From Macrostomum lignano (Eukaryota): a stretch of 64,000 nt of DNA. The notes beneath the pieces are model-generated. The model ran no database searches. It saw only the letters and a list, made by a program, of their open reading frames with translations, and was not told where the DNA came from. This document shows, piece by piece, positions 1-64,000 of the stretch; position 1 is the first letter of the stretch, and each line of letters begins with the position of its first letter. Position numbers and translations under genes: made by a program. Location of the stretch: assembly GCA_002269645.1 (NCBI GenBank), contig NIVC01003377.1, positions 36,999 through 100,998 on the forward strand, in the 5' to 3' direction.

Positions 1-1
1 C

Positions 2-3000
2 GACACGGCCATCGCCGACATCGTCTGGAGCCCCAGCGACGAGTCCAAGCTGGCCTGGGGCTCCACCAACAACAAGGTGTTCGTGCTGGACATCAACAAG
101 GAGAAGTACAGGATGTTCCAGTGCCACAGCCGCTCCGTCAACTGCGTGGTTTTTCACCCCAGCACGCCGCTGCTGCTCAGCAGCTCCAACGATGGCAGCG
201 TGTTCTGCTACGACCTGCGCAGCCCGGAGACCGAGGCCGTCGCCTGCGCCAACTTCAGCACAGGCGGCGACAATGCGGTTCGCTGCATCGACTTCTCCCG
301 CGTCAACGAGAACCTCTTCGCCACGGGGCAGGAGTCTGGCACCATTCAGGTTGGTTCAGGTCACCTGGCTTGCTTGTCTGTAGCTCTGTCTGTCATCTGG
401 CTGGGTTGTCTGTAGCTCTGTCTGTCACCTGGCTGGGTTCCGGGGTTGTCTGTAGCTCTATCTGTCATCTGGCTGGATTGTCTGTAGCTCTGTCTGTCAC
501 CTGGCTGGATTGTCTGTAGCTCTGTCTGTCACCTGGCTGGGTTGTCTGTAGCTCTATCTGTCATCTGGCTGGATTGTCTGTAGCTCTGTCTGTCATCTGG
601 CTGGATTGTCTGTAGCTCTGTCTGTCACCTGGCTGGGTTGTCTGTAGCTCTATCTGTCATCTGGCTGGATTGTCTGTAGCTCTGTCTGTCACCTGGCTGG
701 ATTGCCTGTAGCTCTGTCTGTCACCTGGCTGGGTTGTCTGTAGCTCTATCTGTCATCTGGCTGGATTGTCTGTAGCTCTGTCTGTCACCTGGCTGGATTG
801 CCTGTAGCTCTGTCTGTCACCTGGCTGGGTTGTCTGTAGCTCTATCTGTCATCTGGCTGGATTGTCTGTAGCTCTGTCTGTCATCTGGCTGGATTGTCTG
901 TAGCTCTGTCTGTCACCTGGCTGGGTTGTCTGTAGCTCTATCTGTCATCTGGCTGGATTGTCTGTAGCTCTATCTGTCATCTGGCTGGATTGTCTGTAGC
1001 TCTGTCTGTCATCTGGCTGGATTGTCTGTAGCTCTGTCTGTCACCTGGCTGGGTTGTCTGTAGCTCTATCTGTCATCTGGCTGGATTGTCTGTAGCTCTG
1101 TCTGTCACCTGGCTGGATTGCCTGTAGCTCTGTCTGTCACCTGGCTGGGTTGTCTGTAGCTCTATCTGTCATCTGGCTGGATTGTCTGTAGCTCGGTCTG
1201 TCACCTGGCTGGATTGTCTGTAGCTCGGTCTGTCACCTGGCTGGGTTGTCTGTAGCTCAGTCTGTCACCTGGCTGGATTGTCTGTAGCTCGGTCTGTCAT
1301 CTGGCTGGATTGTCTGTAGCTCGGTCTGTCACCTGGCTGGATTGTCTGTAGCTCGGTCTGTCACCTGGCTGGGTTGTCTGTAGCTCAGTCTGTCACCTGG
1401 CTGGATTGTCTGTAGCTCGGTCTGTCACCTGGCTGGATTGTCTGTAGCTCTGTCTGTCATCTGGCTGGATTGGCTCTCTTCTGGGCCTTCTCACTCCGCC
1501 TCCAAATAGCTCAGCCGACCCCCAACTGCAGGTGTGGGACATCCGCAACACGCAGAAGCCGGAGCGCAGCTTCCACGCTCAGCACAGCGTCATCACCTGC
1601 AGCTGGCACCCGAACAGCCAGTTCAACTGGCTGGCCACCGGCTGCCATCGGCAGAACACCATCGGCATCCTGGACTTCAGCAGCACCCACTTCACCGCCG
1701 TGCGGCACCTGGACACCATCCAGTGCATCTCGCCTGTGCTGAAGGTCCGCTGGCGTCCTGACTGCGACATGCACATCGCCTCCACAGCCAAGACCTGCGA
1801 CAAGAACATCTACGTGTGGGACCTCGCCAGCCACTACCTGCCCGACCGCATCTTCGAGGAGCACACGGGCGACATGGTCACCGGCTTCGACTGGGTCGGG
1901 CCCGACTGGCTTCTGTCCGTGGGCAAGGACGGTCGCATCATCCTGCACCACTACAGCGACGGCTACCGGCCCGCAGACTGGGTGAACCCCTGCTCCCTGG
2001 CCGTCAGCTGCCGCGGCTCCCTAGCAGCCTCGCAGAGCACCAAGAAGCTGCCAGCTGATCCCAATGTGCTGTCCGTGCAGCTGATGCAGCTGCAGACTCA
2101 GCCGCCGCCCCCGCAGCAGCAGCAGCCGGCGCTTGGCCGCAACTTCAGCCTGACCAACGCTGTCGGCGTCTCGGGTGCCGGTGCCAGGCACCGAGGCAGC
2201 GCCGCCAGCGCCTCTTCCGCCGTCACGGCCACCATTGTGCAGTGGAACCGGACCTCCACGCCTGGTGAGCTGGGAGATGAAGGCTGAAACGTCCCGGCTG
2301 AAACTTGCTGATTTGAAAACTAGGTTTTGTGAATCTAGGTCATTTATGAATAGTAGAATCGCCACTGACCAGTTCTCTAGAATCGCCTCTGACCAGTCAT
2401 CTAGAATCGCCCCTGACCAGTTCTCTAGAATCGCCTCTGACCAGTCATCTAGAATCGCCTCTGACCAGTTCTCTAGAATCGCCCCTGGCCAGTCCCCTAG
2501 AATCGCCCCTGACCAGTTCTCTAGAATCGCCCCTGATTAGTTCTCTAGAATCGCCCCTGACCAGTTCTCTAGAATCGCCCCTGACCAGTCCTAGAATCGT
2601 CCCTGGCCAGTCCCCTAGAATCGCCCCTGGCCAGTCCCCTAGAATCGTCCCTAGCCAGTCCCCTAGAATCGCCCCTGACCAGTTCTCTAAAATCGCCCCT
2701 GACCTGTTCTCTAGAATCGCCCCTGACCAGTTCTCTAGAATCGGCCCTGACCAGTCCTAGAATCGCCCCTGGCCAGTCCCCTAGAATCGCCCCTGGCCAG
2801 TCCCTAGAATCGCCCCTGACCGGCCATTACGAACCGCTAACTCGAATTCAATCCGAATCCCAGGCGAATACAACCTGGTCGAGTACAGGTGTCCGAGCCA
2901 GAAGCTGCCCCTCGGTACGGACAGTTTCGTCCACCTGGCCAAGCACTACCGGCTGTCCGGCGCCTCCCTCTCGGAAGTTTGCGCGCACAACTTTCAGCTG

Positions 3001-4287
3001 GCCGCCGGCCTCGGCCTGGACAGCGCCGCCTGTCTCTGGCAGCTGGTGCTCTGCGCGTTCGGCGTCGAAGAGGAGGCCTTGGCCGCCGCTTCCGCTGCCA
3101 ACGCGGCCTCAGCAGCCGAGGCGTCGGCCAGCCTCAACTTGCCGGAGCATCAGCTCGTAGCTGATGAGCTCGCTGGCGGTGGCGGCATCAACTCCGCCTC
3201 GATGTCCGTGACCTCGGCGTCGGCATCTGCGCCGGCCAACATGCCGAACTCCGAGTCGGTGTCCGCCCTCCTGTCGCTCGACGACGTCGATGCTGACCGT
3301 CGCCTTGGCCTTGGCGGCAGCGCTGGTGGCGGCGGCGGCAGCAGCAGCGGCGGCTTTGCCTTTATTGACGCCGGCCTGCAATCGGACAGCGCCACCCTCG
3401 ACGACGACTTCGACGGAGGCGGCGCCGGGGCCGGCGTTGGCGGCGACACGGACGTCGGCGAGTTGGACGCCGCTTCGGCTGGCGGCTTTGGCGACGCGAG
3501 CTCCAAGGAGCCGAACGACTACCTGTTCAGCGACGGCGAGCCCGCCACCGCGGACGAGGAGTTCTTCGCCGACGGGACCGGAACCGGCGCCGCGCCGCTG
3601 GAGCAGAGCCAGCTGCCGCTGCAGGGCCTGTGGCAGCAGAAGCCGCAGCAGGCTCAGCAGCATCGCAAGCGTCGGCAGCAGCGGTCGGGCAGCTGGCAGC
3701 TGCTGCAGCAACAGCAGCAGCAACAGCAGCAGCAGCCGCCGCAGCACCAGCAGGAGTTTTTGCCGTCGGATCTGCCGCCACTGACCGCCAAGCTGGAGGC
3801 CGACCTCAGCGGCATGGTGACGGACGCGATGTACGAGCTGGTGAACTGTGGCCACGTGCAAACTGTCGCCACGGCCTGCGTGCTGCTCGGGGACCGGCTG
3901 CGGGACAAGCTGGACGAGTCCGTGGCCGAGACCTGGATGCTGAGCTACATCGACCTGCTGCACTCGCACCAGCTGTTTGTGGAGAGCGCAGCTCTGATCG
4001 GCGCCTGCGGCTTCCTGCCCAACGTGGCCCTGCTGAACCAGCAGAGCACCTCCATCAGCCTGATCTGCGCCGCCTGCAACTATCCCAGCAAGCAGGGATT
4101 CACCTGCGCCAGGAGCCTCTGCAAGCAGCGCCCTCTGCTGTGCGTCATCTGTCATCGGACTGTGCGCGGTCTCTACCTGTGGTCCCGCGCCTGCCAGCAC
4201 GGCGGCCACTTTGACCACCTCATGGACTGGTACTCCAAGAATTCCGTGTGCCCAGAGTGCGGCGCCAGTGTGGATTTCGGCATCTGA
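2..4287 (+). CDS. WDR24: GATOR2 complex subunit WDR24 (Sea2), 5'-partial; exons <2-349, 1532-2264, 2864-4287
   Basis: WD40 repeats (HSRSVNCVVFHP...SSSNDG...YDLR; GTIQ|VWDIR; WHPNSQFNWLATG), the segment FVHLAKHYRLSGASLSEVCAHN, and a C-terminal ZnF/RING (CVICHRTVRGLYLWSRACQHGGHFDHLMDW...CPEC) match WDR24. Introns 350-1531 (phase 0) and 2265-2863 (phase 1, CTAAC branch motif) are GT-AG and keep the frame. Confidence 0.92.
361..1470. repeat. 32-bp minisatellite filling WDR24 intron (TCTGTAGCTCTGTCTGTCACCTGGCTGGATTG)
   Basis: About 35 direct tandem copies visible. Confidence 0.97.
2354..2821. repeat. ~24-bp minisatellite in WDR24 intron (CTAGAATCGCCCCTGACCAGTTCT)
   Basis: About 19 tandem copies with small variants. 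Confidence 0.95.
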
Positions 4288-4948
4288 GCATAGCGATAGG
4301 TGTTAGCATAGCAGCATAGCAACGGCTGTCTAACAGAATCTGAGCATACTGAGCATAGCAACGGGAATCTAACAGCATCTGAGCATACTCAGCATAGCAA
4401 CGGGAATCTAACAGCATCTGAGCATACTCAGCATAGCAACGGGAATCTAACAGCATCTGAGCATACTCAGCATAGCAACGGGAATCTAACAGCATCTGAG
4501 CATACTCAGCATAGCAACGGGAATCTAACAGCATCTGAGCATACTCAGCATAGCAACGGGAATCTAACAGCATCTGAGCATACTCAGCATAGCAACGGGA
4601 ATCTAACAGCATCTGAGCATACTCAGCATAGCAACGGGAATCTAACAGCATCTGAGCATACTCAGTATAGCAACGGGAATCTAACAGCATCTGAGCATAC
4701 TGAGCATAGCAACGGGAATCTAACCGCATCTGAGCATACTGAGCATAGCAACAGGAATCTAACAGCATCTGAGCATACTGAGCATAGCAACAAGAATCTA
4801 ACAGCATCTGAGCATACTGAGCATAGCAACAAGAATCTAACAGCATCTGAGCATAGCAACAAGAATCTAACAGCATCTGAGCATAGCAACAAGAATCTAA
4901 CAGCATCTGAGCATAGCAACAAGAATCTAACAGCATCTGAGCATAGCA
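4281..4948. repeat. 39-bp/30-bp minisatellite starting at the WDR24 stop codon (TCTGAGCATACTCAGCATAGCAACGGGAATCTAACAGCA)
   Basis: Tandem copies; unit overlaps the final ATC-TGA of the CDS. Confidence 0.95.
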
Positions 4949-6249
4949 CAGGTGTCTAAAAGCGTCTCTGAGTCTTGCAGGGGGGGGGGGGGTGCGGTGT
5001 CTGGATTAGCTGTATCGTTCCTTCATATTCCTTTCCTGGGCGGCAGCTCTTGACATTGTTCTGGCGTATAAGATTATTGGGTATGGATAAAGCTCAGGTG
5101 TGTCCGAAGTCTTTCTGCTTCTTTCTGTCTATGCTAAATACAAGAGCAATAGCGTAATCTGATGCGTCATGTATAGCATAATATGTTAGAGGTTATATTA
5201 GAAATCTGCTCAATATTAGTTGATTTTTCATAATTTAAATGCCATGCTCTCTATGCTACTCGAGTAGTGAATTGTGAGAACGAGAAGATTTTTCAGATTG
5301 TGCACCTTAATACATTATTAATCAGCTTGCAATCAAGAACGAATACATTTATGGCTTTCTTAATGCGCGCCACAGTAATTTCTTTAATTCCTTCATTCTG
5401 TAAATTATATAGAAATTCGCTCATTGTGGATAAATATACCAGCCTTGACTAAAACTTCACGGAGTTTTTTCTCGTCTTTCTTTTTTTGCTTTTTTGGATA
5501 TTTATTTTAATGTACATAGTTTTTATGTCACTTAGTCTTGAGGGGAGTAACTTGGGACCGGATCGTCTTGCCGATATGTAGAGTAATCATCTTTTTATTC
5601 ACGATTCGACCGTTAAAAGCATTAAACGTGTTTCGTGTTTTTTGGTTTTTTCCGCAGCTAGTTTTTCGTGTCTTTTGTAATAGTTGGACAGTCTTTGCAT
5701 ACATCAATTAAATGTTTATTAGCTCGTATGCTATGCTCACTCCAAATTAGTTGTCTCAAATTCTTTACCTGTAAAAAACGGGCCAAGAATTACATATCCG
5801 AACGACCTACAGTGCTGACAGACAGTGCAAGGGCAAAATGGCTCACTCAGTCCAGTGCGTGGCCCGTGGCCGTGGGCGACGCCAGTGGGCTCATTCCTTT
5901 AGACGGGGATAGATAGAAAACGTCGCCCCAACGTTCCCCAAGCCTGCCCAGTGTACATTGGAGGAAAATGTACGTCGAACCGCACGGCCGCACGCACTCT
6001 GGGCTAAAAATAGATGCGTGGACGAAATTGCGTGTGTTCTATTTTTAGAAACACCACTAGCTGCTATATTGGCAAAGCATTTTCATTTCTTTCCTGCCTG
6101 ACCCTCTCGTTTTGTTGCAGCTCAAGAAGAACCCGGCTAACTTGCACAAATTAACTGGATCTAACCGAAAAGCAAAAGGCAATACAAAAGCAAGCAGTTC
6201 CGTATATTTGATACATACAAGACAGTGAAAAATTGCTTTGAAACAAGAA

Positions 6250-9200
6250 ATGGAGGCCCAGCCAAAGCCGAAACAGCCGCCAGTAAGTGGCGAAGAAGAT
6301 ATTGAAAAGCTAAGCCTGGTCGATATTGAAGCCGCCATGAGCATGTCTGTCACTGACGCTGTGTTCACTTCTGTGCTGTCCAGCTACCCAGTGGGAGCGC
6401 ATATTCAGTGCCGCTGTCAGGTGAGCTGCGCAGCTTCTATCTAGTGTACACATTATTTTAAATCCTTGCTGTTGGTTGCTTTTGAAGTTGGGGCGGAGTC
6501 ATACAGTGACTGCCAAATAGATTTTGTCAGGGAGGGTCATAGTGGCTGCTAAATAGATTTAGTCAGGGAGGGTCATACTGACTGCCAAATAGATTTTGTC
6601 AGGGAGGGTCATAGTGGCTGCTAAATAGATTTAGTCAGGGAGGGTCATAGTGGCTGCCAAATAGATTTAGTCAGGGAGGGTCATAGTGGCTGCCAAATAG
6701 ATTTAGTCAGGGAGGGTCATAGTGGCTGCCAAATAGATTTAGTCAGGGAGGGTCATAGTGACTGCCAAATAGATTTAGTCAGGGAGGGTCATAGTGGCTG
6801 CCAAATAGATTTAGTCAGGGAGGGTCATAGTGACTGCCAAATAGATTTAGTCAGGGAGGGTCATAGTGACTGCCAAATAGATTTAGTCAGGGAGGGTCAT
6901 AGTGGCTGCCAAATAGATTTAGTCAGGGAGGGTCATAGTGACTGCCAAATAGATTTAGTCAGGGAGGGTCATAGTGACTGCCAAATAGATTTAGTCAGGG
7001 AGGGTCATAGTGGCAAGCTCATAAAAACTTCATTGTGGTGCTGGCTGTCAGGCGTTGGTCATGCTCCAGATTTCCAATGGTCTCCTGTTCGAATCCCGCA
7101 GGTGAGCGACCCGGCCGACCTGTCCGAGGGCTGCTGGGTCGGCCTCTTCAAAGTCGGGTGGGCCAGCGCCGAGGCCGACTGTGTCTGCCGGGCCGAGTGC
7201 CGGCGCGAGTCCGAGCGGGTGCTGGCGGCCGTCTTCAGCCCCGGCCAGCTGCCCCGCGACACCCGCGAGTTCTACCAATTCTGCTTCGCCGCTCCCGGCG
7301 GCCTCGTCAAGGGCGCCAGCCCGCCATTCCTGTTCCGTGCCGCCCCCGCCGACGATTTTGTGTCCGTTGTGGATGAGGAGCTGCAGGGCGTGGTTGTGTC
7401 TGCCAGGTGCGACTCGTAAGGCCATGGCAACCCGTCCCTAACTCAGTATTGAAACCTCCCTACCTTTAACTCCGCTCTGCAACCCGCCCCCAACCCAGCT
7501 CTGCAACCCGCTCCCAACCCAGCTCTGCAACCCGCCCCCAACCCAGCTCTGCAACCCGCCCCCAACCCAGCTCTGCAACCCGCCCCCAACCCAGCTCTGC
7601 AACCCGCCCCCAACCCAGCTCTGCAACCCGCCCCCAACCCAGCTCTGCAACCCGCCCCCAACCCAGCTCTGCAACCCGCTCCCAACCCAGCTCTGCAACC
7701 CGCTCCCAACCCAGCTCTGCAACCCGCTCCCAACCCAGCTCTGCAACCCGCTCCCAACCCAGCTCTGCAACCCGCTCCCAACCCAGCTCTGCAACCCGCT
7801 CCCAACCCAGCTCTGCAACCCGCTCCCAACCCAGCTCTGCAACCCGCCCCCAACCCAGCTCTGCAACCCGCCCCCAACCCAGCTCTGCAACCCGCCCCCA
7901 ACACAGCTCTGCAACCCGCCCCCAACCCAGCTCTGCAACCCGCCCCAACCCAGCTCTGCAATCCGCCCCAACCCAGCTCTGCAATCCGCCCCAACCCAGC
8001 TCTGCAACCCGCTCCCAACCCAGCTCTGCAATCCGCCCCAACCCAGCTCTGCAACCCGCCCCAACCCAGCTCTGCAATCCGCCCCAACCCAGCTCTGCAA
8101 TCCGCCCCAACCCAGCTCTGCAACCCGCTCCCAACCCAGCTCTGCAATCCGCCCCAACCCAGCTCTGCAATCCGCCCCCACCCAGCTCTGCAACCCGCCC
8201 CAACCCAGCTCTGCAATCCGCCCCCAACCCAGCTCTGCAACCCGCCCCAACCCAGCTCTGCAATCCGCCCCAACCCAGCTCTGCAACCCGCCCCCAACCC
8301 AGCTCTGCAACTCAGCATTGCCGCTCCCATTCACCCCCCCCCCAGGACGGCCCAGCTGGAGGGCCAGCTGGCTTCGATGCGGCTGGAGCAGGAAGCGCAG
8401 CGCTCGGCAGCCGAGGACGCCGCCGAACGACTACGGGCCGAGCTGTCCGAACTGTCCGAGCGACTGTCCGCCGCGGAGTCTCGCGCCGCCAACTCCAAGT
8501 CCGAGTCGTGCCGACTGCGCGCCGAACTTGGGCGCCAGGATGAGTGGCGCCAGGTGCAGGCGGCGCGCCTAATCGAGGCGGAGGACGAGAAGCAGCGCCT
8601 ACTGCGCCGGCTGGAGGAGGTGGCGCGGGACGCCGAGACGGCCGGAGATCAGGCTGACGCGGCCCGCCAGTCGCTGGAGCTGCACGCGGCGGAGCGGCAG
8701 CGGTTGGCCGAGGAGCTGCAGGCCGCGCGGCTGGAGTCGGAGCGGCTGTCCGGCCAGCTGCAGGCGGTCAGCGGCCAGCTGGAGGCCGCCCAGCAGCGCG
8801 AGCGGCGGGTGGCCGACCAGCTGACTGAGGTGAGCGGGCGGGCTGGATATCCCAGTGTCCGAGATTAACATCTCACTTTCCGACTCTGAAATCTCACGGT
8901 CTGATTCTGACATCGCAATGTCCCCTGTTCCCGCAGACTCAGGCAGCTGCGGAGACGGCACAGTCGACTGCAGCCGCGCAGCTGGAAGCTCAGCGGGCCC
9001 AGCAGCAGCAGGAGCTCCAGCTGATGCAGGCCGAGCTGCAGCAGCGCCATGCGGCTGAGCAGCAGAAGCTGCAGCAGCAGCTGCAAGTGGCCGAGGCCCA
9101 GTCCGCTCAGCTGCTCGCCGAGCTGCAGCAGCTGCGCCAGCAGCGCCAGGCCTCTCCGGAGGAGCTGCAGGCCCAGCAGGCCCGCTACTGCAGCCTGCTG

Positions 9201-9948
9201 ACCGCCTACGAGGGCGTGAAGAAGCAGTTCCACTCCGCCGAGGACCGGGAGCGAATCGTGAAGCTCAAGTACGACGAGGTGATCGAGTGCAACAGACAGA
9301 TGCTGGCCCGAGAAGACCGCCTGCATCAGACCACTCAGGAGTTCAAGGACAGACTGCAGGAGGTAAGTCTGTGGACGCCGTCCTCCCAGATCCTCAGTCG
9401 CTGGGCCACCACCCTCCCAGATCCTCAGTGGCTGGGCCAGCCTTCCAGATCTTCAGTCGCTGGGCCATCGCCCTCCCAGATCCTCAGTGGCTGGACCAGC
9501 CTCCCAGATTCTCAGTTGCTGGGCCAGCCAGCCTCCCAGATCCTCAGTTGCTGGGCCACCACCCTCCCAGATCCCCAGTTGCTAAGCCACCACCCCAGAT
9601 CCCCAGATTAAAGCACAGCCGCCCCGCGCACCGCAGGGCTGCAAGGAGTACAAGCGGCTGATGAAGAAGTACAAGGAGGCTCAGCACCAGCTGCAGCGGC
9701 AGCAGCAGGCCGAGCCAGCCGAGGAGTTCCACGACGCGATCGGTGGCGACGACGAGACCGAGGAGGACGGCACCGGGACGGTCATCCACCGGCCGCCGCC
9801 AGTGGAGGTGCCGCTGACTGCCCTGACCGCCGCTGCCCCGGTTGCCGAGCTTGCCAGAGTGTGTCCGGTCTGCGATGTGACCGACTTCGCTAGCCAGACC
9901 GACTACGAGGAGCACGTGCACAGCCACTTTGGCGAGGCGGACGACTGA
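6250..9948 (+). CDS. TAX1BP1: TAX1BP1/CALCOCO2(NDP52)-like autophagy receptor (SKICH + coiled coil + UBZ), 568 aa; exons 6250-6420, 7102-7415, 8346-8829, 8937-9362, 9637-9948
   Basis: SKICH motifs VFTSVLSSYPVGAHIQC, WVGLFKVGW, EFYQFCFAAPGGLVKGASPPFLFR; long coiled coil; C-terminal UBZ CPVC...YEEHVHSHF. All four introns GT-AG with consistent phases (0,2,0,0); spliced length 1707 nt. Exact paralog within the CALCOCO family is uncertain. Confidence 0.85.
6495..7013. repeat. 36-bp minisatellite in TAX1BP1-like intron 1 (AGTGGCTGCCAAATAGATTTAGTCAGGGAGGGTCAT)
   Basis: About 14 tandem copies. Confidence 0.97.
7475..8316. repeat. 23-24-bp minisatellite in TAX1BP1-like intron 2 (AACCCAGCTCTGCAACCCGCCCCC)
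   Basis: About 35 tandem copies. Confidence 0.97.
9380..9608. repeat. Degenerate ~30-bp tandem repeat in TAX1BP1-like intron 4
   Basis: Recurring CCTCCCAGATCCTCAGT(C/T/G)GCTGGGCCA units. Confidence 0.85.
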
Positions 9949-11944
9949 CTATTTGTTGGGGACGGCTGACTGGTGATTTCATGTAAATACGCGCGTCCCA
10001 AATCCCTGAATTGAAAAAATAAGACAAAAGATTTTGCAGAGCGCAGATCGGCACATCTTTTTCCATCGTCACTTCTTTCGGTTTTTAAGCAATTTTTTGG
10101 TAAAATTCGCATACTAACTACTATTCAGTTTTATTTCAGTAGCTAATCGTGAGTATTTAACCCGTGATAAATATAATTTTATTTGTTTACTTAACTGTTT
10201 TATCATAGCAGCATGTTGACAAGATTACTGATTCAATCGGAAAACCTGCTTTAGTTTTTATGCACCAGCGGGGGTTTTCTTTTCGACCTCTGTCTTTTGT
10301 GTCACTGATTTGAATGTTGTAAAAATTGCCGATATGTATAGAAAGTAATATTTGTGATGGTAAGAATAACGAGTAAAAGTGTGTCCCTTTGGTTTATTTT
10401 TTTCGAGCTCTCCTTTCTGTTGTACAAATGCGTCATTATCCAGCTAACACACAGTTCCTGTGTATTTACGTAATAATTTTATTTCGTTTCGTTGATTTTT
10501 TGTATATTTGCAATTGCAACGCCTCTGTCGTCATTTCAATTTTCATTATAATTTTTTGATTGCTGCAACAAAAAAATATAAAATTTCAAACAAAAATTAT
10601 CGCATTTCCTCATTCTTAATCAAGACAAACAAGAGAATCGATTTCCCAGTTAAATATTACCAACCTACTAAACAGTCGCCCACATACAATTCCTGCCTAA
10701 ACACAATATTCTACTTTATTAATTTTCACCTCACTATTCTACTAACAGTAAAATTTATTACTGAAAAAGCTTGCGGCTAATTTGAGTATAACTCAAATAT
10801 TTCTGCAGATACTGTTTTATTTTTATAGTAATTAATAAAGAATAAAAACGAGTTCAGAATAATTCTGCTAAATAATGAAATATTTTCCTAGATTTCTTGT
10901 CGCCATGGCATAAGGAAAAACTTCGGATTTGATCCACTCGCCTCGCCTTTGTCATGTCATGTCATTTCTCGTGTGCTGGGAGTTTACTCCATAGGGTTTA
11001 TTTTACAGTTTTAGTATTAACGCATATAATAGATAGTACAGTATATTAAACTCTTGCTTCTTATGGATAATTTAAGGATAAATTTTAATCAGGTTTTAGA
11101 AGCTTTCACTTTAAAGTTAATAAAGAAAGTAGAAAAGTCTTTAAAAAGAACTTGAAAAAAAATTAAAAACCACTGTTGACAGGGCATTGTCATGTTTGAT
11201 TACCCTAAAAAGGGCCGTTTTTTACACTTACAGTTAATAAATCAGATTAAAAGCTTGCAATAAACTATTAATACAATTTTGCAACTGTAAAGCAACTGTG
11301 ATTAAAGAAAATCCACTATACTAAAATGTTCTACTACTGTTAACAAGGTAATCATGTTTGGTTGCCCCTGAAAGGGCCGTTTTACAATGTGGCTTTCCTT
11401 CAGTAAAGGCCTGGCCCTAGTGGTTATAAACATTTAGAAAAATTACACGTTTCTCCTTAAAAGGATAATACTTTCAGTGGCCTAATATGTGCAATTTCAA
11501 TTTTATTGAAGTGCCAGTAAGTAATTAACTTATTAGTTATTATAGCCATTAGTCATTTATGCACTTATGGTATGGTATGTTGAATCACAAATTATATCAG
11601 GTAAAGTACTCACATACAGTATTCAATTTTCACAAGTGAGAACACTTATAATTGGTCTAAACTTTATAAGAACTATACCGAGAACTGCTCAGTGCTCACC
11701 ATGATCGATGTGAGAAAGTCTAAATAAAATTGGGGCCCGAAAAGGGCCGTTTTACTCAAACTACATGTAGGCTTCCAAACAACTGTCGGTATGGAACTGC
11801 GAATTTTAATTTACGTTACTACGGTAGATATCGATTATTTGAATTAATTTAAGTTGAATTAAGTTGTCTGTCTTAATTATTTTTTAAGACGATTTTTTAA
11901 TCATAATTTTTTTTAAATTGCTAAGTGCTAATACTACGGCAAAT

Positions 11945-12145
11945 GTTATCAAGAGGAAATGGAAGGCGAAAGAAGGAAGAAGAATTAGACCGAAAGGGGA
12001 GGGAGGATGACCTAAAACTGAAAGAATACACCGGATGGACAATGGAGAGGCAAAGAAGAGCAGCGAAGGACAGATAGCGGTGGCGGAAGCTGGTGCATGA
12101 ATGCGTGCGCCCATGGGCACGGTTATGACGGCCAAGGTAAATAGA
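11945..12145 (+). mobile_element. 5'-truncated, degenerate RTE-clade LINE 3' fragment
   Basis: Translates with frameshift/stop to EMEGERR...EDDLK..EYTGWTMERQRRAAKDR*RWRKLV, matching the typical RTE ORF C-terminus (GRPRRRW.DD.K.W.G.T......A.DR..WR.LV). Confidence 0.6.
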
Positions 12146-12499
12146 ATGCTACGAGTAACGCACAACGAAGAAACATTAAAAACAAGGTGTCTGTAATACT
12201 GTAATTAAAACTGTCTAAGTCCAATTTTAGTTGACTCTTAAGATTTAGTATATACAAGCTGTTGAAACCCGCGGATTTTGAACCCGGGGAATTCCAATCC
12301 CCGGAACTATTTTTGCATGTATTCTGAAATCTAAGGCCATACACAAACAAAAACTTGTTAATAGTTAGTAGGATAGAGGTAGACATAAAATGGAGCACAT
12401 TCGTGTAAAATTAGGGTTTGAGACATTGTTGGCTGGGGTACTGCGCAGAATGTCAGGCAATGTCTGTCTGACTCTAAAACATATATTGCTAAACTCTGG

Positions 12500-13018
12500 T
12501 CTCTCCCTGACTCTCCCTACGTCCCTTGGATCCTTTAAAATTTCTATCGTCTCTTTGTTTCCTCTCATCTCTCTCGTCCCTCGTCTCTCCTCTCTCCTTT
12601 CTCCCCTCTTCTCTCGTATCTTCCCTCATCTCTCTTCTCTTTCATCTCTCTTATCTCATCTCTTGTCTCTTCTTTTCTCTCTCCTCTCCTCTCTCCTCTC
12701 TACTTTTTCGTTTTCTCTCTCCTCTCTCCTCTCTCCCCTCTCCTCTCTCCTCTCACCCCCTCTTCTCTCTGATCTTCCTTCTCCTTTCTATTCTTTTCTC
12801 TCTTCTCTTAACTCTCTCCTCTAATCTCTCATCTCTCCCCTCTTCTCTCGTCTCTTCCCTCACCTCTTTTCTCTCTCTCGTCTTTGCTCTCTCATCTTTC
12901 CTTTCTCTTCTTTGATCTTTTCTCTCTTATCTCTTCTCATTTCTCTCTGCTCCCCCTTCTCTCTCTCTCTATCTCTCTCTCTCTCTCTCTCTCTTCTCTG
13001 TCTCTCTCTCTTATCTCT

Positions 13019-13087
<69 letters not shown>

Positions 13088-13110
13088 GTTTTTCTCTCTT
13101 ATCTCTCCTC
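12500..13110. repeat. CT-rich low-complexity tract (left flank of palindrome)
   Basis: Polypyrimidine with (CT)n runs. Confidence 0.9.
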
Positions 13111-16100
13111 ACTACTAAGGGATTCCGTAAGGCTTGATTTTGGAGGTGGGGTGGGTGTCAACCCTCCTCGCCTCTCATTGGCTGGCGCCCCGATCACTAG
13201 GTGATCGATACCCGTATCGATATCGGCGACTCGAACCCGCGACCCTCCCCAGCCGCAGGCGCACCTACCGATATTAGATCCCAATAAATCAATCAGATCC
13301 CAAATCAATCAGATCCCAAGCGCACCCTCCCGAGCCGCAGGCGCCCATGCAGCAGGCGCCCATGCCGCAGGCACCCCGAGTGTACACTCTCCCGATATGT
13401 GTGTACACCGATATGTAGTCATCGATACGGGCCTCTTCCCCTCTCTCACCTACATCTCAACTAGCGAAATCGAACCCAGGTCGCGCCCATACTAGGACAC
13501 TACACGGTTGTGGGGTATAGGGAGCGAGAAGTTTCAACCCTAACGCTGACGCAGCCCTGTACAGTGAGAGTGTACGGGCAGAGAGGGGTGGGGCGGACAG
13601 AGAACCAGCCACTAGGTTGTTATACTGTTGAAGCATAGGGAGCGAGAAGTTTTAACCCCGATGCTGACGCAGCCCTGTACACTGAGCGTGTACGGGCAGA
13701 GGGTGGGTGGAAAGAGATGTGAATAACACAGCCTGCTGCAGGAGCCGGATAGAGAGGCGCATGCTAGGACAGAGAGGTAGTGTGAGTCACACACACCCCA
13801 CAGAGAAAGCCATACAGAGGATAGAGAGCTCCCTCCCCAGTTGCAGGGGACAGAGAGGCAGGCAGGGTATGCAGGGGCATGCGAACCGTCAAGGGGCCAC
13901 GCGAGGATAGAGTGGAGGAGCAGAGATGTGTTTGGACAGAGAGCCAGCCACGTGTGCGTAGTGTGAGGGAACAGAAACATATGGAGCAGGAGGGAGATAG
14001 GAAGCAAACGCGCAGGGTAAGGGAGCCATGCAGCAGGGAGCAGTGTACAGTGAGACACGGGCAGGGGTGGAGCCGTGCGTGGACAGAGCTGAACGGCACG
14101 GTCAGCTGCAGGAATAGGATGATAGAGAGGCGCGGAGGGGGACAGAGAGCAGTGTGCAGGGTAGGCAGCCACGCAGGCTGGGGAACAGAGAGGCGCGTGT
14201 CAGCCAGTTACAGCCCGGGACAGAGAAGTATGAAGGGGGGCCTGGGACAGAGAAGTATGAAGGGGGGCCTGGGACAGAGTTGCGAGCAAGGCACAGAGAG
14301 AGGTAGGGTCCGGTAGCTATGTATAGGCAGGGACCCACGCGAGGGCAGGACAGGGCATGCAAGGCATGCAAATTACATGCAAGGGCAGTGAGGTGTGCGC
14401 GGAGGGAGACAGAGAGCAGTGTGTAGGGGTAGGTAACAGCAAACTTTAGTAGCGGCGCGTGCGGGGACGGAGAAACCAGTCAGAGCATACAGAGACGTTA
14501 CAGAGAGGTACACAAGCAGAGACCAAAGCGAGCAGAGCACATGTGTAGGGACAGAGACGTGAGGGAGAATCGACCAAAACACGCTATGTATTTTCAAAAG
14601 TTGGTTTTAGTGCAACATGTTTAATAGTGGGTAGTATAATAGTATGTACATAGTAGGTATAATAGTAGTAATAATAGTAAGCATATTAGCCCAAAAGGTA
14701 GACTAAAACAGGCTAAACTGTGTGTACGCATCCTCATCACCCCACAAGCCCCCTCTCCCGCCAGACTCACTCTACCAAACCCTCCTGTATTGCTGCATGA
14801 AGGAAAATATAGTGTAAAAATACAGATCTTAACCGTCAGACCGCTGAAATCAGGGCACACTAGAGGGGTTTCGGGGTCTGCATGCTCTATGTAAGCTGCT
14901 TGAGGAGGTTCCAAGGGCGTTGTGAGGGTTTCCATTATGTTTTGAAAAAAACTAGAGGCTTAAATACAACGTTTTATTCAAAAGTAGGTTATTTTAATGA
15001 AATAGCTGACACAATCATTGTCGAGAGTAGAAATTTTTATAAGAAACCAGGCATTTTAGCAAAAATAAACCTTCAAACCACATAAAATTGAATAAAAAGC
15101 AGACATTTTCAATTATAAACCGCAAGTATTTTAATAGAAAAGTAAGCAAACAAGGCACAAAACCAGCAAATTTTACCTTTTTATTTTAATGTTACTGATA
15201 AGGTAGAGAGTAGAAACTTGTGAGCTGTACGGAGTTAGAAAGTATTAACCATTATGTATCGTATGAATTATTAGTTCAGTACCAGCCATTGGTCAAGCGA
15301 GCATTTATGAAGTTATTACGAGTGATGAAGGGATAGAGAGCTATATACAGGAAGACAGTATCCTTCTAAACCACCACGAACAGATTGCTAATAGAGATAA
15401 GCTTTGTCTGTGTGCAGTATGAGTAAGCGAAGGCGGGGCAAATACTTTTCCACATGCCGGACAGAACAGTATTGTGCTAGGATTTCTCTCGAAATCGCGG
15501 TACGTTACTAGTTTTTATCACACCATCCAGATGCGTCAACTAGTCAGCAGTAGTCATTTATATGTTATTAGAACTTACAAACCCAGGTCAAGTAAATATT
15601 ACAAAGAGTATATTACGTACACACGCCAACTCCGAATACCAAGCCATACTAGTCTACTTGCAGTGCTCCTGGAGGGAAGGGACGGCGGGGTGTACATCCG
15701 GCAGGGTGGGCGTCCAGCGAGTGTACATCTGACAGGATGGGTGTTCAGCAAGTGTACATCTGACAGGGTGGGCGTTCAGCAAGTGTACCTTCAGCGTCGA
15801 GTAGGTGTACACCCGTCAGTGGGAACTCAGCCCCTCCCACCAATGTCGTGTGCACGCGGTTAGTCAGTATAGTGGTGGGGTAGACGGTGCAGGAAGGAAA
15901 CCCAGATGCTGACGCTGCCCTGTACAGCGAGCAACCAGCCCTCCTGTAGCAGGAGGGGGACAGAGAGTGCGTGGAGGCAGTAGGAGATAGAGGACGCTAC
16001 CCGGCATGTCGCAGCACGCGGCGCGGGACAGAGAGGCAGTGTGTAAGTCACCCCCACAGGGAGAGCTGCCCTGGCAGGAGGCGCGGGACAGAGAGGCGGT

Positions 16101-19100
16101 GAATCACACCCCACGGAGAGAGCCGTACAGCGAGCTTCCCCACCCGAGTCCGGTAAATATTACAGAGTATTACGTGCACACGCCAGCCCTGAATACCAAG
16201 CCATACTAGTCTACCTGCAGTGCTCCCAGAGGGAAGGGATGGTCAGGAGTTACACACCAAGAATGCATTCATACAAAGAGTACACAACTCGAGCCCAGAC
16301 ACCAAGTCACAGTCTACTTACAGTAGAGATGGTAGATTAATAGCAAGATTATATTACAATTAGACCTCCCTAGCACATGAGGAGTGAAATTCAATAATAA
16401 TTGAATTCAATAATAATACAACATTTAGACGTAGTAATTTAATTACAAAATACCACTAACACTGAGCCAACGAATTGTAGGTTACAAAGGAGTTGCACTC
16501 ATATGGAAAGCCAGTATAATGCAGGTGTATATTATTAAAACATAGACAAAAACGATGCAGACGTATATACACACTATTGATTTTGTACATGTACATTTCG
16601 GCATATTACCACACATCGCAGGCACATATTATATATCGGGGGATAGGTTAAAATACACACATCGTAGATGTAGAAGCAGACACAATGCAGGAAAATTATG
16701 ATACGAGTGTACATATTAGTGCGTAAAAGTATCATATTATGACACCCTGTAGCACATATTGACATAATGCAGGGGAAAATATTGACAGAAATAGTACACA
16801 ATTGTAGAGGTAACAACCCGCCAACTAGTAAGGACATCCAGCACTTGTTCAGGTTTTTATTATTTCGAGACGAGTGTCATGCCCCCGCAAGAGATCTTAT
16901 CAGAAATTTGTTGAACTCCACTGCAACTCTCCCAGAGCCTCCAAATGTGAGTTTTTAACCCAGGGTCGAGTACAAAGGACCCGCCCACTCTTAACCCCAA
17001 GGGGTGATCGTAGCGGAGACCAAGTACAGTGCGGACGGAGAGGGGTAACAGAAAGCGCTGCATCAGACCGCAGGGCTGCATTCCTCCCCGAGGTAGGCGC
17101 GTCAGCTCCCACTCCTCATTTAACCATCAAGTAAACTAAAGAAGTCAAGCAGAAAGCCTTACAATCACCCGCAACCAGCACAAGTAAGAGTACTTTCCAC
17201 TAGAGAGCCATAGTGCAAGATTCGCGAGCCAAGTTGAAGAAGCACACCAAATTACACTAAAGACATATGTATTAAAAAGCATACCGGCACCTCTACAAAA
17301 ACACAGTATGTACCGATTAAAGTTGCTTTTGGTGCAGTGTATTTAATAAAAGCAGGTACCTAACACAAAAGTAGGCATCAATGCAGTGCACGGGCTAAAC
17401 TGTATTTACAAACGCAGGGCAACGAACTACACACAATGTAGCGCATAGACATAATTGTACGCATAAATGTACGCAATTTCCGGTATATAGGACCAAATGT
17501 ACACAATGTACACAAACACACACACACACACACACACTCAGGCGTATTCACAGCAAGAGCTTCCTGCCGATGGCGCCATCGCCTGCGGCGATCGGTGCTG
17601 CAGGATGCGCTGCAGGATGCGCCTGAGTGTGTGTGTGTGTGTGTGTGTTTGTGTACATTGTGTACATTTGGTCCTATATACCGGAAATTGCGTACATTTA
17701 TGCGTACAATTATGTCTATGCGCTACATTGTGTGTAGTTCGTTGCCCTGCGTTTGTAAATACAGTTTAGCCCGTGCACTGCATTGATGCCTACTTTTGTG
17801 TTAGGTACCTGCTTTTATTAAATACACTGCACCAAAAGCAACTTTAATCGGTACATACTGTGTTTTTGTAGAGGTGCCGGTATGCTTTTTAATACATATG
17901 TCTTTAGTGTAATTTGGTGTGCTTCTTCAACTTGGCTCGCGAATCTTGCACTATGGCTCTCTAGTGGAAAGTACTCTTACTTGTGCTGGTTGCGGGTGAT
18001 TGTAAGGCTTTCTGCTTGACTTCTTTAGTTTACTTGATGGTTAAATGAGGAGTGGGAGCTGACGCGCCTACCTCGGGGAGGAATGCAGCCCTGCGGTCTG
18101 ATGCAGCGCTTTCTGTTACCCCTCTCCGTCCGCACTGTACTTGGTCTCCGCTACGATCACCCCTTGGGGTTAAGAGTGGGCGGGTCCTTTGTACTCGACC
18201 CTGGGTTAAAAACTCACATTTGGAGGCTCTGGGAGAGTTGCAGTGGAGTTCAACAAATTTCTGATAAGATCTCTTGCGGGGCATGACACTCGTCTCGAAA
18301 TAATAAAAACCTGAACAAGTGCTGGATGTCCTTACTAGTTGGCGGGTTGTTACCTCTACAATTGTGTACTATTTCTGTCAATATTTTCCCCTGCATTATG
18401 TCAATATGTGCTACAGGGTGTCATAATATGATACTTTTACGCACTAATATGTACACTCGTATCATAATTTTCCTGCATTGTGTCTGCTTCTACATCTACG
18501 ATGTGTGTATTTTAACCTATCCCCGATATATAATATGTGCCTGCGATGTGTGGTAATATGCCGAAATGTACATGTACAAAATCAATAGTGTGTATATACG
18601 TCTGCATCGTTTTTGTCTATGTTTTAATAATATACACCTGCATTATACTGGCTTTCCATATGAGTGGCAACTCCTTTGTAACCTACAATTCGTTGGCTCA
18701 GTGTTAGTGGTATTTTGTAATTAAATTACTACGTCTAAATGTTGTATTATTATTGAATTCAATTATTATTGAATTTCACTCCTCATGTGCTAGGGAGGTC
18801 TAATTGTAATATAATCTTGCTATTAATCTACCATCTCTACTGTAAGTAGACTGTGACTTGGTGTCTGGGCTCGAGTTGTGTACTCTTTGTATGAATGCAT
18901 TCTTGGTGTGTAACTCCTGACCATCCCTTCCCTCTGGGAGCACTGCAGGTAGACTAGTATGGCTTGGTATTCAGGGCTGGCGTGTGCACGTAATACTCTG
19001 TAATATTTACCGGACTCGGGTGGGGAAGCTCGCTGTACGGCTCTCTCCGTGGGGTGTGATTCACCGCCTCTCTGTCCCGCGCCTCCTGCCAGGGCAGCTC

Positions 19101-22052
19101 TCCCTGTGGGGGTGACTTACACACTGCCTCTCTGTCCCGCGCCGCGTGCTGCGACATGCCGGGTAGCGTCCTCTATCTCCTACTGCCTCCACGCACTCTC
19201 TGTCCCCCTCCTGCTACAGGAGGGCTGGTTGCTCGCTGTACAGGGCAGCGTCAGCATCTGGGTTTCCTTCCTGCACCGTCTACCCCACCACTATACTGAC
19301 TAACCGCATGCACACGACATTGGTGGGAGGGGCTGAGTTCCCACTGACGGGTGTACACCTACTCGACGCTGAAGGTACACTTGCTGAACGCCCACCCTGT
19401 CAGATGTACACTTGCTGAACACCCATCCTGTCAGATGTACACTCGCTGGACGCCCACCCTGCCGGATGTACACCCCGCCGTCCCTTCCCTCCAGGAGCAC
19501 TGCAAGTAGACTAGTATGGCTTGGTATTCGGAGTTGGCGTGTGTACGTAATATACTCTTTGTAATATTTACTTGACCTGGGTTTGTAAGTTCTAATAACA
19601 TATAAATGACTACTGCTGACTAGTTGACGCATCTGGATGGTGTGATAAAAACTAGTAACGTACCGCGATTTCGAGAGAAATCCTAGCACAATACTGTTCT
19701 GTCCGGCATGTGGAAAAGTATTTGCCCCGCCTTCGCTTACTCATACTGCACACAGACAAAGCTTATCTCTATTAGCAATCTGTTCGTGGTGGTTTAGAAG
19801 GATACTGTCTTCCTGTATATAGCTCTCTATCCCTTCATCACTCGTAATAACTTCATAAATGCTCGCTTGACCAATGGCTGGTACTGAACTAATAATTCAT
19901 ACGATACATAATGGTTAATACTTTCTAACTCCGTACAGCTCACAAGTTTCTACTCTCTACCTTATCAGTAACATTAAAATAAAAAGGTAAAATTTGCTGG
20001 TTTTGTGCCTTGTTTGCTTACTTTTCTATTAAAATACTTGCGGTTTATAATTGAAAATGTCTGCTTTTTATTCAATTTTATGTGGTTTGAAGGTTTATTT
20101 TTGCTAAAATGCCTGGTTTCTTATAAAAATTTCTACTCTCGACAATGATTGTGTCAGCTATTTCATTAAAATAACCTACTTTTGAATAAAACGTTGTATT
20201 TAAGCCTCTAGTTTTTTTCAAAACATAATGGAAACCCTCACAACGCCCTTGGAACCTCCTCAAGCAGCTTACATAGAGCATGCAGACCCCGAAACCCCTC
20301 TAGTGTGCCCTGATTTCAGCGGTCTGACGGTTAAGATCTGTATTTTTACACTATATTTTCCTTCATGCAGCAATACAGGAGGGTTTGGTAGAGTGAGTCT
20401 GGCGGGAGAGGGGGCTTGTGGGGTGATGAGGATGCGTACACACAGTTTAGCCTGTTTTAGTCTACCTTTTGGGCTAATATGCTTACTATTATTACTACTA
20501 TTATACCTACTATGTACATACTATTATACTACCCACTATTAAACATGTTGCACTAAAACCAACTTTTGAAAATACATAGCGTGTTTTGGTCGATTCTCCC
20601 TCACGTCTCTGTCCCTACACATGTGCTCTGCTCGCTTTGGTCTCTGCTTGTGTACCTCTCTGTAACGTCTCTGTATGCTCTGACTGGTTTCTCCGTCCCC
20701 GCACGCGCCGCTACTAAAGTTTGCTGTTACCTACCCCTACACACTGCTCTCTGTCTCCCTCCGCGCACACCTCACTGCCCTTGCATGTAATTTGCATGCC
20801 TTGCATGCCCTGTCCTGCCCTCGCGTGGGTCCCTGCCTATACATAGCTACCGGACCCTACCTCTCTCTGTGCCTTGCTCGCAACTCTGTCCCAGGCCCCC
20901 CTTCATACTTCTCTGTCCCAGGCCCCCCTTCATACTTCTCTGTCCCGGGCTGTAACTGGCTGACACGCGCCTCTCTGTTCCCCAGCCTGCGTGGCTGCCT
21001 ACCCTGCACACTGCTCTCTGTCCCCCTCCGCGCCTCTCTATCATCCTATTCCTGCAGCTGACCGTGCCGTTCAGCTCTGTCCACGCACGGCTCCACCCCT
21101 GCCCGTGTCTCACTGTACACTGCTCCCTGCTGCATGGCTCCCTTACCCTGCGCGTTTGCTTCCTATCTCCCTCCTGCTCCATATGTTTCTGTTCCCTCAC
21201 ACTACGCACACGTGGCTGGCTCTCTGTCCAAACACATCTCTGCTCCTCCACTCTATCCTCGCGTGGCCCCTTGACGGTTCGCATGCCCCTGCATACCCTG
21301 CCTGCCTCTCTGTCCCCTGCAACTGGGGAGGGAGCTCTCTATCCTCTGTATGGCTTTCTCTGTGGGGTGTGTGTGACTCACACTACCTCTCTGTCCTAGC
21401 ATGCGCCTCTCTATCCGGCTCCTGCAGCAGGCTGTGTTATTCACATCTCTTTCCACCCACCCTCTGCCCGTACACGCTCAGTGTACAGGGCTGCGTCAGC
21501 ATCGGGGTTAAAACTTCTCGCTCCCTATGCTTCAACAGTATAACAACCTAGTGGCTGGTTCTCTGTCCGCCCCACCCCTCTCTGCCCGTACACTCTCACT
21601 GTACAGGGCTGCGTCAGCGTTAGGGTTGAAACTTCTCGCTCCCTATACCCCACAACCGTGTAGTGTCCTAGTATGGGCGCGACCTGGGTTCGATTTCGCT
21701 AGTTGAGATGTAGGTGAGAGAGGGGAAGAGGCCCGTATCGATGACTACATATCGGTGTACACACATATCGGGAGAGTGTACACTCGGGGTGCCTGCGGCA
21801 TGGGCGCCTGCTGCATGGGCGCCTGCGGCTCGGGAGGGTGCGCTTGGGATCTGATTGATTTGGGATCTGATTGATTTATTGGGATCTAATATCGGTAGGT
21901 GCGCCTGCGGCTGGGGAGGGTCGCGGGTTCGAGTCGCCGATATCGATACGGGTATCGATCACCTAGTGATCGGGGCGCCAGCCAATGAGAGGCGAGGAGG
22001 GTTGACACCCACCCCACCTCCAAAATCAAGCCTTACGGAATCCCTTAGTAGT
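13111..22052. mobile_element. 8.94-kb foldback (palindromic) element: arms 13111-17544 and 17620-22052, 75-bp spacer, putative 6-bp TSD CTCCTC
   Basis: Right arm is the reverse complement of the left arm (mirror ORF pairs in the track, e.g. 13612-14172(-)/20991-21551(+)). Ends ACTACTAAGGG...CCCTTAGTAGT; CTCCTC at 13105-13110 and 22053-22058. The inverted repeat is certain; mobile-element status is inferred. Confidence 0.8.
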
Positions 22053-23390
<1,338 letters not shown>

Positions 23391-23799
23391 CCCGCACATA
23401 AGCTGGATTCTTTATCTGGCTTTTGAAGTAAAAGTCTGCCGATCCCTGCTTCGAAAGCCAGTTTGTGGGATGTACTACTCTCATCGTTATTCTCATGCTT
23501 TGATCACGTCATCTTTCTTGCCAATTTGCAGCCCTGAAAGGAATTTGTGTATCTTCAGCTCCACTGCAGTCTGCATCAGTCTAACAACCAATGAAATATG
23601 CATTTCTTAGGCCATTTAAATTTCAAAGTACTTTTAAGAGAAACTTAAAATTTCAATGGTGTGCCTAATTTAGTAGGGTTGTATTTCATTGCATCGCATC
23701 GCCTTTTCATAAATCTTTCGCTTTTACAAACCATGCTGGATTCCCTCGATTTGCCAATTGCCATCCAGTGTTAAACTGCTGCAGAGTTTGCCAATACAG

Positions 23800-25200
23800 A
23801 GGGGAGGGCAGTGGTTAGAATTTCTCACTAAACCGTCATGGCCGTAAAGACGGTCTCTGACTGTTTTTACCCTGGTTGCCTTCTGGCAGCTTGTCTAAGG
23901 GTTGTGCGCAATCCGATTGGCTATGCCAATTTCAAAGGGTCCGCCCCGGAGGGGCTGTGCCTGATCTAAAAATAAACCCTATTCTTTTTTCTAATTTCGG
24001 CCCTCGGCCTTGGTTTAGGGGGGGTGGTGCCCGGAGTGAGTAGGTTCTCTGGACTGCAGTGTGGCTAGGTCGGGACTGAGCCCCCTGGTCGTACCCGCCC
24101 TGCAGGAAAGAATGACCAATTCACAAAGGTGTACGGTAGACCCAGTAGCATGCCAGCCCTGAGGCTGAGCACCCGGGCTGCAGGCCGGCAAGCTGCCTGC
24201 TTTAGGGCTATGGTGCTCCTCCTTTCTGCCTTTCTTTTTTTCTGGGCTGGCATCCCAGCGCTGTTTTATCCCTTTAGCTTTGTGCCTTTGTGGCTTTTAT
24301 TATTTTATCCTTTTATCTGGCCACTAGAAGCCTTCCAATATTCGGAGTTATGAGCTCTGCCCTTGCCCGGTCCATCTTGCCCTGTCCTCGGGTCCATCTC
24401 CTGGCTCCTGCTGAAGGTCCCTGCTTGCGTGTCTCTGGCTCTCATCCTGACAGTGGATTGGTGTCCTGGGAAGGATGTTCGTCCCGAACCGGGGACAACC
24501 GGCTGAGTCCGGAGTCCTCTTGCCCTGGGTGCCTCTTCTCCCGACCCCTTGGCCTGGCCCCCAATAATGAGCTGGATAGGCGATGCCCTTGGGTTGGTAG
24601 CAATAGAGGTGTATCCTGTCCGCCTAGAGTCTCCCCCTCGGATACAAGCCTTCCAGACTCACTCCAAAATAGAGCTGGGTAGTGAAAAGCCTTGAGGCTC
24701 GAGACCTACAGTTCATGCGGTTACTGTTTAGGATCGCTCTTGGTAACTAGCTGCCCAGACTCGCTCCAATAGTTTTAAGCCATTTCCGTAGGTTTAGGAG
24801 TAACTCCTCACTCGGACCGCTTTTTTCAGTAATATTTCAAGCATTTCGCTTTCCAATTTTTCTGCGCACTCCCAAGGACTCGCTAGCTGGGGGGTGGCCT
24901 GGGTGGACTCGGTCTTAGCACCGTCCCTGATTCCACTGTTTGGGTTGGCGGTGTCTTGTACCGTAGGTTTGGGTCAACTCGCCCACCCGCGCTTTGAGCC
25001 GGGTCCAATCCCAATGCATTCCATGGGGTATCTCGGGCCCTGGACAGTTAATGCCTTGGCCCCTGGCAGTGCCCCTCTGCGGCAGAGCCCACCCAGGGCT
25101 GATCCGCGGGTAGCCTAGCTTCCCACCCCCGTTTAACAACAAACCGTCATGGCTAAACGTAGCCTCTCCACTCTGGGGGTGCAGAGAAGGCTATTAAAAA
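23800..25200. other. GC-rich unclassified interspersed sequence, possibly retroelement 5' region or LTR-like
   Basis: GC-rich island in AT/CT-rich DNA bounded by the shared motif AAACCGTCATGGC (~23830, ~25141) with hairpins; no recognisable protein. Confidence 0.25.
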
Positions 25201-25209
25201 GTTGTTCCA

Positions 25210-25906
25210 AAACACTGTACATTCGCTATGTACATTCAGTCCTATCGCCTGACCCTTCGTCTGGCGTTGGGGGAATGAGTGAGTGAGTGGCACAAACAAC
25301 AGAAAAAGCAGACAAACTTCACATGCTTACAGTTTCTTTTTCGGTTGAGTTACAGAGTTGAAACTTTACATTTAGACAGAGAATGAGTCAATGAAGAATT
25401 GTGTCAAGTTTGAAGTCAATCGCTTTACGTGGAGCAAACTTATGGCAGCTGAAAGTTAGTCAATTTTGAAACCCTTTTACACATCTGGGCCCAGATTGGG
25501 AAAGAGAGGCAGGCGGGCGGAGGTTGGGGTGGCTGTCTCGCTGAAAAAAGCAGACTAACTTTAGAAGTGAACAGCGCCGTTCAGGATTAACTTTGAGACT
25601 CGAAATTTTACACGATTGTGTCACAATAGTTAAAGATTAATTGTGTCAAATTTGAAGAGAATCGGTAAAAGTGGAACGGCGCTATGGAGGATTAAGTGAA
25701 AAAATCGCGCATTTTGAGCAGTTTTTTGTACTTTTAGGTAGGAAGACTTGAGTCTAGGAAATTTAAAGGTAGCCTAAGACATTCTCCGTAGTACGTTTAG
25801 GGTGGGTGTAAAGTTTGGTGTAATTTGGTTGAGCGGTTTGGGAGTCCATAGCGAAGTAATTTGTCCACAGACAGACAGAGTTTTGATTTTTATAGGTAGA
25901 GAAGAT
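25210..25906 (+). mobile_element. Non-autonomous Helitron/Helentron-like (Lep1/DINE-1/HINE-type) element
   Basis: 3' end AAGTTTGG...TTGGTTGAGCGGTTT...CAGACAGACAGA...TTTATAGGTAGAGAAGAT resembles the Lep1/HINE 3' signature; internal modules GTCAA(G/A)TTTGAAG..AATCG at ~25404 and ~25645. The 5' boundary is approximate. Confidence 0.5.
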
Positions 25907-26120
25907 CATTGTTACTAATTACTAACATCCATCAGAGAAGAACATTGGTAGTTCCAGTCCAGCGAATAGAAAATATTCACACGATCGATAAAATTCAACT
26001 GGCGGCGGAACACCCACCCCCCTCCGCCAGCCACCCCAATTCTTCTGGTTACTTATTCGGCCCGAGAACCGCCGTTTACTCCATCAAATTCTCACTTTAC
26101 TTCACAACTCTTAGTTTTGA

Positions 26121-26450
<330 letters not shown>

Positions 26451-26534
26451 AGGCGCTCGCAGCCTGTTAGCTGTCAGGCGTCATTGACGTCTGCTTCGTC
26501 ATAACTACGCTGTGACAACCGTATCCTGAACGCT

Positions 26535-26560
26535 AAAACGGCCCTTTTCAGGGCCACCAC
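26535..26560 (+). terminator. Replication-dependent histone 3' stem-loop
   Basis: AAAAC-GGCCCT-TTTC-AGGGCC-ACCAC, about 85 nt after the H4 stop. Confidence 0.95.
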
Positions 26561-28203
26561 ATTTATGTGATGTCTTGTTCGTTCTATTTAAGCTTTGTAA
26601 TTCTAAGCCTACTACTAGTACTAATGTAGAAAATAAGCACTAGCATTTCACAGTTCAAAATATAAAATTCGTATTATAATATAAATATAGTGAGGCAAGA
26701 CAACTGGAATCCCACAGTTTCATTCACACGAATCAGTGTCGATAATTTTCCGCTTATTGGAATAGAGAACCTTAAATGAATCCGTTCAAGGACCCCAGAG
26801 GTCCTGCATCTGGTATTTACATAGTTTATTAGCATTAGCATGCTGCAACGCCTGTATGTAGTCTTCCGAATAAACTACTGAAGTATCGAGTCGTTAAAAG
26901 GGTTAATTTTAAATATTCGCTTAGCTGCTGGCTTCGCTAAGAACGACCCTAAGATCGAGGCGAACGAGACTTGCAAAATCCAAAATTTGATATGTGATAG
27001 TAATGATAATAATACTAATAATATTATCAATTTTGAATGGAGATTGGAGAGTTACTAATATTACATTTGTAGTAGCGACATTTAACGTCAGTACACAAAC
27101 AACTGCACAATCTTAGCCATGAGGATAAGCTGAAAATTATCGACAACGGATCCGTGCGAATAAAACTGGAATAATCGACACGGGACCGTGGGAATAAGCA
27201 CTTCCAATCTTATATACTAAATTGACCAATAACGAGTGTAGCCGTCCTGTTTTTAATGTCTATGTGAGATCTACTTTGCTAAACCTCCCTCTCCTCTCTT
27301 CTCCACTTTCTAATCTCTCTTAGCCCATCTTTCTCGTACATGTATATTTTATCAGTTATCTACTTTTCAAAATTTTGTCGAGATTTTGTTTAAATGTAGA
27401 GTGGAGTTGTACATTTTAAGTGTCGGAAGATGTGTCTGAAAATGTGTCATCGAAAGTTCTACAGGTACTTAAAGCCTACCTCAAACAAGCTTTGAAACTA
27501 AAATTAAAAAATAAAATTTATCAAGCATAAACTACATCAAGCCTGAATAGATACGAGTAGAATTCAGGTGTCAGATTACCCACAGACTAAATTCGTATTA
27601 TTTCCTGTGTAATTTGCGTTTGGTGTGGCCCCAAATTGGGCCGTTTTACTTTGTGCTTGTTTTGTGCGTATTTAGAGCGATTCGTACAGTATAATATTTT
27701 AGGCCTCTCCGTTGTTAAACATAGCTGCAAAGTGCAGTTCATTCTTCCTTATTTGTCCCACCGAAACTCCTGAAATTGTAGCTGTCCGGGTTGTTTTGTG
27801 CCTTTAAATACCAAACGTTGGCAAAGCGATTATTGCTGAATAATCGCAATTTAGCAATATCGCTATAACATTCGATATTAAAGCTGATTATAGTTGAATC
27901 GCTTTGTCCAGTATCTCAAGAAGAAAAAAACAAATTTACGAAACATAAATAGTCTTCCTGAAGCTTGTAAAACTCAGGAAATTTGCAAGCCTTTCTACTG
28001 ATAGTAAAGTGGGAAGAAAATGCTGAAGAGGGAAGTTGTACGATAAACTACAGATTAAAATCAAACGTGCTGAGAAACTATCAAACACGCGCTTACTAAA
28101 ATGTACAGTCGAAGTTTAAAACCGCTTAAAAAAGCTGCAAGGCTAAAATTAATTCATACATTGTACATGCACACTGCGTCCGTACAGTGCTGCATGGCTG
28201 CTG

Positions 28204-28794
28204 TCACTTTTTACTTGTAATTTCGTACACGGAGTTGAGCAGCTCGCCGCCGCACTTCTCTCCTTTGGCGCCGCCGCACGGCTTGTCGCAGTGGCCGTCT
28301 CGTCGCACCCCGTAGTTGCCGTAGTCGTTGCCGCAGAAGCACAGGTTGCCGTTCTGCACCCCGAAGAACTTGGTCATGGGGTATTCCTCTTTGCAGATTG
28401 CGTTGCACTTGCTGACTGTCATGTCCGACTTGCGGGCACCGATGAACTGGATGTCCCGGTTGTCGTCACGGTCTGCGTAGCAGCCGATGTACTTTGGCTT
28501 CTCGGGAGTTATCTCTGCGGGTCCAGGTGTACTTTCATTCACATACATGTAAGCGTGGCGAAGACCACAATGTGAAATGCCAAGTATACATGTACATGTG
28601 ACCAATTATTGGAGAACAACCTGCAGAATTGGCGACTCACTTTTCTTAAAAGAGTTGTAGGTGCTCTTGACTTTGTTGATGGCGCTTTTAATCGGTTGAA
28701 TCACCACCTGGCAGGCCCGGCAGCTGTCGACGGTCAGCAGAGCGGCCAGCAGCAGCGGCAGCAGCAGCGGTGGCTTGCTGAGCCTGGCGGTCAT
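28204..28794 (-). CDS. Small secreted WSC-domain protein, 154 aa; exons 28794-28641 and 28514-28204
   Basis: Signal peptide MTARLSKPPLLLPLLLAALLTVDSC; WSC motif YIGCYAD...MTVSKCNAIC...FFGVQNGNLCFCGN...CDKPCGG...CGG; 126-bp GT-AG phase-1 intron keeps the frame. Confidence 0.85.
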
Positions 28795-29685
28795 GGCACT
28801 GTGCCGAACGCAAAAAAATCAACGAAGATATCAGTCGATCGAATGTTCGGCTAGAGGCAAGTTGGCAGGATGACGCAACCAAGTCAATCAAGTATGTAGC
28901 TGCAAATTTGTATGAGCGATCGAACTGCAGTTGTGCTCGGGATTGCGCCTGTGGAGAACCATAGACATCAGAGCTGGGGCCAGTGGCCATGTGCTCAAAT
29001 CCGCATGCAAATTTCTATGCAATTAATAAGTGCATGGCAACTCATGGAATAGACATCGCAGTTATTGAAATTTTATCGATCACCCCAGAGAACAATATTA
29101 AGCAATATCTGCAAAATGGATTGTACATGTACAGTACACGTACATGTAGGCTTATAGTATTGTAGTTAGAGCATCGGTCTCGCGACTCGGAATAGTTTGT
29201 GTCCGTGAGCGTCCGTGTGTACTCAACTCTGCATTGCAAGTCTGTTCACCCAAGTGTAAAATGGGTGCCAGCATCAGCTGGGGTAACTAAGGGTGGGTGT
29301 GGCGACTCCCTCAAGTTAAGTCCTTGAGCAATAGCTGCGGCGGAGATGTCCATTAGGGCAGTTGTAATGATTATTACTAATGTACATTGTGTTTTGTACA
29401 TTTGTACATCATGTGCATTGCAGGTATGGGGCTGCAATCCCTCGCAGGCAAGACAGGTACAGCACTATGACCCCTGGCAAAGCCATCCCGAGTTTAAAGA
29501 TTTCTATCGGTAACAAGAACTTCACGCGAGTTACAATATACAAGAATTATGTATAATGCTTATCATGCGATAAGATTGATCAGTAAAGAACAAGATTAAA
29601 AACAATTAACCAATCATGCATCCGGCAAGTCACACCAGCCGGTCACAGCCGCCAGGTCAGCAACCAGGACTCCGGGCAACCGCAG

Positions 29686-29994
29686 TCACAGCCGGAACCG
29701 GATGATCGGCGGCTCCCCCGGCGCCAGGCCGCTGTCAACGCCGGGCGACGGCAGCCGCTGCACCGGCGGCAGCTCCGGCACACCGAGGCGGCGGAAGCCC
29801 AGCCAGCGCTTGACGCGGAGGCGCAGCGGCACCAGCGCGAACTTGACGTCGGCCAGGAAGCTGGGCGCGTAGCTGATGCAGGCCAGGAAGATGATGGCGG
29901 CCAGCAGGACGCCCAAGAAGGAGGCTGACACCAGAGTGAGCAGGAAGTTGATTCTCTCGTCCACTGGCAGACCCTCGGCAGATGATGACGTCAT
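29686..29994 (-). CDS. Putative small single-pass membrane protein, 102 aa
   Basis: ATG at 29994; hydrophobic stretch FLLTLVSASFLGVLLAAIIFLACISY followed by a basic segment; GC-rich codon usage like neighbouring genes; no family recognised. Confidence 0.5.
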   Translation of the reverse strand: MTSSSAEGLPVDERINFLLTLVSASFLGVLLAAIIFLACISYAPSFLADVKFALVPLRLRVKRWLGFRRLGVPELPPVQRLPSPGVDSGLAPGEPPIIRFRL

Positions 29995-30614
29995 TGCTAT
30001 TCCGGGAATGCCAGGCCCAATTTTAATAATTTTTGCTCGCGCAAGCGGCTGAGGCCAGTCTGACGCAGGCACCAAATGCCAGGCATTTTGTCTGTGGTCT
30101 GACGCTCCCACAGACAAGTTACGAGTATTTATTGATTTTCAGGCAAAACCCAGCAGCCAGATCAACTCGCCGCAAAAATCGCAAACGGGAAGTTGAAGGC
30201 AGAGAGAGGGAGAGGGAGAGAGAGAGGGAGAGAGATGGAGAGACAGAGAAGGGGAGAGGGGGAGAGGGAGAGAGACTAACATGACGGTTCTTTTGTTTGA
30301 CATGATCCAGAGGAGTCTCGGTAAGAAGGGTCATAACCGAAAAAATGTTAGCAGAAGTTTAAACTGTGCAATACAGCAACAAGAATGAAATACGAGCGTA
30401 AAAAGAAAGTTTAACATGTCCGACTTTATCTCAGCCAGTCCATTCTCAGTAGACAAAAAACTGTGCCAATAAGCAGCACGCACAGAGTGCAGGGCACAGG
30501 TGTATTTAACTGCACACGGGTACCATAATGTATCATTAGGAATTCAGCGCGGTGCTGAACAGAAATGCGAATTTGTGTCAGTCAGTCAGTCTAGTCAGTC
30601 AGGATCTATAATAG

Positions 30615-30807
30615 CCGGCATGTCGGACAGTCGGCATGTCGGACAGTCGGCATGTCGGACAGTCGGCATGTCGGACAGTCGGCATGTCGGACAGTCGGCA
30701 TGTCGGATAGTCGGCATGTCGGACAGTCGGCATGTCGGACAATCGGCATGTCGGACAGTCGGCATGTCGGGCAGTCGGCATGTCGGACAGTCGGCATGTC
30801 AGACAGT
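30615..30807. repeat. 16-bp minisatellite just 3' of the WDR55 stop (GTCGGCATGTCGGACA)
   Basis: About 12 tandem copies. Confidence 0.95.
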
Positions 30808-30813
30808 CCCAGC

Positions 30814-33779
<2,966 letters not shown>

Positions 33780-33994
33780 TAGTGCGGCCTGCAGTTGCTG
33801 CTGGGCTCAAATATGATGTCTACTCCAGCTGAAGCAGTTTGAGGAACAAAATGATTAATAAGGCACAGTGCCAGCTGTTGAATATTAAATACAGAAATTC
33901 TGGTGACCTTGAATGCCTGCTTTCTGAAAAATATGATTACTACGTTTTAGCTGGTATTCTCTGAAGTCAACTTGGTTGTTCTGGAATATCAGGT

Positions 33995-34620
33995 GACCTT
34001 AATTGTTTCCCCATATTATATTTTGGGTGACCTTACTTGTCTTCCCATATTATCTTTTGGGTGACCTTAATTGTTTCCCTATATTATATTTTGGGTGACC
34101 TTAATTGTCTTCCCATATTATCTTCTTGGTGACCTTAATTGTTTCCCCATATTATCTTCTTGGTGACCTTAATTGTTTCCCCATATTATATTTTGGGTGA
34201 CCTTACTTGTCTTCCCATATTATCTTTTGGGTGACCTTAATTGTCTTCCCATAATATCTTTTGGGTGACCTTAATTGTTTCCCCATATTATATTTTGGGT
34301 GACCTTAATTGTCTTCCCATATTATCTTTTGGGTAACCTTAATTGTCTTCCCATATTATCTTCTGGGTGACCTTAATTGTTTCCCCATATTATATTTTGG
34401 GTGACCTTAATTGTCTTCTCATATTATCTTTTGGGTGACCTTATTTGTCTTCCCATATTATCTTTTGGGTGACCTTATTTGTCTTCCCATATTATCTTTT
34501 GGGTGACCTTAATTGTCTTCCCATATTATCTTTTGGGTGACCTTATTTGTCTTCCCATATTATCTTTTGGGTGACCTTATTTGTCTTCCCATATTATCGT
34601 TGGTGACCTTAATTGTATTC
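33995..34620. repeat. 34-bp intergenic minisatellite between SSU72 and WDR55 (GGGTGACCTTAATTGTCTTCCCATATTATCTTTT)
   Basis: About 18 tandem copies. Confidence 0.96.
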
Positions 34621-34956
34621 CCACAATGACTAATGTGGCCTTAAGTGCCTTTCCTTATCTGGCGAGCATCGATTTTTGCATAAAATTGGTGACAGCCCAG
34701 GGCTCAACAGTCATCATGTGAAAAAGCAGATTCACGCAATCAAAGACTAGAACTGTGAACGAGTCGAATTACTCAAGAAAAAAACTGGCAACGCATTGCA
34801 AAGGCATCAACAACATGAATAAACAGTTTGCGAATAAAAACTCGGCAGGTAGCAATTAAATTTTTAGAAATTAAGCATACATCTCGGCAGCATTATGCTA
34901 TACAGAGCAATGACAGTTTAAAAGGACAGCGCAATCAAAACCAGTCAGCGGCAGGG

Positions 34957-35103
34957 CTAATAGAAGCAAATTGTGTGCAGCACGATCTTCTTGATCTTGT
35001 CCGCGAAGTCCTGCACAATGAGGTCCATGTCATTGTCAAGGTCGTCGCTCTCTTGCAGCTGCGGAGTGCAAAAATATAGCGAATAGAAATATTACCAGCT
35101 AGC

Positions 35104-35188
<85 letters not shown>

Positions 35189-36320
35189 GGCAGGCAGACA
35201 GGCAGACAGACAGACAGATAAACAGATAGACAGACGGACGGAGAACGCGGCTCACCGCAGAGCAGAAGTCGCAGATCAGAAAGGCGCCCAGTGTGGCCTC
35301 CTCGTGGTTGTCCCGGATCTCGATGTTCACCACATGCACTGCCTCGTTGCCCTCCTGCGGCCGCGACTCCAGCACTTCGATGACAGCGTCGTAGACTTTC
35401 TCCTCGACCGTGATGATCACGTCGAACTTGTCCTTGGCGTCCTGGAAGCGCTCCGGCTTCGGCTTGATCCGCCGGTTTCGGTCCAGCATGTGCAGCACGC
35501 CGTTCTGTGTGTACATCCTGCGGTCCTTGCGCTCCAGGTCCGCGTAAATCTCCTGGTAGGTAACATCAAAGTTGTACAGATTCGGCTTGTTCAGGGCCGG
35601 GCCCGGCAGCTTCACCTGGTTGCCCGTGCCGAAGGAGCGCACGTTGAAGCCGCGCTTGCTGAATGTGGAGTGGGTCAGGTTTGGCGTGAGTGGGTCACGT
35701 TTGGCGTTAAGTGGGGCAGGTTTAGTGTTGAGTGGGTCAGTTTTGGTTTTGAGTTGGCCAGGTTTGGCGTGGTGTGGGTCAGGTTTGGCATGAGTGGGTC
35801 AGGTTTGGCATGAGTGGGTCAGGTTTGGTGTTGAATGGGTCAGGTTTTGCGTTGAGTGGGTCAGGTTTGGCGTGGAGTGGGTCAGGTTTGGCGTGAGTGG
35901 GTCAGGTTTGGCGTTGAGTGGGTCACGTTTGGCGTTTAGTGGGTCAGGTTTAGTGATGAGTGGGTTAGGTTTGGCGTGAGTGGGTCAGGTTTGGCGTTGA
36001 ATGGGTCAGGTTTGGTGCAAAGTGGGTCAGGTTTGGTGTTGAGTGGGTCAGGTTTGGCGTTGAGTCGGTCAGGTTTGGTGTTGAGTATGGGTCAGGTTTA
36101 GTGTTGAGTGGGTCAGGTTGTGTTAGGTGGTTCAGAGAACTGTTAATTATAAAAGTACGAAATGATTTAGTTGAAGCGAAACAGTCATTACTTACTGCCA
36201 GTAGTACTGACAGCTGCCTAACGCTATTTATACTTACCTAAGGAAATCGTGAGCCTCCATACTGCGATTCTGGTTGCTACTGCAGACCACTGCAATCTTG
36301 AGCTTGGTTGGAATGTCCAT
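34957..36320 (-). CDS. SSU72: RNA polymerase II CTD phosphatase SSU72, 195 aa; exons 36320-36238, 35658-35256, 35058-34957
   Basis: KIAVVCSSNQNRSMEAH (CX5R active site), RSFGTG..VKLPGP, YTQNGVLHMLDRN, DNHEEATLGAFLIC, VLHTICFY*; GT-AG introns with phases 2,0. Confidence 0.97.
35102..35240. repeat. (CAGA)n microsatellite in SSU72 intron 2
   Basis: Tetranucleotide run. Confidence 0.97.
35665..36125. repeat. ~19-21-bp minisatellite in SSU72 intron 1 (GAGTGGGTCAGGTTTGGCGTT)
   Basis: About 22 degenerate tandem copies. Confidence 0.93.
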
Positions 36321-37569
36321 AACTAACTGATCAACCTTTTCAGTGGGACTGCAGGTTTCTGGAAGTATTTCGAACACTATGGATTGTATATTTCATGTGT
36401 AGTCTATGCATTTTGTTAATTGAAACTAGATTTACTTTATTAAATTTAGCATAGCAGAAAAGAAATATACATTAAGATAGAAATATACTCATTAACAGGC
36501 ATTAATCTTAATTTAAGCCAATAGCAACCCAATCATACAATGTCATCAAAAATCTCTGTTATTTGAGTCCTCAAACCTAAGGACTTAATCATTTGTCTCA
36601 GTTATTGAGTAGCCAATATTACTAGATATGGCAAATATGCATTTCTATATCCATATGTTCTGTCTATCTCCATTACTTCCCATAGCCATATCAGTAGCCA
36701 ATGTGGAACTTTAGCTACAGCTACCTTTCACTTTTGTTTTAACTTTAAAAAAAAATTTTTAATAGCATCAACATTATTTGCATCTAAAAATTTTAGTACA
36801 AAAAATCTTGATTTTTCTTAATCATTGAGCTTGAGTCCCCTATCAAACCTTAAAAACAGCAGATGAAGTGACAATTAAATGGGCCTTATGGAATTCTCTA
36901 CTTTAATGATTGCATATCAAACCTGAAAAGATAACAACTATGAGTATTTATAAATAACATTTGTTCTTTGTATATGTATATTAAAACCGATGCCTATAAA
37001 CTAATATGAAAGTCAAATTAATTATCTTGATGAACTTAAAGCATTAATGATAATCCTATTGACACCTTAGGCTCTGGAAGGTTACATGTATGCCGGAAAA
37101 TTTCAGTATACAAATGACTCCTTTCAAAGTTGGTGTACAAATTTTAATATACAAAATCATGCAAATTCTTTTAGCATACAAATTTAATGCACAAATTCAT
37201 GCCATGCATGAAAAATTTCATGTAAATAAATATGGTTTACATAAAATAAAGGATATTTAGTATTTTAGAAAGTCAATGATAAACTTTTTGCTTTTTAAAA
37301 ATTATTATTGAATAAAACTAGTAAATAAAATTATAGCTAAAAACTTAAAATAGGCATTATTTTTTAGAGATATGATTTAATTTTGATTAAAATGAAAATA
37401 TCATAATATTATAAAAAATACTTTTACAAAACCTTTTTTAGAAAACTCAACTTGTGAAAACTGAATGACCTTTTAAGCAAAAATTTTTGGTGTAAAACTT
37501 ATTGAAATTTTCATTTTGGCATACACTGACATATTTAGCTAAGATAGGATTCTTGTTCTAGTGTACAGT

Positions 37570-38470
37570 GTACATGGAGCAATTGGGGACTCCAAGGTTG
37601 CTGCAGAGGAGTTTGCCAGTCAGCATGCACTAGCATTCAAGCGGCTCATAGCCGACGCTGTCAAGCACAAGCATCTGGCCCACCTGAAGACTCCCATGTT
37701 GCAAAGGTAAGTTTCACAAAGCTGCATAGGTGTATGGGTAGTCTGAGAATGCAGTACTGTATGTGACTAGGGATGTGCAATTGTTATCACTTTATCAATG
37801 GGCTATAGGACAAAAACAATGATAATTGTAAGCATGTAACACACCATGAAATTTCCCCTAACTCAAGTTATGCATCAAACTTTTTGGACATGCTTCGCCA
37901 TGTCCTCTTTATGGGCGAAGGCCACATGGGCTGGCTGGTGCCATTGTCAACAGGCCACTAACAGAAGTCAGAGTTTCACCGCCACATTCACCCACTGAGC
38001 TGCTGCTGTGCCTGTCTGGCTGCACCACAGAGGGTGCCTTCAATGCTTTTGTTGATGAAGTGGCAGTGTACTGGTCCTTCTATGCTGACCTGAGTGTCTA
38101 CCAGCAGGCTGGCCTTGCAATATGTGCACTGCTCAATTTTGCACTGCAATGAGGTGGCACTGGTGAGTAGCTTTCAAATTGTTTAAATACGGTTAGTCAC
38201 TTGTTAGAGAGTCTTCATTACATCTGAACTCCCTAGGCTGAGTTGTCAAAAGTGTGTACAATGGTCACTCATCTACATGTTGTGTTCTGTTTCATTGCAG
38301 AGGCTGTTGTGGAGAGCTTTTATGCCACCATGCAGTCACAGCAGCAATAGGGAAGCCAGACAAATGACACCCTGCAGCTTTGCTTGAAGCTTTGTTGGCT
38401 GCTGCCGCCCATGGGGAACGATGCCTGCAAGGAGTTCCTGAACAATGTGGCAAAGCTATTCCTTTGAGGT
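37570..38470 (+). pseudogene. Degenerate intron-containing gene fragment, possibly hAT-like transposase C-terminus
   Basis: Three exon-like blocks with GTAAG/GTGAG donors and a TTGCAG acceptor; last block EAVVESFYATMQSQQQ*GSQTNDTL loosely recalls the hAT dimerisation motif (S.A..ER.FS.M); in-frame stops. Confidence 0.35.
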
Positions 38471-38554
38471 GACCCACACTGCAGCCTTTGCCCTCACTGG
38501 ATCCTATTCTTTGCTAGTGGCATCAAGGGCGCCATTGGCAAGGTACCCACACGC

Positions 38555-39800
38555 AGCAGAGAGTGTTTCTGCTCAGAACCAATGTTCTACCTAAAATTAT
38601 GTTCTATCTAGTTAATGGACGCGTGCACCAGTACACTCTTCGTGAGTGTGACAAGTGTGTTCGCCGTTTCCTTAGGGAGGTTCTCCATCTGCTGCACGAC
38701 ACTCCGGTGTCTGCCTTTCATGCGTGTGCGAAGGATGGAGGCCTCGACATTGATTGTTTTGAATCGCTTGTCCCAATGTACAAATGGCAGAAGCTGGTGA
38801 GCCTCGAAGAGGTTCCGGACGACTTGGTCCGTGACTTGTCTCAGCTACCTGCCATTCGCAAGCGGTTTCAACTGAAAAGTGTGCAGACTAATTTTAATGA
38901 CAGAGCTGATTATCGAGTGTTCTGGAAGAACAAGTTGCTGGATAACTTAGATGGTTTTGGCTTAGGTGAAGCAGCGGACGTTCCTCTCTCCATCTGTTCC
39001 ACTCTTGGGTGACAGATGGCTCATCCCTGCTCATAGGTGAAATGTATATCAAATGTCTTAAGATTAGGTGGAACGTTTGGCCGACTGCAGCTTGAGCATC
39101 CAGAGGTAGGAGGCAGGCTCCTCTTTGTGATGCAGGCTGCAGGCAAATTGAAGGTTTGGGGCATATTCTGCAGCAGTGCAAAAGGGACCTGGGATAAGAG
39201 AGGGGCTAGGCACGATAGAATGGTAGAGTTTGTTGGGAGTCAGTTGGAGCGTCTAGGATACAGCGTTATTAAGGAGAAGTCTTTTGCGACTCCTAGGGGG
39301 CATAGACGGCCTGATCTAATTATATTTAATAAGGATAGAGTTTGGATTGCTGACGTTACGATCTGTGCGGACAGAGGAGCGGGGCCTATGGCCCTCGCTA
39401 GGGACAACAAAATCAAATACTATACAGATGAAGATCTTGCGACCGAGGTCGCGAAGGTGGCGGGCCCAGGTGCCCAGAGTGTTATTGGCTTGGTTTGGAA
39501 CTGGGGGCTGTTGTGAAAAGAAGACCGATGAGTGGCTTAAGAAGATGGGTGTGCCAATTGAGTCTAGAAGGCTGGCTTCGGTCAGAGTGCTTGAAGGCTC
39601 AGTCTGGTGCGCTGAGGTGTTCAGAAAGAGGACTGGGATTAACTTCGCGCAGGTTGGTGGTCACAATCGGAGCGAGTACATGTCGAGTTGGTGGCTCCGG
39701 CGTTTGGTAACGTCCGGACCAGTTTCAGGCATCCGCCTGGCAGTCCCGGCTGGTCCCATGTTTATGACGCTGCTCTATTTAAAGAGTTGGCCAACTTGAC
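38555..39800 (+). mobile_element. 5'-truncated, degenerate R2-clade non-LTR retrotransposon (RT thumb, CCHC, RLE endonuclease)
   Basis: VLPKIMFYL...DTPVSAFHA..KDGGL; SWVTDGSSLL.GEMYI..LKIR.N..PT; CDAGCRQIEGLGHILQQC (39126-39179, C-X3-C-X7-H-X4-C as in R2); RHD...RRPDLII...DVTI...K..YY (PD-D RLE); frameshifts and stops. Confidence 0.85.
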
Positions 39801-42800
39801 CACCTAGATGGGGGGTTGTACCAGTTTTCCAGCAGTTTCCACGCCATAAAACCAGCTAATATGCTACCTGGATGATGGGCCAGTATAGGCTCCGGCAGTA
39901 GCCCAATGTTTCTTCGCGAAACCTTCTCGGACAGCACTTCAAATTATGTGGCTGCTATCTCCAGCGTTCCCTTCATTGGGCACCAGAAATGAAGTACCTC
40001 CATGAAGTATATTTACCTACTACCAGACTATTCCTGACTTACTAGCAGGGTCAGCGGTATATTTGCTCACTTTTATTGCATTTTTATTTATGCTCATATT
40101 ATTCCGATTGTACCCTAACATATACCAGTAGTACCATTTTTCAAAACCTGTCTTACTATTGTACAATAAGCCAAAATTTAAATTTACATTTTGTTGTATA
40201 GAGACATCTTTCTGCACTATGGGTATGCATGCACTATTAGGCCTATACTATCTAGATCCTAGTTGACACTAGCTTTATTGCAATGCCAATAGCAGTTTGC
40301 TAAAATAAAATTTTATAGACACTTACTATTATAAAATGATCTCATATTAATAATTCACATAATATATCATCATTACTTATAAGACATATTTCTTATACAT
40401 ATATCACCAATTTTAACATTTGCATTAGAGAACTACCTTCTTGTACTTTTATTATACAATCTTCAAAAAACAAAACTTATAAGTTTATTTGAGTTTTTAA
40501 AAGATAGAAACATCTATAAAAGCACAAATTATTCATATATAGCCTTATTTTTAATAAAATTATTTGTTAAAATGGTAACAATGACTATAATAAAAATGAT
40601 AGAAAAGCTCTAATAATGTATTTATTAACTTTAAGTATCTTATATTACATTCTATAATGCTACAGCATATGTACCATTCTTTTTAAGGGTTTATTTGTTT
40701 ATCACTTTCATTATTATTGACAACATGTATTTTGTAGTTTGTTTGCAATAAATATACTGTACTCTATGTAAGTTTATCACTTAAGCATACAAATTTCTAT
40801 AAGGATTTAAAAATTGCATTTTACTCAGCTTCTATAAAGCAATTTGGAAAATTCTTTTTTTCCTACATATACACCACAATGATACATATTTAAGTGTAAT
40901 TTCATTCTTCTTTGTTGCCTCATAAGCCTATAGGAAGCATTTCATTTGGATGCTAGGTTCACATTTTGTGGTACCATTTTTTACCCAAAAATTTTAAGTC
41001 CTTATTGGCATATTACATACATTAATACTATGCAAGTTGATTTTTAAATGAAAGAAAAAAGTTTAAAGATTATTTGCAACAAGGAATTAGCAGTATATTT
41101 ACTTTTAGAGAAAGATGTTTGCTAGCAAACTTTGCACTTAAATTAATATGAATTTTTGCGAGTTTATATGGTTTTTAAAAAACTTAGAAATCCTTAGAAA
41201 TCTTTCATCTTTTTGAATAAAATAAAAAGTAAAACACAGAATATTTTCTGTTTTGTAAGTAGTAAAAAAATTAGCCTTCTCTAAGGTCTACAAGTCTTAA
41301 AATTATTTGCTTATTAATGAAAAAAAGTGAAACAAAAATTGCAAATTTTGGACTTAGAGTCTAAGTTAGACTTTCAAAATGCTTTTTTGTGGTTTTTTAC
41401 TCTTTTTTCAACATGCTAAAGACTTATCTGTCTTTCAAGAAGCTTTTTAGATACATTACCTTCCATTCAATGTCTGCAGATTTGTTCTAGGCCTATTGTT
41501 TTATCAACACATTTTAGGATTTTGCCTAATATTATATTTTTTATATATTATTTTTAAAATGATTCTATATATCATTTTCCAAAAAAGCTTTCAATATACA
41601 AATATATCTTGAAGCAATAAACTATATAGACATGGTTAGGATCATCCTACATCAAAAGCTTTCCTATTCCATATTTTTATAACAATAGATATTAAAAAAT
41701 TAATTAGGTAGGCCAATACTAGTCCCTAATCTTTTTAGGATATTGCAAATAGAAATAAAAGGTACATGAATTAAGCCTTCAGATGTTTCTGCCTACCTGC
41801 ATGCTGTCATAGCATTTTTAGAGTTTAGAAGAAAAATGTGCAAAAATGAAAAAAAAAGTTTTTAATTCAGACTGAGTAAAGTCAACCAAAGGCAAATTAT
41901 ATTTATAAATTTATTAGGCCTATGAAATTTAAAATCACAATATGGCTAGGAGACAATGTGGGTCATGCTATAGATTGAATTTTACATAGATTAGGCCCTA
42001 TAGTATAAGAAGATAGTAAGGCTTATACAAAACAGACTGGCAAGTGGCAATAGGCCTACAGGCCTCAAGTGTCAATAATGTCAATGAAAAGTTTATTAAA
42101 TGTAAAAGCACACGAGGCAAGATAGCTAGCTAGCTCACCCTGTTCTGTTCTGTCCCTAGGCTGACCCTGCTAGCTCGCCTCAACCTTTTGATCGATCAAA
42201 TATAAGCTACCCGGCGATATATTGCTTTACAAATGCACAGACTACGTCGGTTATATTTCTAATAAAGCTGAATTTTAAAACGTGAAAGCATGTGGATGTC
42301 AATCAAAGGGAAAGGGTTGTGGGTTGATATCTTTAGTGGCATTAAGTTTCTCAAATTTACTTAATAGCAATATTTTTGGATCTTTGAGTCCTTGTAATTT
42401 ATATTTTCCTTTTATGAAAACATGCCAATCCATATTTTATTCGATAGAATAAGTTACCGAAAAGCTAGACTAGACCACAGGTATCTATCTTATCTATCTA
42501 GGTATTCTATAGTAGAGTGTAGGGTAAAAGACTACCCTGCATGAGAGAAAAAGGAATACAATCACTTTCAATGGTTATTTACATGGTATATTCAATTCAA
42601 TTCATTGTTTCGCCCCTTGTCTACTTGAGTGATTCATAGTTGGTTTGCACAATTAGCTGTGGACTGTTAGCTTTCTGTCAAATACGAGCAACAGACCAAC
42701 AGTCGATCTTCATTTCTGTCGCAGCCGTCGAGTGAATCGCAAGCAAAAAATTAAAAATTTTCTCTCGTATAGGGTACGGCACAAATACGTTCGGGATTAG

Positions 42801-43241
42801 TTGAGAGCCTGTTTTCTGGTGAAAAATTAATGGTAGCAGAATTCAAGTATGATCGATGATTTTACAGGGCGCCTTCTCACCAGGCCAAGGTCTGAACTGC
42901 TGAAAGTTCAAAGAGTCTTGTTCGTAGTGCAGCGAGAGTGATAGCAAAATTTGATTCACACTTTAAAAAACCTTTATATTTGAAACTACATTTAACCAGC
43001 ATTTCTGTTGACAAGGCGTATTTGTTTGACGTTTGTAAAAATGCGCATTAAAAATGGCAAAAATGCAGTACAGACTGAATAGTAAGCTTTCTGTAAAATA
43101 TTGTACATGCGCTCTTAGCGAAGGAGATAATGCCAAGTTTTTGTATTTTACTAAATAAATAAACAATCGCAGGTTTGCGCTGCCTTGCATTGAAAATGAC
43201 GCAAGAGGCGTTTCAGACCTGTCTCACAACTGCTAAGCCTG

Positions 43242-45121
43242 CTAAATGAATCCGAAGTTCCTTCCCTGCTGCTGAAAGCTGCCCATCTCCGAGCCCCAGT
43301 TGCCCCCGAACCCTGCGCCGCCGAAATCCGCACCGGACTTCTGCCTCGCCGGGCTCAGGCCGTCCAGTTCAAAGTCCATTGAGTCGTCTTGAAGGCTGCC
43401 ACTGCTGCCGCCAATGCCGCCAAGGCTGTCTCTACCGAGGCCGCTGCCGAGACCGCTGCCGAGACCGTTACCCAGACCGTTGCCGAGGCCGCTGTCGAGG
43501 CCGCTATCGAGCCCGGTGTCGAGGCCGCTGTCAAGGCCACTGTCGAGACCTCCACCGCCGCCGCCCCCGCCGACACCACCGCCTCGACCCATGAAGGCTG
43601 AATTGAAGTTGTTGAAGGAACTGAAGCCGCCATTGCCTTCAAAGCCGGGTCCAGCATCATGTTCTGTGGATAAGTTGGTGGGACGTCCAGATCGCCCCAG
43701 TTCTCAGGCAGCTCCCATTCGTCCTTGTCATTCACGGGGTCCTGCTGGACAATCTTGGCAAAGTTGGCCACGGGGTCCACCCAGCCGCTGTCCATGTTGG
43801 CCGGCCAGTTCTCCAGTCCGCCGGACATGTTCGGCCAGGCGGAGTCCAAGTTGCTAAAGTTTGGCGGCGGCGGTCCGAACTCGTCGTCCTGACCTTCGCC
43901 GACCGGGTCGTCGAACATGGAGGCGCCGAACCGGCTGTGCTGGCTTTGAGGCGGGTAGCCCGACGCAGCAAGGGCTGGACCATTCCGCTGAGGGTCTTGA
44001 GCCGGCAGCTGCTGCATCTGCGGCATCTGGGGCATCATCATCGGATTGCCCTGAACACCGGGCGGAATGTGCGGCTGCGGCTGCGGTTGCTGTGGCTGCG
44101 GCTGCGGCTGTGGCGGCGGCGGCGGCGGCGGCGGCTGCGGCTGTTGTGGGGGCGGCGGCTGCGGAGGTGGCGGAGGCTGCGTCGCGGGCTGCACTGGAGT
44201 CGACCTCACCGGTGTCTGCTGGACAGCAGCGGCTGGCGGACGGCAATTCATGGGTGGCGCTGCTGTCGGATACTGGCTGACCGGTGCCCGGTCCCCACCT
44301 GGGTACCTGTCTGCGCACCTTTGCTCCTCTTCCTGTCGGTAAGGAGCTCGCGAGTCCTGGAAGCGGCTGGGCCGACTGTCCGGGTACCCGCTGCGCTGGT
44401 TGTCTGCGCACCTTGGCTCCTGTTCCGGCGGGTAGGGAGGCCGCGAGTCCTGGAAGCGGCTCTGCCAGCTGTCTGGATACCTGCCACGCTGGTTGTCTGC
44501 GCATTTTGGCTCCTGCTCATGTTGATAGGGAGCTCGCGAGTGCTGCTGACTGTCCGGGTACCCGCTGCGCTGGTTGTCTGCATATCTTGGCGCCTCTTCC
44601 TGTGAGTAGGCAGCTCGCGAGTCCTGGTTGCGGCTCTGCGGCGGATACCTGCCGTCTTCTGCCCACCTGGCGCCTCCGCCGGAGCTCAAATTGCGCTGAT
44701 CGTCCAGCTCCGGATTCCTGGTGCGCCGATCTTCGGGCGCCTGCGAGCAGTTCGAGTTGGTGTCCAGGCGCCTGCTGCCACCTCCGCACGAGGCCGTGCT
44801 GGCGCTGTCGCTCACCGCGTTGCCCACCGTCCAGGTGGGGAAGACGAAGGCCGACTGGTGGCTGCTGATTGACGCAGCCCGGTGGGAATAGACCGAAGTT
44901 GACTGCGTCCAGCTGTCGGGCTCAGCCTCCCAGGCGCGTCTGAAGGACTTTCGCTGCTGCTGCATCTGAGGCGGAGGCTGCGCCGCGGCCAAGGTGTCCC
45001 GACTGCCGCTGGACGACCTGCTGGACGGCGTGCCGCGCAGCCAGGAGGGCCCGCCCATCCGGCGCAGCGTGGAGTTGCCGTTGGAGGTGTTGCTGCTGAA
45101 GCTGCGCATCGAGTGCGACAT
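43242..45121 (-). CDS. Orphan Ser/Pro/Gln/Gly-rich protein with 26-aa internal repeats; probable frameshift near 43660
   Basis: 588-codon ORF 45121-43355 with host-like codons; a second frame (43703-43242) gives a more natural Gly/Phe/Asn-rich C-terminus; CTAACCAG acceptor just upstream of the ATG. No family recognised. Confidence 0.6.
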
Positions 45122-45769
45122 GGCCCCACCCTGGTTAGTGGAACTCTGTCTCCTACCGAGATAATCTTAGCTGAGTTCAGCTTAGCCTAAAAGCTCAAAA
45201 TAACATGGCCTGTAGCCACACGCTATAGTCTATGGCCAGAATTTGGGTGAGTGCTAAGGCTCTTATCATTTTACTATATGTATCTCCAGCTGAGGAAGGA
45301 AGCTTCTATGGTGATTGATTGACTACCGCAAACTTGCAGAGTCCGTCTCTCCATCCACTGCATGCAACACTCAAAAATATTCTACACTGCAGCCACACTT
45401 TCAAAAGACAGCTCCCGCGTCACGCGGCTAATCTGCTCAAGATCGGCTACGAGCGAGTCACCAACGCAGCTCTGCATCGGCCTGATCCGTCCCAGCAATC
45501 TGTTGCGCCGTCGGCAACTCCACTGGCAGACAACATCATCCGCGCCGAGACGCACTGCCCACAGCCGGCGTGCAAGAAGCTCTGCTGCCCATTTCCCCAT
45601 TTATAATATTTGGACACTTCGAATCAATAATGGCTTTGGAAGTGGAAGGACAATATGCGTTTTTATTGTGTTGCGAAATGTTGTTACTAACAGTAGCACA
45701 TTTTAGGTTGCCTTGCAAGTCGAGAATCATGAATGACTCAATTAATCATTGCGTTCACCAACGTATGCA

Positions 45770-46088
<319 letters not shown>

Positions 46089-46760
46089 ACGGCAGCCAGA
46101 AGCACCGCAGAGCGGCCGAGACGCGGGTCTGCAGCGGCTATCAGGAGAAAAACTTAAAAAGATCCGCAGCCTTCATAAACAGCCGCACCAGCCTCCGGCA
46201 TAAAATGCTCCCATTTTAAAATGTGGAGGCAGAGCCGCAGCAGCCCCCGCAGCCTCCAAGAAAATCCGCTGCAGAATCCGCCGCAGCTCTTAATGGCCGC
46301 GGCCTCAGGCCTGTTTGCTTATTGTTTTTAATCAATTCCGCGCCATGGCTGAGCGGGGCCGCTGCCCCCCCCCCTTGTTCCCCCACCCCGATAAGCCGCA
46401 AGCGGCTTCCCCAGCAGGAGCCGCCCCTCAGCGACCTTATCGCTCCTCCTTTGCCAGTTGAATTTGTTTTTCAAACCCGAAAACGGCCTCCCAAACTTAC
46501 CTGGCCGGGCTTTGCAATGCTTGCAAAACTTCGGCTTCGCGATGGGTCCCCCCGGCCCCAGATTGGGATAAGCAGAGCCGGGCGCCATGCAGCTCCCCGT
46601 CTGCCCGTGCCGCCTCCTCTTCAATTTTAGGGGCCGAATGCAGAAGTTTCTTGCGCTTTTTTGCATTGCTGGATTTACAAATGTCTTTCGTCTGTGCTTT
46701 AGGAAAGTTTTGGCGGAGCAAATGTTAAAAAATTGCAGTGGAGCTGGGCTGTCCATTTTG

Positions 46761-47756
46761 TTCCTGCATTCACTGGGGGATAGATTAGCAATCCATTACA
46801 CTCCTGCATTCACTGGGGGATAGATTAGCAATCCATTACACTCCTGCATTCACTGAGTGATAGATTAGCAATCCATTACACTCCTGCATTCACTGGGGGA
46901 TAGATTAGCAATCCATTACACTCCTGCATTCACTGAGTGATAGATTAGCAATCCATTACACTCCTGCATTCACTGGGTGATAGATTAGCAATCCATTACA
47001 CTCCTGCATTCACTGAGTGATAGATTAGCAATCCATTACACTCCTGCATTCACTGAGTGATAGATTAGCAATCCATTACACTCCTGCATTCACTAAGTGA
47101 TAGATTAGCAATCCATTACACTCCTGCATTCACTAAGTGATAGATTAGCAATCCATTACACTCCTGCATTCACTGGGGGATAGATTAGCAATCCATTACA
47201 CTCCTGCATTCACTGGGGGATAGATTAGCAATCCATTACACTCCTGCATTCACTGGGGGATAGATTAGCAATCCATTACACTCCTGCATTCACTGAGTGA
47301 CAGATTAGCAATCCATTACACTCCTGCATTCACTGGGGGATAGATTAGCAATCCATTACACTCCTGCATTCACTGGGGGATAGATTAGCAATCCATTACA
47401 CTCCTGCATTCACTGAGTGACAGATTAGCAATCCATTACACTCCTGCATTCACTGGGGGATAGATTAGCAATCCATTACACTCCTGCATTCACTGGGGGA
47501 TAGATTAGCAATCCATTACACTCCTGCATTCACTGAGGGATAGATTAGCAATCCATTACACTCCTGCATTCACTGGGTGATAGATTAGCAATCCATTACA
47601 CTCCTGCATTCACTGAGGGATAGATTAGCAATCCATTACACTCCTGCATTCACTGGGGGATAGATTAGCAATCCATTACACTCCTGCATTCACTGGGGGA
47701 TAGATTAGCAATCCATTACACTCCTGCATTCACTGGGTGATAGATTAGCAATCCAT
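46761..47756. repeat. 40-bp minisatellite, 25 units (CTCCTGCATTCACT[GGGGGA]TAGATTAGCAATCCATTACA)
   Basis: Head-to-tail units with variation confined to a ~7-nt window; no unique spacers. Confidence 0.98.
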
Positions 47757-49534
47757 AGACAGCCACACAAATTTCTGTACAGACAGATGAGTCGTGAAGC
47801 GCTCTATCAGTTCTCAGCATCAGGACATAAATTCTGAGTTAATTAATAACCCGAGCTCATCCAGAGTCGAGCCGCTGCCAGCCCGAGGCCTGAGCAGCCT
47901 CTTATTAAGCTTAGTGACCGAGCACGCCAGCCTTTAAGGCCCGTTAAAGCAGAAAATCAAGTCGAATTCGATGCTTGATAGCGGGAGATTTCCTGTCAGT
48001 CAAGCGGGACCGGGACTTCGTCCCCCTCGTTCCGTGTTGACTTTTCACCTTGAGCAAACAGTTGAAGCAGATTTCATATATTGGCTGGGACTGTTGCAAT
48101 AACAATCAATATGAATGAGGCCCTGTTTGTACGCCTGTCCCCCTCGTTTTGACAAATGAGTTAAAGTGGATTAATACAGCACCGCTGCCCAAGATGTTAA
48201 TTAGAGCTCAGAAAGCTGTTTGAGCTCCGGCAACTTTGATATCGCTCTCGGTGATCGCGGATGGAGCGCACCCCCCCCCTCAGACTCTGTGTGTGGACAG
48301 GCCCACGGCAAACACTGGGGCCAAAAATTGAGAACACTCGATCTTGCTATTGAGAGACATGAGCAAACAGAGCTGAGTTGTAATCAAATTTAAATCAGCT
48401 CAACTCTCCTCGAGTCTGCGAGTAGAAACCCCCCCTCAGCCTGAGCACACGCTTCACCTTCGAGTCCGCTCCGCCCACAGCTCTCGAAGCATTATTGATT
48501 CGCCGGGCGAATTCCAAGGTCTGAGATCCCGAGATCTCCCGCATCCCCATCTGCCTTTCTCAACTCCCATTGTGGCCGAAATGTAGGGAATTGAAAAACA
48601 GGGCGATGGGAATCTGAAATCTGGGACAGCACCTTGAGTTCGAGCCGCCGTGTTTTTGGGACTCGGATACATCGCGGGCGGCTCGTAATTGATGGCTTTG
48701 AGTTCGACTTAAAAACTGAAAACTTTCCTCCAGCCGCTCGGAGCCATCAGGCCTGATTGATTCGGCCGAACCCCGAATCCGGACAGGGCCGGCCGGGTTT
48801 CAAAAAACAGCGAAACCCGCGGACTTGATTGAGAGGCCCGCCATCAATTCGGCCTCCTCCCCAGATGCCGACTGAATTTTTGTTTAACTATATACCTCCA
48901 TGCGCTGCAAAAAAGTTCCTTAAGTCCCGACTCCCGTGCGGCTGGGAGACTGATGAAGCGGAGAAGCTGCGCACCGGAGGCCCAGGATGGCAAGGTGGCT
49001 TGATGGCGCTGCTGCTGACCGAGGTGGCGTCACCCCCGTGCCCTCGGGTTTGAAATTTTTCTGTCCGATTCCCGAATCAAATGATGAATCTGTTCCCACT
49101 TCCTGGGCATAGCAACCGCATAGCAACCGCCCGCCCGTACAATATCTCCCCTTGGCAGCCGAGAGAAATGCTGTTTAAAAACCACTTTCTGCCGCGGCTG
49201 TGAGGGTCGGCGGCCTCCCCGCTGCCCTCTCCTCTACTTCCCATCCCCTTATTTCTTTCATTTTTCTTTCCATCCCAGCCAGCAGATCCAAACACAGCCG
49301 TGGCTGCCCCCTTTTTCTTATTTTTTTAAAATAGCTGCAATTAAAACTGCCAATCACTCCGCGCCGCCCTCGGCCTGCAGGCTGTCAGGGCGCGATGGAG
49401 CCGAAGAAATCATTTTTTGCTGCCGATGCAGCTTCTTCAAATTTCGCGGTTGCCATTTTTTAAATATCGGCTGGCCTGCGCCGCGAGCACTTTTAAATAT
49501 TTAATGCCTGCCTGCCAGCTGCCGGTAGAAGCTG

Positions 49535-50092
49535 TGTGACTAAACCTGTGTGACTGAACCTGTGTGACTGAACCTGTGTGACTGAACCTGTGTGACTGAA
49601 CCTGTGTGACTGAACCTGTGTGACTGAACCTGTGTGACTGAACCTGTGTGACTGAACCTGTGTGACTGAACCTGTGTGACTGAACCTGTGTGACTGAACC
49701 TGTGTGACTGAACCTGTGTGACTGAACCTGTGTGACTGAACCTGTGTGACTGAACCTGTGTGACTGAACCTGTGTGACTGAACCTGTGTGACTGAACCTG
49801 TGTGACTGAACCTGTGTGACTGAACCTGTGTGACTGAACCTGTGTGACTGAACCTGTGTGACTGAACCTGTGTGACTGAACCTGTGTGACTGAACCTGTG
49901 TGACTGAACCTGTGTGACTGAACCTGTGTGACTGAACCTGTGTGACTGAACCTGTGTGACTGAACCTGTGTGACTGAACCTGTGTGACTGAACCAGTGTG
50001 ACTGAACCTGTGTGACTGAACCTGTGTGACTGAACTGTAGGGCGCTGAACTGTAGGGCGCTGAACTGTAGGGCGCTGAACTGTAGGGCGCTA
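49535..50092. repeat. 14-bp minisatellite (TGTGTGACTGAACC) followed by four 15-bp units (GCTGAACTGTAGGGC)
   Basis: About 36 + 4 tandem copies abutting the LINE RT fragment. Confidence 0.97.
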
Positions 50093-50870
50093 GCCCAGAT
50101 CAGGCCGCCATACGAGATAGCGGGCCTAACCATTGCAGTGTAGATCCACCAGAGGCGCTTGGGGGTGAGCCCCCAGGTGGTGCCGACAGCCCTGCGCAGT
50201 TGCGCGAGGACTGCGAGGGCCTTCTTGGCTTTTTCTTGAAGGTGGGGTGACCAGTTCAGCCTGTGGTCCAGGGTAATACCCAGACATTTAGTCTGCGTGC
50301 AGAAGGGGATTTCCCTTCCGTAAAGCGTGAGCGGCCGAATCTGCCACTTGGTCCTGCTGGTGAACATGACCGCTGCGGTCTTAGTCTCAGAGAGCTTTAG
50401 ACCACAGCGGTCCGCCCATTGCTCAGCGGCGTAGATAAAATTCTGAAGAAGGTCCCTGAGGGTGTCGGGGGACGGACCAGATGCCACCGCGGTGACAGCG
50501 TCCGCATATCCAACTTTCAGAATGGGGTCAGGCCGAACATCCCGGAGGAGCTCATCGATGAACCATGTTCCAGAGAACTGGAGACAGCACCCCACCTTGC
50601 GGGCTGCCTTTGCAGACGGGAACCGTCCTCTGGTAGCCCAGCAGACTGGCGGTGGCCGAGCGATGGCTGATCATGTACATGATCCATCTGGTGAGATGTG
50701 AGTGCGTTTGCCTCTAGCTCCTCACAGTATTGACGCCATTTTTGAGCCTTTGCATTCCTAACCTGCCTTTTAAACTCATGGATTGCTTCATCATAGGCGG
50801 TTTGGTCCGCTGGGCTCTTAGTTTTAGTAGCTCTGCGGTGGAGTCTCTTAGCTCTGCGACGGAGGTTGAG
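50090..50870 (-). mobile_element. Internally deleted LOA/R1-type LINE reverse-transcriptase fragment
   Basis: ILKVGYADAVT (degenerate YADD), KLSETKTAAVMFT, KCLGITLDHRLNW..H, WGLTPKRLWWIYTAMVRPAISYG..IW; upstream piece LRRRAKRL...FKRQVRNAK...WRQYC typical of the APE-RT linker. Confidence 0.8.
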
Positions 50871-51163
50871 ACAATGAGGCTGAGACCCTGACAAAATGAG
50901 GCTGAGACCTCACACAATGAGGCTGAGACCCTGGCACAATGAGGCTTTCAACCGGACACAATGAGGCTGACACAATGAGGCTGTCAACCGGACACAATGA
51001 GGCTGACACAATGAAGCTGACACAATGAGGCTGACACAATGAAGCTGACACAATGAGGCTGACACAATGAAGCTGACACAATGAGGCTGACACAATGAGG
51101 CTGACACAATGAGGCTGACACAATGAGGCTGACACAATGAGGCTGACACAATGAGGCTGACAC
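50868..51163. repeat. 14-bp minisatellite (GACACAATGAGGCT)
   Basis: About 20 tandem copies at the other end of the LINE fragment. Confidence 0.93.
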
Positions 51164-52220
51164 CCTGATCATGCCAGGTGCAGGAGCAGCGGAGGCGGAG
51201 AGGCCGCAGTTCCAGTTTCAGCCCGGGGGGCCGCAGCCGCCGAGGTCTCAGCAGTTGTAGCGAAGCACCGAGCGGCTCTCAATGAATTTTTGAGTTTCAT
51301 GCGTCATCCTTAAAAAAGTAAATTAAAAAGACGGGAAGCTGAAAGTCGCGATGCTTCGCTACAAACTGCATGGGAGTCCTGAGCTCCTCACTGAGGCTGC
51401 TATAATCCCCCCTGTGAGGGGATGAGCTAATTAATTTTTGGTCCCGAAGTGGGGACGCGAGTTCTAAGCCTGTTATGGGATAAAAATGAGTAACTGGCTG
51501 ACATATCCGAGAGGCCGGTTTGAAATCAAATCCTTTGAATTGGAGCGGTTGGAATAGCAAAAAAACTGCAACAGTTTGTGTTTACTTAATAGCTTTCAGC
51601 TGCGTGTGTAATATGCATATAGCAGATTAATAATAAATAATAATATGAGCTATTTATGAATATGATATTCGGAGTTCGGACACCAGGGTGCTGCATCTAA
51701 CTGGCTTGCGGCAACAACAGGGAAAGCGGGGCCAGGTGATGAAGCCCGGGAGGCTGGAGCTCACGGGATCTCCATCTCAGATTTAGCCGGGTGCGAGAGG
51801 ACCGCTAGGATCTGTGGGAGAATTTATTGCTCTAGTCGACGGTCGGAGGTCGGGGGGGACGGCGGAGTTAGCGGAGAGGTCGCGTGCAGTTGCACAAGCC
51901 GATGATTATAACAAAGGAAAAAAACAGCCAGTCAGTCGAGACGGACTGGAGTTCGAATCAGGTGCACAACAGTCAGAGTTCGGACTCAATGGCTAAATAA
52001 AAACTAGACAAGCAAAGTGTACAAAGCTGAGAGAGAGATTACGAGAGTTGCTATGCAGGCAGTTTGAAAGAGGACAGAATTTGCCTGGGTTTAACTGGGC
52101 TTCCTTCCGTGCGGTTTCTGTCTCTAATATTGCTTTCGGTGCGTCGGTCTATACAGTGCTTTGACCTGCTCGAGTCGGCAAGACTGTCAGCTGTGATCAC
52201 TTTTTAGCAAATAAAAAACA

Positions 52221-52394
52221 GTCGAGGTCAACTGAGGTCAGCCGAGGTCAACTGAGGTCAGTCGAGGTCAACTGAGGTCAGTCGAGGTCAACTGAGGTCA
52301 GCCGAGGTCAACTGAGGTCAACCGAGGTCAACTGAGGTCAGCCGAGGTCAACTGAGGTCAGCCGAGGTCAACTGAGGTCAGCCGAGGTCAACTG
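52221..52394. repeat. 20-bp (2x10) tandem repeat carrying 17 AGGTCA hexamers at 10-bp spacing
   Basis: (G/A)(T/C)CGAGGTCA-ACTGAGGTCA units directly visible. Confidence 0.95.
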
Positions 52395-52444
52395 GTGTCG
52401 AATTAGAAATTAGGTCAGGCCAGTGTCAGCTGAGGCCGCCGCTC

Positions 52445-55400
52445 TCAAGACACGGGCAAGTCGATGCGAGCGCTGCCGCTGCTGCCAGTCTCGGCTGAGG
52501 TGGCAGCGGCTACCGGAGCGCCGCATTCGGCATCTGCTGCGCCTCCAGGCATCTCCTCGGACTCCGCAGCCTCCATAGCTGCGGCATCGTCTTGTGCGGA
52601 GGTGTCGTCGGCGGCCTCTGCTCCGGCTTCGTCTCTGACAGCAGCTCGGAGGTCTGTCGGCCGGGTGGCGTCGTCCAGGTCTTCGGAGGCGGCCGTCAGG
52701 TTCAGCGCCGCCTCACCATCAGTCGGCGAAGTCGACGAGGCCTCGCCGTTCTCGTCATTCGAGCGAGCGTAGCGGCGACGCTTTGTTGCCGGAGGCGACC
52801 CGGCGAAGTCGCCGAAGCTGCCAGAGGACGCGGAGGCCATGAGCTGCTGCTGCAGCTCCGCCGGGTGAGACTGTGGGGCAGATTGGAGGCAGGCCTCTTG
52901 AGACACGGGTGATATCTTATGAGATTTCAGAGGGTGCGATCCTATGAGATTTCGGAGGATGAGATCTCATGAGATTTCGGAGGATGAGATCTCATGAGAC
53001 TTCGGAGGATGAGATCTCATGAGACTTCGGAGGGTGAGATCATATGAGTCCTCGGAGGGTGAGATCTCATGAGATTTCACAGGGTGAGATCCCAGGAGAC
53101 TTCAGAGGGTGAGATCTCATGAGATTTCACAGGGTGAGATCTCAGGAGACTTCGGAGGGTGAGATCTCAGGAGACTTCGGAGGGTGAGATCTCAGGAGAC
53201 TTCGGAGGGTGAGATCTCAGGAGACTTCGGAGGGTGAGATCTCAGGAAACTTCGGAGGGTGAGATCTCATGAGACTTCGGAGGATGAGATCTCAGGAGAC
53301 TTCGGAGGGTGAGATCTCAGGAGACTTCGGAGGGTGAGATCTCAGGAGACTTCGGAGGATGAGATCTCAGGAGACTTCGGAGGGTGAGATCTCAGGAGAC
53401 TTCGGAGGGTGAGATCTCAGGAGACTTTAGAACTCACCTGCTGCACGTGCCGCTGGAGCTGCAGCGAGTTGGGGCAGAGCAGGCCGCAGTGCGGGCAGGG
53501 GCACATGTCGGTGGACCGGCAGGACTGCTGCAGCATCTGCTGGTGCAGCTGCTGGAGCTGCTGCAGCTGCTGGCCGGAGGTGCCCGGCTCGGCAGCGGGC
53601 TCCAGGTCGGAGCGCGAGTCCGTGTCAGTGTTGGCCGGCGAACTGACGGAGCTGTCGGTGATGCCGTGCTTGTTGAGGCGGTGCACCCGCAGGAAGTACT
53701 TGTTGCACACCTCCTTGCCGCAGATGTCGCAGCGGATGCGCTGCTGGGCTGGCGACCCGCTTGACTGTTTGCCGGGATGCCCGGAGCCCGCAGCCGACGC
53801 GGCCGCTGACGCCGCTGCCGCTGCCGCTGCCGCCGCCGCTGCAGCCGCCGCTGTCGTTGTGGCGACCGCGGTTGTCGCTGGCAGCTGCGGCCACTTGCCT
53901 GCAGTTGTCGGTTGAGTGCGCGGAGGATGAGGCGAGGGGAGTCTGAGATCCCTACTTCTTCGCATCCTCTTTTCTCCCCTCTTCTTTTATTCTCTCTACT
54001 TCTCTCTTCTCTCTCAATTCCTCTCGTCTCCTCTCTCTACTCCTCTCGTCTCTTCGCTCTACTCCTCTCGTCTCCTCTCTCTACTCCTCTCGTCTTCTCT
54101 CTCTACTCCTCTCGTCTTCTCTCTCTACTCCTCGCGTCTCCTCTCTCTACTCCTCTAGTCTTCTCTCTCTACTCCTCTCGTCTCCTCTCTCTACTCCTCT
54201 AGTCGTCTCTCTCTACTCCTCTCGTCTCCTCTCTCTACTCCTCGCGTCTGCTCTCTCTACTCTTCTCTTCTCCTGTATCTACTTCCCTCCGTCTCCCCTC
54301 TCCCCATAATCCCAGGCTGATGAGCAGAGCTCGGAGATCAGCCAAGGCGGCATCTCGGATTTCCGGGGAGTCCGCAGAGCCGCATTTTGCGCTGCTGTTG
54401 TTTGGCACAAAAAATTCAGCCGAAAGAAGACAAAAGCGAAGCAGAAGAAGAGATTTGGGGGGGGGGGGGCTGTGGCAGACTTTTTATTAGTAGAAGGGGA
54501 TTGACTTTATTGACCGGCGGGCTGATCACCCCATGCGAGGGGAAACGTGAGACCCCCTTGAGCCGGGGCAAAGTAAGAAGAGAAAGAGGAAAAACTCAAC
54601 ATCTTTTAAAATGTTTCAGCACCGCTCCCGGGCCTCTTTGCCAACACTGATAAATTGAGAAAGGAGGGATTTCGCCTCCCCTCGCAGCCTCCCTTTTGTT
54701 CCCATCGGCCTCCCATCGGCCTTTCATCCCCTCTGTTTGCATCGCTGTTTCGCTCTCGGCGATCCCGGGTGCGCCTTTTTGTTCCCCCAGCCTCTGATCC
54801 TCATCTCGATTCGTAATTGAAGGCAAAAAAAGTATTAATTCCCCCTCCCATTCGGACTCGAGCTGCTCAGTGGGATAGAGTTTCATCGGGGGTTGGGGTG
54901 GCCAACTTTTCCCCTTCTCAAGCTTCTTCTTTCACTTCTAGATTTCTTATTCGACTCCGTCCCTAATCTGCGGGCATTGAGCAGTGCTCAGCCATTGTCC
55001 CCGTGCTCCGGTCTCGAATTCCGACTGCTGAGTCCGCTCGCTCGCAAGGCAGGGAGACACAACTAAAATTTATTAATCGGCCTTAAACTTACCCCCCCCA
55101 TTGACAGCGCAGGCTGCTCAGGCCGCTCCGAAGGGGCCCCGCTGCTCAGCCCGAAGCCCGAGCTCCACCTCCCCAGTTCTCGAAGCGGAGCCTCGCAGGT
55201 GGCGGCGGTCCCACCGGCTCAGTAGTTGGGGTTTGTGAAAAAAAGCAAAATTTTTTCTGATTTTCTCCAGCCCAACCAGCGGCAGAAGCTGGTGGCGCCG
55301 GAGATAAGGCGGCTTTAACTGCGCCGGGCCCACACAGCCAGGCAGATTCAGGGGCCGCGCGAGTTTAAATTTAAGCTTTCCAACCGCTCTGCCGCTCACT

Positions 55401-57809
55401 AGAATAAAATAACAATCATTGTCCGGGCACAGCCCGAGCAGCCCACCGAGACCGGCAGGTAGCAGAACTGGTGCCGGGGTGATCGGTGATTAATTCCTGC
55501 AGGGTTGAGGGAATACCCAGAATCCACCCGCCACCTCATCCTGCTGGCGGGGGGAGCCGCAAATGGCAAAAATAATGGCAGTAAAATCTGAAATGGCAGG
55601 CCTGGAAAACTTTCAGACCCCGGCTGGCGGCTCCCTTGGCGGATCAGAGGGAGGCTGGCAGTGGAGAGATGGGGCATTAATATTTTATGCCCCCGGAGAC
55701 ACGAAATTCTAACAGCAAAATAAATACATGCCAGGCCCGCAACCCGGTTTTATTAACAAAAATGCCAAAATATGGGGATGCGATGAGGACGCCAACCCGA
55801 CTGGCAGTTGCGCAACTCACCGCTGCCGCCATCCTGCTGGCCGGGCCGGCTGCCGCCAGCCTGCAGCTCCCTCGGGATGCCGTGCACCTTCTCCTTGTGC
55901 GTCTTCAGGAAGTACTTGTTGCACACCTCCTTGTGGCACACGTCGCAGATGACGCGGTCGGCCAGCTTGGCTGCCACCATGGAGGACTGGAAGGCGTCCA
56001 GGTGGTGCGCGCTGGCCAGGTGGTGCGGGTGGTGCGGCGCGCGGTCCATGGCGGGCATCGCCAGCCCCATCAGGTTGCCAAGCTCCGCAAAGTTCGAATG
56101 GTGCGCGGCCACGTGAACTCGAAACTCCACTGAGCTGCCGAAGCTCAGGGCGCAGCTTTGGCACTTGAACTCCTCCGGCTGCGGCTGCTGCTGAGACGCT
56201 GGCTTCTTGGAGCTCAGGTTGAGCACCTGCTCAGAGTCGGTCTCCAAGCTCTTCATCGGCTGCGGCTGCTGCTGCTGCTGCTGCTGCTGTTGCGGAGACT
56301 GCTGCTGCGGAGGCTGCTGCTGCTGCTGTGGAGGCGTCGAGGGCGGCAACGGGAGGCCGTCAACGGGCTTGAAGTCCTTCACGTTGTGCTGGTTGGCCAT
56401 GTGGGTCTTGAGGAAGTACTTTGAGCAGACATTCTTCTGGCAGATCGGGCAGTACGCATCCGAGTTCACGTCGGCCGCTGAGGCGGGCGGGGAGGCGGCG
56501 GGCGGCTTCGCTGAGGCGGGCGGAGATGCCGGGGCCGCCGATTGCGGAGGCGGGGGCTGCGGCAGCTGCTGGGCTGTGACTGCCAGCGCTTGCTGCGGCG
56601 TCGGCTGCGGAGTAGACGGAGTCGCCAATGTGGACTGCGGCTGAGCTGCCTGCGGCGACTGCTGCGGCGCCTGCGGAGCCTCCAGCTTGGCCATCATGGG
56701 GTAGGCGCCGGGGAGGAACGGCTGGGGGATGCCCGGCATGAGCGACATGGAGGGCAGAGCGGCGAACGGGTTGAACAGCAGAGTCTGGAAGGGGTTGAGG
56801 CAGTGCCCCATGGACAGCAGCGGGTTCGCCATGGGGTTCGCGGCGGCGGCCGCGGCGGCTGCAGCGGCCGGGTTAGCGGCCATGGCGGCGGCGGCCGAGA
56901 CGGCGGCCGTCGGGTGGTGCGGCGCCTCCGACTGCCCGCGCTTCCTGCCGTGCTGGTGGCCGTGCGACTGGTGGTGCCCGCCGCCCCCGCCAGCTCCGCC
57001 ATTGGCGCCGCCCGACTGCTGCTGGTCGGCAGCGGCGATGCCGTGCACGTCGGCCTTGTGCTTCTTCAAGTAGTACTTGTTGCAGAACAGCTTCTCGCAG
57101 TACTCGCAGTAGCTGTCCGGCTTGCCCTCGGCTGACACCTTCCCGTGCAGCGGCTGGTGATGCTTGTCCAGGCCGGAGTTCTTGTGGACTGCCGGCTTCT
57201 CCGACGGCAGCGGAGGCTGTGACTGCGGCGGCGGCTGCTGCGGCGGCTGCTGCGGCGGCGGAGGTGGCGGCGGCGGAGGTGGCAGGGGCAGCGGAGGCGG
57301 GAGCGGCAGCAGAGGCACCGCCTGCGGAGTTGACTGCTGCAGCGGCGGTGGCGGCGGCAGCGCCAGCGGGGTCGGCGGCGACCGGACCGACTGCTCATCT
57401 GCGGCGGCGTCGGGCGATGCGGCTTCGGACCGCTGGCCGGCAGAGCCGCCGTCAGCCGCCGTTCCGCTGCCGTCCTCGCCGCCGCTGACTCGGTTGGGCT
57501 TCGTCTGCTTCCGTCGTCCGGAGCCGCCGAACGCGGAGGAGTTCTGCGACATCGAAGAGCCGTTCATGCCGGCGTCGGGGGAGTCGCTCCGCTGCTGCTC
57601 CTGCGGCTGCTCGCCAGGTGCTGCGGATTTCTGCAGGCTTCGCTGCTTCTTCGAAGCGGCGGGTGCTGCGGCTGCGGTAGTCGGCGGCGCATGCGAGGAG
57701 GTCGCAGCTGCTGCAGCCGCCGCGGCTCCGAGAGGCGGGAAGCCGCCGCTAGCGAGGGCCGCTGTTGCCGCCTTGTACAGCTCGTGCTGCTGAGTCCACA
57801 GGCTGGCGG
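52445..57809 (-). CDS. Multi-C2H2 zinc-finger protein (Pro/Gln/Ala-rich), 5'-partial; exons 57809-55821, 53898-53438, 52870-52445
   Basis: Dispersed fingers CEYCEKLFCNKYYLKKHKADVH, CPICQKNVCSKYFLKTHMANQH, CQSC...HVAAHH, CDVCHKEVCNKYFLKTHKEKVH, CDICGKEVCNKYFLRVHRLNKH, CPHC...RHVQQ|SH. Frame is open from the CCCGCAG acceptor at 57810; intron phases 1,0 are consistent. Upstream exon not located. Confidence 0.85.
52915..53427. repeat. 25-bp minisatellite in zinc-finger gene intron (GAGATCTCAGGAGACTTCGGAGGGT)
   Basis: About 20 tandem copies. Confidence 0.96.
53990..54260. repeat. ~22-bp CT-rich tandem repeat in zinc-finger gene intron
   Basis: CTCTCTCTACTCCTCTCGT(C/T)T units. Confidence 0.85.
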
Positions 57810-57835
57810 CTGCGGGTGGATGGAGGAGAAAGGGT

Positions 57836-58195
57836 GTTACAATCTTCCACCTTGGCGCTACAATCTTCCACCTTGGCGCTACAATCTTCCACCTTGGCGC
57901 TACAATCTTCCACCTTGGCGCTACAATCTTTCAATCCACCTTGGCGCTACAATCTTCCACCTTGGCGCTACAATCTTCCACCTTGGCGCTACAATCTTTC
58001 AATCCACCTTGGCGCTACACTCTTCCACCTTGGCGCCACAATCTTCCACCTTGGCGCTACAATCTTCCACCTTGGCGCTACAGACTTCCACCTTGGCGCC
58101 ACAATCTTCCACCTTGGCGCTACAATCTTCCACCTTGGCGCTACAATCTTCCACCTTGGCGCTACACTCTTCCAACTTGGCGCCACAATCTTGAG
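57836..58195. repeat. 21-bp minisatellite (ACAATCTTCCACCTTGGCGCT)
   Basis: About 17 tandem copies next to the intron polypyrimidine tract. Confidence 0.95.
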
Positions 58196-59127
58196 CCTGA
58201 GGAACTCCCACAATCTTGAGCCTGAGGAACTCCCCATGGCGCAGACAGCCGGTCAGGCTCGCGGAGGCTGCAATTTGCCCCATCAAAGCGGCAGCCGCGC
58301 GGAGAAGATAAAAACTGAATCATAGTCGCAAACAGCCTCAGGGTGGAGAAACTTGGCGCCCTCGGGGGGGCCAGAGGGGGGAGGGTCTGGCGAGAGAAGC
58401 TGAGTCGAAGTGGGAAAACGGATCCTGGGATTTTCGGGATGGGGAAGGAAGGGTAAGACGGGTAAAATTCTCCCCAATTATTAAAAATGGGCTCAAATCT
58501 CTCGTTAAATTTCATGTGGCCTCAGCGGGGACTAATTACCCGGCCGCGCCACCAGCTCGGGCCCGAATCGATGGGAAGGGGAGGCCAAGTAAGCTGAGCC
58601 GCGCACCCAGATATGTGCATTATGCCCGGCATCATATATATTTATTACCAGCCTCCGCTGTCTCCCTCGCATTTTCCCCTTCATCAACTCCCCCCAGCTG
58701 CCCGCGACTTCTTTGCGTCCCTTGAAAAACTTCCCGGGTGATCACGTGACCCGGGATTGGCAGTCTCTGATGAGTCGAAGGATTGAAAAAATCCAGAACG
58801 AGGCGGACAAATTTTGGGATTTGAAATTCGAATGGGAAAATTTTTTAGCTGACCGGCCAAGGGTGAAAATGAGAAAATAAAAAAACACTTGTTTGCAAAA
58901 CAATGGACGTCTCATTACCCGGCCACCAAAACTCCAGCCCGAGGCTGCTCGCATGCGCCGGGCTCTCTAGAAATTGAAGGCGAGTTGAGCTGTGCAAACA
59001 TTTAGAAAAAACTCAACTGCTTTCTTTACTCGATCATTAAAACCCCCGGCCTCTCCGGCTGCTCAGGTGGATAGAGAGGAATGCCTGCCTGCCTGCCGCT
59101 TGCTCGATTGCCACTAAGTCTGAGCGC

Positions 59128-59577
59128 CTTGGCGCCATCAGCTCCCGCCTTGGCGCTATCATCAGCTCCCACCTTGGCGCCATCAGCTCCCACCTTGGCG
59201 CCATCATGAGCTCCCACCTTGGCGCTATCATCAGCTCCTACCTTGGCGCCATCATGAGCTCCCACCTTGGCGCCATCATCAGCTCCCACCTTGGCGCCAT
59301 CATGAGCTCCCACCTTGGCACCATCAGCTCCCACCTTGGCGCCATCAGCTCCCACCTTGGCACCATCAGCTCCCACCTTGGCGCCATCAGCTCCCACCTT
59401 GGCACCATCAGCTCCCACCTTGGCGCCATCAGCTCCCACCTTGGCACCATCAGCTCCCACCTTGGCGCCATCAGCTCCCACCTTGGCACCATCAGCTCCC
59501 ACCTTGGCGCCATCAGCTCCCACCTTGGCGCCATCAGCTCCCACCTTGGCGCCATCAGCTCCCACCTTGGCGCCATA
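59128..59577. repeat. 21/24-bp minisatellite (CATCAGCTCCCACCTTGGCGC)
   Basis: About 20 tandem copies. Confidence 0.95.
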
Positions 59578-62500
59578 ACCATAATCATGAGACTACGCCG
59601 GCATCACGCACCTGACAGGCTAGAGCTGTGAGAGGTGCTGCAGCCCAGTCTGACTCAGCAAAAGTTACCCTGGACTTGGCAATTGCAATTCAGCGCTAAA
59701 AACTGCAAACATTTTTTGAGAAAGTCACAACTCGCGTGTCCGCAGGGCCGCAGACTCAATAAAATATTAACAGTTTTTTGGAGTTGGGAGGCGAGTGAAA
59801 ACCGTTGGGAAACTATTAGAGGGCCGAGATTCTGTGAGATCATTGAAAATTCCCATCCAGTTTGACAAGGAGGCAGCGAACACCGGGAATGAGCAGCGGA
59901 GCATCAAATATTGATGCCGGCACTGATGGAGCGGACCGCATCCACGCAGCCCCAGCAGCCCCAGGGCCGCGGTGAGTAAATAATCTCTCATAAAGGATAA
60001 TTATGCCAAGACAATGAGACGCCTCGGATGCCTCCAAGGCAAGGAGGCGCTTATTTATTGCCCCAAGCTGCAGAAACAAAAAGTTTGTGGAAAAATAAAT
60101 GAGGACATTTTCTGTCAGCCTCCCCAGAAACTGTTTATCTAAAGCGCCACGCATCGAAGCAGAGCCTGCATTTGCTTCGGGGCGGATTGCAAAGGTAAGT
60201 TGAATTTTCCAGGGGAGGGGAAGGAGGTAAAAAAGGGGAAGAATTGGGGGAGGTTGGGGAGGCCCAGTGAGTTTTATATTCTGTTTGGGTCGCGGGGGAG
60301 GCGGCTTAACCTGCGGGCTTGAAGGCTGCTTGAAGGCAGCTGTGTTTACTTATAATTTATTTCAGTTGAAGAAAGTCAACTTTTTTTAAATTAGTCCCCG
60401 CGGCCGGCCCGCGCCGTCATTAAAATTTTTATGTCCACCAAAAACCTCATGAAATCCCAGGCTCCCGTTTTCCTCTCCCCCCTCTCTCTCCCTACCTCCC
60501 ACTCGCTGTTCCCCAGAAACTTTCACAACCAGCCTCTATGCTCGGATCCCCTTCTCCCCCCGGGGCGGGGGTCAGGGGGGATGCAGTTGCAGCGGCTGAT
60601 TTCTGGTTATTATTGCGCTGCTTCTGTTAAGAAGAAGTAGAAGAATGCCTTGGAAATGGGATCAGGGGGGAGGGTGGCCAGCGTGGGATTTTAGCTGGCA
60701 GAAGTCAAAGCGGAGTTTGCTGCAAATAAACAACAAAAAATTAATTTTTCTCGCAACCCGTACGAGGCTAAGCCAGAATCAGCTGATCAGGAGCGGCGAA
60801 GTCAGAAGCTGTCAGCCGAAACTCTGTCAGACAGCCGGTGCCAGTGAATGAGAGGGGAGAGCAGGCACAAGGTGGCAGGTTCCAGGTGGAATCAACTTCC
60901 CAAATCCGCACCTGCTGCATGATGAAGAAGTGTTTAATAACCCCAGGCTGCAGGTTAAAACCGAAACAAACAAATCGACCCGGGCGACCTGCCTTTGTTC
61001 AAATAATTAAATTGAAACTGTGAGGTGGAGTTGAACGAGCGGGTGAGCAAAGTGGGCTGTGGGTGGGGGGGTCGCGGCTGCAGCTCAGCGGCGGTAGTTG
61101 AGGCCATCTGTGACCAGCAGGTAGGGGAGTTCCAGTGTTTGCCTCTAGTCGCAGAAATTAAACACGAAAGCCCCAAAAATCGCTTGATTAATGAAGTCAG
61201 CGCGTTCAACAACTTTAAGGGCCAAAAACTTGCAGCTTTGTGGGGAGTTTTAAAGCTTATATGGGAAGGGAACTGAGAGGGGATCAGGGGCCTGTCTGAC
61301 TGTCCTGCCTCCAGCATTGTTGGTGCCGCTGTCAGGTTCTCAAGCTTAGACAATCGAACAACTTACAAAAGCTGTTGCAAGACTTTAGAAATGAAATCCG
61401 CCCCCCCCCACACGGTGAATCCCACAGACCTTCGGTGGGTCGCATAAAGCAAGTTTTATAGCTCTGCAATTGCAAGCCAAGAAGCAGAATTTGTCAGATT
61501 TGTTAAAGCAAAAAAGAGAATAATAATAAAAAAAGCTAAAAGCAGCAAAGTCAGCAAAGCAGGTGCGCCCGCTGGCTTGAATTAATCTGCCTTGGCGGAG
61601 GGTGGGCGGCCGCAGCTTTGCTTTGGCCGAGATTGCAAAGAAAAGCTCTCTGGCCCGCTTGTGAAGCAGAAGAATTCTCTTGCCGCAGAGAGGGGGAGTC
61701 CGCGGAATCCAATTGATTAAAACAAAAACCTGCAACAAGACTTGAAGGCACCCCCCCCAGTGCAGCAGCTCGAATCTCGAATATTCGGCCTTATCTCTAA
61801 CAGCGAATCTTCAACTTGGAATAAGAGAGGAGAGGATCGGATCCCAAGGAAGCCGGCAGACCAGGTGGGAGGAGAGCCGAAGGGTCCCGGGCAACTTTTG
61901 CTTTTTTGGGGCAAATTTTTATACGGCAGACGGGAGGGGAGGCGGGCGGCAGTGAGGGCGCAATAAGATGATGATGGAGGGGGGCGCAGCGGTTTGACAG
62001 AGTCTTATCTGCCGCTGTAAATCAGCCGTCAATTCCGCTTTCAAAAGCTGCAGCAACCGCCCGGATTCTTTAGTCATTTTTTCCGGCTTTTCTTCGCCCC
62101 AGAAACCGGCAGCTCGGAGCCGACGATGGGCCTCTCATGACGGATGGCACCTGCGGCGGCCGGCGGTGCCGAGAAACTTTTGACGGATCTCCGGCGGCCT
62201 GCTTTAAAATCTGCTTTAAAACTTCTTCTTCTTCCTCTTGTTTTTTAGTCTTCTGCTCTGCGCTGCTGGCGTGCAGGCAGCTTTGAATTTTCATTGCTGA
62301 GCAAATTTCCAAATCGTGTTTTTCTGCCTCTTTCGCGGCAATTCATTAAGCATTTATGAGCCCGCGGCTCTGACGGTGTTGCAATTATTCAGAGCCACCC
62401 GCAGAGACTCAGGAAATTCCGTCAGTGAGCCTTTCATAATGAGAGAATTCAGCAGACGGTGCAGGATGAGCGGCGGTTTGAAACTCAGAGCTGCTCAGAA

Positions 62501-63009
62501 CGGCTTAAGACTCATAAAGTCCTGTGAGCAGCCCCAGCTCACAATGCTTTAATATTATGAAACTCGCGTTTGCCAAAACCAACGGGCCAATTCTTATCAA
62601 GCCGGCTGCAAGAACCTTTGGGGCAGTGCGAAGGGTTGGGAAATTTTGGGAAATCATTTTTCGCCGACGGAAACACAATTCCTGCTGCTTTTTATTGTTT
62701 TTCTCCCCCCCCCCCAAGCCCTTCGCGTCCGCAAGTTGGCAAACCGGAGCAGCAGGTGAGTCGGGTGCTGGCGCCATTAATTTAAAGGGAAGAAAAAAGA
62801 AAATTAAAGAATGGGCTGTGGGAATTTTCCATTAGCAGAAATTCCTGAGAAATTGTTGAAAAAATTCTGAAGTTTTACTCTTAGAATTTGCTGCCTTTTT
62901 GAGACCTTGTTAGAAGAGGTTTTGCTGAAAAAGTTGCGCGTAATTGCGGTTGATGCTTAGGGAGCGGACTGGGTGTGAGGAGACTTGCTGGCGTGAAACC
63001 TGCGAAGGC

Positions 63010-64000
63010 TGTCGTCTGTCCGGTTGCCTGTTTACAGAAGCTGTCCTTTGCGGTTGCCTGTTTACAGAAGGCTGTCCCCTGTCCGGTTGCCTGTTTACAG
63101 AAGGCTGTTCCCTGTCGGTTGCCTGTTACAGAAGGCTCCCTGTCGGTTGCCTGTTACAGAAGGCTGTCCCTGTCCGGTTGCCTGTTTACAGAAGCTGTCC
63201 CTGTGCGGTTGCCTGTTTACAGAAGGCTGTCCCTGTCGGTTGCCTGTTACAGAAGGCTGTCCCCTTCCGCGTTGCCTGTTTACAGAAGGCTGCCGGCGGT
63301 TGCCTGTTTACAGAAGTGCGCCTGTGCGGTTGCCTGTTTACAGAAGGCTGTCCCCTGTGCGGTTGCCTGTACAGAAGGCTGTCCCCTGTGCGTTGCCTGT
63401 TTACAGAAGGCTGTCCCTGTCGGTGCTGTTTACAGAAGGCTGTCCCTGTGCGGTTGCCTGTTTACAGAAGGCTGTCCCTGTGCGGTTGCCTGTTTACAGA
63501 AGGCTGTCCCCTGTCGGTTGCCTGTTTACAGAGGCCTTCCCTGTGCGGTTGCCTGTTTACAGAAGCTGTCCCCTTCCGGTTGCCTGTTTACAGAAGCTGT
63601 CCCCTGCCGGTTGCCTGTTTACAGAAGGCTGTCCCCTGTGCGGTTGCCTGTTACAGAAGGCTGTCCCCTGTCCGGTTGCCTGTTTACAGAGGCTGTCCCC
63701 TGTGCGGTTGCCTGTTTACAGAAGGTGTCCCCTGTGCGGTTGCCTGTTTACAGAAGGCTGTCCCTGCGTTGCCTGTTTACAGAGGCGTCCCTGTCGGTTG
63801 CATGTTTACAGAAGGCATGTCCCTGTGTCGGTTGCCTGTTACAGAAGGCTGTCCCCTGTCGGTTGCCTGTTTACAGAAGGCTGTCCCCTGTCGGTTGCCT
63901 GTTTACAGAAGGCTGTCCCTGTGCGGTTGCCTGTTTACAGAAGGCTCCCCTGTGCGTTGCCTGTTTACAGAAGGCTTCCCCTGTGCGTTGCCTGTTTACA
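63010..64000. repeat. ~33-bp minisatellite running off the window (GCGGTTGCCTGTTTACAGAAGGCTGTCCCCTGT)
   Basis: About 30 copies with many single-base indels, possibly low-coverage consensus. Confidence 0.95.

Follow-up and report, generated by a model that had tools for sequence, protein, structure and literature searches.

The window, that is, the whole stretch of 64,000 nucleotides of Macrostomum lignano DNA analysed here, contains a gene-less palindrome whose arms meet at a short spacer, the loop. Its features are as follows.

13105..13110, plus strand: left target-site duplication CTCCTC (sequence)
13111..22052, no strand: whole element, a non-coding palindrome of 8,942 bp (arm comparison, target duplication, profile searches)
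13111..17544, plus strand: left arm (arm self-comparison)
13111..13117, plus strand: terminal ACTACTA, a 3-base repeat (family end comparison)
13111..13427, plus strand: homology to the terminal repeat of a polymerase-bearing element, with GCCGCAGGC repeats (sequence comparison)
13118..13137, plus strand: hypervariable 20-base tip, a mosaic common to helper elements (end comparison)
13138..13182, plus strand: conserved block behind the tip, 1.7% between copies (copy comparison)
13190..13226, plus strand: subterminal CCGAT..ATCGG module, the "terminal hairpins" of the first-pass annotation; absent from some subfamilies
15686..16142, plus strand: block 71–78% like the terminal repeat of an integrase-bearing element (sequence comparison); mirror at ~19021–19477
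17516..17537, plus strand: (AC)n tract closing the central stem (sequence); (GT)n mirror at 17627–17648
17545..17619, no strand: central spacer (loop), conserved by descent (copy comparison)
17567..17595, plus strand: CCGAT-x-ATCG-y-CGAT-CGG core (pattern search)
17620..22052, minus strand: right arm (arm self-comparison), with mirror features at 21937–21973 (module), 22026–22045 (tip) and 22046–22052 (terminal motif)
22053..22058, plus strand: right target-site duplication CTCCTC (sequence)

The element is self-complementary over nearly its full length, with arms copied from each other; spacer excluded, they differ at 4 positions in 4.43 kb. Its termini read ACTACT..AGTAGT within a 6-bp target duplication, and by analogy with the Polinton ends treated in passages of PMC8097293 the terminal ACTACTA is likely to act as a protein-primed origin. 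A coding role for the palindrome was rejected, since neither Pfam (13 long frames) nor PHROGs (11 frames) gave a match. Also rejected was the sole RNA-family match, mir-3149, which lies on the (AC)n/(GT)n stem under its gathering score.

The CT-rich flanks (12575–13108 and 22128–22633) are 82% alike in direct orientation, indicating that the element landed in an older tandem duplication of ~600 bp. An empty-site search by way of the flank matched an interspersed repeat of ~290 bp at ~12250–12540 (97–100% identical among 41 matches listed, from 2,327 candidates) and yielded no empty allele. Dense minisatellite arrays (periods 14–40) and GC-rich low-complexity stretches occupy window positions 1–12000 and 30000–64000.

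A mobile family with an inherited centre

The loop sequence has at least 42 matches in the genome, some pairs of which are one insertion assembled twice; 24 of the 42 show no difference across 86 bases (scores cover 40 of 58 candidates). Reduced to one per flank, the copies comprise 39 non-coding insertions with both ends, and the window's loop is present in 31 of them. The loop table holds these 31 insertions, C181 being left out as an anchor variant; the end table excludes C2128, one end of which was not located, and C251 and C1242 were classed from the insertion and target-duplication survey. Perfect 6-bp target duplications flank 36 of the 39 insertions as called, or 37 with one end corrected, and complete palindromes measure 8.5–9.4 kb (n=21). 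Judged by these 39 insertions, the mobile unit is the 9-kb dimer rather than the 4.5-kb unit proposed in the first-pass annotation, and none of them is a 4.5-kb monomer ending at the loop with a target duplication of its own.

The arms of each copy have evolved together. Across 21 copies, substitutions relative to the window number 721 where both arms carry them and 89 where only one arm does, a single recombinant accounting for 38 of the 89. Hence, one arm has been regularly re-made from the other during spread of the family, a predominance of both-arm differences being what fold-back copying is expected to produce. Such homogenisation within copies, together with the loops identical over 86 bases, fits a physical turn at the loop. 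The centre is therefore an inherited turn-around and not a random break. To this extent the earlier view of the centre as a turn-around point rather than a random break holds, and an assembly slip is discounted as well; its further suggestion of a dedicated structured site is unsupported.

Comparison of centres among palindromes gives a similarly divided answer: one loop recurs in 31 of 39 insertions, whereas palindromes of related elements turn elsewhere. C1090, a palindrome made from a polymerase element, has 4.69-kb arms, a 1.9-kb spacer and an unrelated turn point. An unrelated AGTAGT-ended Maverick palindrome (C2301/C3189; L215/L216 and L217/L218) has arms of ~6.3 kb, a 2.15-kb spacer and another turn point. 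This Maverick palindrome carries two integrase genes and no polymerase.

Spacer motifs and their counterparts near the ends

The motifs previously reported in the spacer are all present. The core CCGAT-GGCGCC-ATCG-CCTGCGG-CGAT-CGG occupies 17567–17595 and a perfect 14-mer palindrome starts at 17568. GCCGCAGGC lies on the minus strand at 17581–17589, and its plus-strand occurrences are at 13252, 13334 and 13364 (earlier given as ~13253, 13335 and 13366). TGCAGGATGCGC is duplicated, one copy starting at 17599 and the other, which extends into the arm, at 17611. Within the 64-kb window, CCGAT-N4-12-ATCG-N4-12-CGAT-N0-2-CGG is matched at three places only, 13190, 17567 and 21973 (minus strand). 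None of 20,000 dinucleotide-shuffled loops and none of 300 shuffled arms contains it, counts that overstate its significance because the pattern was picked after viewing the data. The layout said to be common to spacer and terminal hairpins is thus repeated as a pattern, but the hairpins are not terminal, starting 80 bases inside the end, and their fold is not that of the spacer.

The minus strand of the loop also resembles a subterminal repeat, GCCGCAGGCG..TGGCGCCA. Against the subterminal region of one end type, the score of the loop was reached by 1 of 500 shuffles; its likeness to the window's own end and to one polymerase-element end is weak, with 47 and 43 of 500 shuffles, respectively, reaching the score. 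Common ancestry accounts for this resemblance as well as common function does. The loop probably descends from subterminal repeat sequence that was trapped when the palindrome arose by template switch.

Two putative helper elements form a split Polinton

The family shares its ends with two virus-like elements that together form a split Polinton. Those of the first kind (8.5–9.8 kb, n=12) bear a protein-primed polymerase (PF03175), which is matched in 12 of 12 first-kind and 0 of 8 second-kind elements. Those of the second kind (10.1–10.6 kb, n=8) bear an rve integrase (E 1.9e-9), and their first 31 bases match those of the palindrome; integrase and virion-type matches are confined to them. Among the latter are frames that resemble those assigned to capsid, ATPase and protease in other Mavericks, putative labels obtained by tblastn to frames named by motif and position; the capsid candidate matched neither Pfam nor PHROGs. 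The palindrome itself carries neither PolB nor integrase, as judged from the absence of family matches in 13 frames and of tblastn matches. Perfect 6-bp target duplications flank all 14 polymerase-bearing or derived elements and 7 of the 8 integrase-bearing elements. Palindromes and both helpers begin with 5′ ACTACT, not the canonical (AGT)2 or (AG)3, and ten Mavericks found via another integrase have no end sequence in common with the palindrome.

Pieces of both helpers are built into the arm. Arm positions 1–317 correspond to the terminal repeat of the polymerase element, and positions 2576–3032 are 71–78% like that of the integrase element; in other subfamilies a block like the polymerase element's repeat takes the place of the latter. 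Together some 0.9 kb of the 4.5-kb arm matches helper terminal repeats, leaving ~80% without a match to either helper. Moreover, in the chimeras C4851 and C428, 4.27 kb of arm is joined to a polymerase half.

In C4072 (L094/L095) and C2932, another Maverick has its capsid-type gene interrupted by a polymerase element flanked by a 6-bp duplication; the interrupted family gave no polymerase match in the stretches examined. The polymerase gene (L094:1877-5298, minus strand) and four other copies are split into several frames, with breaks at matching places that may be introns or frameshifts, and a PC4-like frame (E 0.03) lies opposite this gene on the other strand.

Hypervariable tips are probably exchanged between elements

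Ends of palindromes and helpers have a common layout: ACTACTA, 20 variable bases and TTTTG. Bases 8–27 differ by a mean of 47% among 26 copies, versus 1.9% for the arms and 1.7% for the next 45 bases. Between C436 and C977, 3,999 arm bases show no substitution, yet 9 of the 20 tip bases differ; C530 and C1575, with arms 0.08% apart, differ at 17 of 20. Left and right tips are identical in 36 of 39 copies, and an additional ACT is present at one end in 2 of 39.

The genome contains ~260 ends of this kind. There are 56 tip variants among 131 ends of standard length (15 ends of other length are omitted), and 8 of the 18 variants on polymerase elements occur on palindromes too. The variants are mosaics, the four-gamete test failing in 137 of 190 site pairs. 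Five integrase-element tips lie within 0–4 changes of this pool though the sequence past base 31 is unrelated, one integrase element keeps polymerase-type sequence to about base 45, and in a second integrase-element subfamily the tips of three copies are 9–11 changes from the pool. Two clearly different tips per element are seen in four helper-type elements (C3516, C1024, C428 and C3150). In AGTAGT-type Mavericks, taken as a control, tips are alike, but with only 3 ends in each of two families the sample is too small to carry weight. Exchange across so short a homology suggests template switching right after priming.

A probable snap-back mode of replication

The palindrome family is mobile, makes 6-bp duplications, has ends and tip variants in common with the helpers, homogenises its arms and contains pieces of helper repeats. 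We conclude that the loop belongs to a gene-less 9-kb palindrome that is probably a snap-back defective genome of the split Polinton, copied by the helper polymerase and inserted by the helper integrase. The protein-primed polymerase of the helper would start at an element end, and the single strand so displaced would fold back on itself as a 4.4-kb hairpin duplex, restoring the origin at its open end. The polymerase would copy one arm as far as the loop, go round it and return along the other arm, and the helper integrase would insert the resulting 9-kb duplex. Synthesis round the loop would make nicking and flip/flop unneeded, the loop having only to be passable; a snap-back mechanism would thus provide a turn-around without a special site. 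Tips would be swapped among co-replicating molecules if the primed polymerase switches template within the first 10–45 bases. In adenovirus panhandles, one terminal repeat is repaired from the other. Packaging in the putative capsid of the helper is possible, since element sizes match.

To our knowledge, models of Polinton replication exist (single strand, panhandle, protein priming), but the process has hardly been observed. In a young family of 9-kb palindromes that are almost perfect, whose arms are homogenised and whose tips are swapped, free co-replicating molecules have left a genetic record. The evidence here is drawn from a genome assembly, in which free linear or hairpin molecules are not seen; the model predicts an easily detected intermediate in the living animal, a 4.4-kb duplex that is snapped back on itself and capped by protein at its end.

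A more elaborate scheme, which we put forward tentatively, is a germ-line Polinton system of three components. One segment would carry the polymerase and another the integrase and capsid, and the third component would be a gene-less snap-back satellite of capsid size, replicating as a 4.4-kb hairpin. All three would draw a 20-base tip of fixed length from one pool, rapidly reshuffled by template switching just after protein priming, possibly in an arms race over origin recognition between helper and parasite. The loop would be a second copy of a binding site from the subterminal region, required for the element to be copied or packaged.

Relation to known systems

Snap-back defective genomes, foldback elements and non-autonomous Polintons are already known kinds; the founding Polinton paper reportedly describes the last of these. 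Passages of PMC8097293 list a 6-bp target duplication and short terminal repeats for jumping-back initiation as Polinton hallmarks and give end motifs besides (AGT)2 and (AG)3, and a passage of PMC4046053 restates the panhandle replication model. As in the Polintons, Mavericks and adintoviruses of the relevant passages of PMC8097293, PMC8502044 and 10.1101/2023.08.22.554363, the palindrome family has a 6-bp duplication, a 3-base terminal repeat, terminal inverted repeats and a narrow size range, and helper ends and chimeras suggest that it likewise depends on a protein-primed PolB and an rve integrase. Unlike the Polintons of those passages, the palindrome is gene-less, its inverted repeat makes up 99% of the element as against 100–1500 bp in print, and its helper functions are split over two separate elements. 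Its ACTACT..AGTAGT ends are the reverse of the common (AGT)2//(ACT)2 in the pertinent section of PMC8097293.

Two segments with matching termini and a protein-primed PolB also characterize the bidnaviruses in passages of PMC8502044, which, unlike the present system, do not combine an integrase-bearing, double-stranded Polinton gene set with a gene-less third component. The palindrome resembles snap-back and copy-back defective genomes, known from RNA viruses and, in passages of PMC10924063, from AAV, in being self-complementary and gene-less, in having its parent's ends and, probably, in depending on a helper; it differs from them in being integrated and inherited, with a fixed centre in dozens of germ-line copies, and in belonging to a protein-primed DNA system. 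Among the passages and titles searched, none describes a Polinton satellite that is palindromic, a Polinton split over two elements, a variable tip at the origin or a hypervariable, exchangeable segment within a protein-primed origin; repeat libraries or supplements may list the family.

Alternative explanations

Parvoviruses such as AAV have T-shaped hairpin ends, a Rep-type nickase and flip/flop. The palindrome resembles them as a palindromic dimer with a structured turn, and the loop could be a site specialised for a role in cis, be it a hairpin telomere or a site for resolution, protein binding or packaging. It would repeat the subterminal module, and the true replicon would be a 4.5-kb hairpin-ended monomer. 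We consider this unlikely, despite a layout common to loop and ends that exceeds shuffles. Of 16 copies whose centre has been deleted in part or rearranged, 10 retain the loop, and the 29-base loop core has only single-copy changes, none common to several copies, which together leave room for a function. The loop is also the rearrangement point in C530, C1197, C1368 and C1607. Whole-spacer folding is better than that of most shuffles on the plus strand (z −2.0; 6/200), and less so on the minus strand (z −0.8).

Conservation and predicted structure argue against such a site. The loop has 24 substitutions in 2,100 bases (1.1%, 28 copies) versus 1.4% in the arms, a count that omits two rearranged loops and carries no formal test since the copies are related. 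Compensatory changes were absent among the copies compared, whose divergence of ≤5% gives tests of loop conservation and structure little power. With DNA parameters the loop plus strand is predicted to fold as an unbranched rod rather than in a T or Y shape, unlike the subterminal module, for which a three-way junction is predicted; the outer CCGAT:ATCGG stem has a predicted probability of 0.007 (plus strand) and 0.08 (minus strand), and the 14-mer hairpin one of 0.001 and 0.01. Inversion of the loop core relative to the asymmetric rest of the spacer is seen in 0 of 29 intact loops from assembled copies, a count that concerns the inner core only, inversion of the whole spacer between identical arms being undetectable.

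Neither loop nor end module is present throughout the family. Of 88 family ends, 14 are without the end module, some of them on copies that have the same loop, as are 16 of 41 polymerase-element ends. Three copies without the loop, each a single insertion, keep arms of 2.8–3.7 kb and perfect target duplications, and a single copy, C38, is without the loop core. A profile search of its frames reveals no Rep/NS1-type nickase in the element, whose outer ends, unlike those of parvoviruses, are open Polinton ends. Hence, a dedicated hairpin telomere at the centre, structured like a parvovirus end, is not supported.

Foldback transposons (FB, Galileo) are non-coding, with very long inverted arms and a short loop, and those of MULE or P type have a 7–10-bp target duplication and a DDE transposase partner. 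The palindrome could be a non-autonomous transposon of this kind, moved by the integrase alone with no replication of its own, its arms equalised by chromosomal gene conversion. Long inverted arms, a short loop, internal repeats, target duplications and lack of coding content all agree with this, yet we regard it as quite unlikely. It leaves unexplained how C436 and C977 can differ at 9 of 20 tip bases at 0.00% arm difference when the ends of each copy agree, why tip variants are common to two other elements, and how chimeras with the polymerase element arose. Unlike FB and Galileo, the palindrome has ends and tip variants in common with a Polinton system, and its arms are near-identical within copies and regenerated between them; unlike MULE or P foldbacks, it makes a 6-bp duplication and the partners found are Polinton-type. 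With the snap-back reading preferred, elements classed as foldback transposons can be Polinton parasites.

Long palindromes are a familiar sequencing and assembly artefact, and no public contig spanned the arm–loop junctions by 31 bases on both sides, in a comparison that skipped 17504–17660 as repeat, but an origin in turn-back long reads is very improbable and largely refuted by the same centre in 31 insertions with differing flanks and target duplications on both sides, and by the loop in contigs of two other studies (X2 and X9; 2 of 4 public runs). Among the datasets listed for the element none is RNA.

The survey also brought up several unusual insertions. C261 (L023/L024) is a tandem pair of palindromes with a single target duplication. 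In C2693 (100884–108515; L021/L022), a 7.6-kb insertion lies in the (AC)n tract beside the loop; its inverted ends are short and imperfect, and none of its frames reaches 250 codons. An insertion in C1330 starts alike. A short ACTACT-ended element in C558 (43471–53355; L175) carries two tandem copies of a retrotransposon protease-RT-integrase. Finally, C493 (L249:164-308) is a 145-bp mini-element with two ACTACT-type ends that contains the loop 12-mer CTGCGGCGATCG.
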